From: a virus
Taxonomy: Duplodnaviria > Caudoviricetes
Strand: one strand, 5' to 3'
DNA: 49,259 nucleotides
Virus record (IMG/VR): IMGVR_UViG_3300009095_000020
Span: 1 to 49,259 of that record
Shown here: piece by piece, positions 1 through 49,259 of the stretch
How the letters are laid out: the number at the start of each line of letters is the position of its first letter
Numbering within the stretch: position 1 is the first letter of the stretch
Notes under the pieces: model-generated
Seen by the model: only the letters and a program-made list of their open reading frames with translations
Told to the model about the DNA's origin: nothing
Databases searched by the model: none
Program-made: the position numbers and the translations under genes

Positions 1-51
1 CTGCCAGGCGTTCAACCGGGCCAGCTCGGCGGCCAACTGCTCCCGGGTCAC
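1..51 (-). CDS. 5' part of a small protein (MTREQLAAELARLNAWQ...) running off the left edge; probably continues at 49259
   Basis: GTG at 51-49 overlaps the TGA (50-48) of the upstream gene; frame open to base 1. Confidence 0.6.
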   Translation of the reverse strand, partial: MTREQLAAELARLNAWQ

Positions 52-188
52 CGCTTGCACTTCTTGCAGCCGGGGTGCGTGCACTTGCCGCCGTCGGCGA
101 GCGGCCTCGTGGCGACGGGCCGGCCGGCGTTGCCTCGCAGGGTCTTGTCGAGCTGCTTGAGCGTGTCCTCGATCTGCTTCGTGGTCAC
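48..188 (-). CDS. Small hypothetical protein with C-terminal Cys/His cluster (MTTKQIEDTLKQLD...CTHPGCKKCKR)
   Basis: GTGA overlap with the 185-490 gene; high-GC codon usage. Confidence 0.65.
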   Translation of the reverse strand: MTTKQIEDTLKQLDKTLRGNAGRPVATRPLADGGKCTHPGCKKCKR

Positions 189-490
189 GACGCGACCGCC
201 CACGACAGCCCGGCCGCCTCCGCCACGGCGCCGCTGAACGCCGCCATCACGTGGTCCGGCACCCGCACCTCGTTGCCGTCCCGGTCGTGCACCACCAGCT
301 CGGCCGACTCGCCGTCCGTGACGGCCAGGTCGACGCACACCGTCCCGCCGTCGTCGAGCCGGATCGTGGCGATCTCGACCAGGTGGCGGCGGTCACCCGG
401 CAGCTCGCCGTGGTGGTCGGCCCGGCAGCCGCGCGGGCACGGCCTCTCAGCGGGTCGCTGGGCGGGGACGAGCGTCATAGACTTGCGCAT
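185..490 (-). CDS. Hypothetical protein with CPRGC...HH...H putative metal site
   Basis: AGGAG SD upstream of ATG 490; coupled to the next gene. Confidence 0.75.
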   Translation of the reverse strand: MRKSMTLVPAQRPAERPCPRGCRADHHGELPGDRRHLVEIATIRLDDGGTVCVDLAVTDGESAELVVHDRDGNEVRVPDHVMAAFSGAVAEAAGLSWAVAS

Positions 491-534
491 GGATCTCTTC
501 TCCTAGGCGTCGAACCGAGGTGTGTTGAGGTCTG

Positions 535-573
535 GCCGGCCGGGGTGTTCGCAGCACCCCGGCTGGCGCTTTT
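535..573. terminator. Stem-loop GCCGGCCGGGGTGTT-CGC-AGCACCCCGGCTGGC followed by TTTT on +
   Basis: ~15-bp inverted repeat with G-U pairs in an intergenic region. Confidence 0.55.
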
Positions 574-637
574 CTGGGCCGCGAGAGACGGTCCGCGAAC
601 CGCCCAGCAGCTGCTGGGCGGTAGGGCGCACCGACCC

Positions 638-805
638 TCAGGTCAGAACCTTGGAGAAGAAGACGGACAGCTGGTTGGCGCCGTTGATGATCCCGTCGAA
701 GACGCCGTTCACCGCCGTGGCGGCGTCGGCCGGACGGGACAGCAGGTAGAAGACGATGAACGCCACAGCCCCGTACATGAGCGCCTTCTTCGCGTAGTAC
801 TTCAC
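638..805 (-). CDS. 55-aa membrane protein (MKYYAKKALMYGAVAFIVFYLLSRPADAA...); not in ORF track
   Basis: Hand translation; AAGGAG SD; one TM plus amphipathic helix; GTGA overlap. Confidence 0.75.
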   Translation of the reverse strand: MKYYAKKALMYGAVAFIVFYLLSRPADAATAVNGVFDGIINGANQLSVFFSKVLT

Positions 806-942
806 GACTTGCTCCTTCTGTTGAGCGACTTGTCGATGTCCTTCACGGCCTGCCGGGTCACCCGGGCGGCCTCCTCCAACGCCTCCACGTGCAGGCCCTG
901 CGCCGCGAGCTTCTCGGCCTTGGCCAGCTCCGGGCGCGTCAC
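802..942 (-). CDS. 46-aa helical protein (MTRPELAKAEKLAAQG...); not in ORF track
   Basis: Hand translation; GTGA overlaps at both ends. Confidence 0.65.
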   Translation of the reverse strand: MTRPELAKAEKLAAQGLHVEALEEAARVTRQAVKDIDKSLNRRSKS

Positions 943-1073
943 GCCCCCGCCCCGATCACGTTGCCGTCGCACCAGAACGCGCAGTCCTCACAGATCGGCC
1001 CGTCCGGCTGGCCGTCCAGGCTCGCCTGCAGGCTGCTGTCGGTCTCGTCGTGGCAGATGATGCAGATGCCCAC
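939..1073 (-). CDS. 44-aa zinc-ribbon protein (MGICIICHD...ICEDC); not in ORF track
   Basis: Two CxxC pairs; GAAAGGGA SD; GTGA overlap. Confidence 0.7.
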   Translation of the reverse strand: MGICIICHDETDSSLQASLDGQPDGPICEDCAFWCDGNVIGAGA

Positions 1074-1090
1074 GTCAGGTCCCTTTCAGG

Positions 1091-1471
1091 TCAGGCCGCG
1101 CGCCGCGCGGGAACGGCGGACATGATGGCCACCGCCGCGCGGTGATAGCAGGCGTACCGGCCGCGCTGCCCAGCCGGGCACGTGCACGAGGCGCGGTGCA
1201 CGAGGTAGGTGGTGGTGCCGTCCGAGCTGACGGCGGTGAACAGCCCCGGCCGCGAGGTGGGGAGGATGCCGCCCTGCTCGATCAGCTCCCGCGCCTTGTC
1301 CACCTGGGCGGGCTTGAACCCGTCGAGCTCGGCGGTGGCGGCGATCTGCCAGCGGCCGCCGGTCTTGACAGCGTCGAGCCGGCCGTTCTGGGCCCAGCGG
1401 CGGATGGTTCGCGGGGAGACGCCGTAGGCGGTGGCCGCCTCACGGCTGCTGACCTGAATCGTGCTGGCCAT
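1091..1471 (-). CDS. Xis/MerR-like HTH fused to a SWIM zinc finger
   Basis: EAATAYGVSPRTIRRWAQNGRL HTH; CTCP...ACYH SWIM motif. Confidence 0.8.
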   Translation of the reverse strand: MASTIQVSSREAATAYGVSPRTIRRWAQNGRLDAVKTGGRWQIAATAELDGFKPAQVDKARELIEQGGILPTSRPGLFTAVSSDGTTTYLVHRASCTCPAGQRGRYACYHRAAVAIMSAVPARRAA

Positions 1472-1484
1472 CAACATCCCCTTA

Positions 1485-1578
1485 CCGGAACCGTGTTCCG
1501 GCTCTTGACTCCGGAACTCTGTTGCGTCTCCGACGTTAGCCCACCACCAACAGTTCCGCAACACAGTTCCGGTACAAT
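1485..1578. promoter_or_regulatory. Divergent control region: three CCGGAAC-N3-GTTCCGG-type operators (1485-1501, 1511-1527, 1556-1572) and TACAAT -10 (1573-1578)
   Basis: One perfect and two near-perfect palindromes; -10 lies 7 nt before ATG 1586. Confidence 0.7.
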
Positions 1579-1585
1579 TTTTTGT

Positions 1586-1888
1586 ATGACCGACGAGACG
1601 CCCCCACAGACACCACTCGCCCGCCTCGACCAGGCCACCGCCCGCTACCGGCAAACCGAAGACGCCCACGAACAGGCACGGCAAGAAGTCATCACCGCCG
1701 CCCTCGACGCGCTGAAGGCCCGCGAGCGGCCCACCGACGTCGCCGAGCACAGCCCGTTCACCGACGCCTACATTCGCAAGTTGGCCAGAGAGAACGGCAT
1801 CAAGGCGCAACCACGCAGCAAGGGGCCACGGCCGCGCGCACAGCGCGCCCCCGTCCAGACCCCTCCGCCCGACATAGCGGAGGGGTAG
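1586..1888 (+). CDS. Small HTH-like regulator, probably leaderless
   Basis: Coiled-coil N-terminus then RPTDVAEHSPFTDAYIRKLAR HTH-like segment; divergent from the HTH-SWIM operon. Confidence 0.7.
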   Translation: MTDETPPQTPLARLDQATARYRQTEDAHEQARQEVITAALDALKARERPTDVAEHSPFTDAYIRKLARENGIKAQPRSKGPRPRAQRAPVQTPPPDIAEG

Positions 1889-2082
1889 ACGGCGCACCGT
1901 AGCGTGCGGGTTCGTGCCCATACTTCAAGGCAACCGCCCCCGCGCCGCGAACGCATGGGCAGCAGCACGCCGAACCCGCACCCCCGCCAGACCTGACCGG
2001 AACAGTCATAGTGCAACACCGAACACCGCCAGTAGCATCAGGGCGCACCCACAGCCCTGGACCACCCACACAAGGGACACCC

Positions 2083-2733
2083 ATGGACATCGTGGACCGC
2101 TGGACCGGACGGCACGCAGCCGCCCTCCAAGCCGCCCTACGCATGACGCACGACGAACTCGCCGAACGCCTCGGCATCGGCCGCCGCACCATCGCCTACT
2201 GGCACGCCCACCCCACCGCCACCCCGCGGCCCGAGATGCAGCGCGCCCTCGACACCCTCCTCGACCACGCCACCCCGAGCGAACGCGCACGCTTCGCCCA
2301 CCAACTCGACGACCAGCCGCGCCCCACCGGCGAACCCGTCGCCCTCACCGTCGCCCTCGCCGTCGTCGTACGCGGCGACGACGTCCTCCTCGTGCAGAGG
2401 CGCGACGACACGGCGGGCCTGCGGTGGGGATTCGTGGCGGGCATGGTCAAGCCGGGACAGCAGGGTGCCAGCGTCGCCGTCCGCGAAACGCTCGCCGAGA
2501 CCGGCGTTCACTGCACCGTGCAAGAGCAACTCGGCTCCCGCCTCCACCCCGTCACCGGGGTCCGCTGCGAGTACTACCTGTGCTCCTACCTCGCCGGCGA
2601 AGTCGAGAACCTCGACTCGGACGAGAACGTCAGCGTGATCTGGGCCCCGCGCTCCGACCTAACCAAGTTCGTGGCCGCTAACCTGATCTACCCGCCGGTC
2701 CTGCACGCCCTGGAGAAAGAGCACACCCCGTGA
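2083..2733 (+). CDS. XRE-family HTH fused to a NUDIX domain with degenerate Nudix box
   Basis: MTHDELAERLGIGRRTIAYW HTH; GMVKPGQQGASVAVRETLAETG; AAGGGA SD. Confidence 0.85.
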   Translation: MDIVDRWTGRHAAALQAALRMTHDELAERLGIGRRTIAYWHAHPTATPRPEMQRALDTLLDHATPSERARFAHQLDDQPRPTGEPVALTVALAVVVRGDDVLLVQRRDDTAGLRWGFVAGMVKPGQQGASVAVRETLAETGVHCTVQEQLGSRLHPVTGVRCEYYLCSYLAGEVENLDSDENVSVIWAPRSDLTKFVAANLIYPPVLHALEKEHTP

Positions 2734-3143
2734 ACGACGTGAACGACAGCGACACGGAGGCCGCCATCGCCGCGGCCATCATCGTCGACCAGAAGCGCGT
2801 CCTCCTCGTCTGCCGCAGGCAGGCCGAGGGCAAGCTTCTGTGGACGTTCCCCAGCGGCAAGGTTGAGCAGGGTGAGAGCGGCGAGGATGCTGCGGTGCGC
2901 GAGACACGCGAAGAGGTCGGCCTGATCGTGCACGCCATCAAAACCTTGGGCGAGCGGATCCACCCGTCCACCGGCCGCCGCATGATCTACGTGGTGTGCG
3001 AGCCGATCGCGGGGCGCGCGTTCGTGGCCGACACGGACGAGCTCGCCGACCTCGAATGGTGCTCGCGCGAGCGGGTCGCCGAGCTGGTGCCGTTCCCGTT
3101 CTTCCCGCCCGTCGCCGAATTCCTGGACTCCCATCTGAAGTAG
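2730..3143 (+). CDS. NUDIX hydrolase resembling pSAM2/AICE Nud(Pif)-type proteins
   Basis: Canonical GKVEQGESGEDAAVRETREEVGL; GTGA overlap. Confidence 0.9.
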   Translation: MNDVNDSDTEAAIAAAIIVDQKRVLLVCRRQAEGKLLWTFPSGKVEQGESGEDAAVRETREEVGLIVHAIKTLGERIHPSTGRRMIYVVCEPIAGRAFVADTDELADLEWCSRERVAELVPFPFFPPVAEFLDSHLK

Positions 3144-3152
3144 GAGCCGCTC

Positions 3153-3356
3153 GTGGAAGCGTTACTGCTGGTCGCCCTCATCGCCGCCGTCTACCTCGGG
3201 TCGTGCGCCGTCCACCCGTACCGGCCGTGCGCGGCGTGCGGCCGGTCGAAGGAGTCGCACAGCGCGATGTTCAAGGGCGCGTTCGGCCCGTGCCGGTCGT
3301 GCGCCGGCCGCGGGCACCACGTGCGGTGGGGTGCCCGCCTCATCGGCAAGAACTGA
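3153..3356 (+). CDS. Small membrane-anchored DnaJ-like zinc-finger protein
   Basis: N-terminal TM; CAACG and CRSCAGRG; AGGAG SD; TTA at codon 4. Confidence 0.75.
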   Translation: MEALLLVALIAAVYLGSCAVHPYRPCAACGRSKESHSAMFKGAFGPCRSCAGRGHHVRWGARLIGKN

Positions 3357-3363
3357 CCCCAGG

Positions 3364-3717
3364 TCAGCTCAGCGGCTGACCCGCGGGCTTCGACCGCCCG
3401 CGAAGCATCGCAGCGAGAGCGCCGATCACGAGCACCGCGCCGAGGATCACCCGCGCCCAGGCCCAGACCAGCACGGACTGCATGGGGGCGGTGGCCAGGC
3501 CGGCGAAGGGGTTGCCGCTCAACTCCTCCATCTTCGCCAGGAGTTCGCCGGTGCGGAGGACGAACAGGACCGCGGGGTCGCCGGTGATGGTCGTGCCGAA
3601 CACGGTCAGGGTGACGGGCCACAGCATCAGCAGCGCGCCGACGACGAGCGCGGCCCAGGAGGCGAGGCGCTTGAGCAGGGTCCGGTCGATGGTGACGCTG
3701 TCGGGCTTGTCGTTCAT
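3364..3717 (-). CDS. Two-TM membrane protein next to attP
   Basis: Two hydrophobic segments; start reassigned to ATG 3717 (GAAGG SD). Confidence 0.7.
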   Translation of the reverse strand: MNDKPDSVTIDRTLLKRLASWAALVVGALLMLWPVTLTVFGTTITGDPAVLFVLRTGELLAKMEELSGNPFAGLATAPMQSVLVWAWARVILGAVLVIGALAAMLRGRSKPAGQPLS

Positions 3718-3859
3718 CAGGTCCGCCTTCGGGGCTGGGCTGGGTGTGCTTCCGGAGTTTGGATGCGCGCGATTGCAGCCGGGTTGACAGCCACCATCCC
3801 AGAGAACGAATCGGGACGGGCTGACGTTCTTCCGGTGCGCCTCGCGAAGCGAAGCCGTC

Positions 3860-4159
3860 CGGGAACCCTGCGGGAACCGGCAGTCCCGATCCGGCCCGGC
3901 TGGAGAGAACAAACCCGACACGCAGTCGTCCCAGGGCATCGCGCCCACCAGCGGAAACCATGATCCGGCGACACGTCCCGAACAAACCCGGCACGATAAC
4001 CCACGGACTCATAATCCGTGGGTCGTGGGTTCAAGTCCCACCCGCCCTACCACGCCGACCAGCAGCGGAACACCACACTAGGAATCCGTGGGTCGGACAA
4101 CATGCAGGTCGGGAACCGAACGGGAACCGGCCGTCCCGCTCTGCCCCCCGCCGGGAACC
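3860..4159. other. attP: attP: core 3999-4023 plus arm-type CGGGAACC repeats at 3860, 3871, 4110, 4121, 4152 and a GAACAAACCCGRCACG repeat at 3907 and 3980
   Basis: ACCCACGGA/TCCGTGGGT inverted repeat around the 7-nt anticodon loop; CGGGAACC-N3-CGGGAACCGGCNGTCCCG on both sides of the core, 250 bp apart; adjacent to integrase 3' end. Confidence 0.8.
4002..4052 (+). pseudogene. 3' half of tRNA with CAT anticodon (likely Ile2, possibly elongator Met); att common segment, not a functional tRNA
   Basis: Anticodon arm ACGGA-CTCATAA-TCCGT, T arm GTGGG-TTCAAGT-CCCAC, CCGCCCT-A-CCA; no D arm or 5' acceptor strand upstream. Confidence 0.85.
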
Positions 4160-5688
4160 ACCGCACGCGGAACCAGAGCCACGCTCGCCTCCGCCGCCTC
4201 CCGCGCCAACTCCGGCAAAACCGCCGTATAGATGTCAGACGTGATAGACAGCGACGAATGCCGCAACATCGCCGACACGTACTTCATGTCCGTCCCCGCC
4301 GCGAGCGACAGCGTCGCCGCGCCGTGCCGCAGATCATGGAAACGGATCGGCGGAAGCCCGGCCGCGAACGTCAGCCGCTCGAAATGCTCGCTCACCCAGT
4401 CCGGGGTCAGCTCCGACCCGTCCTCCCGCGTGAAGATCCGGCCCGAGTCGATCCACCCGGCACCCCACGCCAGCCGCTCCTCACGCTGACGCTGACGCTG
4501 CGCCCGCAGAACAGCCACCGTCCCCGCGTCGAGCGCCACCGTCGCCTTGCTGGCCCGCGTCTTCGGCTGGCCTTCCTTCACCTCGCGGCCGACGTTCGAC
4601 AGCTGCTTCGCGGTGGCCAGCGTCCCCTCCTCCAAATCCCCGTCCACCCACCGCGCACCGCACGCCTCGCCCCGCCGCAGCCCCCGGAACGCCACCAAGT
4701 GGTAGAGCGCGTACAGCCTGTCCGTCAGCGCGTGGTCGAGGAACGCGCCGAGCTGCGCCGGCGTCCACACCATCACCGGCGACGGCCGCGGCGTCGCCAA
4801 CCACACCTTGAACCTCTCCAACGGCTTCTTCGGCTTCACCGGGGCCGCCCGTTCGGCGGCGAACCGCTTCTCGTACGCCCTCTGGAAGGCCTCGACGCGG
4901 GCCCGCGTCCAGACGAGGCCTTCCGGCTTCTCGCCCGGGTCCAGCTTGACGAGCGCCGCTGCGTTGAACGACACGAGGCGCTCCCGCTCGGCGTCCGCCA
5001 GCACAGTGCGAATGGTCGCCTTGATCCGCTGCTTCGTCACCGGACCCGTCGGCCGCTTCCCCCGCACGCTCGCCCGCACCGCCGGATCGTCCGACGCGCG
5101 CGCGGCGAGCAGCTCGGCGTTCTTCTCGTCGATCCGCGCGAACACGGCCTCGACGGTGGGCACCATCAGCCGGTCGAGCCTCACCCCGTCGAGCACTTCG
5201 CCGAAGTGGGTGTCGTGGGGGCTGATGTACGAGAGCAGCGTCGACTCGCGGATGTCCTGCAGACGCTTCCGCCGCTCCACCCACTGCCGCCAGTACTCCC
5301 CGAACGTCATCGACTGGAGCGGCTGCCCGGCCCGGTACTTGCGGTGCAGCTCCTCGAAGTCCGGCCACGCCGCGCTGCCACGGTGCGCCGCTTTCACCAT
5401 CGCCACGATCTCCATCCGCGCCTCATGGCCTTCCGGACCGGGGTCGGGGATGTCGAGCAGCCGGCCGATCTGCTGGAACCGCTCGACCACGTCCGCCTCG
5501 GACGCAAACCCGCCGAGCTTCAGATTCGACCGCTTCCCGTCCGGCCCCGACGGCAACTCCTCCTTGCCGTACCAGACGCCGTGCCTCGGGTTCCAGGCGC
5601 CGTCCTTACGGCGCAGCTTTGGGCATCTGTTGCCCAGGTCCCGGCCGTTCTCGGCGCACCGGCAGCGCTTGTACGGGTTACCGTCCAC
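4078..5688 (-). CDS. int: Tyrosine integrase
   Basis: GLRRGEAC (R), HDLRH (HxxR), LRHSS...DIY (H, Y); N-terminal CRC...C motif; GGAGGGG SD before GTG 5688. Confidence 0.95.
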   Translation of the reverse strand: MDGNPYKRCRCAENGRDLGNRCPKLRRKDGAWNPRHGVWYGKEELPSGPDGKRSNLKLGGFASEADVVERFQQIGRLLDIPDPGPEGHEARMEIVAMVKAAHRGSAAWPDFEELHRKYRAGQPLQSMTFGEYWRQWVERRKRLQDIRESTLLSYISPHDTHFGEVLDGVRLDRLMVPTVEAVFARIDEKNAELLAARASDDPAVRASVRGKRPTGPVTKQRIKATIRTVLADAERERLVSFNAAALVKLDPGEKPEGLVWTRARVEAFQRAYEKRFAAERAAPVKPKKPLERFKVWLATPRPSPVMVWTPAQLGAFLDHALTDRLYALYHLVAFRGLRRGEACGARWVDGDLEEGTLATAKQLSNVGREVKEGQPKTRASKATVALDAGTVAVLRAQRQRQREERLAWGAGWIDSGRIFTREDGSELTPDWVSEHFERLTFAAGLPPIRFHDLRHGAATLSLAAGTDMKYVSAMLRHSSLSITSDIYTAVLPELAREAAEASVALVPRAVVPGGGQSGTAGSRSVPDLHVVRPTDS

Positions 5689-5721
5689 AGGCCATTCCCC
5701 TCCACCCACGGCTGGAGAAAC

Positions 5722-5750
5722 AAAAAAGGGGCAGTGGCGGCTACCCCTTT
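5722..5750 (-). terminator. Intrinsic terminator upstream of int
   Basis: Minus strand AAAGGGGTAG-CCGCCA-CTGCCCCTTTTTT. Confidence 0.7.
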
Positions 5751-5772
5751 CTAAGATCGAACCGAATATGGT

Positions 5773-6165
5773 TCAGAGTCGCCGCCGCATAGGCGTGCCC
5801 CTCCCATCCATTATCCCTCCGACCATCGGATTAAGGCTCTGATCCGGAGCGTTCCACCGCGCGAGCTCCGCCTCCATCCGCCCTAGCCCTTTACCGAACT
5901 CGACGCCGAGATCGTAAGCGGTCTTCGCGGGAACCGGAATCTCCGGCCGCCGCGCCCGATCGATCAGCCACACCACGCTCAACAGCATGGCCACCATCGC
6001 GAACAGGGCGAACAGCCGATGAACGAGGAACGGATGCTCGTGGGCGATCTCATGGAATGGGGCCAGCGCCGTCACCCCGGCAGCACCACCCCACCCCATC
6101 CATGCCCCGGACACGACAACTGCCCGTTTGATCCTGGTCACTGTCCCCTCCGACCACGTCGACAC
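5773..6165 (-). CDS. Membrane protein in the immunity cassette (alternative start 6141)
   Basis: Two hydrophobic segments; lies between repressor and int. Confidence 0.6.
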   Translation of the reverse strand: MSTWSEGTVTRIKRAVVVSGAWMGWGGAAGVTALAPFHEIAHEHPFLVHRLFALFAMVAMLLSVVWLIDRARRPEIPVPAKTAYDLGVEFGKGLGRMEAELARWNAPDQSLNPMVGGIMDGRGTPMRRRL

Positions 6166-6271
6166 CGTTGTCCCCCACGTAGCCGCTCCACAGTAAGCCC
6201 GAAAACAGGGACTCGCCAGACACAATTTCGCAGAGTAAGCGTGACATGACCGGAGGGTTACCCGAAGTCTG

Positions 6272-6805
6272 CTACCTGCCTTTTTCCCCCAGGATTTGCA
6301 GGGTAGTTCTGATTTGAACAATCTGCCCGCCCACAGACTGCACAACAGCCTCCATAAGGGACCTCTCCAGAGAGGATTTTTGACTCTCCGTCAAGCCCTC
6401 CGCCGCCCGGATGTCGTCGATCCCCTTCAGGATCATCCGCAGCACCTGCTCAGGCGTCGACTCCACATCGAGCGGGGACGCCGCAACCACAGGCTCGGCG
6501 GCAGCGCGCCGACGCAGATGCGACTCCATCAGCTTGGCCGCCTTCGCCGCGTTCTCCCGGCCGCGGTGACGGCCGATCTCCGCGAGCTCCTCGGCGGTGA
6601 CACCCACCACCTGGGCCATGATGGCGAGCTTGTCCTCCGGCGCGTCATAGCGTCCGTTCTCGATGCTCCTCCACCCCTCCGGCGACATCTTCACGCCGGC
6701 CTCGGTTGCTGCCGCAGCGGCGGCGGGTGCGCCCATCTTCGGGATGCGGTTCAGGCGGCGCTCCTTGATGAGGGCAGCCTCCGGCGGGACCGGTTGGGTA
6801 GCCAC
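6272..6805 (-). CDS. XRE-family HTH protein, probable immunity repressor
   Basis: LIKERR...MSPEGWRSIENG...LAIMAQVVGVTAEEL; divergent from the early operon; GGGAAGG SD. Confidence 0.75.
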   Translation of the reverse strand: MATQPVPPEAALIKERRLNRIPKMGAPAAAAAATEAGVKMSPEGWRSIENGRYDAPEDKLAIMAQVVGVTAEELAEIGRHRGRENAAKAAKLMESHLRRRAAAEPVVAASPLDVESTPEQVLRMILKGIDDIRAAEGLTESQKSSLERSLMEAVVQSVGGQIVQIRTTLQILGEKGR

Positions 6806-6839
6806 GACTCTACCTTCCCCAATGTCTGAGATGCACTTT

Positions 6840-7003
6840 TCTGCACACCTACGCACACACCCTATCCCACCCATGCACACCTAACAACGAGTCACGCCCA
6901 CACGTAACCCCCTGGTATCGAGCCCGTCACCCACCGCTCAAGTAAAAAGTGTGCACGGGTGTGCGTATCTGTCTTGCGCTGTGCACAGGTGTGCGTACAT
7001 GAT
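6840..7003. promoter_or_regulatory. Lysis/lysogeny switch: 19-bp operators (6949-6967, 6979-6997, reverse 6840-6858) and promoter TTGCGC-N18-CATGAT (6974-7003)
   Basis: Repeat STGTGCnnRGGTGTGCGTA; one copy fills the -35/-10 spacer; ATG 7010 is 6 nt after the -10. Confidence 0.7.
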
Positions 7004-7009
7004 TGCGGC

Positions 7010-7267
7010 ATGGCAACCACCACCGCCTCACCCACACACTGCGTGTGCGGAGGCTGCATCTGCGGAGGAGACCCAGAAGACCCCGCGCTGTTCTACGACC
7101 TGTCCGAGGTCATGAACATGCTCGGCGTCAGCCGCAGCAGCGCCTACAAGCTCATCCGCACCGGCCGGCTCAAGTCCAAGCTCATCCTCGGCCAGCGCAA
7201 GGTCTACCGCCGCTCCTTCCGCCGCTACCTGGCCGAACACGACGACCTCACCCCCTCCGAGAGCTGA
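7010..7267 (+). CDS. Xis/Cro-like HTH protein with N-terminal Cys cluster
   Basis: YDLSEVMNMLGVSRSSAYKLIRTGRL. Confidence 0.8.
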   Translation: MATTTASPTHCVCGGCICGGDPEDPALFYDLSEVMNMLGVSRSSAYKLIRTGRLKSKLILGQRKVYRRSFRRYLAEHDDLTPSES

Positions 7268-7283
7268 CAGAGGGACAGCATCC

Positions 7284-7523
7284 ATGGCCGACACCAAGCC
7301 CCGCATGACCGAGGACGAACTCCGCGCCCTCCCCGTCAGCGTCCCCCTCGTCGAAGCAGGCCGCGCCCTCTGCATGGGCCGCACCAAAGCCCACGAACTC
7401 GCCCGCCAAGGCCAGTTCCCGTGCACGGTGCTCCGGCTCGGAGGCGCCTACGTCGTCCCCAAACCCGCGCTGCTCCAGGTGCTCGGCTACCCCACCCCAG
7501 AACCCGACCCCGCCACGCCGTAA
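7284..7523 (+). CDS. Second Xis-like HTH protein
   Basis: LVEAGRALCMGRTKAHELARQGQFP; GAGGGA SD. Confidence 0.8.
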   Translation: MADTKPRMTEDELRALPVSVPLVEAGRALCMGRTKAHELARQGQFPCTVLRLGGAYVVPKPALLQVLGYPTPEPDPATP

Positions 7524-7535
7524 GGCGACAGGCGC

Positions 7536-7567
7536 GGGGCCCGCCCCGCTGCAACGGAACGGGCCCC
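7536..7567 (+). other. Intergenic stem-loop with GCTGCAAC apical loop region
   Basis: GGGGCCCG/CGGGCCCC stem upstream of the GAAAGGA SD of the 7604 gene. Confidence 0.45.
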
Positions 7568-7603
7568 CGACCCGCAATCACCACTCTCGAAAGGACGCGG
7601 ATC

Positions 7604-8116
7604 GTGACCACGATTCTCGCACCCGCCACCACGGCAACCAGCACCGCCGACCAGATCATCAACGTCCTCGCCACCTACGCGGACGAGCACCAGCTCGACA
7701 CCGGCGGCGGCCACCAGCGCACCATGCTCCTCGCCGCCCTCATCGTCCGCCTCTTCGAGCTGCCCGCCCACGAGGCCATCGACCTTGCCCGCCACGACGC
7801 CTACGACGAGCGCGTCACCGCCGCCGCCCAGGCCATGGACGAAGCCCTCGACCGGGCGCGGCGTGCCCGCCAGGCCGCCGAATGGACGCCCCAGCGCGGC
7901 GACGCCGTCATCTGGACCAAGGACGACCACAACCACGTGTGGAAGATCACCGCATTCGAGGACGACCAGCACGTGTGGCTCCGGCACCGAGACACCCCCA
8001 ACACGGCGGCCAGCACCTTCGCCGACCACCTGATCAGCCAGGGCTGCCACTTCGGCCCGCTCGCCGCCATCGCCGACCTGCGCCCCTTTGAGGACGACGC
8101 GGAGGCCGGCCGATGA
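7604..8116 (+). CDS. Hypothetical early protein
   Basis: GAAAGGA SD, GTG start, ATGA overlap downstream. Confidence 0.7.
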   Translation: MTTILAPATTATSTADQIINVLATYADEHQLDTGGGHQRTMLLAALIVRLFELPAHEAIDLARHDAYDERVTAAAQAMDEALDRARRARQAAEWTPQRGDAVIWTKDDHNHVWKITAFEDDQHVWLRHRDTPNTAASTFADHLISQGCHFGPLAAIADLRPFEDDAEAGR

Positions 8117-8376
8117 GCACGCTCACCCTCGCCACCGCCGAGACGGCCGCCAGCGTCCTGCACCGGGCCGCCCGCCGCGTCTCCGCACCCATGAACGCCA
8201 GCCTGCCCGAAGCCTTCCGGCTCGCCACCCGCGACCCGAACCTCTCCCGGGCCGCCGTCCAGCAGCTCGCCCACACGCTGGGCTTGCACCCGCGCGACCT
8301 GCCGCTGTGGGACGTCACCCGCACCCGCACGGACGTGGCCGCCATCCTGCGCATCGCCGCGAGGAGGACTCGATGA
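8113..8376 (+). CDS. Hypothetical early protein
   Basis: GGAGG SD; ATGA overlaps. Confidence 0.7.
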   Translation: MSTLTLATAETAASVLHRAARRVSAPMNASLPEAFRLATRDPNLSRAAVQQLAHTLGLHPRDLPLWDVTRTRTDVAAILRIAARRTR

Positions 8377-8642
8377 ACACCGCCACCACCTTCAAGACCA
8401 TCCCCGTCGAAGGCCGCGGCCTCCACGCCGGATACCGCAGCCACATCATCCTCACCGACAACGGCACCGTCGCCACCATCGAACGCATCGAGAAGGACGA
8501 CCGGGGCGGCCACACCATCCACTGGGCCCAACTCGACAACCCCATCGACCAGGAGCCCGCCACCGGCATCATCCACCTGCCCGACGGAGCGACCGTCGAC
8601 TGCATCCGCGCCGCCGACTGGGCCGCAAGGGGTGACCGCTGA
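8373..8642 (+). CDS. Hypothetical early protein (beta-rich)
   Basis: GAGGAGG SD; start reassigned to 8373. Confidence 0.7.
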   Translation: MNTATTFKTIPVEGRGLHAGYRSHIILTDNGTVATIERIEKDDRGGHTIHWAQLDNPIDQEPATGIIHLPDGATVDCIRAADWAARGDR

Positions 8643-8863
8643 TGGTCGCCCGAGACCTACACCACCGACAGATCGTCAGCACGCCGACCCTCAACGACGG
8701 CGCCCCGATCCGCATCAGCGACGCCCACCCCGACGGCCCCGGCCACATGGTCGTCATCTGGCAAGACGGACGCGGCCGAGGCGGCAGCCACGTCGACCGA
8801 CTGCCCGTCGGCATGCAACTCGACCTCATCGACGGCGGATGCACCCGAGGCGGCGCCCGATGA
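8642..8863 (+). CDS. Hypothetical early protein
   Basis: TGATG coupling. Confidence 0.65.
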   Translation: MVARDLHHRQIVSTPTLNDGAPIRISDAHPDGPGHMVVIWQDGRGRGGSHVDRLPVGMQLDLIDGGCTRGGAR

Positions 8864-9024
8864 AGCCCGAGAACGCCCGCGTCTGGCGCAAAACCCGCCG
8901 CGCCGCCGAGAAGTGCCTCCCCACCGGCCGACGCACCACACACCGCGTCGAGACGCAGACACCCAAGCCCCGCTCCACCTGGGAGCAACTCCTCAATCGG
9001 CGCAACACCTCGGACGGTGCCTGA
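8860..9024 (+). CDS. Small basic hypothetical protein
   Basis: ATGA overlap; GAGG SD. Confidence 0.55.
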   Translation: MKPENARVWRKTRRAAEKCLPTGRRTTHRVETQTPKPRSTWEQLLNRRNTSDGA

Positions 9025-9146
9025 TGGCCAAGACCGCACCCAAGGGCAAGCTCCCGTGGCTCCCGCCCGGCACCCCCTCCACCTGGATCTGCCACTGCGG
9101 AGCCGTCAACCCGCGCACTTCGACCCGCTGCCGGAAGGGCTGCTGA
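9024..9146 (+). CDS. 40-aa RanBP2-like zinc-finger peptide
   Basis: WICHCGAVN...RCRKGC; TGATG coupling. Confidence 0.6.
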   Translation: MAKTAPKGKLPWLPPGTPSTWICHCGAVNPRTSTRCRKGC

Positions 9147-9148
9147 CC

Positions 9149-9427
9149 ATGTGGATCGTCCGACTCACCGACCAGCCGCAGCATCGCCCGTACGGACCCT
9201 TCGAGGACAGGGCGGTCGCCGACCGATTCGCCGACTTCCTCACCGCCGAAGTCGACCCCGCCCACGTCGAGCCCCTCCACGGGCCGCCCGCCGAACGACT
9301 GGCCGACCCCGTCACCGAACTCCTGAACTGGCGCGACACCGTCCAGCGGCCGACCTGGCGCGGCGGCCCCGACATCGGAGCCGACGCCGAACACACCTAC
9401 CGCGAGGAGCAGGCCGACCGTGACTGA
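9149..9427 (+). CDS. Hypothetical protein
   Basis: Start reassigned to ATG 9149; typical codon usage. Confidence 0.65.
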   Translation: MWIVRLTDQPQHRPYGPFEDRAVADRFADFLTAEVDPAHVEPLHGPPAERLADPVTELLNWRDTVQRPTWRGGPDIGADAEHTYREEQADRD

Positions 9428-10286
9428 CCTCCTCGACGCACCCGCCATCGACGGCCCCGGCGTCTACGACATGCCCGAGCACGTCTACCACGCCGACCCC
9501 GTACCTGGCGGCTCACTGTCCAGCAGCGGCGCCCGCCGCCTACTGCCGCCGTCCTGCCCCGCCATCTTCCGGCACGAACAACTCAACCCGCCGCCGCCCA
9601 AGAAGGTGTTCGACCTCGGCTCAGCCGCGCACAAGCTCGTCCTCGGCTCCGGCCCCGACCTCGTACTCGTCGACAAAGACCGATGGGACGACAAGGACAC
9701 CAAAGCCAAGGTCGCCGACATCCGCGCACGCGGCGCCATCCCGCTCAAACGCCCCGAATACGAGCAGGTGCGCGCCATGGCCGACGCCATCCGACGCCAC
9801 CCCGTCGCCTCCGCGCTCTTCGACCCCGACCACGGCCAGCCCGAACAGACGCTCATCTGGCAAGACCCGGACACCGACGTCTGGTGCCGCGCCCGCCTCG
9901 ACTGGCACCCCAACGCCAAGCCCGGCCGGCGGCTCATCGTCCCCGACTACAAAACCTGCCGCTCCGCCAGCCCGCGCGCCATCGCCAAGGCAGTGCACGA
10001 GCACGGCTACCACCAGCAAACCGAGTGGTACCTACGCGGAGCCCAAGCCCTCGACCTCGCCGACCAGGACGCCGCGTTCGTCTTCGTCTTCCAGGAGAAA
10101 GAACCGCCCTACCTCGTCACCGTCGTCCAGCTCGACGACGAAGCCCTCCACCTGGCCCGCGAACGCAACCGCCGCGCCATGGAGATCTACGCCGCCTGCG
10201 TCGAGGCCGACTACTGGCCCGGCTACAGCGACGACATCGAACTCATCACCCTGCCTGCCTGGGCCCACCGCGAGGAGAACCTGTGA
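9420..10286 (+). CDS. RecE/exonuclease VIII-like PD-(D/E)XK exonuclease
   Basis: SLSSSGA, GSAAH, RARLDW, DYKT, HGYHQQ..WY, FVFQEK motifs. Confidence 0.9.
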   Translation: MTDLLDAPAIDGPGVYDMPEHVYHADPVPGGSLSSSGARRLLPPSCPAIFRHEQLNPPPPKKVFDLGSAAHKLVLGSGPDLVLVDKDRWDDKDTKAKVADIRARGAIPLKRPEYEQVRAMADAIRRHPVASALFDPDHGQPEQTLIWQDPDTDVWCRARLDWHPNAKPGRRLIVPDYKTCRSASPRAIAKAVHEHGYHQQTEWYLRGAQALDLADQDAAFVFVFQEKEPPYLVTVVQLDDEALHLARERNRRAMEIYAACVEADYWPGYSDDIELITLPAWAHREENL

Positions 10287-11215
10287 CCGAGATCGCCATC
10301 ACCAACGGGCAGCACACGCCCGCCGAAGTCGTCCCCACGGGAGCCTCAGCCAGCACGCTCGTCCTGTGGGCGTACGAGGCACGCCAAGCCGCCCAGGTGG
10401 CCACCTCCCTGGCCCGCACGAGCTTCGTCCCCGCATCCCTACGCGGCAAGCCCGACGACCTCACCGCCGCCATCCTCGCCGGCCAAGAGCTCGGGCTGCA
10501 GCCGATGGCCACCCTCCGGTCGATCGACGTCATCCAGGGCACGCCCGCCCTCCGCGCCCACGCCATGCGCGGCCTCGTGCAGTCCCGCGGCCACAGCGTG
10601 CAGGTGGTGGAGTCCACCCCCGACCGGTGCATCATGCGCGGCCGGCGGGCCGGAGAGCAGGACTGGCAGCAGGTCGAGTGGACGATCGCCCGCGCCGCCC
10701 AGCTCGGCCTCACCGGCAAGGACCAGTGGAGGAAGCAGCCGCAGACCATGCTCGTGGCCCGCGCCACCGGCGAGATCTGCAGGCTGATCGCCGCCGACGT
10801 CCTGTACGCCATGCCGTACGCGGCCGAGGAGCTCGACGGCGAATCGCCCGGTGGTGGCGGCGGTCCTGCGCGGGTCACCGTCGAGGAGATCGTCACCGCC
10901 CGGCAGGGGCCCGCCGAGCAGCCCGCGCCCCCGGCCGCGCCGGAGCCGGAGCAACCGCGCATGATCTCGCCCGCGCAGCTCAAGAAGATGGGCGCCGCCA
11001 TGCGCGAGGCCGGCCTCACCGACCGGGACGCCGCGCTCGCCTTTGTCAACGAGGTGCTCCAGCGGCCCGCCGACCGGCAGGTCACCTCCCGCAACGAACT
11101 CACCCTCGACGAAGCCTCCAAGGTGATCGACCGCCTGGAGCGCGAGAACGCGGCCCAGGACGACGGCGAGCCGGTGGAAGCCGACCTGGTCGACGAGCCC
11201 GCCGAGGTGGCCTGA
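10283..11215 (+). CDS. RecT/Bet-like single-strand annealing protein
   Basis: AAILAGQELGLQPM, WRKQPQTMLVARA, EEL; follows the RecE-like gene. Confidence 0.8.
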   Translation: MTEIAITNGQHTPAEVVPTGASASTLVLWAYEARQAAQVATSLARTSFVPASLRGKPDDLTAAILAGQELGLQPMATLRSIDVIQGTPALRAHAMRGLVQSRGHSVQVVESTPDRCIMRGRRAGEQDWQQVEWTIARAAQLGLTGKDQWRKQPQTMLVARATGEICRLIAADVLYAMPYAAEELDGESPGGGGGPARVTVEEIVTARQGPAEQPAPPAAPEPEQPRMISPAQLKKMGAAMREAGLTDRDAALAFVNEVLQRPADRQVTSRNELTLDEASKVIDRLERENAAQDDGEPVEADLVDEPAEVA

Positions 11216-12054
11216 TGTCCTGGCACCTCGGCAGACTCGCTGCCCTCGACTTCGAGACGACCTCACCCAACCCGCACGACGCCCGCATCGTCGAGGCCTA
11301 TCTCGGACAGGTCGGCGGCGGGCAGGACCCCATCGACCTGCCGCCCCTCCTCGTCAACCCCGGCGTCGAGATCCCCGAAGAGGCCACCAAGATTCACGGC
11401 CACACAACCGAGCACGTCCGCGAACACGGCATGCCCGCCGAGCAGGCGATCCCGCGCATCGCCACCGCCGTCGCGAACGTCTGGGCCAGCGGAACCCCGA
11501 TCATCGGGCATAACGTCCGCTACGACCTCACCGTCCTCAACGCCGAGCTGATCCGGCACGGCGAGCCGCCGCTGATCGAGTGGTGCGGCGGCTCGTACGG
11601 CCCCGTCATCGACACCCTCGTGATCAGTAAGCACGTGGACCGCTGGCGCCGCCGGGTGAGCGAGGAGCAGGGCGCCCACGCCCTCAAGACGTGCGCGACC
11701 GTGTTCGGCATCCCGTGGGTCGACGAGGACGCGCACGGCGCCCGCTACGACGCCCTCATCTCCGCCCGCATCGCCTGGCGGATGGGCGCCATCGCAGCCA
11801 TGCCGCGCAACCAGCGGCCCCGCATCCAAGCCGGACGCGGCGACGACCGGCACCTGTTCGACCAGCTCGCCGTCGACCTGCCCACCCTCCACGCCAGCCA
11901 GCAGCGGTGGGCCGCCGAGCAGGCCGCCTCCTACCAGGAGTGGCTGCGCAGCCCGAAGGCCGGCGACAAGCACGACCCGAACGCGGTGATCAGCGGGGCG
12001 TGGCCGGTCGAGCCCGCACCCGCCCGAGCAGAGCAGGAGGCGTTGACGCCATGA
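11215..12054 (+). CDS. DnaQ-like DEDDh 3'-5' exonuclease
   Basis: LDFETT, GHNVRYD, IDTL, AHGARYD. Confidence 0.9.
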   Translation: MSWHLGRLAALDFETTSPNPHDARIVEAYLGQVGGGQDPIDLPPLLVNPGVEIPEEATKIHGHTTEHVREHGMPAEQAIPRIATAVANVWASGTPIIGHNVRYDLTVLNAELIRHGEPPLIEWCGGSYGPVIDTLVISKHVDRWRRRVSEEQGAHALKTCATVFGIPWVDEDAHGARYDALISARIAWRMGAIAAMPRNQRPRIQAGRGDDRHLFDQLAVDLPTLHASQQRWAAEQAASYQEWLRSPKAGDKHDPNAVISGAWPVEPAPARAEQEALTP

Positions 12055-12386
12055 CCACCGACCAGCAGCACGAGACCCCTGCCGCGCCGACCGGAGACCC
12101 GGCCATCGCCGACACGCTCCGCAAGTTGTACGCCGGAGCGACCGCAGAAGCCGACCGGCTCGCCAGCATCGGCGGCCACGAACGCGATGTCGCCCGCGAG
12201 CACCTCCAGCGCGCCGCGGACGCCGACGAAGCCGCCATGGCGGCGAGGGCGTACGCGGAGCGGTGGCGCCGCCACCTGGAGTACGAGCTCGGCGGACCGG
12301 CGGACCTGCCCGGCGTGGTGGAGCCGCCGGTCGAGCGCGGCGGGCACCCGTACGAGAACGGCGCCACCGCGGCGGCCGGGTCGTGA
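12051..12386 (+). CDS. Hypothetical helical protein
   Basis: AGGAGG SD; ATGA overlap. Confidence 0.65.
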   Translation: MTTDQQHETPAAPTGDPAIADTLRKLYAGATAEADRLASIGGHERDVAREHLQRAADADEAAMAARAYAERWRRHLEYELGGPADLPGVVEPPVERGGHPYENGATAAAGS

Positions 12387-12604
12387 CCGGGCACGCGGCG
12401 TGGGCGCTGCTCCTGGTCGTCGTCATCGCGGGCGAGTACGTGTGGCTCCGCCCAACCCTCCGGGCCCGCCTGCGCCGCGTGCTCTGTGCCCCGTTGAGGC
12501 GGCGGGCACGCCTGGCCCGCCGCTCCCTGGCCGCCCTCGCCCGGGCGGCCACCGGCCGCCCCTACAAGCCCGTCCACGCCCCGCACAGGAAGGCACAACC
12601 GTGA
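12383..12604 (+). CDS. Small membrane-anchored basic protein
   Basis: GTGA overlaps; N-terminal TM. Confidence 0.6.
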   Translation: MTGHAAWALLLVVVIAGEYVWLRPTLRARLRRVLCAPLRRRARLARRSLAALARAATGRPYKPVHAPHRKAQP

Positions 12605-12852
12605 CCAGCTACACCCAGAAGTTCGAGAACCTGCAAGCCAGCAAGAACCTGCCCTGCCCCAACTGCGGCAAGAAAACCCGCAGGAGCCGCACCTTCTCCC
12701 AGACCATCAACCCGTTCAACAAGAACGCGGCCGGCCAGCCCAAGACCCGGCAGGAGATCCTCGCAGAACTGAACGAACGGGCCGCCGACTGGAAGCAGCA
12801 GCCCGAGCAGTGCACGCCGTGCGCCGACGCGAAGACGGGCGGCACCCGATGA
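12601..12852 (+). CDS. Zinc-ribbon protein
   Basis: CPNC...CTPC; GTGA overlap. Confidence 0.7.
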   Translation: MTSYTQKFENLQASKNLPCPNCGKKTRRSRTFSQTINPFNKNAAGQPKTRQEILAELNERAADWKQQPEQCTPCADAKTGGTR

Positions 12853-13298
12853 CCAGCCTCGACCTCGCCACCGGCGCGGTGCTCACCCGCGCCGCCAACC
12901 TGATCGTCACCGAAGGCCACGCCAAGGATGAGTTCCACACCCGGGATGGCTACTGCTCCGCCGGAGCTATTGGCAAAGTCTGTGGACTCGACCCGGAGGA
13001 CTGGAACGACGACCCCTCCTTCGGCCCCGCCGTCATCGATTACGAGACCGACGACGGCGGCTTCCACAGCGACGCCTACGACACCGACCTCCACACGTGG
13101 AGGACGCGCAGGCAGGCTGCACTCGACGCCGCCCGCGCCCTCGCCGCGCACATCACCCCCGACGTGCCGCCGGAGCAGATGTCGAGGCGCGAACTGTCGG
13201 AGCACATCGGCAACTGGAACGACCACCCCGACCGCACCCCCGCGCAGGTCGTCACCGCCATGCGCGACGCCGCACGCCAGGCGGTGGCCCATGCATGA
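12849..13298 (+). CDS. Hypothetical protein, DUF6197-like
   Basis: C..GAI...WND...RT..QV...MR.AA pattern. Confidence 0.6.
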   Translation: MTSLDLATGAVLTRAANLIVTEGHAKDEFHTRDGYCSAGAIGKVCGLDPEDWNDDPSFGPAVIDYETDDGGFHSDAYDTDLHTWRTRRQAALDAARALAAHITPDVPPEQMSRRELSEHIGNWNDHPDRTPAQVVTAMRDAARQAVAHA

Positions 13299-13473
13299 CG
13301 TCGCCCTCACCATCCTCTGGATACTCGCCGGCGCCATCGGCGGCCACTGGGCCTACGGCTCCCGCTACAAGCAGGCGCTCAACCGCATCATCACCGCCTC
13401 CAAACACCCGCAAGCGACCGGCTTCGGTGCCGCGCTGGAGGACGCCGACGAACTCCTCGGACGGCGACGGTGA
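13291..13473 (+). CDS. Small single-TM protein
   Basis: N-terminal hydrophobic helix; coupled. Confidence 0.55.
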   Translation: MHDVALTILWILAGAIGGHWAYGSRYKQALNRIITASKHPQATGFGAALEDADELLGRRR

Positions 13474-13631
13474 ACCGCCTCGACGCCTGGCTGATCGCCC
13501 TCCTCGCCACCATCACCGCCGCCGTGCTCGTCGCCACCGTTATGTGGCTTGCTCGCCAGCCCGACCCGACCGGTTACCCGGTTCCGAGCATCAGCCCACA
13601 GCCATCACCCACACCCGCCCAGGAGGCCTGA
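13470..13631 (+). CDS. 53-aa single-TM protein with Pro-rich tail; not in ORF track
   Basis: Hand translation MNRLDAWLIALLATITAAVLVATVMWL...; GTGA and TGATG coupling. Confidence 0.6.
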   Translation: MNRLDAWLIALLATITAAVLVATVMWLARQPDPTGYPVPSISPQPSPTPAQEA

Positions 13632-14122
13632 TGAGCCGCAACAAGGACAAAGGCTCCGCCGCCGAACGCGCCATCGTCGACTACCTCCGCCGCCTCGGCT
13701 TCATCCACGCCGAACGCCGCCTCGCCGGAGCCGCCAAGGACCGCGGCGACATCGCCGGAATCCCCGGCGTCGTCATCGAAGCCAAGAACCAGGCCCGCGC
13801 CGAACTCGGCGAATGGCTGAAGGAAGCCCACATCGAGCGTGACAACGACGGCGCGCAGATCGCAGCTGTCTGGCACAAGCGCCGCGGCAAGGCCAACCCC
13901 GCCGACTGGTACGTGACCATGGACGGCTCCACGTTCGCCGCCCTGCTCCAGCACTTCGCCGGGCTCGACGACACCTCCTCGCCCCCGCCGAGGAGGTGCC
14001 GTGCTCACGCTGATGGACTGGTTCTGCGCCGACACCGAAACCGAGATCCTCACCAACCGCGGATGGCGCCGCCACGACCAGGTCGCCGTCGGAGACCTCG
14101 TCGCCAGCCTCAACACCGCTGA
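13631..14122 (+). CDS. Holliday junction resolvase (PD-(D/E)XK type) with C-terminal overlap into the methylase
   Basis: KGSAAERAIVDYL, DRGDIAGI, VIEAKN, WHKRRG; AGGAGG SD. Confidence 0.85.
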   Translation: MSRNKDKGSAAERAIVDYLRRLGFIHAERRLAGAAKDRGDIAGIPGVVIEAKNQARAELGEWLKEAHIERDNDGAQIAAVWHKRRGKANPADWYVTMDGSTFAALLQHFAGLDDTSSPPPRRCRAHADGLVLRRHRNRDPHQPRMAPPRPGRRRRPRRQPQHR

Positions 14123-16850
14123 CGGCATCGCCCGCTGGGCACCGATCCAGCGAATGAACGTCTTCGACGTGGCCGACGAGAAGGTGTTGAAGGTCGAGGG
14201 CAAAGCGATCTCAGCATTGGTGACAGCCGGCCACCGCTGGCCCGTCCAGCAGCGCGTCAGCACACCATCCGGACGCCAGCTTCAATGGCAGATCCGCACC
14301 TCCGACCAGCTCACCCTGGAATCGTCGGTCGTCCGAAGCGCACCCTTCCAGCACCCGAGCCACCCCAGCCAGCCCGACGCGCTCGTCGAGCTGGTCGGAT
14401 GGGCATGGACCGAGGGCAGCTACCGCTCGAACGGCGGCATTCACCTGTCCCAGTCGCCCTCGGTGAACCCCTCGAAGTGCGAGCGGATCACGCGGGCACT
14501 GACCGCGCTCTACGGCCCTCCCATCGGCCGCGCTGGGCGTACAGTCGGCCAGCCTGCCTGGAACGTCGCGGATTACGAGGGAACCCGGTACTGGCGGCTC
14601 AACGTCGCCGCCGCAGCGCCCATCCTCGCCGCCGCCCCAGACCATGTGCTCGACCCGAACTGGCTGCTCACGCTCACCGCCGAGCAACTCGACCTGCTCA
14701 TCGAGACGTCGATGCTCGCCGACGGCACAACGCGGGTGCGCGACGGCGCGCGGGACTCGTCCCTGTCGCAGAACCGGCAGGACCGGGCCGAAGGGTTCCA
14801 GTTCGCAGCCATCCTGGCTGGCCGGGCCACGTCGCTCCACCGATGGGAGATGCAGCACAAGGGCGTCCCCTATCCGATGTGGCGGGTGTCGCTCCTGGAG
14901 CGGGTCACCGCAAAGCCGCTTCGCCAGGCCGTGGCCGAGTGGACCACCTACACCGGGATCGTGTGGTGCCCCACCGTCGAGCACGGTACGTGGCTGTGCC
15001 GCCGCAACGGCCTCGTGCACTGGACCGGGAACTGCGGTGCAGGCGGCAGCTCACAAGGTGCCCACGCCGTCCCCGGCGTCGAGGTGACCCGCGCCGCCAA
15101 CCACTGGCAACGCGCCATCGAAAGCCACGCCACCAACTTCCCCACCACCGACCACTACCTCGGCGACATCCGCGAAGCCCCCGTCGACCGCTGGCCCGTC
15201 TGCGACATCTTCTGGGCCTCACCCGAATGCCCGCAATGGTCCGTCGCCCGCGGCAAGAAGCGCGACTTCGACGCCACTCTCCAAGGCGTCCTCTTCGACG
15301 ACCCGGAGAAGGACGAGGAGGCTGAGCGGTCGCGCGCCCTGATGGAGGAGGTGCCGCTCTACCTGCGCGGCGTGCAGGACCGTGGCGGGCTCGTCCTGGC
15401 CGGCGTGGTCGAGAACGTGGTCGACGTACGCGCGTGGGATCAGTGGGACCGCTGGCTGAACGAGATCCGCAAGCTCGGGTACAGGACCCGTGTCATCGCC
15501 ATGAACTCGATGCACGCCCCCGCCGGCCGCACCCCGATGGCGCCGCAAAGCAGGGACCGGCTGTACGTCGCCTACTGGCACCGCACTCTCGGCCGCGACC
15601 CGGAATGGGACAAGTGGCTCCGCCCGGCCGCCTACTGCCCTACCTGCGATCAGTGGGTGTCCGCCGTGCAGGTGTTCAAGCAACCCGGCGCAGACATGGG
15701 CCGCTACCGGCAGCAATACGTCTACCGGTGTCCCCGCGCCACCTGCCGCAACGCCATCGTCGAGCCGTTCGCGCTGCCCGCCCTCTACGCCATCGACTGG
15801 TCACTGCCGGGCCAGCGGATCGGCGACCGCGCCCGGCCGCTCGCCGACAAGACGCTCGCCCGGATCCGGGCGGGCCTGCAGAAGTACGCCCGGCCGTGGA
15901 TCCTCGACAACAACCACTCGAACCGTGGCCGCGACGTGCTCGAGCCGATGCCGACGCAAACCACCGCCACGACCAAGGGCCTCGTGGCACCGCCGCTCAT
16001 GGTGCCCGCAGGCGGCACCTGGCGCACCGAGGCAACATCAGTCGAGGAACCGATGCCGACCCGGACGACGCGAGAGAACGACGGGGTGGCGATCCCGCCG
16101 TTCCTGGTGCCCCTCCGCTCCGGCCGCAACCGCAGCCTCCGGGCCGGCACCGAGCCGCTCGCAACCGTCGTCGCCGACGGCGGCAACCACGGCCTCGTCG
16201 TCCCTCCCCTCCTGGTCCCCGTCGAGGGCCGCGAGGGTAAGGAAGCCTCGCCGGCCGACGCACCGCTGCGCACCCAGACCGCCCGCAACGAGACAGGGCT
16301 GGCGTGGCTGCCGTTCGTCGCCGAACTCCGCGGCGGCGGCTCGGATGCCCGCTCCGTCGGCGAGGCCCTGGCCACCGTCACCGCCTCCGGCAACCACCAC
16401 GGCCTCGTCACCCCGCCCGGGTTCGTGATGCGCAACAACACGCCGCGCGGCGACGCCGCCCAGATGTGCACCCCGTTCGACGAGCCGGTGCGCACCCTCA
16501 CCGCCGCAGGTCACCAGTCGCTCGTCACCTGGGAAACCCTGCTCGTCCCCTACTACGGCAACGGCTACGCCCGACCCGCCACCGAACCCGTCGGCACCCT
16601 GTCCACCCGCGACCGGTACGCGGTCGTCAACGGGCTCGACGACATCCCCCTCGACGACGTGCTCTTCCGCATGCTCGAACCCCACGAGATCGGCCGCGCC
16701 ATGGCGTTCGGCCACGACTACGTGGTACTCGGCAACAAGCGGGAGCGCGTGAGGCAGTACGGCAACGCCGTCACCCCGCCCGTCGCCGAGATCATCATCT
16801 CCGCGCTGGTCGAGGCCATCACCGGCCAGCAACTGGAGCGCACCGCATGA
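14001..16850 (+). CDS. C5 DNA cytosine methyltransferase precursor containing an intein
   Basis: After splicing, motif I is DWFCGAGG; SPEC (IV), ENV (VI), QSRDR (VIII), YGNAV (X); repeated P..T.T units. Confidence 0.92.
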   Translation: MLTLMDWFCADTETEILTNRGWRRHDQVAVGDLVASLNTADGIARWAPIQRMNVFDVADEKVLKVEGKAISALVTAGHRWPVQQRVSTPSGRQLQWQIRTSDQLTLESSVVRSAPFQHPSHPSQPDALVELVGWAWTEGSYRSNGGIHLSQSPSVNPSKCERITRALTALYGPPIGRAGRTVGQPAWNVADYEGTRYWRLNVAAAAPILAAAPDHVLDPNWLLTLTAEQLDLLIETSMLADGTTRVRDGARDSSLSQNRQDRAEGFQFAAILAGRATSLHRWEMQHKGVPYPMWRVSLLERVTAKPLRQAVAEWTTYTGIVWCPTVEHGTWLCRRNGLVHWTGNCGAGGSSQGAHAVPGVEVTRAANHWQRAIESHATNFPTTDHYLGDIREAPVDRWPVCDIFWASPECPQWSVARGKKRDFDATLQGVLFDDPEKDEEAERSRALMEEVPLYLRGVQDRGGLVLAGVVENVVDVRAWDQWDRWLNEIRKLGYRTRVIAMNSMHAPAGRTPMAPQSRDRLYVAYWHRTLGRDPEWDKWLRPAAYCPTCDQWVSAVQVFKQPGADMGRYRQQYVYRCPRATCRNAIVEPFALPALYAIDWSLPGQRIGDRARPLADKTLARIRAGLQKYARPWILDNNHSNRGRDVLEPMPTQTTATTKGLVAPPLMVPAGGTWRTEATSVEEPMPTRTTRENDGVAIPPFLVPLRSGRNRSLRAGTEPLATVVADGGNHGLVVPPLLVPVEGREGKEASPADAPLRTQTARNETGLAWLPFVAELRGGGSDARSVGEALATVTASGNHHGLVTPPGFVMRNNTPRGDAAQMCTPFDEPVRTLTAAGHQSLVTWETLLVPYYGNGYARPATEPVGTLSTRDRYAVVNGLDDIPLDDVLFRMLEPHEIGRAMAFGHDYVVLGNKRERVRQYGNAVTPPVAEIIISALVEAITGQQLERTA
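14025..15032 (+). mobile_element. 336-aa intein with LAGLIDADG-like homing endonuclease region
   Basis: C1 ADTETEILT; block B VTAGHRW; LVGWAWTEG and IETSMLADG; block F VWCP; ends WTGN|C; removal restores FCGAGG. Confidence 0.92.
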
Positions 16851-17275
16851 CCACCCTCACCCAGCGCACCATCGAACGCGCCCACACCGTCGCCCGGCTC
16901 GCCCGCGCCGGCTACACCCTCGACACCATCGCCCACCAGCTCGGCCTCAGCACGCGCACCGCCGAACGCCTCCACACCACCTCGAAAACCCTCCCCGGGG
17001 AGGCCGCCATGCCCACCACCGACTGGGCCCGGCGCGGGCTCTGCCGCAACTACGAGCCCGAGAACTTCTTCCCGCTCTCCTACCACAACGGCAAACCCGA
17101 CGTCCGCGCCGCCAAAAGCATCTGCCGTGCCTGCCCCGTCCAGCCGGAATGCCTCAACTTCGCGCTCACCCACCCCGACCAGACCGCCGACGGCATCTGG
17201 GGCGGCCTCACCCCACCCGAACGCGCACGCGCACGCCGAACCCGCCAGCAAACCGAAGGGACCGCAGCAGCATGA
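16847..17275 (+). CDS. whiB: HTH-WhiB fusion (possible internal start at 17009)
   Basis: LDTIAHQLGLSTRTAER HTH; W...GLC...FFP...AKSICRACPV..EC...GIWGG. Confidence 0.85.
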   Translation: MTTLTQRTIERAHTVARLARAGYTLDTIAHQLGLSTRTAERLHTTSKTLPGEAAMPTTDWARRGLCRNYEPENFFPLSYHNGKPDVRAAKSICRACPVQPECLNFALTHPDQTADGIWGGLTPPERARARRTRQQTEGTAAA

Positions 17276-17523
17276 CCACCACCGCCCCGCCGTGGATCGG
17301 CTGGATCCGCCCCTGGTACCCCGGCGGCGAAGACGTCACCGCAGGCCTGTTCGGCGAACCGCCCATCTTCATCGGCCACATCTACCCCGACTGCGAAGAC
17401 CTCCTCGCCGTCGACTCCGACCCGCGTGAGGGCTCCGGATGGCTCGACCCCGCCGCGCCCGGCACCTGCCAGACCTGCCTCTACCGCCACAACAGCGACG
17501 ACGACGAGGGAGACACCCAGTGA
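17272..17523 (+). CDS. Hypothetical protein with H..C...CxxC
   Basis: GAAGGGA SD; ATGA overlap. Confidence 0.6.
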   Translation: MTTTAPPWIGWIRPWYPGGEDVTAGLFGEPPIFIGHIYPDCEDLLAVDSDPREGSGWLDPAAPGTCQTCLYRHNSDDDEGDTQ

Positions 17524-18608
17524 AACTCGCCATCGACCCCAAGCTGCTCGCCGACACGGTCGCCTGGACCGCCCGCGCCCTACCCCTCCGGTCCACCGTC
17601 CCCGTCCTGTCCGGCCTCCTGCTCGACGCCGCCGACGACCAGCTCACCGTGTCCGCCTTCGACTACGACGCCAGCGCCCGCGCCACCATCACCTGCGAAG
17701 TCGCCGAGCCGGGCCGCATCGTCGTCCCCGGACGGCTCCTCGCCGAAGTCGCCAAGGCCCTGCCCGACCGGCTGCTCGTCGACCTCACCGCCACCCGCGA
17801 CGAAGCCACCATCCGGGCCGGACGCTCCGAGTTCGCCATCCGCCTCCTCGACGCCGACGACTACCCCACCCTCCCGCAGCCGCCCCAGCCCGCCGGACAG
17901 ATCGACGCCGCCGCGCTCGCCGCCGCCGTCGCCCAGGTCCACCCCGCCACCAGCAACGACGACACGCTCCCGATGCTCACCGGCATCCGCCTCGACACCG
18001 ACGGAGAGACGTTCACCCTCGCCGCCACCGACCGGTACCGGCTCGCCGTCACCGACACCACCTGGACGCCCGTCGCAGCCCCGCTGTCCGCACTCATCCC
18101 CGGCAAGCACCTCCACGACATCGCCAAGAGCCTCGGCAGCGGGCCCGTCGGCATCGCCGTCAACGACGCCATGGCCGCCTTCACCACCGCCGACAGGACG
18201 AGCACCGTCCGGCTGCTCGACAACCAGTTCATCGACTACCGCGCCCGCGTCACCATGGACACCACCATCACCGCCACCGTGGACGCCCCCGCCCTCGCCG
18301 CCGCCGTCAAGCGGGTCGCCCTCGTCGCCGACCGCAAGAGCACCGCCATCCGGCTCGCCTTCACCAAGTCGGAGGTAACCGTCCGCGCCGGAGGCGACGA
18401 CATCGGCCGCGGCAACGAAACCCTCGACTGCACCCTCGACGGCGACCCCATCGAGATCGCCTTCCAGCGCGCGTTCCTCCTCGACGCGCTCGGCGCCATC
18501 CCCGGCACCGCCCGGATCGGCATGACCGGGCCCGTCCAGCCCGCCCTCTTCCGCTCGGAGGACGGCAGCCACCAGCAGATCGTCATGGCGCTCCGGATCA
18601 CCACATGA
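17520..18608 (+). CDS. dnaN: DNA polymerase III beta sliding clamp
   Basis: VAWTARALP..PVLSG, SAFDYD, GRLLAEV, DDTLPMLTG, ATDRYRL, AVKRVALVA; full three-domain length. Confidence 0.95.
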   Translation: MKLAIDPKLLADTVAWTARALPLRSTVPVLSGLLLDAADDQLTVSAFDYDASARATITCEVAEPGRIVVPGRLLAEVAKALPDRLLVDLTATRDEATIRAGRSEFAIRLLDADDYPTLPQPPQPAGQIDAAALAAAVAQVHPATSNDDTLPMLTGIRLDTDGETFTLAATDRYRLAVTDTTWTPVAAPLSALIPGKHLHDIAKSLGSGPVGIAVNDAMAAFTTADRTSTVRLLDNQFIDYRARVTMDTTITATVDAPALAAAVKRVALVADRKSTAIRLAFTKSEVTVRAGGDDIGRGNETLDCTLDGDPIEIAFQRAFLLDALGAIPGTARIGMTGPVQPALFRSEDGSHQQIVMALRITT

Positions 18609-18811
18609 CCCGCACCTACCTGCTGGCCGGCGAACCGGTGGAACTCATCTGCCGGTTCGCCCTCCCCTCCAAGCACAACCCGCCCGCACCATGCCCGCCC
18701 TGGCTGCACTGGGTGACCCCGCCGCCCGGGGCGCCACGCAACGCCGCCATCCGCCACCCCGACGGCCGCACCGTCGTCCGCCCGTTCCGAGGACTTCGGA
18801 GGATCGCGTGA
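18605..18811 (+). CDS. Small hypothetical protein (PRN...DG..VVRPFRGLRR)
   Basis: ATGA and GTGA overlaps. Confidence 0.65.
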   Translation: MTRTYLLAGEPVELICRFALPSKHNPPAPCPPWLHWVTPPPGAPRNAAIRHPDGRTVVRPFRGLRRIA

Positions 18812-19635
18812 CTGCACCGCCCATTCCGTACTACGGGTCCAAGCAGACGCTTGCCCTCAAGATCGCCGCCCTGCTGGGCAAGCACGACCACTACGTCGAA
18901 CCCTTCGCCGGGTCCCTCGCCGTCCTACTCGCCAAGCGACCCTCTCGGATGGAGACCGTCAACGACCTCGACCAGGACCTCATGACGTTCTGGCGAGTTC
19001 TCCGCGACCGCCCGCTCGAACTCGAGCGGGCGTGCGCCCTCACCCCGCACAGCCGCGCCGAATACCTCGATGCCCGCGAAGCCGACCTCGATGCCCAACC
19101 CGACCTCGAACGCGCACGCCTCGTCTGGGTCAAGCTCGCCCAAGGCCGCGCCGGAACCCTCCGCCAAACCGGATGGAGGCACTTCCAAGACCCCGCCGGA
19201 TCCTCTTCCGGCATGCCGCGCTACCTCGCCGGCTACGTCGCCCGGCTCGCCCCGGCAGCCGAACGCCTCGCATCGGTCACGCTCGAATGCCGCCCCGCAC
19301 AAGAACTGATCGACGCCTACGGCCGCCACCGCGACGTGCTGCTGTACGTGGACCCGCCTTACCTCGGCTCGACCAGAGCGCGGAACTACCGCCACGAGAT
19401 GACCGACGAGACCCAGCATCGAGAACTGGCCAAGCACCTCGAGGCCTGCCGCGCGACGGTGGTGCTGTCCGGCTACCACTCTCCGCTGTACGACGAGCTG
19501 TACGACGGATGGCATCGCGTCGAGCTGGACGCTCACACCGGTCAGGCGCTCGACTGGCAGCGCCGCACAGAAGTGCTCTGGTCGAATCGACCGTTCCCGA
19601 ACGTCACCACACCTCTGTTCGAGGTGACCGGATGA
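18808..19635 (+). CDS. Dam-like (D12 class) N6-adenine DNA methyltransferase
   Basis: YYGSK, YVEPFAGS, VNDLD, YVDPPY, EVLWSN. Confidence 0.92.
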   Translation: MTAPPIPYYGSKQTLALKIAALLGKHDHYVEPFAGSLAVLLAKRPSRMETVNDLDQDLMTFWRVLRDRPLELERACALTPHSRAEYLDAREADLDAQPDLERARLVWVKLAQGRAGTLRQTGWRHFQDPAGSSSGMPRYLAGYVARLAPAAERLASVTLECRPAQELIDAYGRHRDVLLYVDPPYLGSTRARNYRHEMTDETQHRELAKHLEACRATVVLSGYHSPLYDELYDGWHRVELDAHTGQALDWQRRTEVLWSNRPFPNVTTPLFEVTG

Positions 19636-20279
19636 GCCAGCCGTGCGGACGCTGGGACGCCGCCGCAAACCGACACTGCGGCGCCACCCCCACACGCCCC
19701 TACACCGTCGGCTACCGCTGCCCCACCTGCACACCCGCCGCCCTCGCCGGACAACCAGAACCCGGCCAGACCGCCCACTGCCCGCCACTCAAACACAGAT
19801 GCACCCCCGACAACCGCTGCCGCACCTGGACATGGCAGCAGCAACCCTGGCGCGTCCTCACCACCGGCGGACGCGACCGAGACGACAAGCACCACATCTG
19901 GTCGGAGCTCAGCCGCATCCACGCCATCCACCCCAACCTCACCATCGTCCACGGCGCCGCCTACCCACGCGCCGAGAACGGGCACCGGCCCGATCGGTCC
20001 GCCGACTGGCTCATCCACCTCTGGTGCCAGCAGCACCCCGACGTCGTCGAGGAAGAACACCCCGCCGACTGGAAGACCCACCGCCGCGCAGCCGGCCCCA
20101 TCCGCAACGGCGAGATGGTCAAACTCGGCGCCGACGAATGCGTCGCCTTCCCCGGCCAGGGCCCCGGCACCCGCGACTGCATGAAGAAGGCCGCCGCCGC
20201 AGGCATCCCCGTCCGCACCCTCCTGCCACCCATCACCGACCAGAGCGCCCTCTTCGCCAAGGCGGCCCACCATGCCTGA
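19632..20279 (+). CDS. Cys-rich N-domain fused to SLOG (DUF2493/YspA-like) domain
   Basis: RVLTTGGRD, IVHGA, HPADW...AAGPIRN..M, AFPG..GT.DC...A..AGIPV. Confidence 0.8.
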   Translation: MSQPCGRWDAAANRHCGATPTRPYTVGYRCPTCTPAALAGQPEPGQTAHCPPLKHRCTPDNRCRTWTWQQQPWRVLTTGGRDRDDKHHIWSELSRIHAIHPNLTIVHGAAYPRAENGHRPDRSADWLIHLWCQQHPDVVEEEHPADWKTHRRAAGPIRNGEMVKLGADECVAFPGQGPGTRDCMKKAAAAGIPVRTLLPPITDQSALFAKAAHHA

Positions 20280-20571
20280 CCGCTACCTCACCCTCCAGGC
20301 CGTGCTCGACCGCGGCCTCACCTACCGCCGCCTCGACCACTGGACGCGGCAAGGCTGGCTCCAGCCCACCCGCTTCAGCCGCAACCGCGAATGGCCCCAG
20401 CGAGAGCTGCGCATCGCCGACCTGATGCGCCGCCTCACCGACGCCGGCCTCACACCCGAAGCCGCCGCCCAGGCCGCACGCGCCCACGAGGACGGGCGGG
20501 CCCTCGTACGGCTCGCCCCCGGCGTCGTCCTCGCCATCGACACCGACCTCCTCACGGACGTGACCACGTGA
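20272..20571 (+). CDS. MerR-like HTH protein
   Basis: GLTYRRLDHWTRQGWLQP...R.W. Confidence 0.75.
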   Translation: MPDRYLTLQAVLDRGLTYRRLDHWTRQGWLQPTRFSRNREWPQRELRIADLMRRLTDAGLTPEAAAQAARAHEDGRALVRLAPGVVLAIDTDLLTDVTT

Positions 20572-20990
20572 CCTACCGCATCCTCATCACCGGCAGCCGC
20601 ACCTGGTCGAACGAGCAGTCCATCCGCGACGCCCTCGCCAACATCATCAGCCAGCACGGCCCCGAGAACGTGACCGTGGTCCACGGCGCCTGCCCGCAAG
20701 GCGCCGACGCGCTCGCCGACCGGATCGCCTCAGCATGGGCGGGCGTCACCGTCGAACGCCACCCCGCCGACTGGGCCGCCCCCTGCAGCACCCTGTGTCG
20801 CACCCACCGGCGCCGCCGCGGCGACGGCACCACCTACTGCCCCGCAGCTGGGATCAACCGCAACCAGCACATGGTCGACCTCGGCGCCGACCTCTGTCTC
20901 GCCTTCATCAAGGACAACAGCCGCGGCGCCACCGACTGCGCCCGCCGCGCCGCCCGCGCCGGCATCCCCGTCAAGGAATGGCGCGCATGA
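20568..20990 (+). CDS. Second SLOG (DUF2493/YspA-like) protein with Cys/His insertion
   Basis: RILITGSR, VVHGACPQGAD, HPADW, AAGINRNQHMV, SRGATDC. Confidence 0.85.
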   Translation: MTYRILITGSRTWSNEQSIRDALANIISQHGPENVTVVHGACPQGADALADRIASAWAGVTVERHPADWAAPCSTLCRTHRRRRGDGTTYCPAAGINRNQHMVDLGADLCLAFIKDNSRGATDCARRAARAGIPVKEWRA

Positions 20991-21008
20991 ACACCCTCGG
21001 AGACCCCG

Positions 21009-21203
21009 ATGTCCTGGCTCAGCCGGTGCAGCACCTGCCGCAGGCCAGCCACCCTCGTCATCACCGGCCGCCAACCCAGGCGCACCCTCTACAGCGCCCT
21101 CACCTGCCACGAATGCGCGCCACGACACCGGCAGAAAGCCCGCGAAGCCGGACCCGTCACCGAAGAACCCCACCAGCAGCGCGCCCAGGACGCCCTCTTC
21201 TAA
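21009..21203 (+). CDS. Zinc-ribbon protein ending in clamp-binding-like QDALF
   Basis: CSTC...CHEC; GGAG SD. Confidence 0.65.
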   Translation: MSWLSRCSTCRRPATLVITGRQPRRTLYSALTCHECAPRHRQKAREAGPVTEEPHQQRAQDALF

Positions 21204-21291
21204 CCCGCGCACGGCACCGCTGGCGAAGACCAGCCCCACCCCACACCTGACCACCCAACCGAGCACCACCGCACCACCGAGGGGAACCGGG

Positions 21292-24219
21292 TTGAACGCC
21301 TCCGAACACCACCAGCCACACCACACAGCCGACCTCACCCAGGTCCGCGCATGGCTCACCACCCTCCACGGAGGCGCCCCCGGCCTACTCAACATCGTCG
21401 CCACCGGCAACTGGACCGGCGCCCACTTCACCACCAACCCCGACGGCCTCGCCGCCGCCGTGGCGTACGTCGCCAAACTCGACGCCCAAGGCAAGCAGGG
21501 CATCTACGCCCGCGTCACCACCCTGCGCGCCGCGCCCCCGCCCGGCGGCCGAGGCCTCGCCGACCTCTCCCTCAGCTGGCCCGGCTTCTGGGCCGACATC
21601 GACATCGACGGCCCCGGCCACAAGCACGAAGTCTGCGCGGACGACTGCCCGAAAGGCCACCACCACGTCACACTGCCGCTCCCGCCCGACACCGACGCCG
21701 CCCGACAGATCCTCGCCACCGCCGGGCTGCCGGAGCCCACCATGTGGATCAACTCGGGCGGCGGCCTCTACCCGTGGCACCTCCTCGACCAGCCGCACAC
21801 CATCACCGCCGCGGACTACGACGACATCGTCACCCTGTCCACCCGCTGGCAGCTGGTCATCGAAGCCGCCGCCCGCTCACTGGGCTGGCACTACGGCCGC
21901 GGCGTCGGCGACCTCGCCCGCGTGTTGAGGATCCCCGGCACCGTGAACCGGAAGGCCGGACTCGCCCGCCCGTGCGAGATCGTCGAAGCGTCCGGCACCA
22001 CCTACACCCTCGACGACCTGGCCACGCTCCTCTACTCCATCGACCTCCCAGACCCGGAGCCCGCCGCCTACCGGGTGCCGCCCGCACGGCCGCGGCCCAC
22101 CACGTACGCCCCCGGGCAGGTCGGCCCGTTCGACGCCCTCGCCGAAGTCTGCGAATGGCGCGACCTGTTCGAACCCGCCGGACTCACCTACGTCAGATCC
22201 GAGAGAGACGGCGCCGAACTCTGGCGACGCGACGGCGCATCCTCCGCCTACTCGGTGCGCGCCTGGCCGCACGTCGCCGTCAACTTCAGCGAGAACCTCG
22301 ACCTGCCCGTCGGCGCCGGCCAGAAGCTCACCCACGGGAAAGTCTTCGCCCACTGGCACCACCGAGGCGACCAGCACGCCGCCGCCCGCGACCTCCGGCT
22401 CGCCGCCGCCCGCCACCCCGACGCCACCCCCGCCGCCCGCAGCCTCCGCCCCGCCATCCTCGACCACATCGCCCAGCGGTGCGCCGTACGACCCTGGACA
22501 CCCAACACCCCGCCCGCCACCGACGACACACCCTGGCCCGACCAGCCCGACGACCACGAGCCGGCCGCCGAACACCAGCCCGCGCCCGCCGCGGCGCACG
22601 CCGACGTCCGGCACGCCATGACCAACGCCACCGAACAGGAGATCCGCGAAGGCATCTACCCCGACGTCGCCGACGTCCACGCCACACCGTGGACCCTCCC
22701 CGGCAGCGACACCGCCCCCGCCGTGCTGCCCACGTTCCCGCTCCACTGCCTGCCTGGCGACACCGGCAAATTCGTCGAAGCCGTCGCCACCTACACCCAG
22801 ACCCCCGTCGAGATCCCCGCGTTCGCCGCCATCGGCGCCCTCGCCACCGTCGTCGGCTCGCACGCCACCATCACCGGACAGTGGACCGAAGAAACCCTCG
22901 CCCTCTTCCTGGCCAGCATCGCCGACTCCGGCGACGGCAAGAGCCGCGCGTTCAAGGCCGTCAACGCCCCCGTCTACCGGCTCGAATCCAACCTCCGAAA
23001 GCAGTGGGACGCCAAGTACGGGCAGTCCGCCGAAGCCCTGGAGATCGCCCAGCACACCCGCGACAAGCTGATCAAAGACCTCGCCACCATCGTCGGCAAC
23101 AAGCGGGCCGACCTGCTCGCCGACCTCGAAGGACTCAACGAAACGATCAAAGAACTCACCGGACCCCCGAGGCCGCAACTCCTCGCCGGCGACATCCTCC
23201 CCGAAGCGCTCGCCCGCCTCATGCACAAGGTCGGCGGGCACATCGGCATCGTCTCCGCCGAGGGCACCTTCCTCGGCAACATCTGCGGCCGGTACAACAA
23301 CGGCAAACCCAACTTGGAGTTCGTGCTCCAGTCGTGGGACGCCTCCGAGCCGTGGCGGCCCGACCGGATCTCGCGCGACTCGTTCGAGCTCGAACGCCCC
23401 TCCCTCGCCCTGTCCCTCAGCGTCCAGCCCGTCGTCATCGCCGACGCCATCGACAGCAAGGCCGTCACCGACAAGGGCCTGCTCAACCGCTTCCTCCTCG
23501 CCCGCCCCGCCAGCCTGGCCGGCAGCCGCGACGTGCAGCCGCCCCACATCCCCGCCCACCTGGTCGAAGCCTGGTCCCACTGCGTCCACCGCGCCTTCTA
23601 CTCGGTACGGCCAGAAGGCGCCACGTTCGACGACGACGGCTCCCCGCTGCCGCCCGTACCCATGCAGGTGTCCCAGGACGGCGAAGCCCTCATGCTCGAC
23701 TGGAGAGCCCGCCACGAACGCCGCCTCGACCCCGACACCGGCGACCTCGCCATGATCAAAGGCTGGCTTGCCCGAGCCGCAGGCAACGCCTACCGGCTCG
23801 CCGCACTCTTGCACCTGGCCGCCGGGCACCCGCCCACCCTGCCCGTCACCGCCGACACCATGGCCGACGCCTTGGCGATCGTCGACTACTGCATCCCCCA
23901 CGCCATCGCCATCCTCGCCCCCGACGAGCACGCCGGGCCGACGGCCGCCGGGATGCCGGGCTGGGTGCAGGCCGCGTGCGGCAACGTCCTCGACTGGGTG
24001 CGCAAGAAGGGCATGGCCACCTTCACCGCCCGCGACGCCTACCAGGGGATGAAGCAGCGGACGTGGGTGAAGGAGCACCGGGCGGCCGGCGTGGCGGGCG
24101 TGCTGCTTGTGCTGGCGTCGGAGGGGTGGCTTGCGACGGTGGCCCGCCAGGACGCGGCGGGACGGCGGGCGGATCCGTTGTTCGTGGCGCATCCGGAGCT
24201 GCTTGGGGGGTTGCGGTGA
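21292..24219 (+). CDS. Replication protein: RepB/AEP-like primase domain fused to DUF3987(YfjI)-like P-loop domain
   Basis: WADIDID, NSGGGLY, DLARVLRIPGTVN; SGDGKS, PEAL, SAEG, VQP, GLLNRFL; TTG start with GAGGGG SD. Confidence 0.8.
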   Translation: MNASEHHQPHHTADLTQVRAWLTTLHGGAPGLLNIVATGNWTGAHFTTNPDGLAAAVAYVAKLDAQGKQGIYARVTTLRAAPPPGGRGLADLSLSWPGFWADIDIDGPGHKHEVCADDCPKGHHHVTLPLPPDTDAARQILATAGLPEPTMWINSGGGLYPWHLLDQPHTITAADYDDIVTLSTRWQLVIEAAARSLGWHYGRGVGDLARVLRIPGTVNRKAGLARPCEIVEASGTTYTLDDLATLLYSIDLPDPEPAAYRVPPARPRPTTYAPGQVGPFDALAEVCEWRDLFEPAGLTYVRSERDGAELWRRDGASSAYSVRAWPHVAVNFSENLDLPVGAGQKLTHGKVFAHWHHRGDQHAAARDLRLAAARHPDATPAARSLRPAILDHIAQRCAVRPWTPNTPPATDDTPWPDQPDDHEPAAEHQPAPAAAHADVRHAMTNATEQEIREGIYPDVADVHATPWTLPGSDTAPAVLPTFPLHCLPGDTGKFVEAVATYTQTPVEIPAFAAIGALATVVGSHATITGQWTEETLALFLASIADSGDGKSRAFKAVNAPVYRLESNLRKQWDAKYGQSAEALEIAQHTRDKLIKDLATIVGNKRADLLADLEGLNETIKELTGPPRPQLLAGDILPEALARLMHKVGGHIGIVSAEGTFLGNICGRYNNGKPNLEFVLQSWDASEPWRPDRISRDSFELERPSLALSLSVQPVVIADAIDSKAVTDKGLLNRFLLARPASLAGSRDVQPPHIPAHLVEAWSHCVHRAFYSVRPEGATFDDDGSPLPPVPMQVSQDGEALMLDWRARHERRLDPDTGDLAMIKGWLARAAGNAYRLAALLHLAAGHPPTLPVTADTMADALAIVDYCIPHAIAILAPDEHAGPTAAGMPGWVQAACGNVLDWVRKKGMATFTARDAYQGMKQRTWVKEHRAAGVAGVLLVLASEGWLATVARQDAAGRRADPLFVAHPELLGGLR

Positions 24220-24264
24220 GTGACGTGTCCCCGCCGCCGGGATTCGAACAGACTCGAACTGAGC

Positions 24265-24654
24265 TGGGGATATTGGGGATGTGCTGGGGATGTACATCCC
24301 CAACGTCTTTCGAGCCTCTGACCTGCCGAAACCTTGATCGTTGGGGATATTGGGGATGTTGGGGACCCGGCGTGACTCTGAATCCGGGGAGGGGAGGGTC
24401 AGCGAGTGCGCGGGTGTCACTCTGCGTGATGTCCTCAACGTGGTCCCCGACATCCCCAACGTGGTCCCCGACATCCCCAACGTCTCTGGTCAGGGCTCTG
24501 GGGGCGGAGATGTGGAGGTCATTGGGGGTAATAAGAAAAACAAGATCATTATTACTGTCTGTATATATCCCCAACGTGTTTGCTCTACAGAGAGCCACCA
24601 ACCCCGGATTCTCAGACGCACCACATCCCCAACATCCCCAACATCCCCAACGTC
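24265..24654. repeat. About 15 ACATCCCCA-type 9-bp iterons in both orientations plus an AT-rich tract: putative replication origin
   Basis: TGGGGAT at 24265/24274/24285/24342/24351; palindrome 24285-24302; 21-bp tandem near 24437-24484; triple ACATCCCCA 24623-24649; AT-rich 24528-24568. Confidence 0.7.
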
Positions 24655-24706
24655 TCCCCGCGACTACAACCAGTCACCAAACCCGGCCCCGAAGGAGGCA
24701 CCCCCG

Positions 24707-25216
24707 ATGAGCCGCCGACCCGCCCCCGTCCTCGACCTCCAAGACGCGCTCTTCGCCGACGCCCTCACCCCGCCCACTCCCGCCATCCCTCGACCCACCC
24801 CAGCCCTCGCCACGGCCAAGCCGGCGGGCACCGGCCACCCGCGGGCGCCCCGCCGCGACAAGACCTGGAACGAGGCGACGCCGTGCGCGCCCACCTGCCT
24901 CGCCTGCCACCGCCCCGAACCCGATCCGCACGCCGCCGCCTGGCACCTGTGCCCGGTGACCGGCTCCCGGCACGCCACCGTGTGCGAGCACACCTCGGAC
25001 GCCTACCGGGCGGAGGTGTGCCTCATCACCCTCCACGTCCACGCCGAACTGGTGAGCATGCCCGCCACCGGCCGCACCGTGGCCGCCGTCGCCTGCCCCT
25101 ACTGCGAGCACCTGCACGCCCACGACCCCACCCCCGGCAGGCACTACCGCACCTCGCGCTGCCGCACCGGGCGGAAGCCGTACATCGTCCACGTCCCCGA
25201 ACGGAGCCAGCCGTGA
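24707..25216 (+). CDS. Cys/His-rich protein with N-terminal QDALF motif
   Basis: AAGGAGG SD; CLAC, CPYC..LHAH. Confidence 0.7.
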   Translation: MSRRPAPVLDLQDALFADALTPPTPAIPRPTPALATAKPAGTGHPRAPRRDKTWNEATPCAPTCLACHRPEPDPHAAAWHLCPVTGSRHATVCEHTSDAYRAEVCLITLHVHAELVSMPATGRTVAAVACPYCEHLHAHDPTPGRHYRTSRCRTGRKPYIVHVPERSQP

Positions 25217-25599
25217 CGCACAACATCCGGATGCAGTACGCCGACGCCCTCGCCGGCGTCCTCGACGAGTGGACGCGCATGCCGGGCGACTCAGGCCAGT
25301 TCGTCGGCCGCACCGTTCACGCCGTGATGGGCGTGCGGGACGCCGAGGTGGAGCGGCTGCGCGCCCGGTTGGCCGCCTACGAGCGGGCCATGCCACCGCC
25401 CGGCAGGCTGGAGCTGCTGGCCGACTGGTTCGACAGCTTCGACGCCGACCACGGCGACGGCGGCGGGCGGGAAGTGCAGCAGGATCTCCGGCGTTGGGCG
25501 GCCGCGATCCGGGCCGCCCGCGAAAACCGAGGCCCTGAAATCCACGGAGAGGCGCGAACGGGCCTCACCCCTACCCGAGACACCAGACCCGCCCTGTAA
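25213..25599 (+). CDS. Hypothetical protein
   Basis: GTGA overlap; GGAG SD. Confidence 0.65.
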   Translation: MTHNIRMQYADALAGVLDEWTRMPGDSGQFVGRTVHAVMGVRDAEVERLRARLAAYERAMPPPGRLELLADWFDSFDADHGDGGGREVQQDLRRWAAAIRAARENRGPEIHGEARTGLTPTRDTRPAL

Positions 25600-25643
25600 G
25601 ACGCTCCACGGCACGCACAGCCCCGTGCGCGGGCAAACCAGCG

Positions 25644-25679
25644 GCGTACCTGTGCACAGGTACGCGCACCTAGGCGCAC
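25644..25679. promoter_or_regulatory. 22-bp perfect palindrome GCGTACCTGTGCACAGGTACGC plus a reverse copy of the immunity-region operator, upstream of terS
   Basis: Shares CTGTGCACAGGT with 6979-6990; revcomp of 25661-25679 is GTGCGCCTAGGTGCGCGTA. Confidence 0.6.
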
Positions 25680-25720
25680 CAACGCCCACCCCAAGCACCA
25701 CAACCACCAGGGGGAACCCC

Positions 25721-26236
25721 ATGCGATGCACCTCAAAACGGAAGAACGGCGACCCCTGCCGCGCCCAAGCCGTACGCGGAGCCGACAAATGCCGCATGCA
25801 CCTCGGCAAGAAGGCCGCCCCCGTCATCGCCGCCCACGAGGCGCTCGTCGAACTCGCCCGCCGCGGCGTGCAGCCGGTCGACAACCCGCTGGCCGCGCTC
25901 GCCGGCTTGGCCGGGGAGATCGTGACGGTGAAGGACATCTTCCGGGAGCGGGTGGCCCGGTTGCAGGAGGAGTCGTGGCGGTATCAGGACGACAAGGGCG
26001 GCGAGCAGTTGCGCGCCGAGCTGGCGTTGTATGAGCGGGCGTTGGATCGGTCGGCGCGGGTGTTGGCGGATATCGCCCGCCTGAAGATCGACGAACGTCT
26101 TGCGGCGATCACGGAGGCGCAGGGGCAGATGGTGGCGGCGGTGATCGTCGCCGTGCTGGAGCGGTTGGATCTCGGCGAGCAGGCGGGGCGGGTGCGGGAG
26201 TTGGTGGCGGTCGAGTTGGAGAGGTTGGCGGCGTGA
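25721..26236 (+). CDS. terS: Terminase small subunit (HGGxSTG-like N-terminal Zn finger)
   Basis: C...GDPC......KCRMH; immediately upstream of terL. Confidence 0.75.
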   Translation: MRCTSKRKNGDPCRAQAVRGADKCRMHLGKKAAPVIAAHEALVELARRGVQPVDNPLAALAGLAGEIVTVKDIFRERVARLQEESWRYQDDKGGEQLRAELALYERALDRSARVLADIARLKIDERLAAITEAQGQMVAAVIVAVLERLDLGEQAGRVRELVAVELERLAA

Positions 26237-26315
26237 GCGGGGCGGAGACTGCTGCTCTACCTGCCGGTAGGTTGTGGGAAACGCGGTTCTCCCAAGTTGG
26301 TTTGGGGGTGGTGGT

Positions 26316-27722
26316 GTGAGCGTGTGGACGGCCGCCGCCGCCGCTCTCCGGCCGCGCCCGTACGTCGGGGATCCGGCGGGCTGGGTGGAGGGCCGGCTCC
26401 GGCAGGTGGTGTGGTCGAAGCAGCGGGAGATCATGGAGTCGGTGCGGGATAACCGCCGCACCGCAGTCCGCAGCGGCCACGGCGTCGGCAAATCCCACGT
26501 CGCGTCGGCGGTGGCGTCGTGGTGGCTGGACACGCACGAGCCCGGCACCGCGTTCGTCGTCACCAGCGCGCCGACCTACGCGCAGGTGAGGGCGATCCTG
26601 TGGCGGTACATCCGGCGGATGCACGCGGCCGGGAAGCTGCCCGGCAGGGTGAATCAGACCGAGTGGCACTTGGGCGGGGAGCTGGTGGCGTTCGGGCGTA
26701 AGCCGGCCGACCACGACGAGTCGGCGTTCCAGGGGATTCACGCCCGGTACGTGCTCGTCATCTTGGACGAGGCGTGCGGGATCCCGGGGCAGCTCTGGGT
26801 GGCGGCGGACGCGCTGACAACGAACGTGGATTGCCGGATTCTGGCGATCGGGAACCCGGACAACCCGGCGTCGGAGTTCCGGCGGGTGTGCCAGCCCGGC
26901 TCCGGTTGGCATGTGATCGGCATCTCCGCGTTCGACTCGCCGAACCTGACCGGTGAGCGGGTGCCGGCCGACGTCGCCCAGGTGCTCGTGTCGCGCGAGT
27001 GGGTGGAGGAGAAGCGGGAGGAGTGGGGCGAGGACAACCCGCTCTACAAGTCGAAGGTGCTCGGCGAGTTCTCCGAGGATTCAGAGTGGCAGGTGGTCCG
27101 TACGAGCGACGTGGCCGCGTGCCGGATCGACCCGGAGAGCAAGCCAGCCGCCGCTGATCTGCTGCCGGTGGAGCTCGGCGTGGACGTGGGCGGTGGCGGT
27201 GACGAGACGGTGGTGCGCGAGCGCAGGGGGCGGGTGGCTGGCCGGGAGTGGCGGGCGCACACGGATCGGCCGGAGAAGATCGCACCGTTGATCAAGTTGG
27301 CGATCCGGGAGACGGGCGCAACCAAGGTGAAGATCGACAGTATCGGGGTGGGGTTCGGCGTGATCGGCGAACTCCGGAACGATCGGACGCTGCGCGGCGT
27401 CCAGGTGGTCGGGGTGAACGTCGGCGAGAAGGCGAGCAGGCCGGACAGGTACGCGAACCTGCGCGCCGAGCTGTGGTGGGAGGTCGGCCGGCTCATGTCG
27501 GAGCGGCGCGGCTGGGACCTGTCGAGCATGGAGAACGCTGACGCGACCGTCGCCCAGTTGCTCGAACCGCAGTGGGACACGGATCCGACGGGCCGGATCC
27601 GGGTGGAGAAGAAAGAGGAGATCATCAAGCGGTTGGGGCGGTCGCCGGACAACGCGGATGCGCTACTGCTGGCCTTCTACGGTGGCGGGCCGAGGGCCCG
27701 TATCCGCACGCTGGGGCGGTGA
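26316..27722 (+). CDS. terL: Terminase large subunit
   Basis: Walker A SGHGVGKS, Walker B VILDEA, IGNP, nuclease GVDVG..GD, RSPDNADA. Confidence 0.93.
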   Translation: MSVWTAAAAALRPRPYVGDPAGWVEGRLRQVVWSKQREIMESVRDNRRTAVRSGHGVGKSHVASAVASWWLDTHEPGTAFVVTSAPTYAQVRAILWRYIRRMHAAGKLPGRVNQTEWHLGGELVAFGRKPADHDESAFQGIHARYVLVILDEACGIPGQLWVAADALTTNVDCRILAIGNPDNPASEFRRVCQPGSGWHVIGISAFDSPNLTGERVPADVAQVLVSREWVEEKREEWGEDNPLYKSKVLGEFSEDSEWQVVRTSDVAACRIDPESKPAAADLLPVELGVDVGGGGDETVVRERRGRVAGREWRAHTDRPEKIAPLIKLAIRETGATKVKIDSIGVGFGVIGELRNDRTLRGVQVVGVNVGEKASRPDRYANLRAELWWEVGRLMSERRGWDLSSMENADATVAQLLEPQWDTDPTGRIRVEKKEEIIKRLGRSPDNADALLLAFYGGGPRARIRTLGR

Positions 27723-27724
27723 CT

Positions 27725-27830
27725 GTGACGCTGGGTGGCTGCATGTTCATGCACGCCCCGCCCGTTGCGTCCTCCCCCGTCCGGTTTGCCTGCCACCCGA
27801 CGGGCCCAGTTCATGCAGTCGCCGCGTCAC
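27725..27830 (+). ncRNA. Candidate structured RNA or multi-stem element after terL
   Basis: Nested pairings 27725-31/27824-30, 27734-45/27812-23, 27760-67/27798-805. Confidence 0.35.
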
Positions 27831-27951
27831 CGCAGGCCAACGCGATGCTAGACCCTACAGTGCACACATTCTGTACGGTTACCAACAGGTAACTCACGCG
27901 CGGGACTTACGGACCGTCACGCCACCCTCTGATCTTCTTCATACTGGGGCA

Positions 27952-28467
27952 ATGGCATGGGAATGGGTCGCCCCCGTCGCGACAGCCCTCAGCGGCATGG
28001 TCGGCGTCGGCTTCACCTGGTACGCCGGACACCAAGGCCGGAAGCACGCCGAGCGAGTCGCGGACAAGTCCGCCTCCCACTCACTCGCGCAGGCCAGGGA
28101 GGCGCGGCGGGCTGATGCTTACATCGAGATCCTCACGCTGACGAACGGCATGACGGCGGCGGTCGGCGAGATCACCGCCATCTACAAAGACCGCGAGGAC
28201 CCGCCCCTTCCCGAGCTGGACAAGCAGGTAGCCGTCAGCGCCCTGGTCGGGCTGTACGGGTCACAGGAAGTGCGAGCCATCTACCGCGACTGGTTCCAGC
28301 AGGTGAGCAAGCTGCTGGACAACTACCGCGAGATCCAGGCGAACGCGAAGCGCGGCGGCGCAGACCGCGACCCTGGGCTGTGGAAGCAGCAGGGAGCGCT
28401 AGGTAAGGCAATGCGGGACGCGGCAGACCGGCTGCGGGACCAGATGAACCGCGAGCTGTCTACCTAG
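27952..28467 (+). CDS. Moron: single-TM helical protein, probably leaderless with its own promoter
   Basis: CATACT -10 at 27940-45, 6 nt before ATG; interrupts the terL-portal order. Confidence 0.75.
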   Translation: MAWEWVAPVATALSGMVGVGFTWYAGHQGRKHAERVADKSASHSLAQAREARRADAYIEILTLTNGMTAAVGEITAIYKDREDPPLPELDKQVAVSALVGLYGSQEVRAIYRDWFQQVSKLLDNYREIQANAKRGGADRDPGLWKQQGALGKAMRDAADRLRDQMNRELST

Positions 28468-28574
28468 GCGTACGGGCAGTAAATTTTCCTCCTGAAAGGC
28501 ACTGCTACCGAAAATCTTCCGGCGTGCCGTACCATCCGAAACATGGGATCCCGGCACACCCCCAGGCCACGCCC

Positions 28575-28844
28575 GTGACAACGTTCACCGAGGCGTTCCG
28601 CACCGAGCGCGCCAACACGGCTCGCGCACCTCGCACGCCCCGGATCCCCCTCACCGTGCGCGCCGCCCGCTGGCTCGCCCGACGCCTCCCCGCCTGGGCC
28701 GCACTCCGCACCCTGCTGCTCAGCGTCGCGGGGTTCGGGATGCTGACCGCCGCCGCCTGGACACTCCACATGGCGGCAGGGCTCGCCGTCGGCGGCGTCT
28801 CCCTCCTCGTGCTCGAAGCCCTCTCGGGCGGTGACCGCCGGTGA
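28575..28844 (+). CDS. Small two-TM protein preceding portal
   Basis: Two hydrophobic helices; GTGA overlap with portal; start uncertain. Confidence 0.7.
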   Translation: MTTFTEAFRTERANTARAPRTPRIPLTVRAARWLARRLPAWAALRTLLLSVAGFGMLTAAAWTLHMAAGLAVGGVSLLVLEALSGGDRR

Positions 28845-30859
28845 GGTCCCCCCTAGGAGCGCTGGCCCGCGCCGTCACCAACAAGGCGCCGGTGTCGTAC
28901 GCGAGCAGAGGCATCCGGCACGCACTCCCGTTCGGCGGCCGGAACGACGCCGTCTCCCAGATGCAGGCGATGGGCAACGTCGGCACCCTGTTCTCGATCG
29001 TCCACAGGACGAGCAATGCGACGTCGCAGGTGGATTGGAAGCTGTGGCGGCGGGCCGCCTCCGGCAAGGACGAGGACCGCAGCGAGGTGGCCTCCCATCT
29101 CGCGCTCGACATCTGGCGCAAGCCGAACCCGTTCATGCCGCGGCAGGAGTTCGTCGAGTCGACGCAGCAGCACGTCGACCTGACCGGCGAGGGCTGGTGG
29201 GTCGTGGCGCGGTCGCCGCGCATGCGGTCCATCCCCTTGGAGCTGTGGCCGGTGCGCCCCGACCGGATGATCCCGGTGCCGGACCCGAACGACTTCCTGG
29301 CCGGCTACATCTACGTCAGCCCGGACGGCGAGCAGGTGCCGCTCCGCCTCGACGAGGTCATCCAGCTCCGCATGCCCAACCCGTTGGATCCGTACCGCGG
29401 CATGGGCCCGGTGCAGAGCATCCTCGCCGAGCTGGACGCGACCAGGTACAGCGCGGAGTGGAACCGCAACTTCTTCGTCAACTCGGCGCTGCCCAGCGGG
29501 ATCATCGAAGCCCCGAACAACCTCACCGACGACGAGTTCGACGACCTGCGGGACCGGTGGGAGGAGCAGCATCGCGGGGTCGCCGCCGCGCACAGGGTGG
29601 CGATCCTCGAAGGCGGGCTGCGCTGGGTGGACAGGCGGTTCACGCAGCGGGACATGCAGTTCGCCGAGCTGCGGCAGATCTCGCGTGACGTGATCCGGGA
29701 GGCGTTCGGCATCCCCGCCTTCGCCTTGGGTGAGGTCAGCGACGTGAACAGGGCGACGGCCGAAGCCAGCAAGGCGATGTTCGCCGAGCATCTGACCATC
29801 CCGCGCCTGGAGCGGATCAAGGCGGCGCTCAACCACGACTTCCTGCCGATGTTCGGCGACACCGCCCGGGATCTGGAGTTCGATTTCGAGGACCCGATCC
29901 CGCCGGACGCCGAAGCCCGCGACCGTGAGCGGACGTCGAAGGCGACCGCGGCCAAGCTGTACGTGGACGCGGGCTTCACGGGCGAGAGCGTAGTCGAGGC
30001 GCTGGAGCTCCCGGACACGCTCGTCTGGAAAGAACCCGCCCCGGTGCCGCCCCCGATTCCGGCTCCCGCCCCTGCCCCGCCCCCGGACGCCCCCGCAGAT
30101 GTGCTGCTGCGTGCGCTCCGGGCGCAGACCGTGACTGACCAGGCTGGTGAGGACTGGCAGGAACGGCTCGACGCTCTCCTTGACGAGTGGCAGAGCGTTT
30201 CTGCGGGGCAGCGGCGGGAGCTGGTCGACCAGATCGCACGGCTCGTGGATGAGGCCGACCGGGAAGGTCTCGCCGCGCTGGCCGCCTCCAGCGGTGTGGC
30301 TGCGGCGCTGCTGGAGGCGGCTATGGCCGCGCAGGCGGAGGCGGCCGCGCAGCGGGTGGTGGAGGAGGCTGCCGGGCAGGGCGTCGAGATCTCGCCTGCC
30401 GAGGTGGCCGGCGCTCTGGCGGTGCTGCTTGCCGGGAGCGCGGCTGCGACGGCCGCTCTTCTCGCTGCTGGGCTTGCGGGGGCGGCGGGCAGGGCGGCGC
30501 TGCGGTTGTGGGCGCCGGGTGATGAGGGCGGCACGGTGGCTGGGCGGGTGCTGGCCTATCTGGAGAGTCTGACGGATGCGAGCCTGCGCACCGAGCTGGG
30601 CGGGGCGTTGTGGGCGGCGGAGCAGCAGGGGCGTTTCGCCACCCTCGAACTGGCGGAGGCGGAGGGCAAGGGCGCCCTCTGGTACGAGGCGGTCGAAGAG
30701 AACGACCCGAACACGTGCGTGCAATGTCGGGATATCGACGGCGAACGTTTCGACACGTTGCGGGACGTGCGCGAGTCGTATCCGCACGGCGGCTACTTCG
30801 CCTGCTTGGGGACCATCCGTTGCCGGGGCACGGTCGAACCGCGCTGGAGTGAATCATGA
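28841..30859 (+). CDS. HK97-family portal fused to a MuF-like minor head domain
   Basis: DLTGEGWW, LWPVRPDRM, GMGPV, FVNSALPSG, IREAFGIP; Pro linker; C-terminal DPNTCVQC...DG...CLG..RCRG. Confidence 0.9.
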   Translation: MRSPLGALARAVTNKAPVSYASRGIRHALPFGGRNDAVSQMQAMGNVGTLFSIVHRTSNATSQVDWKLWRRAASGKDEDRSEVASHLALDIWRKPNPFMPRQEFVESTQQHVDLTGEGWWVVARSPRMRSIPLELWPVRPDRMIPVPDPNDFLAGYIYVSPDGEQVPLRLDEVIQLRMPNPLDPYRGMGPVQSILAELDATRYSAEWNRNFFVNSALPSGIIEAPNNLTDDEFDDLRDRWEEQHRGVAAAHRVAILEGGLRWVDRRFTQRDMQFAELRQISRDVIREAFGIPAFALGEVSDVNRATAEASKAMFAEHLTIPRLERIKAALNHDFLPMFGDTARDLEFDFEDPIPPDAEARDRERTSKATAAKLYVDAGFTGESVVEALELPDTLVWKEPAPVPPPIPAPAPAPPPDAPADVLLRALRAQTVTDQAGEDWQERLDALLDEWQSVSAGQRRELVDQIARLVDEADREGLAALAASSGVAAALLEAAMAAQAEAAAQRVVEEAAGQGVEISPAEVAGALAVLLAGSAAATAALLAAGLAGAAGRAALRLWAPGDEGGTVAGRVLAYLESLTDASLRTELGGALWAAEQQGRFATLELAEAEGKGALWYEAVEENDPNTCVQCRDIDGERFDTLRDVRESYPHGGYFACLGTIRCRGTVEPRWSES

Positions 30860-31857
30860 CGAGACCGAAGCTGCTGCTTGCGGATGGCATGCTGGCCCGG
30901 GTGCGTGCGCTGCTCGACCAGCGCGACCCCGCCGCGCTCCCCCAGGGGTTCGCGCGGCCGATGCCGGAGGTGCGGGCGCAGGCCGACGGGCAGCCGGCTG
31001 AGCTGCTGTTGTACGACGAGATCGGGTTCTGGGGCATCTGGGCGGTCGATGTGGCCGCCGCCTTGTCGACGGTTTCGGGGCCGCTGCATGTGCGGGTCAA
31101 CTCTCCTGGTGGGGACGTGTTCGACGGTATCGCGATCTTCAACATGCTGGCCGACTACCCCGACCAGGTGACCGTCACGGTCGACAGCCTCGCCGCCTCC
31201 GCCGCGAGCTTCATCGCGATGGCGGGCGACACGATCCGCATGAACCGCGCCTCACAGATGATGATCCACGACGCCAGCGGGGGCTGTCGTGGCAACGCCG
31301 CCGACATGCGGGCCATGGCCGGGCTCCTCGACCAGATCTCCGACACCATCGCAGGCATCTACGCCGCCCGCGCCGGGGGCGAGACGGCGGAGTGGCGCGA
31401 GCGGATGCTCGTCGACGGCGGCTGGGGCACCTGGTACACCGGCGAGCAGGCCGTCGAGGCGGGGCTCGCCGACGAACTGGTGCCGCTCCCCACAGGCGAC
31501 GACGGCAATGGTGATGGCGGGGTGGATGACAGGGCGGCCGCGGGGCGGGCCGTAGCCGCCCTGTTCCCGTACGCGGGCGCCGAGGCGGCGCGCTGGCGCG
31601 AGACTGCCCCTGCCACCGCTGTCCCTGTGAGCCAGGCGCCGACCCTGGATGAGCCGCGTGTCCCCGCCGCGGCGGTTCCGCAGCCCCTCGCGGAGCCCAC
31701 CCCCAGCCCGGGGCCGGCGCCTGCACCAACCCCGCCCGAACCGGCCGCCGAGAGCGATCCGGCCCCTGATCCGTGGGCGGAAGCCACCGCCCACCTCTTG
31801 AACCCCTCCACGCATCCCAGCGTGGATGAACTGCTCGCCCGCCTGAGGGAGGCATAA
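30856..31857 (+). CDS. ClpP-like head maturation protease
   Basis: VNSPGGDVFDG, LAASAASFIAMAGD, MMIHDA, AVEAGLAD. Confidence 0.93.
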   Translation: MTRPKLLLADGMLARVRALLDQRDPAALPQGFARPMPEVRAQADGQPAELLLYDEIGFWGIWAVDVAAALSTVSGPLHVRVNSPGGDVFDGIAIFNMLADYPDQVTVTVDSLAASAASFIAMAGDTIRMNRASQMMIHDASGGCRGNAADMRAMAGLLDQISDTIAGIYAARAGGETAEWRERMLVDGGWGTWYTGEQAVEAGLADELVPLPTGDDGNGDGGVDDRAAAGRAVAALFPYAGAEAARWRETAPATAVPVSQAPTLDEPRVPAAAVPQPLAEPTPSPGPAPAPTPPEPAAESDPAPDPWAEATAHLLNPSTHPSVDELLARLREA

Positions 31858-33261
31858 GTGAGTACACCCGTCCTGCCTAAGGACATCCCCATCCCGGCCT
31901 CCTCGGAAGAGCTGGCCGAGTTCATGGGCGACCCCGGCAAGTACCGCCCGGTGCTCGCCAGCACCGAGGCCCTGACCGAGTTCATCAAGGCGTACGGGCA
32001 GAAGCTCCAGGGCGAAGGCACCGACCTGCACCGCGCGGTCGCCGCCGAGACCCAGAAGCAGCTCGCCCAGTACCTGAAGGACAAGGACGTCGACCCGGAG
32101 AACGCCGAGCGGATCTCCCGGCTGAACCTCGACCCGCAGGCGCCGACCGGCCGGGCGGGCAAGGCCAGCATGCTGACCTCGTACGGGCAGGGCGCCGCCT
32201 ACAACAAGCACGCCCCCGGCACGGTGATCGACGGCAAGTTCGCCACGGCGGTCGACTACTTCAAGGCGATCTGGCACCTGGACGAGTCGCCGGCGGCGGT
32301 CGCGCGCCGTACGGAGATCCGTAACGCGGGCTCGTCGGTCGTGCCGAGCGATGGCGGGTTCCTCGTGCCGGAGCGGCTCCGGTCGCAGCTGCTGGAGATC
32401 GCGCTGGAGATGGCCGTCGTGCGCTCCCGCGCGACCGTCGTCCCGATGGACTCCGCCAGGGTGCCGTTCCCGACGATCGACGTCACCACGAACCGCAGCT
32501 CCCTGTTCGGCGGCATGATCGCCTACTGGGGCGAAGAGTCCGCGGCTCTCACCGAGTCGGACCCGAAGTTCGGCAGGGTGACGCTCGACGCGAAGAAGCT
32601 CACCGGCCTGTCGGTGGTCCCGAACGAGCTGCTGCAGGACAGCATCATCAGCTTCAGCGCGCTGATCGAGCGGCTCTGGCCGATGGTCCTCGCCTTCGAG
32701 GAAGACAGCGCGTTCATGACCGGCCCGGGCGCCGACCGGCCGCTCGGCTTCCTCGGCTCCGGCAACACGGCAGCCGTCGCGGTCGCGGCCGAATCCGGTC
32801 AGCCTGCCGCGTCGATCGTGTACGAGAACATCGTCAACATGTACGCGAGGATGCTCCCGTCCTCGCTGCCCCGCGCTGCGTGGATCATCTCGCCGGACAC
32901 CATTCCGCAGCTGTTCACCATGGCCCTGTCCGTCGGCACCGGCGGCTCCAGCATCTTCGTCGTCAACGCGGCCGGCCCCGGCCCGATGACGCTGTTCGGC
33001 CGTCCGATCGTGGTCACGGAGAAGGCGAACACCCTCGGCAGCCGCGGCGACATCGCGTTCGTGGACCTGTCCTACTACCTCGTCGGTGACCGGCAGAGCA
33101 TGACCGCCGCCAGCTCGACGGACTGGAAGTTCGGGAACGACCAGACGGCGTACAGGATCATCCAGCGGGTGGACGGCCGGCCGTGGATCAAGTCGGCAAT
33201 CACCCCGAAGAACAACGGCAACGCGCTGTCGCCGTTCGTCGAGCTGGCCGCCCGGTCCTAA
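31858..33261 (+). CDS. HK97-fold major capsid protein
   Basis: SDGGFLVPE, WGEES, VPNELLQDS, LFGRPIV, RVDGRP. Confidence 0.92.
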   Translation: MSTPVLPKDIPIPASSEELAEFMGDPGKYRPVLASTEALTEFIKAYGQKLQGEGTDLHRAVAAETQKQLAQYLKDKDVDPENAERISRLNLDPQAPTGRAGKASMLTSYGQGAAYNKHAPGTVIDGKFATAVDYFKAIWHLDESPAAVARRTEIRNAGSSVVPSDGGFLVPERLRSQLLEIALEMAVVRSRATVVPMDSARVPFPTIDVTTNRSSLFGGMIAYWGEESAALTESDPKFGRVTLDAKKLTGLSVVPNELLQDSIISFSALIERLWPMVLAFEEDSAFMTGPGADRPLGFLGSGNTAAVAVAAESGQPAASIVYENIVNMYARMLPSSLPRAAWIISPDTIPQLFTMALSVGTGGSSIFVVNAAGPGPMTLFGRPIVVTEKANTLGSRGDIAFVDLSYYLVGDRQSMTAASSTDWKFGNDQTAYRIIQRVDGRPWIKSAITPKNNGNALSPFVELAARS

Positions 33262-33274
33262 GGAGGAACAGATC

Positions 33275-33703
33275 ATGGCAGGACAGGAAGGGCTGGGCAG
33301 GCTGTTCAACGTCGTGGCGCAGGCCAGCGGCGTGCACATCCCGCTCACGAACGCGGCCGGGGTCACGTTCGTGTGCTTCGAGGACGACGGCTCCCAGATC
33401 ATCACTCTCAAGGAGTCGATCGGCGGCCAGTCGGAGCAGAACCTGGCGATCATCGACAAGGTGTACAAGGGGCCGGGCGTCGGCGGCACCTGGACGAAGG
33501 TGACGCAGGCGGCGGCGGCCACCTACGACAACGCCGACGACACCACCAACGACGCCGTCGTCCTCTACGTGCCGGCCACGTCCCTGTCGGACGGCTACGA
33601 CTGCGTGGAGCTGACCAACGACGGCGGCAACCCGGTCATCGCGATCATCCACGACCTCGCCTACCAGCGGGCGCCGGAGAACCTCGCTAGGAGCGTGGTC
33701 TGA
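33275..33703 (+). CDS. Putative capsid decoration/cement protein
   Basis: Beta-rich; directly after MCP; AAGGAGG SD. Confidence 0.55.
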   Translation: MAGQEGLGRLFNVVAQASGVHIPLTNAAGVTFVCFEDDGSQIITLKESIGGQSEQNLAIIDKVYKGPGVGGTWTKVTQAAAATYDNADDTTNDAVVLYVPATSLSDGYDCVELTNDGGNPVIAIIHDLAYQRAPENLARSVV

Positions 33704-34188
33704 TGACGACGATGATCAAGGGGAACGAGCTGCGGGCGATCGCGCTCGGCCGCGGCCCGGTCAGCAAGGCCGTCCCGACCCTGTCAGCGAACACGTTCCA
33801 GCTGTTCACGGTGACCGGCGGCCGGGTGCTGATCACCGCCCTGTGGGGTGTGTGCACCACGTCCATGACCGGCGCGAACACCGTCAATCTCCAGACGGAC
33901 CCGACGGCGGGTGACACGGTCGTCGTGGTCACCGCCACCGACCTGGGCACGACCGACACGGCGGCCGGGACCACGATCGGCGTGACCGGCAACATCGCCG
34001 ACCCGGCGACCAACGGCGCGAACTTCAACACCGTGTTCGTCAAGGGCGGCCTGGCGCTGCGGGACCTGGTCGTCACGACTGGCGAGGTCGAGTCGGTGGT
34101 GACCGGCGGCGGCGCGAACGGTGGCATCACCTGGTACTGCTGCTGGGTGCCGCTGGACGACGGCGCTGAGCTGGTGGCGGCGGCCTGA
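33703..34188 (+). CDS. Putative virion structural protein
   Basis: Thr/Gly/Val-rich; TGATG coupling. Confidence 0.55.
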   Translation: MTTMIKGNELRAIALGRGPVSKAVPTLSANTFQLFTVTGGRVLITALWGVCTTSMTGANTVNLQTDPTAGDTVVVVTATDLGTTDTAAGTTIGVTGNIADPATNGANFNTVFVKGGLALRDLVVTTGEVESVVTGGGANGGITWYCCWVPLDDGAELVAAA

Positions 34189-34898
34189 TGTCGCTGCTGG
34201 TGTGCTCGGGCTGCTCGACGCGGTACGCGCCAGGCAGTCCGGCCTGCCCGCACTGCGGCGGGGTCGAGGCCGTCGAGGAGGGGACGGCAGTGTCTCCGGG
34301 GCCGCTGCTGCCCTTCCTCGACCTCTCCTGCACGACAGGCGGGTGCGCGGCCGAGGGGGTCGTGCGGCGGGTGTTCCTGCGCCAGCCGACCCCCGGCGTG
34401 CTGGAACGGCCGGCCTACCTGTGCTCAGGGTGCGGCGCTGTCATGCGGGAGGAAGAAGCCATGCCGAAGATCAGCCGCCTTGGTGGGGCCACGAACGCGG
34501 CGGCCGACCGCGAGCGGGAGGGCGACGGTCGGCCGCCGGCCAGCGACGTGTGCTCCAACTGCGGCAAGCCGTACAGCGAGTCTGCGTGCGGGATCTCGCA
34601 CGCGATGGTGGCGCACGAGCGCAAGCACCAGCTCGACGCCCCGAGCGAGGGCGACCAGGTGCCTGCTGACGGCACCCGGTCGGCGGAGGACGCCGACGAC
34701 AGCACGGGAGGGGAGGAGTCATCTCCTGGGAGCAGCTCCTCGACATCAGCCGCGAAGCCCAAGAACTCCGCCGCGACAAGGAAACCCGCCCCCCGGCGGC
34801 GTGCCCGAACGACGGCGAGCCCCTCCAGCCCGGCCCCAGAGGCGAGCTCCACTGCCCCTTCGACGGATGGATCTGGCGAGGCTGACCCAGCCTCCTAA
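34188..34898 (+). CDS. Multi zinc-ribbon protein with low-complexity tail (possible internal start 34461)
   Basis: CSGC..CPHC, C....C..CSGC, CSNC..C...H; GGAGG SD before MPKISR. Confidence 0.7.
   Translation: MSLLVCSGCSTRYAPGSPACPHCGGVEAVEEGTAVSPGPLLPFLDLSCTTGGCAAEGVVRRVFLRQPTPGVLERPAYLCSGCGAVMREEEAMPKISRLGGATNAAADREREGDGRPPASDVCSNCGKPYSESACGISHAMVAHERKHQLDAPSEGDQVPADGTRSAEDADDSTGGEESSPGSSSSTSAAKPKNSAATRKPAPRRRARTTASPSSPAPEASSTAPSTDGSGEADPAS
34721..34885 (+). CDS. Hidden 54-aa protein in the -1 frame, likely ATC-initiated (ISWEQLLDISREAQE...CPNDGEPL...LHCPFDGW)
   Basis: 47 of 54 codons end in G/C; paired CPxDG knuckles; GGAGG at 34707 and 34712; no in-frame ATG/GTG/TTG after the stop at 34669. 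Confidence 0.7.
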   Translation: MSWEQLLDISREAQELRRDKETRPPAACPNDGEPLQPGPRGELHCPFDGWIWRG

Positions 34899-34904
34899 CG
34901 AACT

Positions 34905-34942
34905 CCCCCGGGCGTCTGTCCACGGCTTAGGGCGCCCGGGGG
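34905..34942 (+). terminator. Stem-loop ending the head module
   Basis: CCCCCGGGCGTC / GGCGCCCGGGGG. Confidence 0.55.
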
Positions 34943-34992
34943 CACCAGCAGAGCCGTGAAGGCGCGGCGACGGCGGAGGGAGGTGCAGCAGG

Positions 34993-36063
34993 ATGGGCGT
35001 CTGGTACGCGACCAGGGAGACGGTGAAGAGCGCGCTCGACGCGGCGGAGACGGCGCGGAACAACGCGCAGGTCGACCGGGCTCTCGAAGCGTCCTCGCGG
35101 CTGATCGAGGGCAAGCTGCACCGCCGCTTCTACCCCGAGGTGAAGACGCTGTCCTTCGACTGGCCCAACGCGCAGCGCGCCCGATCGTGGCGGCTGTGGC
35201 TCGACCAGCACGAGGTCGTCGAGGTGACGGAGCTGACGGCGGGCGGGGTGTCGATCCCGACAGGTGACCTGCTGCTCTACCCGGCGTCGGGGCCGCCGTA
35301 CAGCCGGATCGAGGTCGACCTCGACTCCAGCAGCGCATTCGCCAGCGGGGACAGCCACCAGCAGGCGATCGACCTCACCGGCACGTTCGCGGGCTGCCGG
35401 CTCGACGAGGCCGCCGCGGGGACGCTGGCCGGCGCGGTGGCATCCGCCAGCGCCGCCACGGTCGATGTGACCGACGGGGCGGCGGTCGGGGTCGGCGATC
35501 TGATCCGCGTCGGTGACGAGCGGATGCTCGTGATCGGCCGGCGGATGCTCGACACCGGCCAGGACCTCGGCGCCGACCTGACCGCCTCCAACGCCGCCGT
35601 CTCGGTGTCGGTGACGGATGGCACCGCGTACAGCGTGGACGAGGTGCTGCTCATCGGCTCCGAACGCATGCTCGTCGTCGACATCGCCGGCAACACGCTG
35701 ACGGTGCGCCGGGCGTGGGACGGCAGCGTGCTGGCCGCACACACGGCGGGCGCCGATATCTATGCGCCGCGGACGCTGGTGGTGGAGCGGGGCGCGGTCG
35801 GTACCACGGCGGCCACGCATCTCGCTGCCGCGTCCGTCTACCGGCATGTTCCGCCCGGCCCCGTGAGCGCGCTGTGCGTGGGCTTGTCGCTGGCCCAGGT
35901 GTTGGGCGAGCAGTCGGGGTATGCGCGGCCGGAGTCGCGGAGCGGCGGCGGGTCGACGTCGGACAGCCGCCGTCGGGACCAAGAGCACGGGGTGGGGCTG
36001 GCCGCCCTGTGGAAGGCCGCGTATGCGGCGTGTGGGCGTAAGGCGCGGATTCGGGGGGTGTGA
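34993..36063 (+). CDS. Head-tail adaptor with inserted beta domains
   Basis: YATRETVK...ALEASSRLIE..LHRRF N-terminus; position after the head genes. Confidence 0.7.
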   Translation: MGVWYATRETVKSALDAAETARNNAQVDRALEASSRLIEGKLHRRFYPEVKTLSFDWPNAQRARSWRLWLDQHEVVEVTELTAGGVSIPTGDLLLYPASGPPYSRIEVDLDSSSAFASGDSHQQAIDLTGTFAGCRLDEAAAGTLAGAVASASAATVDVTDGAAVGVGDLIRVGDERMLVIGRRMLDTGQDLGADLTASNAAVSVSVTDGTAYSVDEVLLIGSERMLVVDIAGNTLTVRRAWDGSVLAAHTAGADIYAPRTLVVERGAVGTTAATHLAAASVYRHVPPGPVSALCVGLSLAQVLGEQSGYARPESRSGGGSTSDSRRRDQEHGVGLAALWKAAYAACGRKARIRGV

Positions 36064-36066
36064 GCT

Positions 36067-36459
36067 GTGTTTGAGGTGCATGCCACGGTCGACCTGGATG
36101 GGCCGCTGTTCGACGGCCGCGCCCCGCAGGTCATGGGCGAGTATGCGCAGGCGGTGGTGGATGACGTCGCCGAGCAGGGGTTCCGGGATATCGGGTTCAC
36201 CCTGGTGAGGGTGTTGAAGCATCCGACTGGCTACTACCAGAGCCAGATCAGGAACCGCCCGTTGGGGCCGAAGACGCGCGTGCTGTACGACAACAGGGTG
36301 ATCTACGGGGCGTGGCTGGAAGGCGTCGGCTCCCGCAACACGCCGGTCACCAGGTTCGAGGGGTATTTCACCTTCCGGCGGGTGACGTTCGCGCTGAACC
36401 GGAAGGCGAAGCCGATCGCCGAGATGACGCTCAGGCGGTTCCTGGGGAGGCTGCAGTGA
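36067..36459 (+). CDS. Putative neck/tail completion protein (HK97 gp10-like)
   Basis: TGYY...I, VIYGAWLEG motifs; synteny. Confidence 0.6.
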   Translation: MFEVHATVDLDGPLFDGRAPQVMGEYAQAVVDDVAEQGFRDIGFTLVRVLKHPTGYYQSQIRNRPLGPKTRVLYDNRVIYGAWLEGVGSRNTPVTRFEGYFTFRRVTFALNRKAKPIAEMTLRRFLGRLQ

Positions 36460-36914
36460 GCCTCAACACCAGCGCTGTCCTCGACGCCATCGTGAGCCAC
36501 GCCATGACGCTGGGGCTCTTCGAGACGGTGAACGCGCACGAGGTCGTGTCCGCGCCTGGTCACGGCCTGCACGCCGAGATCTGGGCCGACAACATCGCGC
36601 CCGTGCCGCTCGCGTCCGGGCTGCGGGTGACGGCGGCGCGTGTGGTGTGGACGGTCCGTATCCGGGGCAACGCCGACGCCCAGCCCAGGGACTTGGTGGA
36701 CCCGAACATGATGGCCGCGGTCGACGCGCTGATGGCCGCCTACTCGGGCGATTTCGACCTCGGCGGGCTGGTGCGGAACGTCGACCTGCTCGGGCAGACG
36801 GGCGTCGCCCTAGCAGCGCGGGCGGGCTATCTGCAGCAGGACGGCAAGGTGTTCCGGATCTACGACATCACCCTCCCTGTGGTGATCAACGACGTGTGGG
36901 AGCAGGTGCCATGA
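36456..36914 (+). CDS. Putative tail terminator
   Basis: DFDLGGLV motif; size and synteny; GGGAGG SD. Confidence 0.6.
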   Translation: MSLNTSAVLDAIVSHAMTLGLFETVNAHEVVSAPGHGLHAEIWADNIAPVPLASGLRVTAARVVWTVRIRGNADAQPRDLVDPNMMAAVDALMAAYSGDFDLGGLVRNVDLLGQTGVALAARAGYLQQDGKVFRIYDITLPVVINDVWEQVP

Positions 36915-37225
36915 GCAGTGACAACCCCGCGCCGGTGGTGTTGGTGAGCACCACCATCATGGACGGCACCGTCGTCCGCTGGCATCGCAGCCTCACCGAC
37001 GCCGAAACGAAGCGGCCCGTCGTGTCGGCGTCCCGGTACGGGGTGATGACCGGGCGGGACGTCTACCTGACCGACGTGCCGCGGGCCTGGGTATCGGCCG
37101 CCACTGAGGCGTACAAGAAGCTCCAGGCCAATCCGAGAGCCGACTTGGGGCATTTGGCGACGCACCGGCACAGCGTGGTCGCCAATGGGCCGCTCGTCCC
37201 CGTCGAGGAGGCAAACCGTGGCTAA
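36911..37225 (+). CDS. Hypothetical protein inserted in the tail module
   Basis: ATGA overlap. Confidence 0.6.
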   Translation: MSSDNPAPVVLVSTTIMDGTVVRWHRSLTDAETKRPVVSASRYGVMTGRDVYLTDVPRAWVSAATEAYKKLQANPRADLGHLATHRHSVVANGPLVPVEEANRG

Positions 37226-37973
37226 GCAAGCAGGGCTCGGTGACGCGTTCTGGCTGGACGGCTACGACCTGTCCGGGGATGTCGGCTCGCTGGGCAGGAT
37301 CGGCGGCGGCCCGGCCGGGACGCAGGACATGACCGGCATCAACAAGTACGGCATGGAGCGGGCCGGGCTGGCGAGGGACGGGGCGCTGGAATGGTCGAGC
37401 TTCTTCAACCCCGGCGAGGCAGCCGCGCACGAGGTGCTGTCCGCGCTGCCGGTCACCAACCGCATCTGCACCTACGGGCGAGGCACGCTGCTGGGCAGCC
37501 CTGCCGCCTGCCTGGTGGGCAAGCAGGTCAACTACGACCCGAGCAGGGCGGCGGACGGGTCGCTCACCATCGCCGTCCAGGCGCTCGCTGACGGGTTCGG
37601 GCTGGAGTGGGGCCGCCAGCTCACCGCCGGGGTGCGCACCGACACCGAGGCGACGGACGGCGACTCGCTCGACCTGGGCGCCGCCGGCAGCTTCGGGCTG
37701 CAGGCGTGGCTGCACGTCACCGAGTTCGACGGCACGGACGTGACGATCGGGCTGGAGCAGTCGTCCGACGACGGCGACACCGACAGCTTCGCCGCTGTGA
37801 CGGGTGGCGCGTTCACGGAGGTGACGGCCGGGCCCACGAGCGAGCGGATTCAGACCGCGCGGGATCAGGCGGTGGAGCGGTACCTGCGGGTCGTGACGAG
37901 CACCAGCGCCGGGTTCACGTCCGTCAGCTTCGTCGTGGTCGTCACGGTCAACGAGCTGGAGGTGTCCTTCTGA
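37218..37973 (+). CDS. Tail tube-like protein 1 with extra C-terminal beta-sandwich domain
   Basis: N-terminal ~130 aa aligns with the 38710 gene; GAGGAGG SD. Confidence 0.65.
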   Translation: MAKQAGLGDAFWLDGYDLSGDVGSLGRIGGGPAGTQDMTGINKYGMERAGLARDGALEWSSFFNPGEAAAHEVLSALPVTNRICTYGRGTLLGSPAACLVGKQVNYDPSRAADGSLTIAVQALADGFGLEWGRQLTAGVRTDTEATDGDSLDLGAAGSFGLQAWLHVTEFDGTDVTIGLEQSSDDGDTDSFAAVTGGAFTEVTAGPTSERIQTARDQAVERYLRVVTSTSAGFTSVSFVVVVTVNELEVSF

Positions 37974-38278
37974 TGGCCGTCTACACGCCCTGTACGACCG
38001 GGACGGTCGCCCTCTACCGGCAGGACGCCGACACTCTCGTCGCTGTCCCTGTCGAGGCGTGGGATGAGACGGGGGCCGCTCAGGTGGCCGGCGAGAGCGG
38101 GCTGATCCTGGCGACGGCCAGGACGGGGTTCGTCCACCTGGAGCAGGCGTCTGCGCAGCTGCCCGCCCCTGGCAAGCCCGCGAAGGAGCCGGTGCGGATC
38201 GGGCCGCCGCCGATGGCGCGGCGGGAGCGGGATGACGAGTCGGACCCGCGCGAGCGGCCAGTGGGGAGGCAGCGTTGA
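37973..38278 (+). CDS. Hypothetical protein
   Basis: GGAGG SD; TGATG coupling. Confidence 0.6.
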   Translation: MAVYTPCTTGTVALYRQDADTLVAVPVEAWDETGAAQVAGESGLILATARTGFVHLEQASAQLPAPGKPAKEPVRIGPPPMARRERDDESDPRERPVGRQR

Positions 38279-38706
38279 GGCCGTTGAACAGGATCGTCCC
38301 GGCCGCGCCGGTGGGGGCGTTCCAGACGTACCGGATCATCAGCCCGCCCGACCGGTCGGTGCGGGCCGCGTGCGAGCAGGTCGGCTGCCAGGCGTGGCTG
38401 TACGGGTGGGAGACGCGCCTGGACGAGCGCACGCCGCTCGGCCAGGCGCAGGCGCTCTACATCCGGGCGGACTCCGGGCGCACCTTCCGCGAGCTTCGTA
38501 CGGCGGAGGGCCTGACGGTGTTCCGGTTCGAGCCGCGCCAGCGGTGCTTCGCCGAGCACCGCACACGGCCCGAGATGTATCTGGTGCGCGGCGGGGACTG
38601 GCGCGAGGACCTCGGGCTCATCCGCCAGCATCAGCGGCCGGTGGATTGGGTCGAGGACTTCAGCCTTCATCAGGATCGGCTCGCCGACCAGCAGAGAAAG
38701 GGATAA
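38275..38706 (+). CDS. Hypothetical protein with C...C...C...H putative metal site
   Basis: GGAGG SD, TTG start overlapping upstream stop. Confidence 0.7.
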   Translation: MRPLNRIVPAAPVGAFQTYRIISPPDRSVRAACEQVGCQAWLYGWETRLDERTPLGQAQALYIRADSGRTFRELRTAEGLTVFRFEPRQRCFAEHRTRPEMYLVRGGDWREDLGLIRQHQRPVDWVEDFSLHQDRLADQQRKG

Positions 38707-38709
38707 GTC

Positions 38710-39135
38710 GTGGCAAAAGAGGCAGGCCTCGCGTGGTCAGCACTGTCGATGGACGACAGCGGCGGCACGCTGAGGGACATCCGCAACGACATCACCAACT
38801 TCGAATTCGCGAGCCCCAGGGCCGTCCAGGACGTGACCGGCGTTGACAAGAGCGCGATGGAGCGGCTGCTCCTGCTCGCCGACATGAGCATGACCCTCAA
38901 CGGCGTGTTCAACGACGCCTCCAACGCCTCGCACGACGTGTTCAAGACCGTGCCCAGCAGCAGCGTGGCCAGGGAGTTCACACTCACGGTCAGCGGGCAG
39001 ACGCTCGGCACCACCCCGCTGTGCACGCTGCTGCCGACGGACTACGCGCTCACCCGGGCGGCCGATGGGTCGCTCACGTGGCAGGTGCCTCTGGTCTTGG
39101 CCAACGGCGCGGTGCCGACCTGGACCAGCGCATAA
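38710..39135 (+). CDS. Tail tube (major tail) protein 2
   Basis: QDVTG, Ser/Thr-rich beta strands, G.PTW end; directly before the chaperone and TMP. Confidence 0.75.
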   Translation: MAKEAGLAWSALSMDDSGGTLRDIRNDITNFEFASPRAVQDVTGVDKSAMERLLLLADMSMTLNGVFNDASNASHDVFKTVPSSSVAREFTLTVSGQTLGTTPLCTLLPTDYALTRAADGSLTWQVPLVLANGAVPTWTSA

Positions 39136-39554
39136 TGGGCGGCTTTGTGCGCCCGCGGACGCTCAAGCTCACGTGGGCTGACGGCGAGTTCGCCGGCCTG
39201 GAGATTCGCGCCAAGAGGGCGTCGTTGGAGACGTTTTTCGAGCTGGCGCCGCTCATCGACGGCGGCATCGACACGGGCAGCGAGGAGGGCCGCGCCGAGT
39301 TCCTGGGCCTGTTCAAGACGTTCGGCGAGTACCTCGTGAGCTGGAATCTCCGAGACGAGGACGGCACGCCGATCCCGTGCACGCCGCAGGAGTTCATGGC
39401 GATGGACCCGCGCTTCGTGCGTGAGGTGCTCGACCAGTGGGCCGAGGCGATCGCCGGGGTCGCTGCCCCTTTGGAGCAGCTATCGCCCGCTGGCGGGCCG
39501 TCCCTGGAGGAATCTCTGCCGATGGAGGTGTTGTCACCGAGCCTCGCGAGCTGA
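39135..39554 (+). CDS. Tail assembly chaperone (G-like)
   Basis: LVSWNL.DEDG.P motif; upstream of TMP. Confidence 0.8.
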   Translation: MGGFVRPRTLKLTWADGEFAGLEIRAKRASLETFFELAPLIDGGIDTGSEEGRAEFLGLFKTFGEYLVSWNLRDEDGTPIPCTPQEFMAMDPRFVREVLDQWAEAIAGVAAPLEQLSPAGGPSLEESLPMEVLSPSLAS

Positions 39555-39700
39555 CCGACGCGCGCTGGATCTTGGAGCAGTGCGAGCGGTTCGGCTGCCT
39601 GCCCAGCCAGCTGATGGCGGAGGATGCGGGGCTGCTGCAGTTGCTGCGGTTGGAGGAGATGGCAGGGCCCGAACCGGGTGCGCTGGCAGAGGAGGTGTGA
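39135..39700 (+). CDS. Tail assembly chaperone GT via -1 frameshift at C CCT TTG (39467-39473)
   Basis: X XXY YYZ heptamer in the correct phase; -1 frame encodes CERFGCLPSQL..ED. Confidence 0.75.
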
Positions 39701-39703
39701 GGC

Positions 39704-42415
39704 GTGGCGAACGAGGTCGAGATTACGATCACGGCCCGCGACCGCTCAGGGCCAGCCCTGGCGTCAGCGCGCGGTAAAGCGCAGGCGTTCGCCGCCAGCA
39801 CCAAGACCACCCTCGGCAAGGCCGGTCAGGAGGCCGGTCAGGCGTTCGGCGACGGCATCGTGAGCGGCGCCGACGGGCGGCTGCGCGACGCGCGAGGCAG
39901 GTTCGTCAAGGGCGGGCAGGACTTGGGCGGCGGCCTCTTCGATGGGGTTCGGGACGGCACCGAGCGCGGCAGCCGGATCTTCCAGCGCTTCTCCTCCGAC
40001 ACCGCGGCCACCTTCTCGCGGACGGGCGTCCTCATCAACGCGGCGATCACCGCCGGTCTGGTGGGTGCGGCGGCGGCTGCGGCCCCGGCTGCTGGCGTGA
40101 TCACGCTGGCGCTGGGTGGGGCGCTCACCACGGTGGGCATGGTGTCGGCCGCCCAGTCGCAGAAGGTCCGCAACGAATGGTCGAGCGTAGGCCATGACCT
40201 GCGTGACGGGCTGGCGGACGTGGCCGCGCCGATGGAACGCTCAGCCATCCGGGCCGCCCGCGTCACCCGGACAAGCTTCAGCAAGCTGAAGCCGTTCCTC
40301 GCCGACTTCTTCGCTGACAGCGAGCCCTCCGTCAACCGGTTCGTCAAGAGCGTCGGCAACGGGGTCGCCTCGCTCGGCCGGGTGATCGGCGGGCCGCTGA
40401 AGCGCGGCTACACGGCCGTCCTGGACGCGCTCGCCCGCCAGAACCCTGAGATCTTCGGGTCGCTGGAGCGGTCGATCGAGAACCTGGCGAACACCGCCGA
40501 AGAGCATGCTGACGACATCGCCGCCGCTTTCCAGTTCGTGGCCGACACCATCGAAACCACGACCGAGGTGGTTGGCTTCCTGGCCGATGAGTGGTCCAAC
40601 TTCACCGACGACATTGAGGCGACGGGTCAGGCCGGTAAGGACTTCGGAACCAGCTTCCGTGAGGGCCTGTACGACCTGTACAGGACGCTGGGGATCAACA
40701 CCGAGCAGATGCGGAAGGTCGAGGAGTCGTGGGCGGCGGCGGACGCGGCAGCGGCCAAGAGCGACGGGGTCAAGCAGGCGGGCGCGTCCGCGAAGGCGCT
40801 GGGCGGGTCCGCCCGCGACGCGACGGCCGGGCTGCGGGATTTGGCCGCGGTGATGGAGGAGATGACCGGGCCCGCCCTCGATGCGGCGGAGGCGCAGATC
40901 CGCGCCGAGGAGGCGATCGACCGGGCCACGGCCGCGGTGCGGAAGAACGGTCGCACGCTGGACGTGAACACGTCAAAGGGGCGGGCGAACAAAGAGGCGC
41001 TCCTGCAGATCGCTCGGGCCGGGCAGCGCCATATCGCCACCATGCAGGCCGAGGAGAGGTCGACGGAGGCGATCGCCGGCAAGTATGCCCGCTACCGGGG
41101 GCAGCTGATCAGCGCGGCGATGGCGGCGGGGAAGACGCGCGCTCAGGCGCGGCGGCTGGCGGATGAGTGGCTGGCGGTGCCCGAGGAGGTGACGACGCAT
41201 GCCAGGGGCGAGCTGGGCGACCTGAAGCGGAAGATCGCCGAGGCGAAGGCGCGGCTGAAGGACAAGGGCCTGACCCGGCCGGAGCGGGCGAAGATCCGGG
41301 GGGAGATCTCCGACCTTCAGGCGAAGGTGAGGGCGGCGAAGTCGCAGCTGTCCAGCATCCGGGACAAGACGGTCACGATCCGCTCCAACTACGTGACCAC
41401 ACACACGTACGCCAGCGGCACGGCGTCGCTGCGGGAGCTGATCCCGGGCTTCCGGCAGGCGCACGGTGGCATCTCGGGCGGCGGCAGGTCGAGCCTGCGC
41501 AAGATGGCCACCGGCGGGATCGGCGGCGGCACCCCGGTCCTGGTCGGCGAGCAGGGCCCCGAATTGGTGAACTTGCCGTTCGGGTCGTCGGTGTCCCCGG
41601 CCGGGCAGACCCGCAGCAGGATGGCCCAGCAGGGCTTCGGATCGGTCAGCATGGCGTTCCGCGGCGGCGGGGGCGGCGGCTCCGGCGGCGGGCTGGCCGA
41701 CTCGGTGCGTGACCTCGCCTCCGCGCTGCGCGAGGTGATCGGCCTGCGCGAGGGCATGTCGCGCTTCACGGATGGGGTGATGGGCCAGGGGCGCGCCTTG
41801 ATGGCCTATGAGGAGGCGTGGGACCGGGTCCGGAAGTCGATGAAGGACAACGGCAAGAGCCTCAACATCTCGACGCAGAAGGGCAGGGAGAACCGCAGCG
41901 CCCTCATGGACTTGGCGGCGGCGGCGCACGACGTCGCCTTCGCCATGCATGACCTGGGCAGGCCGACGGCGACGATCGTCGCCAAGATGAAGGAGCAGCG
42001 CGCCGAGTTCGTCAAGATGGCCCGCGCGTTCGGCCTCACCAAGAAGGAAGCCCAGGCCCTCGCGGACAAGTGGGGTCTCATCCCCAGCCAGGTCAAGAAG
42101 GTCCTCACGCGCGAGGCCAAGGACCTGGCCCACAACAAGAAGATCGAGAGCGGTAAGGCCACCGGCGGCATCGCCGGCGGCTGGACGATGGTGGGCGAGC
42201 GCGGCGCCGAGCTGGTCAGGCTGCCGTTCGGGTCGAGCGTGGTGTCCGCAAACCAGACCGCCGCGGCGCTGGCCCACGGTGGCGGCGGCCCGGCGCCGGT
42301 CGTGTTGGAGCTCCGCTCGTCCGGGAGCGCGGTGGACGACATGCTGCTGCAGATCCTCCGCCGGGCGGTGCGGGTGCGCGGCGGCAACGTCCAGCTGGTG
42401 CTGGGGAGGGCGTGA
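39704..42415 (+). CDS. Tape measure protein with duplicated C-terminal module
   Basis: 903 aa, Ala-rich helical; EITITARD N-terminus; two VGE.G.ELV.LP.GS.V motifs. Confidence 0.9.
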   Translation: MANEVEITITARDRSGPALASARGKAQAFAASTKTTLGKAGQEAGQAFGDGIVSGADGRLRDARGRFVKGGQDLGGGLFDGVRDGTERGSRIFQRFSSDTAATFSRTGVLINAAITAGLVGAAAAAAPAAGVITLALGGALTTVGMVSAAQSQKVRNEWSSVGHDLRDGLADVAAPMERSAIRAARVTRTSFSKLKPFLADFFADSEPSVNRFVKSVGNGVASLGRVIGGPLKRGYTAVLDALARQNPEIFGSLERSIENLANTAEEHADDIAAAFQFVADTIETTTEVVGFLADEWSNFTDDIEATGQAGKDFGTSFREGLYDLYRTLGINTEQMRKVEESWAAADAAAAKSDGVKQAGASAKALGGSARDATAGLRDLAAVMEEMTGPALDAAEAQIRAEEAIDRATAAVRKNGRTLDVNTSKGRANKEALLQIARAGQRHIATMQAEERSTEAIAGKYARYRGQLISAAMAAGKTRAQARRLADEWLAVPEEVTTHARGELGDLKRKIAEAKARLKDKGLTRPERAKIRGEISDLQAKVRAAKSQLSSIRDKTVTIRSNYVTTHTYASGTASLRELIPGFRQAHGGISGGGRSSLRKMATGGIGGGTPVLVGEQGPELVNLPFGSSVSPAGQTRSRMAQQGFGSVSMAFRGGGGGGSGGGLADSVRDLASALREVIGLREGMSRFTDGVMGQGRALMAYEEAWDRVRKSMKDNGKSLNISTQKGRENRSALMDLAAAAHDVAFAMHDLGRPTATIVAKMKEQRAEFVKMARAFGLTKKEAQALADKWGLIPSQVKKVLTREAKDLAHNKKIESGKATGGIAGGWTMVGERGAELVRLPFGSSVVSANQTAAALAHGGGGPAPVVLELRSSGSAVDDMLLQILRRAVRVRGGNVQLVLGRA

Positions 42416-45159
42416 TGGCGTTCCCGGAGGATGTGCTCCCGCTGGAGGTGTCGCTTTACCTCGACGGCTCCTGGGTGGACGTGGCGGCGGCCGGTCACGT
42501 GTACCGGCGGGACATGGTGCGGATCCGGCGCGGCCGGGCCGACGAGGCGGCGCAGGTGGACCACGGCACCTGCTCGCTGACGTTGAACAACAGGGACGGC
42601 AGGTACTCGCCGCGCAACCCGATGAGCCCGTACTACGGGCAGCTCACCCGCAACACCCCCATCAGGGTGTCGGTCGAGGGGGCGACGCCCTACCTGGCGC
42701 TGCCCGGAGACACCAGCTCCAAGGCCCACACCCCCGACGCCGCGGCGCTCGGCATCACGGGCGACATCGACATCCGGATCGATCTCGAACTTGCGAGCTG
42801 GCGGGACTACTACGACCTGGCCGCCAAGTTCCAGACCGCCAGCAATCAGCGCTCGTGGGCGCTGTCCCTCGCCGGAAACCGGAGCGGCAAGCTGGAGTTC
42901 TCGTGGAGCCCGGACGGAACCGCGGCGAGCAGGATCGACCGCCAGTCCACCGTCCCGGTCCCGGCACCGACCAGCGGCAGGCTGGCGGTCGCCGCAGTGC
43001 TCGACGTCAACAACGGGGCGGGCGGACACACAGTGGTCTTCTTCACCGCGGACACGATCGCCGGGCCGTGGGTGCAACTCGGCGACCCGGTGACCGGGTC
43101 CGGCACGACGAGCATCTACGACAGCGTGGCCGGGGTCGAGCTCGGCGACAGCATCGACCTGACCGGCAAGCCGGTCGACGGCCGCATCTATGCGTGCCAG
43201 CTGCGCAACGGCATCAACGGCACCCTCGTAGCCGCCCCCGACTTCACCGCCCAGACGCCGGGGGCGACGAGCTTCGCTGACTCGGCCGGGCGTACGTGGA
43301 GTGTGGAGGGCGCCGCCGAGATCACCAACCGTGACCCGAGGTTCTGCGGCGAAGTGTCGAGCTGGCCGCCCCGCTGGGACATCACCGGGACGGACGTGTA
43401 CACGCCGCTCGACGCGGCCGGGCCGCTGCGCAGGCTCGGCCAGGGCGACGTGCTCGGCTCCGCGATGTACCGGGCACGCGTCTACGACACCGCGAGCCTG
43501 GTCGCGTACTGGCCGCTGGAGGATGCGGAGGGGAGCACGCAGCTTGCCCCGGCGTTGTCGCATGAGCCGCTCACCATCACCGGCAGCCCGAACCTCGCGT
43601 CGTACGACGGGTTCACCAGCAGCCATCCGATCCCCGTCCTGAACGGCGCCGAACTCCGGGGGGCCGCGCCAGCGTACGAGGACACCGGGGAGACGCAGGT
43701 GCGCTGGCTGATGGCCGTCCCGGACGCCGGCGCGGAGACCGGGCAGGTCCTCGTCACCTGGTACGCCACCGGCTCGGCGCGCAGGTGGGAGGTGTTCTAC
43801 GAGACCGGCGGCCTGATCGGCTTGAGGGCGTACGACACGAGCGGCTCGGAGCTGTTCACCACGGGCGGGATCGCTTTCGCCGTGGACGGTAAGAAGCTGC
43901 TAGTCAGCGTCGAGCTGACGCAGGACGGCTCGGACGTGGATTACACGCTGGGCACTCTGGCGGTCGGTGACAGTGTGGGGCTGTTCTCGGGCGGCACGCT
44001 GTCCTCGAACACGGTGGGCCGGGTGGGCGTGGTCACGGTGTCGCCGGGCGGCGGCATCACGAACGTGGCGATCGGGCACCTGTCGGTGCAGGCGACGGTG
44101 ACGAGCCTCTTCGAGACGAACGAGCAGCTCGACGCGTGGCGCGGCGAGCGCGCGGGCAGGCGGATTCAGCGGTTGTGCAGGGAGGCCAGCATCCCCTTCC
44201 GCAGCGTGGGCGACCTGGACAAGACGGTGCGGCTCGGCGCGCAGCTTCCCGGCACGCTGGTCGAGCTGCTGCGCGAGGCCGCTGCGGCGGATGACGGCAT
44301 GCTGTTCGAGCGGCGCGACAGGCTCGGGTTGGGCTACCGGACGCGGGAGTCGCTCTACAACCAGGCCGTCACCCTCGGCCTGGACTACGAGTCGCACGAG
44401 CTCGCCGAGCCGCCGTCCCCGGTGGACGACGACTCGTCCATTAGGAACGACGTGACGGTCACCCGCACCGGTGGCAGCTCGGCGCGGGCGGTGCAGGAGA
44501 CCGGCACCCTGTCCGTGCTGGAGCCGCCGGACGGGGTCGGCCGCTACGTGAGCGAGGTCGCGCTCAACGTCGAATATGACCTTGACCTGTTCGAACAGGC
44601 AGGTTGGCGGCTCCGCCTCGGCACGATCGATGAGGCCCGGTATCCCCAGCTCGCCATCAACCTCGCCCACCCGTCCATCGCCGGCGACTCGGCACTCACC
44701 GCGGCCGCGCGGCTGCTCGACGTCGGCGACCGGGTGACGGTGGCCAACCCACCGTCCTGGCTGCCGCCGGAGACCATCTCGCAGGTGGTGCAGGGCTACA
44801 GCGAAGAGCTGGCCAACTTCGAGCACGCCATCACGCTCAACTGCTCGCCCGCGTCGCCGTACGTGGTGGCCACCTACGGCAGCAGCCGCTACATGCCGGT
44901 GGACACGGTGCTCAACGAGGCGTTGGACACGACGGAGACCGGGGTGGACATCACCACCCCGACCGGGCCGCTCTGGTCGACCAGCGCCAGCGGCTTCCAG
45001 ATCATCATCGGCGGCGAGGTGATGACCGTGTCGGCGGTCGGGTCGGCGACCGGCACCAACCAGACCCTCACCGTCGTGCGCTCGGTGAACGGCATCGTCA
45101 AGAGCCACGCCAGCGGGGCTCCCGTCGAGTTCTTCGTCCCGTCGATTTACGCACTTTGA
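42412..45159 (+). CDS. Large tail-tip protein with LamG/ConA-like inserts (start 42412 or 42415)
   Basis: IRRGR.DE...LNNRDGRYSP N-terminus, AYWPLED, IRNDVTVTR; follows TMP. Confidence 0.75.
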   Translation: MMAFPEDVLPLEVSLYLDGSWVDVAAAGHVYRRDMVRIRRGRADEAAQVDHGTCSLTLNNRDGRYSPRNPMSPYYGQLTRNTPIRVSVEGATPYLALPGDTSSKAHTPDAAALGITGDIDIRIDLELASWRDYYDLAAKFQTASNQRSWALSLAGNRSGKLEFSWSPDGTAASRIDRQSTVPVPAPTSGRLAVAAVLDVNNGAGGHTVVFFTADTIAGPWVQLGDPVTGSGTTSIYDSVAGVELGDSIDLTGKPVDGRIYACQLRNGINGTLVAAPDFTAQTPGATSFADSAGRTWSVEGAAEITNRDPRFCGEVSSWPPRWDITGTDVYTPLDAAGPLRRLGQGDVLGSAMYRARVYDTASLVAYWPLEDAEGSTQLAPALSHEPLTITGSPNLASYDGFTSSHPIPVLNGAELRGAAPAYEDTGETQVRWLMAVPDAGAETGQVLVTWYATGSARRWEVFYETGGLIGLRAYDTSGSELFTTGGIAFAVDGKKLLVSVELTQDGSDVDYTLGTLAVGDSVGLFSGGTLSSNTVGRVGVVTVSPGGGITNVAIGHLSVQATVTSLFETNEQLDAWRGERAGRRIQRLCREASIPFRSVGDLDKTVRLGAQLPGTLVELLREAAAADDGMLFERRDRLGLGYRTRESLYNQAVTLGLDYESHELAEPPSPVDDDSSIRNDVTVTRTGGSSARAVQETGTLSVLEPPDGVGRYVSEVALNVEYDLDLFEQAGWRLRLGTIDEARYPQLAINLAHPSIAGDSALTAAARLLDVGDRVTVANPPSWLPPETISQVVQGYSEELANFEHAITLNCSPASPYVVATYGSSRYMPVDTVLNEALDTTETGVDITTPTGPLWSTSASGFQIIIGGEVMTVSAVGSATGTNQTLTVVRSVNGIVKSHASGAPVEFFVPSIYAL

Positions 45160-45170
45160 AGGAGCATCTG

Positions 45171-45404
45171 ATGGCATACCAGTGGGCTAACCAGAACGTC
45201 ACCCCCGGGGACCAGATCGTCTTCACCGTCTCCGACGGCACCTACTGCCTGGACTTCACCGGCGTCCCCTGCGGAGAAGGCGCCAACCACGCACAGGCCG
45301 CCGCGCTGATGGGTGCGGTCAAAGACGCACTCGAGGCCGCCAGCTTGATCGTCGGCACCATCCACTCCGCAGGCGGCGTGGGCTGGACCCTCGAAGAGGT
45401 GTAG
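45171..45404 (+). CDS. Small hypothetical tail-region protein
   Basis: AAGGAG SD. Confidence 0.6.
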   Translation: MAYQWANQNVTPGDQIVFTVSDGTYCLDFTGVPCGEGANHAQAAALMGAVKDALEAASLIVGTIHSAGGVGWTLEEV

Positions 45405-45407
45405 CCG

Positions 45408-46325
45408 ATGCCTGACACGCTGGTCGGTTCTGTGATCTCGTCCGGGGATTTCCCCGCGTCGGCCTACGCCGCCGACAGCACGAGCATCACCGATATCTCG
45501 TCGACCACGTTCATCGCGGGATCGCCGCAGGTATCCACCACCTTCATCGCGCCAACGTCCGGCGCAGTCCTCGTCTCGGTGGGGCTCTCAGCGAGGGACA
45601 ACGGCGGCACCAACGCGGTCCACCTGGCTCCCGAGATCCGCCAGACGAACGTCTCCGGCTCCGTGGTGCTGGCCGCGAACGTGGTGACGAGGGGGGTCGG
45701 CTGCCCTGGCGAGCCGACCACGTTTATCTACCGGTCGCGCACCACGGTGCTGACCGGCCTGACGCCGGGTCAGCTGTATTTCGCGCGCACGATGCACAAG
45801 GTGAGCAGCGGTTCCACCGCTGACCTGCAGTTGAGGGACATCACGATCTGCCCGACTCCGCTCGGCTCGTCGTGGGCGGGCCGGCCGGTGCGGGCGCTGG
45901 ACTATCCGCCGCCTCAGTGGGCGCAGAACGCGACGCAGATCGACAACCCGAGCAACTCGTCGTACACGGCTGGGTCGACGGAGGTCAGCGTCACCTTCAC
46001 CGCGCCGACCAGCGGGCGGGTGCTGCTGATCATCGGCGGCGGGCTGGGCAACAGCGCAGGCGCGAACAGGATCTTCTTGTCGCCTGAGGTGCGCGAGACC
46101 GACGTGTCGGGAGCCGTGGTCTTGGCTGCGTCGGTGACCAGCCGGGGGTTCGGGTCGGACAACTGCGCGAGCCGGTTCCACTACGGCTCCCGAGAGTCGG
46201 TCCTGGAGGGGCTGACGCCGGGCCAGGTGTACTTCGCCCGGGTGATGTACGTGGTGGTCAACGACGGGGGCGGCAACACCGCGGACATCGCCGCCCGTGA
46301 CATAGGGGTGGTGCCGATCCCATGA
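45408..46325 (+). CDS. Putative receptor-binding/tail fibre protein with two tandem ~150-aa domains
   Basis: TF.APTSG.VL, GLTPGQ.YFAR, TAD...RDI...P each twice. Confidence 0.7.
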   Translation: MPDTLVGSVISSGDFPASAYAADSTSITDISSTTFIAGSPQVSTTFIAPTSGAVLVSVGLSARDNGGTNAVHLAPEIRQTNVSGSVVLAANVVTRGVGCPGEPTTFIYRSRTTVLTGLTPGQLYFARTMHKVSSGSTADLQLRDITICPTPLGSSWAGRPVRALDYPPPQWAQNATQIDNPSNSSYTAGSTEVSVTFTAPTSGRVLLIIGGGLGNSAGANRIFLSPEVRETDVSGAVVLAASVTSRGFGSDNCASRFHYGSRESVLEGLTPGQVYFARVMYVVVNDGGGNTADIAARDIGVVPIP

Positions 46326-46783
46326 CGATCACGACAGGTGACCTGGTGCGTACGCTGCCCCCGACGTCGTACGTGCACGACGACACCACCCAGGTGCAGC
46401 TCACCTCCACCTCGTACGAGGTGGGCTCGCCCGAGGTGGGGGTGTACTTCGTCGCCCCGCCCAGCGGCCGGGTGCGGCTCACGGTCGGCGGGGGCTTCAG
46501 GGACAACGGCGGCAGCAACACCGACCGCGTGTTCCTGTCTCCGCAGCTGTTCGAGGACGGCCCCGCTGGGGTCGAGGTCCTGGCTCCGTCCGTGACGTTG
46601 CGCGGGTACGGCAGCGCTGCCGAGGACACGCAGTTCCAGTACGGCTGCCGCGTCAGCTTGATCGAGGGTTTGACGCCGGGCCAGCTGTACTACCTGCGCA
46701 CCATGCACCTCACTTCGGCGGGTACGGACCCGGACACGGCCGATATCGCGGCCCGCGACGTGATTGTGATCCCGCTGCCATGA
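46322..46783 (+). CDS. Third paralogous copy of the same beta domain
   Basis: FVAPPSGRV, GLTPGQLYYLR, TADIAARDVIVIPLP. Confidence 0.7.
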   Translation: MTITTGDLVRTLPPTSYVHDDTTQVQLTSTSYEVGSPEVGVYFVAPPSGRVRLTVGGGFRDNGGSNTDRVFLSPQLFEDGPAGVEVLAPSVTLRGYGSAAEDTQFQYGCRVSLIEGLTPGQLYYLRTMHLTSAGTDPDTADIAARDVIVIPLP

Positions 46784-47085
46784 CCGGAGACCCGGTGCTC
46801 GACGTGTTCATGGCCGCCGGGGCGGTGGCCACGGGGCTCGGGCTGGCGTTCTCGCTGGCCCGGATCGGCCGGCGTCTGTGGCGCCAGTTTCAGGCGCTCG
46901 ACGATTTCCTGGACGACTGGCGTGGCGAGCCCGCACGGCCTGGGGTGCCGGGCCGTGCGGGGGTGATGGAGCGGCTCGCGAGCATCGAGCACGAGGTGGT
47001 CACCAACAACGGCAGCTCGCTGAAGGACGCGGTGAAGCGGGTCGAGGAGAAGTTGGACGCGCATCTGGAGAGCAGGGAGGACTGA
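46780..47085 (+). CDS. TM plus coiled-coil lysis-cassette protein
   Basis: N-terminal TM; NNGSSLKDAVKRVE. Confidence 0.7.
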   Translation: MTGDPVLDVFMAAGAVATGLGLAFSLARIGRRLWRQFQALDDFLDDWRGEPARPGVPGRAGVMERLASIEHEVVTNNGSSLKDAVKRVEEKLDAHLESRED

Positions 47086-47234
47086 TGAGGTACGAGAGTG
47101 AGGCGGAGCTGGTCGCCGAGCGTGTCGACCGGCATCCGACGGGTGCGAGCGAGCCGGACGAGGAGGTCGTGCTGCGCCGTCTGTACGGCTCGCCCGACCG
47201 GGAGGGCGTGTATCGCGGGGAGCCTCCGCGGTGA
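47085..47234 (+). CDS. 49-aa acidic protein before the endolysin
   Basis: GGAGG SD; TGATG and GTGA coupling. Confidence 0.6.
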   Translation: MRYESEAELVAERVDRHPTGASEPDEEVVLRRLYGSPDREGVYRGEPPR

Positions 47235-47998
47235 GCGCCAAGAGGATGCTGGCGGCGGCGCGGAAGGATCTCGGCTTGTCGGGCCGGCCGAACCGGATCA
47301 CGCGGGCGTACTCGTCTCGCAACGGGCCGGAGTTTCTGCGTGCGCCGTGGTGCGACATGTCGATCAGCGAGTGGGCGCGCGCCTCCGGCAACGCGGCCGC
47401 GGTGCTGCCCCAGGGGGATCGGGCGTACACGGTGTGGCATGCGCAGGATGGGCAGCGGCTCGGGCTGTGGCATGCGGGCACCGCGGCGAACATCCGTAAG
47501 CACGCCCGGCCGGGGGCGATCGTGTTCTTCGACTGGGCTGGCACCGACCAGGTGGGGGCGATCGACCACGTGGGCCTGGTCGAGGTGAATCTGGGTGACG
47601 GCCGGGTGCAGACGATCGAAGGCAACACCGCGGACTCGTGCAAGCGCAGGGTGCGCGGGGCGGATGTGATCGCGGGGTTTTGGAACCCCGCGTACGAGGA
47701 GGAGGTCGACGTGACCCGTGACGAGGTTTACAAGGCGGTGTGGGAGTCGGATCGGATGCCGGTCCCGTACGGCAGCGCGGCGAACCCGGAGTGGAAGCCC
47801 CGCTCGGTGCTGGCGGATCACGGGGTGAAGCTGCGGCAGATCCTCGCTGAGGTGCAGGCGCAGAACGCCACCATCCGCGAGCTGGTCGAGCTGCTGGCGC
47901 AGCGCGACTCGGAGATCGACGTGGAGGCGCTGATCGCCCGCATCGAGGGGGCGATCGCCGGTATCACGGTGCGGCTCAACGTAGCCGACCCCGCCTGA
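47231..47998 (+). CDS. Endolysin, CHAP domain
   Basis: PWCDM, DHVGLVE, TIEGNT. Confidence 0.9.
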   Translation: MSAKRMLAAARKDLGLSGRPNRITRAYSSRNGPEFLRAPWCDMSISEWARASGNAAAVLPQGDRAYTVWHAQDGQRLGLWHAGTAANIRKHARPGAIVFFDWAGTDQVGAIDHVGLVEVNLGDGRVQTIEGNTADSCKRRVRGADVIAGFWNPAYEEEVDVTRDEVYKAVWESDRMPVPYGSAANPEWKPRSVLADHGVKLRQILAEVQAQNATIRELVELLAQRDSEIDVEALIARIEGAIAGITVRLNVADPA

Positions 47999-48072
47999 CC
48001 AGGGCCGGACGCCTGGCAGGTTTCAAAAATCCGACCTCGGATGAGGCCGGACCACCCCCTGAAGGAGGGGCA

Positions 48073-48447
48073 ATGCGAATCTTCGGCCGCGAGCCCGCAC
48101 TCTGGCTCACCCTCATCCAAACCGCCATCGCCCTCGCCGTCGGCCTCGGCCTGCCGGTCACCGGCGACCAGGTCGGCCTCATCAACGCCGCCGCCGCCGC
48201 GGTCCTCGCGCTCGTCGCCGCCGTGGCGGTGCGGCCGTTCCCGGTGCCGCTGCTCATGGGCGCGATCCAGGCGCTGCTCGCGCTGGCGGTCGGGTTCGGG
48301 CTGGCCCTGTCGCCCGAGCAGGTCGGGCTCGTCAACGCTGCTGCGGCGGCGCTGGTCGGCTTCATCCTGCGCATGCACGTCTCCCCGGCGGAGAGTCGGG
48401 ACCACGGGCCTGGCGTGCATGCTGGGCGGGATCTGGCCGGCCTGTAG
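48073..48447 (+). CDS. Holin, four TM with internal duplication
   Basis: GREPAL; IQ...ALAVG.GL.....QVGL.NAAAAA twice; AAGGAGG SD. Confidence 0.8.
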   Translation: MRIFGREPALWLTLIQTAIALAVGLGLPVTGDQVGLINAAAAAVLALVAAVAVRPFPVPLLMGAIQALLALAVGFGLALSPEQVGLVNAAAAALVGFILRMHVSPAESRDHGPGVHAGRDLAGL

Positions 48448-48483
48448 CGGGTGGCGTACGGTGGCGGTACTGCCTGGGACGAG

Positions 48484-48520
48484 TAACGCCCCGCCCCCCT
48501 GGTGGAGGTGTGGGGCGTTA
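48484..48520. terminator. Stem-loop between convergent units
   Basis: TAACGCCCC...GGGGCGTTA. Confidence 0.6.
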
Positions 48521-48543
48521 TCGTGCCTGCGGGTACGCTGACG

Positions 48544-48589
48544 TGCGGGAGCCCCGGTGCTGTGGGGAAGCGGCACCGGGGCTCCCGCA
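48544..48589. terminator. Second long stem-loop between convergent units
   Basis: TGCGGGAGCCCCGGTGCTG...CGGCACCGGGGCTCCCGCA. Confidence 0.65.
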
Positions 48590-48596
48590 TGCCGGG

Positions 48597-48857
48597 TCAG
48601 GAGTTGGCGGCCTCTCTCGCCGCGAGACACCGCCTACACATCTGCGGTTCGCCAGCGTGCGGGGAGTAGTACAGGTGCGACGCACAGAAGTAGCCACCGC
48701 AGCCGTACTCATCACCACCTGGCGTCTCTCCGCAGAGGTGAGCGAGGCCTCGGTCGATGTTGACCTTGCAGCCTTTCTCGTTGCAGGTGTCCTCGACCGC
48801 GTATCCGGCTTCGATCTTCTGGCCGTTGCGGTGCACTGTGTAGCTGGCGTATCCCAT
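48597..48857 (-). CDS. Small Cys-rich phage protein
   Basis: GY....C...GC...IDRGL..LCG......GCGGYFC..H...CRRC. Confidence 0.75.
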   Translation of the reverse strand: MGYASYTVHRNGQKIEAGYAVEDTCNEKGCKVNIDRGLAHLCGETPGGDEYGCGGYFCASHLYYSPHAGEPQMCRRCLAAREAANS

Positions 48858-48860
48858 GAT

Positions 48861-48986
48861 CTACTCTTCTTCCTTGTCGTCCTGGCTGTGGCTGCGTACG
48901 AGCCGCCACCCGGCCTTGAACTCCTCCCAGGAGAACACCCGCTCCCTCAGCGGACTCTCCTTCTGGCCTTCCTCGTGGCTGGTCAT
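48861..48986 (-). CDS. 41-aa hypothetical protein (MTSHEEGQKE...)
   Basis: ATGA overlap with the upstream gene; GGAG SD. Confidence 0.55.
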   Translation of the reverse strand: MTSHEEGQKESPLRERVFSWEEFKAGWRLVRSHSQDDKEEE

Positions 48987-49259
48987 CGTGCTGCTCCGTC
49001 CACGGCGTTCCAGTACGCCTCGTCCAGGTACGACACCACCTGCGTCCGCCCGCGGTGCTGCTCGCGGGCGTGCTCCTGGGCGCTGGCCTGGACGGCGCGG
49101 TCGGTGCGGTAGTGGCTGGCCGTCCACCGGCAGTCGCCGCACCGCCACGCATACGCGTCGGGCTGCCTGTGCGGGTTGGCCCAGATGTCGAGTTCGAAAC
49201 CCCACACCACCATCCCGGCGGGCAGCGTGACGGTGGCGGCGAGTGTGCGGGCCAGCAGC
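48983..49259 (-). CDS. 3' part of a C2H2-like zinc-finger protein entering from the right edge
   Basis: WRCGDC...EHAREQH; frame open to the window end. Confidence 0.65.
   Translation of the reverse strand, partial: LLARTLAATVTLPAGMVVWGFELDIWANPHRQPDAYAWRCGDCRWTASHYRTDRAVQASAQEHAREQHRGRTQVVSYLDEAYWNAVDGAAR

Follow-up and report, generated by a model that had tools for sequence, protein, structure and literature searches.

The window, by which we mean the whole 49,259 nt stretch that was analysed, is a 49 kb virus record with genes for a portal, a ClpP-like protease and an HK97-type capsid. The capsid gene is followed by four small genes and then by a head-tail adaptor-like gene. Upstream of the adaptor lies an annotated gene, here called the outer gene. 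A second and shorter frame, the inner gene, ends with its stop at 34883-34885 and is contained entirely inside the outer gene's reading frame. The features of the locus are collected in Table 1.

Table 1. Positions in the window of the two overlapping genes and of the features that bear on them.
Feature	Position	Strand	Remarks
Outer gene, 236 aa	34188..34898	+	Zinc-ribbon motifs, MPKI-x(3)-GG motif, acidic linker, Ser/Thr/Pro/Lys tail over the inner gene
ATG of the MPKISRLGG motif	34461..34463	+	ATG or GTG before the motif in 64/70 ATC loci that have the motif; mean SD -9.9
Inner-frame TGA ahead of the ATC	34667..34669	+	
Shine-Dalgarno sequence (SD), GGAGGGGAGG	34707..34716	+	-11.4 kcal/mol; the outer frame reads GGE
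ATC, inferred start codon	34721..34723	+	Comparison across loci
Inner gene, 54 aa	34721..34885	+	Predicted helix 3-22 and CPxDG...CPxDG zinc ribbon
Polar tail of the outer protein, overprinted in the +1 frame	34722..34898	+	Ends 13 nt past the inner stop
Head-tail adaptor-like gene	34993..36063	+	PHROG 442, E 3.5e-7; conserved downstream neighbour

There is no ATG, GTG or TTG in the inner frame between the upstream TGA and the ATC, and GGAGG occurs twice ahead of the ATC, at 34707 and at 34712. Codons ending in G or C make up 47/54 of the inner frame, 39/53 of the annotated (+1) frame and 29/53 of the +2 frame. These points had been listed in a preliminary description of this DNA (a frame closed at 34669, no canonical start after it, tandem GGAGG, 47/54 GC3), and all of them are in the sequence. 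Across both strands of the window there are 1332 ATC or ATT sites, and 21 of them have an SD of -11 kcal/mol or lower together with at least 40 open codons. Only two of these 21 are without an upstream in-frame canonical start: the ATC at 34721 and one before gene 33275. The latter, at 33272, adjoins the ATG of that gene behind a strong SD and is probably ordinary. A Logan contig of run X1 spans the region with zero differences; X1 is possibly the source of the DNA, so this is not an independent reading. Runs X2, X3 and X5 cover only fragments of the region.

The inner family comprises 27 homologs of similar length, 357 viral stretches, 81 GTDB stretches and 326 metagenome stretches, and 765 clusters within a cut-off of E 0.001. 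Neither Pfam nor PHROGs has a name for the inner or the outer protein, and the ESM Atlas returned unnamed clusters only. The related loci are mainly in Streptomyces, Nonomuraea and other actinomycete genomes, and no plasmid match was found. Nearest-neighbour differences among the ATC loci are 573 synonymous and 305 non-synonymous in the inner frame, which also has 16 near-invariant columns. By this measure the inner frame is under purifying selection. The preliminary description had named synonymous change in this frame as support for the gene, which is what we see. Its conservation marks the frame at 34721-34885 as a real gene, one conserved among actinobacterial phages, and the adaptor lies downstream of the family in 117/125 non-redundant loci. 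The called homologs are informative about annotation. All but one of the 27 begin with M or V (26, the other being partial), which is consistent with gene callers missing the ATC form. Gene finders seem to overlook the gene in many such phages, including streptomycete prophages.

The first codon was compared across loci by alignment. The 125 non-redundant loci (160 pooled rows minus 35 near-duplicates, with L137 and L158 left out of the pooled start counts) have ATC in 76, ATG in 25, GTG in 15 and a longer or fused form in 9. The 80 IMG/VR loci, from a search that favoured Ile, have ATC in 46, ATG in 19, GTG in 9 and a longer N-terminus in 6. The 80 GTDB loci, searched with C-terminal patterns only and with seven rows assigned by hand, have ATC in 51, GTG in 12, ATG in 11 and something else in 6. 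The 79 metagenome loci, a set that keeps near-duplicates, partly overlaps the others and leaves out the window's own contig (L168), have ATC in 31, ATT in 3, ATG in 31, GTG in 3, a fusion in 10 and one other. GTC, CTC and TTC are never found at the start position in the 125 non-redundant and 79 metagenome loci. Outside the longer and fused forms this position exchanges only with start codons (ATC, ATG, GTG, ATT). The long fusion proteins have Gly at the equivalent position in 92 cases and Ile in 1 (116 scored of 120 listed), so Ile is not structurally needed there.

The sequence upstream agrees with a start at the ATC in most loci. An in-frame stop lies within two codons of it in 44/76 ATC loci, and a canonical in-frame start is absent upstream in the window and in 65/76. 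It must be said that in the other 11/76 a canonical codon lies in frame at a distance of 7-99 codons upstream, which counts against an ATC start. Two loci (L135, L161) keep the SD and the ATC with 5 extra N-terminal codons. All 35 separate, non-nested genes start with ATG or GTG. We argue from this comparison that the inner gene most likely starts at the ATC. A nested gene with an ATC start in the head module is what the preliminary description proposed, and conservation (76/125) supports it. It had also considered that the homologs might start with ATG; many do start with ATG or GTG, yet 76/125 have ATC.

The ATC is preceded by a strong SD. Its mean energy is -13.7 kcal/mol in 75 ATC loci compared with -4.75 at 8277 other ATC sites, the energies being taken against the anti-SD motif. 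In a paired test on 36 loci, with 40/76 ATC loci dropped, the SD is -13.2 at the ATC and -14.2 at the adaptor start (p 0.17). The SD before the ATC matches that of the adaptor in strength. Folding of the RNA around the start is not more stable than in shuffled sequences (z +1.9). The infC genes of 5/5 actinomycete genomes with related prophages read GGAGG-N4-ATC-AGC (L162-L166, G001-G005), and in two of the five the frame is closed shortly upstream without a canonical start. The window's second GGAGG has this same GGAGG-N4-ATC layout. AGY is the second codon in 34/76 ATC loci.

Next consider the outer gene. Its protein has 35 homologs, its Pfam zinc-ribbon matches are weak and below the cut-off, and its structure model is of low confidence (pLDDT 0.51). 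Some relatives of the outer gene begin at the MPKI motif, and the ATG at 34461 is a possible second in-frame start. The part that covers the inner gene behaves differently from chance. All 76 ATC genes overlap a +1 frame that is open throughout in 74/76, compared with 46/76 expected under a synonymous-recoding null (maximum 56 in 500) and 20/35 across the separate genes. The outer frame stops within 25 nt past the inner stop in 68/76, which compares with 2/76 for the +2 frame and 9/35 for the separate genes. The codons of the inner gene fit this open frame. Leu is CTC in 97% (n=341 codons) and Val is GTC in 96%, compared with 49% and 55% in adaptor genes. The third position differs between loci in 4% for Leu and 1% for Val, compared with 49% for Pro and 63% for Gly. 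Since Pro and Gly third positions vary while those of Leu and Val do not, the freeze at NTC is not the result of shared ancestry. Arg is CGA in 47% compared with 3% in adaptor genes. The rare codons CGA, GAA and GGA are enriched in the inner gene and give Glu, Lys and Asp to the outer tail.

Over 4385 residues of the ATC loci, the resulting tail lacks Trp and Tyr altogether and contains hardly any Cys. Its middle is basic (mean +4.5), hydrophobic residues are avoided, and the end is usually acidic. Site by site it changes almost freely (327 synonymous and 752 non-synonymous differences), so the constraint on the tail is compositional. We hold on these patterns that the outer Ser/Pro/Thr tail is under selection; in terms of sequence evolution, both frames of the overlap are shown to be constrained. 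The preliminary description called the annotated tail poorly coded, but the tail is no mere spill-over, being open in 74/76 loci with the NTC codons frozen. The start codon itself sits in both frames. The A of the ATC closes an outer S, P, V, T, K or R codon, while only 55/826 comparable codons end in A. The eight nested loci with ATG or GTG have Trp (7) or Cys (1) there in the outer frame, and in the ATT loci the outer Ser becomes Phe. In seven relatives the same outer gene comes to its stop at ATGA or GTGA, and in six of these seven it ends in what may be a SAP-like motif. The ATC is kept though the outer frame stops inside the gene in 2/76 non-redundant and 7/31 metagenome ATC loci.

The inner protein is predicted to be a helix followed by a Cys/Asp zinc ribbon. 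The AlphaFold2 model (pLDDT 86, pTM 0.45) has a helix at residues 3-22 and a two-knuckle ribbon. C28, C45 and D48 are invariant in alignment A2 and D31 is nearly so, while L134, L160 and L161 have Cys in place of a knuckle Asp. A possible ribbon of this kind had been suggested from the sequence alone in the preliminary description, and the model and alignment are consistent with it. The Foldseek matches to zinc ribbons are weak (E 1.4 and above); no PDB entry reached E 0.001, and BFVD yielded a single viral protein of 60 aa, unnamed, at 45% identity. Known zinc ribbons such as the TFIIB N-terminus, NudC and Trm112-like proteins have the two-knuckle beta-ribbon that is predicted here, but the knuckles of the inner protein are C-x-x-D, unlike theirs, and no Pfam or PHROG family covers it. 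There is a weak sequence match to the Rieske oxygenase SxtT (E 0.03). A Rieske 2Fe-2S identity was rejected: the protein has CPND and CPFD in place of CPHR and CPYH, and the histidines are absent.

The family occurs in three forms, as shown by the sequence comparisons: a separate ATG or GTG gene, the nested form, and a C-terminal module of long lectin-like proteins. In the last form the module sits at the C-terminal end of 116/116 scored proteins, many of which have DUF4082 or LamG heads. Such fusion genes follow the same outer gene in three loci (L042, L091, L137). A search for fusion loci found 1 locus, and it was without the module. More than one knuckle module is present in 25 of the 120 fusion proteins listed; P0030, P0031, P0033 and P0046 have two or three tandem copies. 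Because of the gene position and the C-terminal fusions to lectin-like domains, we argue that the inner product is probably a low-copy virion anchor with optional cargo. The same position and fusions speak against the late regulator suggested in the preliminary description. The adaptor is a candidate binding partner of the inner protein, going by gene order.

We think it probable, though well short of certain, that this is a nested conserved gene whose own translation, probably at a low level, comes from SD+ATC, with the ATC likely kept for sparing the overlapping protein. Any NTG in the inner frame would put TGN (Trp, Cys or a stop) into the outer tail. This would freeze the inner Leu and Val codons at CTC and GTC, and would hold the start at ATC, the NTC codon nearest ATG. 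The ATC would then be the intersection of two demands, its first base held at A and its third lying within the NTC freeze. The origin may have been a stop-start junction in which ATGA became ATCA. This one G>C change would remove the outer stop, giving read-through, and weaken the inner start at the same time. The product would be an anchor needed in few copies. It would dock on the virion, with the neck next to the adaptor as the probable site, and in relatives it would carry a DUF4082 or LamG head. Sensitivity to IF3 would be a side effect. Most probably the ATC is the only usable start compatible with both frames, and not a dedicated sensor of IF3. Against this compromise it must be noted that the outer constraint has exceptions, since some nested loci tolerate ATT, ATG or GTG.

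The main competitor is that the ATC is kept for regulation. Here SD+AUC would work as in infC, with output rising when IF3 is scarce (late infection, stress) or simply held at about 1-2%. AUC initiation in E. coli is put at 1-2% of AUG in the available text of bioRxiv 10.1101/063800, and infC, with its AUU or AUC start, is described as the target of IF3 autoregulation in what is accessible of PMC5499595. The shared GGAGG-N4-ATC layout fits this idea. So does the count in non-redundant read-through loci, where ATC outnumbers ATG or GTG 74 to 5 with canonical starts reachable, and the ATT variants and the ATC loci with truncated tails favour regulation somewhat. We nevertheless regard it as unlikely, if worth taking seriously. 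Regulation does not predict that the nested gene should be cleared of NTG at its other codons too. Among the 76 ATC loci none has the outer frame ending at the start, and the 35 separate genes all have ATG or GTG. The SD is also no stronger than that of the ATG-started adaptor. The preliminary description had proposed a low or IF3-tuned level; that the ATC exists mainly for IF3 tuning is not supported, because the overlapping frame by itself clears NTG from the whole inner gene. A combined version is a little more speculative still, and we doubt it: across a widespread family of temperate phages of actinobacteria, SD+AUC under an overprinted frame would be a host-state sensor in which IF3 level and outer ribosome traffic set the amount of a virion anchor that in sister phages bears interchangeable sugar-binding heads.

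The other readings fare worse. A -1 frameshift from the outer gene would fuse the outer N-terminal part to the anchor module, which is C-terminal in 116/116 scored natural fusions. Shifts of -1 can be promoted by an internal SD lying about 10 nt upstream, as in dnaX and IS911, and we counted this in favour of a frameshift. However, the XXXYYYZ heptamer is absent in 73/76 ATC loci and a run allowing three-base re-pairing in 71/76, the in-frame stop within two codons (44/76) stands in the way, and the position swaps with start codons only while real fusions have Gly there. The preliminary description saw no canonical slippery heptamer, and indeed no slippery site is conserved; its alternative of a frameshift fusion finds no conserved signal across the 76 ATC loci. 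A frameshift route to the inner frame is unlikely on this comparison, and the fusion it would make is improbable as the explanation of the locus. We have equally little confidence in a reading that accepts the ATC start but makes the tail merely harmless, with outer read-through keeping ribosomes on the mRNA across a gene that is itself weakly translated, so that the downstream neck and tail genes would be protected from Rho polarity or decay. The outer stop close behind the inner stop is what this predicts, and a tail that avoids hydrophobic residues and tends to end acidic suits it. On the other side, the enriched CGA, GAA and GGA codons and the basic middle suggest a positive function for the tail, and some metagenome loci truncate it inside the gene. 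Sequencing error, a private mutation or a dead remnant can hardly be entertained. There are 76 non-redundant ATC loci whose proteins are 30-92% identical, in six named genera and under purifying selection in the inner frame; this conservation refutes all three.

An adaptor tree, with 17/125 loci left out, has 15 start-state changes of which at least 11 are forced, and a tree of the small protein has 23. Only 2 independent well-supported pairs are available, so a pairs test is without power on co-evolution. The direction of change is inferred, and phage mosaicism blurs both trees. The likely before and after states are all found in nature: ATGA-coupled, nested with ATG or GTG, and nested with ATC or ATT.

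Nested phage genes are familiar from phiX174 E in D and lambda Rz1 in Rz, and overprinting in general likewise makes two proteins from one stretch. The newer frame of overprinted viral pairs is disorder-rich according to the accessible part of PMC8227390. The locus departs from usual overprinting in that the hidden inner frame appears older, the annotated outer tail appears newer, and the second frame appears to set the start. A conserved near-cognate start behind an SD is shared with infC (AUU/AUC), pcnB (AUU) and Deinococcus dnaA (ATC). Unlike these, the inner gene belongs to a phage late operon and starts inside another selected frame. The orfA and orfB frames of IS911 overlap in -1 phase with a slippery motif present. 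The orfB frame, as far as the sources available to us describe it, has an AUU start as well as frameshift access and resembles the inner gene as an overlapping Ile-codon frame in a mobile element; unlike IS911, the present overlap is complete and has no conserved slippery motif. For Deinococcus dnaA, initiation at ATC was shown by N-terminal MS, according to the portion of PMC2830850 at hand. ATC starts, nested genes and overprinting are thus each already known separately (PMC8227390, as far as its accessible part goes). The new element is a conserved complete overlap whose second frame appears to set the start codon. The locus gives a clear and replicated example of a rare start codon whose choice seems to be dictated by another reading frame, and it makes regulation and constraint, as reasons for keeping non-canonical starts, directly testable against each other. 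A conserved gene of the head module comes to light as well, together with an unnamed, putative anchor module common to hundreds of lectin-bearing phage proteins.

Our literature searches, mostly of papers open without subscription, found no description of the inner family or of the overlap, and the accessible text of the Samy paper (PMC11302927) and of the Dagobah paper (PMC7650747) has nothing on the inner gene. The only clear family match among 50,697 GenBank phage records is HUN42_00015 of Streptomyces phage Dagobah (QMP84393.1), a hypothetical protein of 49% identity (E 2e-6) encoded before the adaptor. It differs from the inner gene in having an annotated ATG start and an ATGA overlap with a different upstream gene, and it is not nested.

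The surroundings of the overlap offer some minor observations. No promoter-like site and no + strand terminator-like site was found within 33000-36500, and no shared hairpin 3' of the inner gene is evident by eye in 16 folded loci. A GC-rich inverted repeat lies at about 34906-34942 in the window; it is also in L005 and is not general. The gap between the inner gene and the adaptor (34886-34992 in the window) ranges from 0 to about 2300 nt among relatives, which suggests a site that takes up extra genes. The portal gene (28841-30859) encodes about 310 extra C-terminal residues past the Pfam portal match. Shortly upstream of it an ORF at 27658-28467, without a Pfam match, may be an extra gene that was inserted there. 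The phage also encodes, at 17439-18608, a full DNA polymerase III beta clamp (PF00712, E 4.5e-39).
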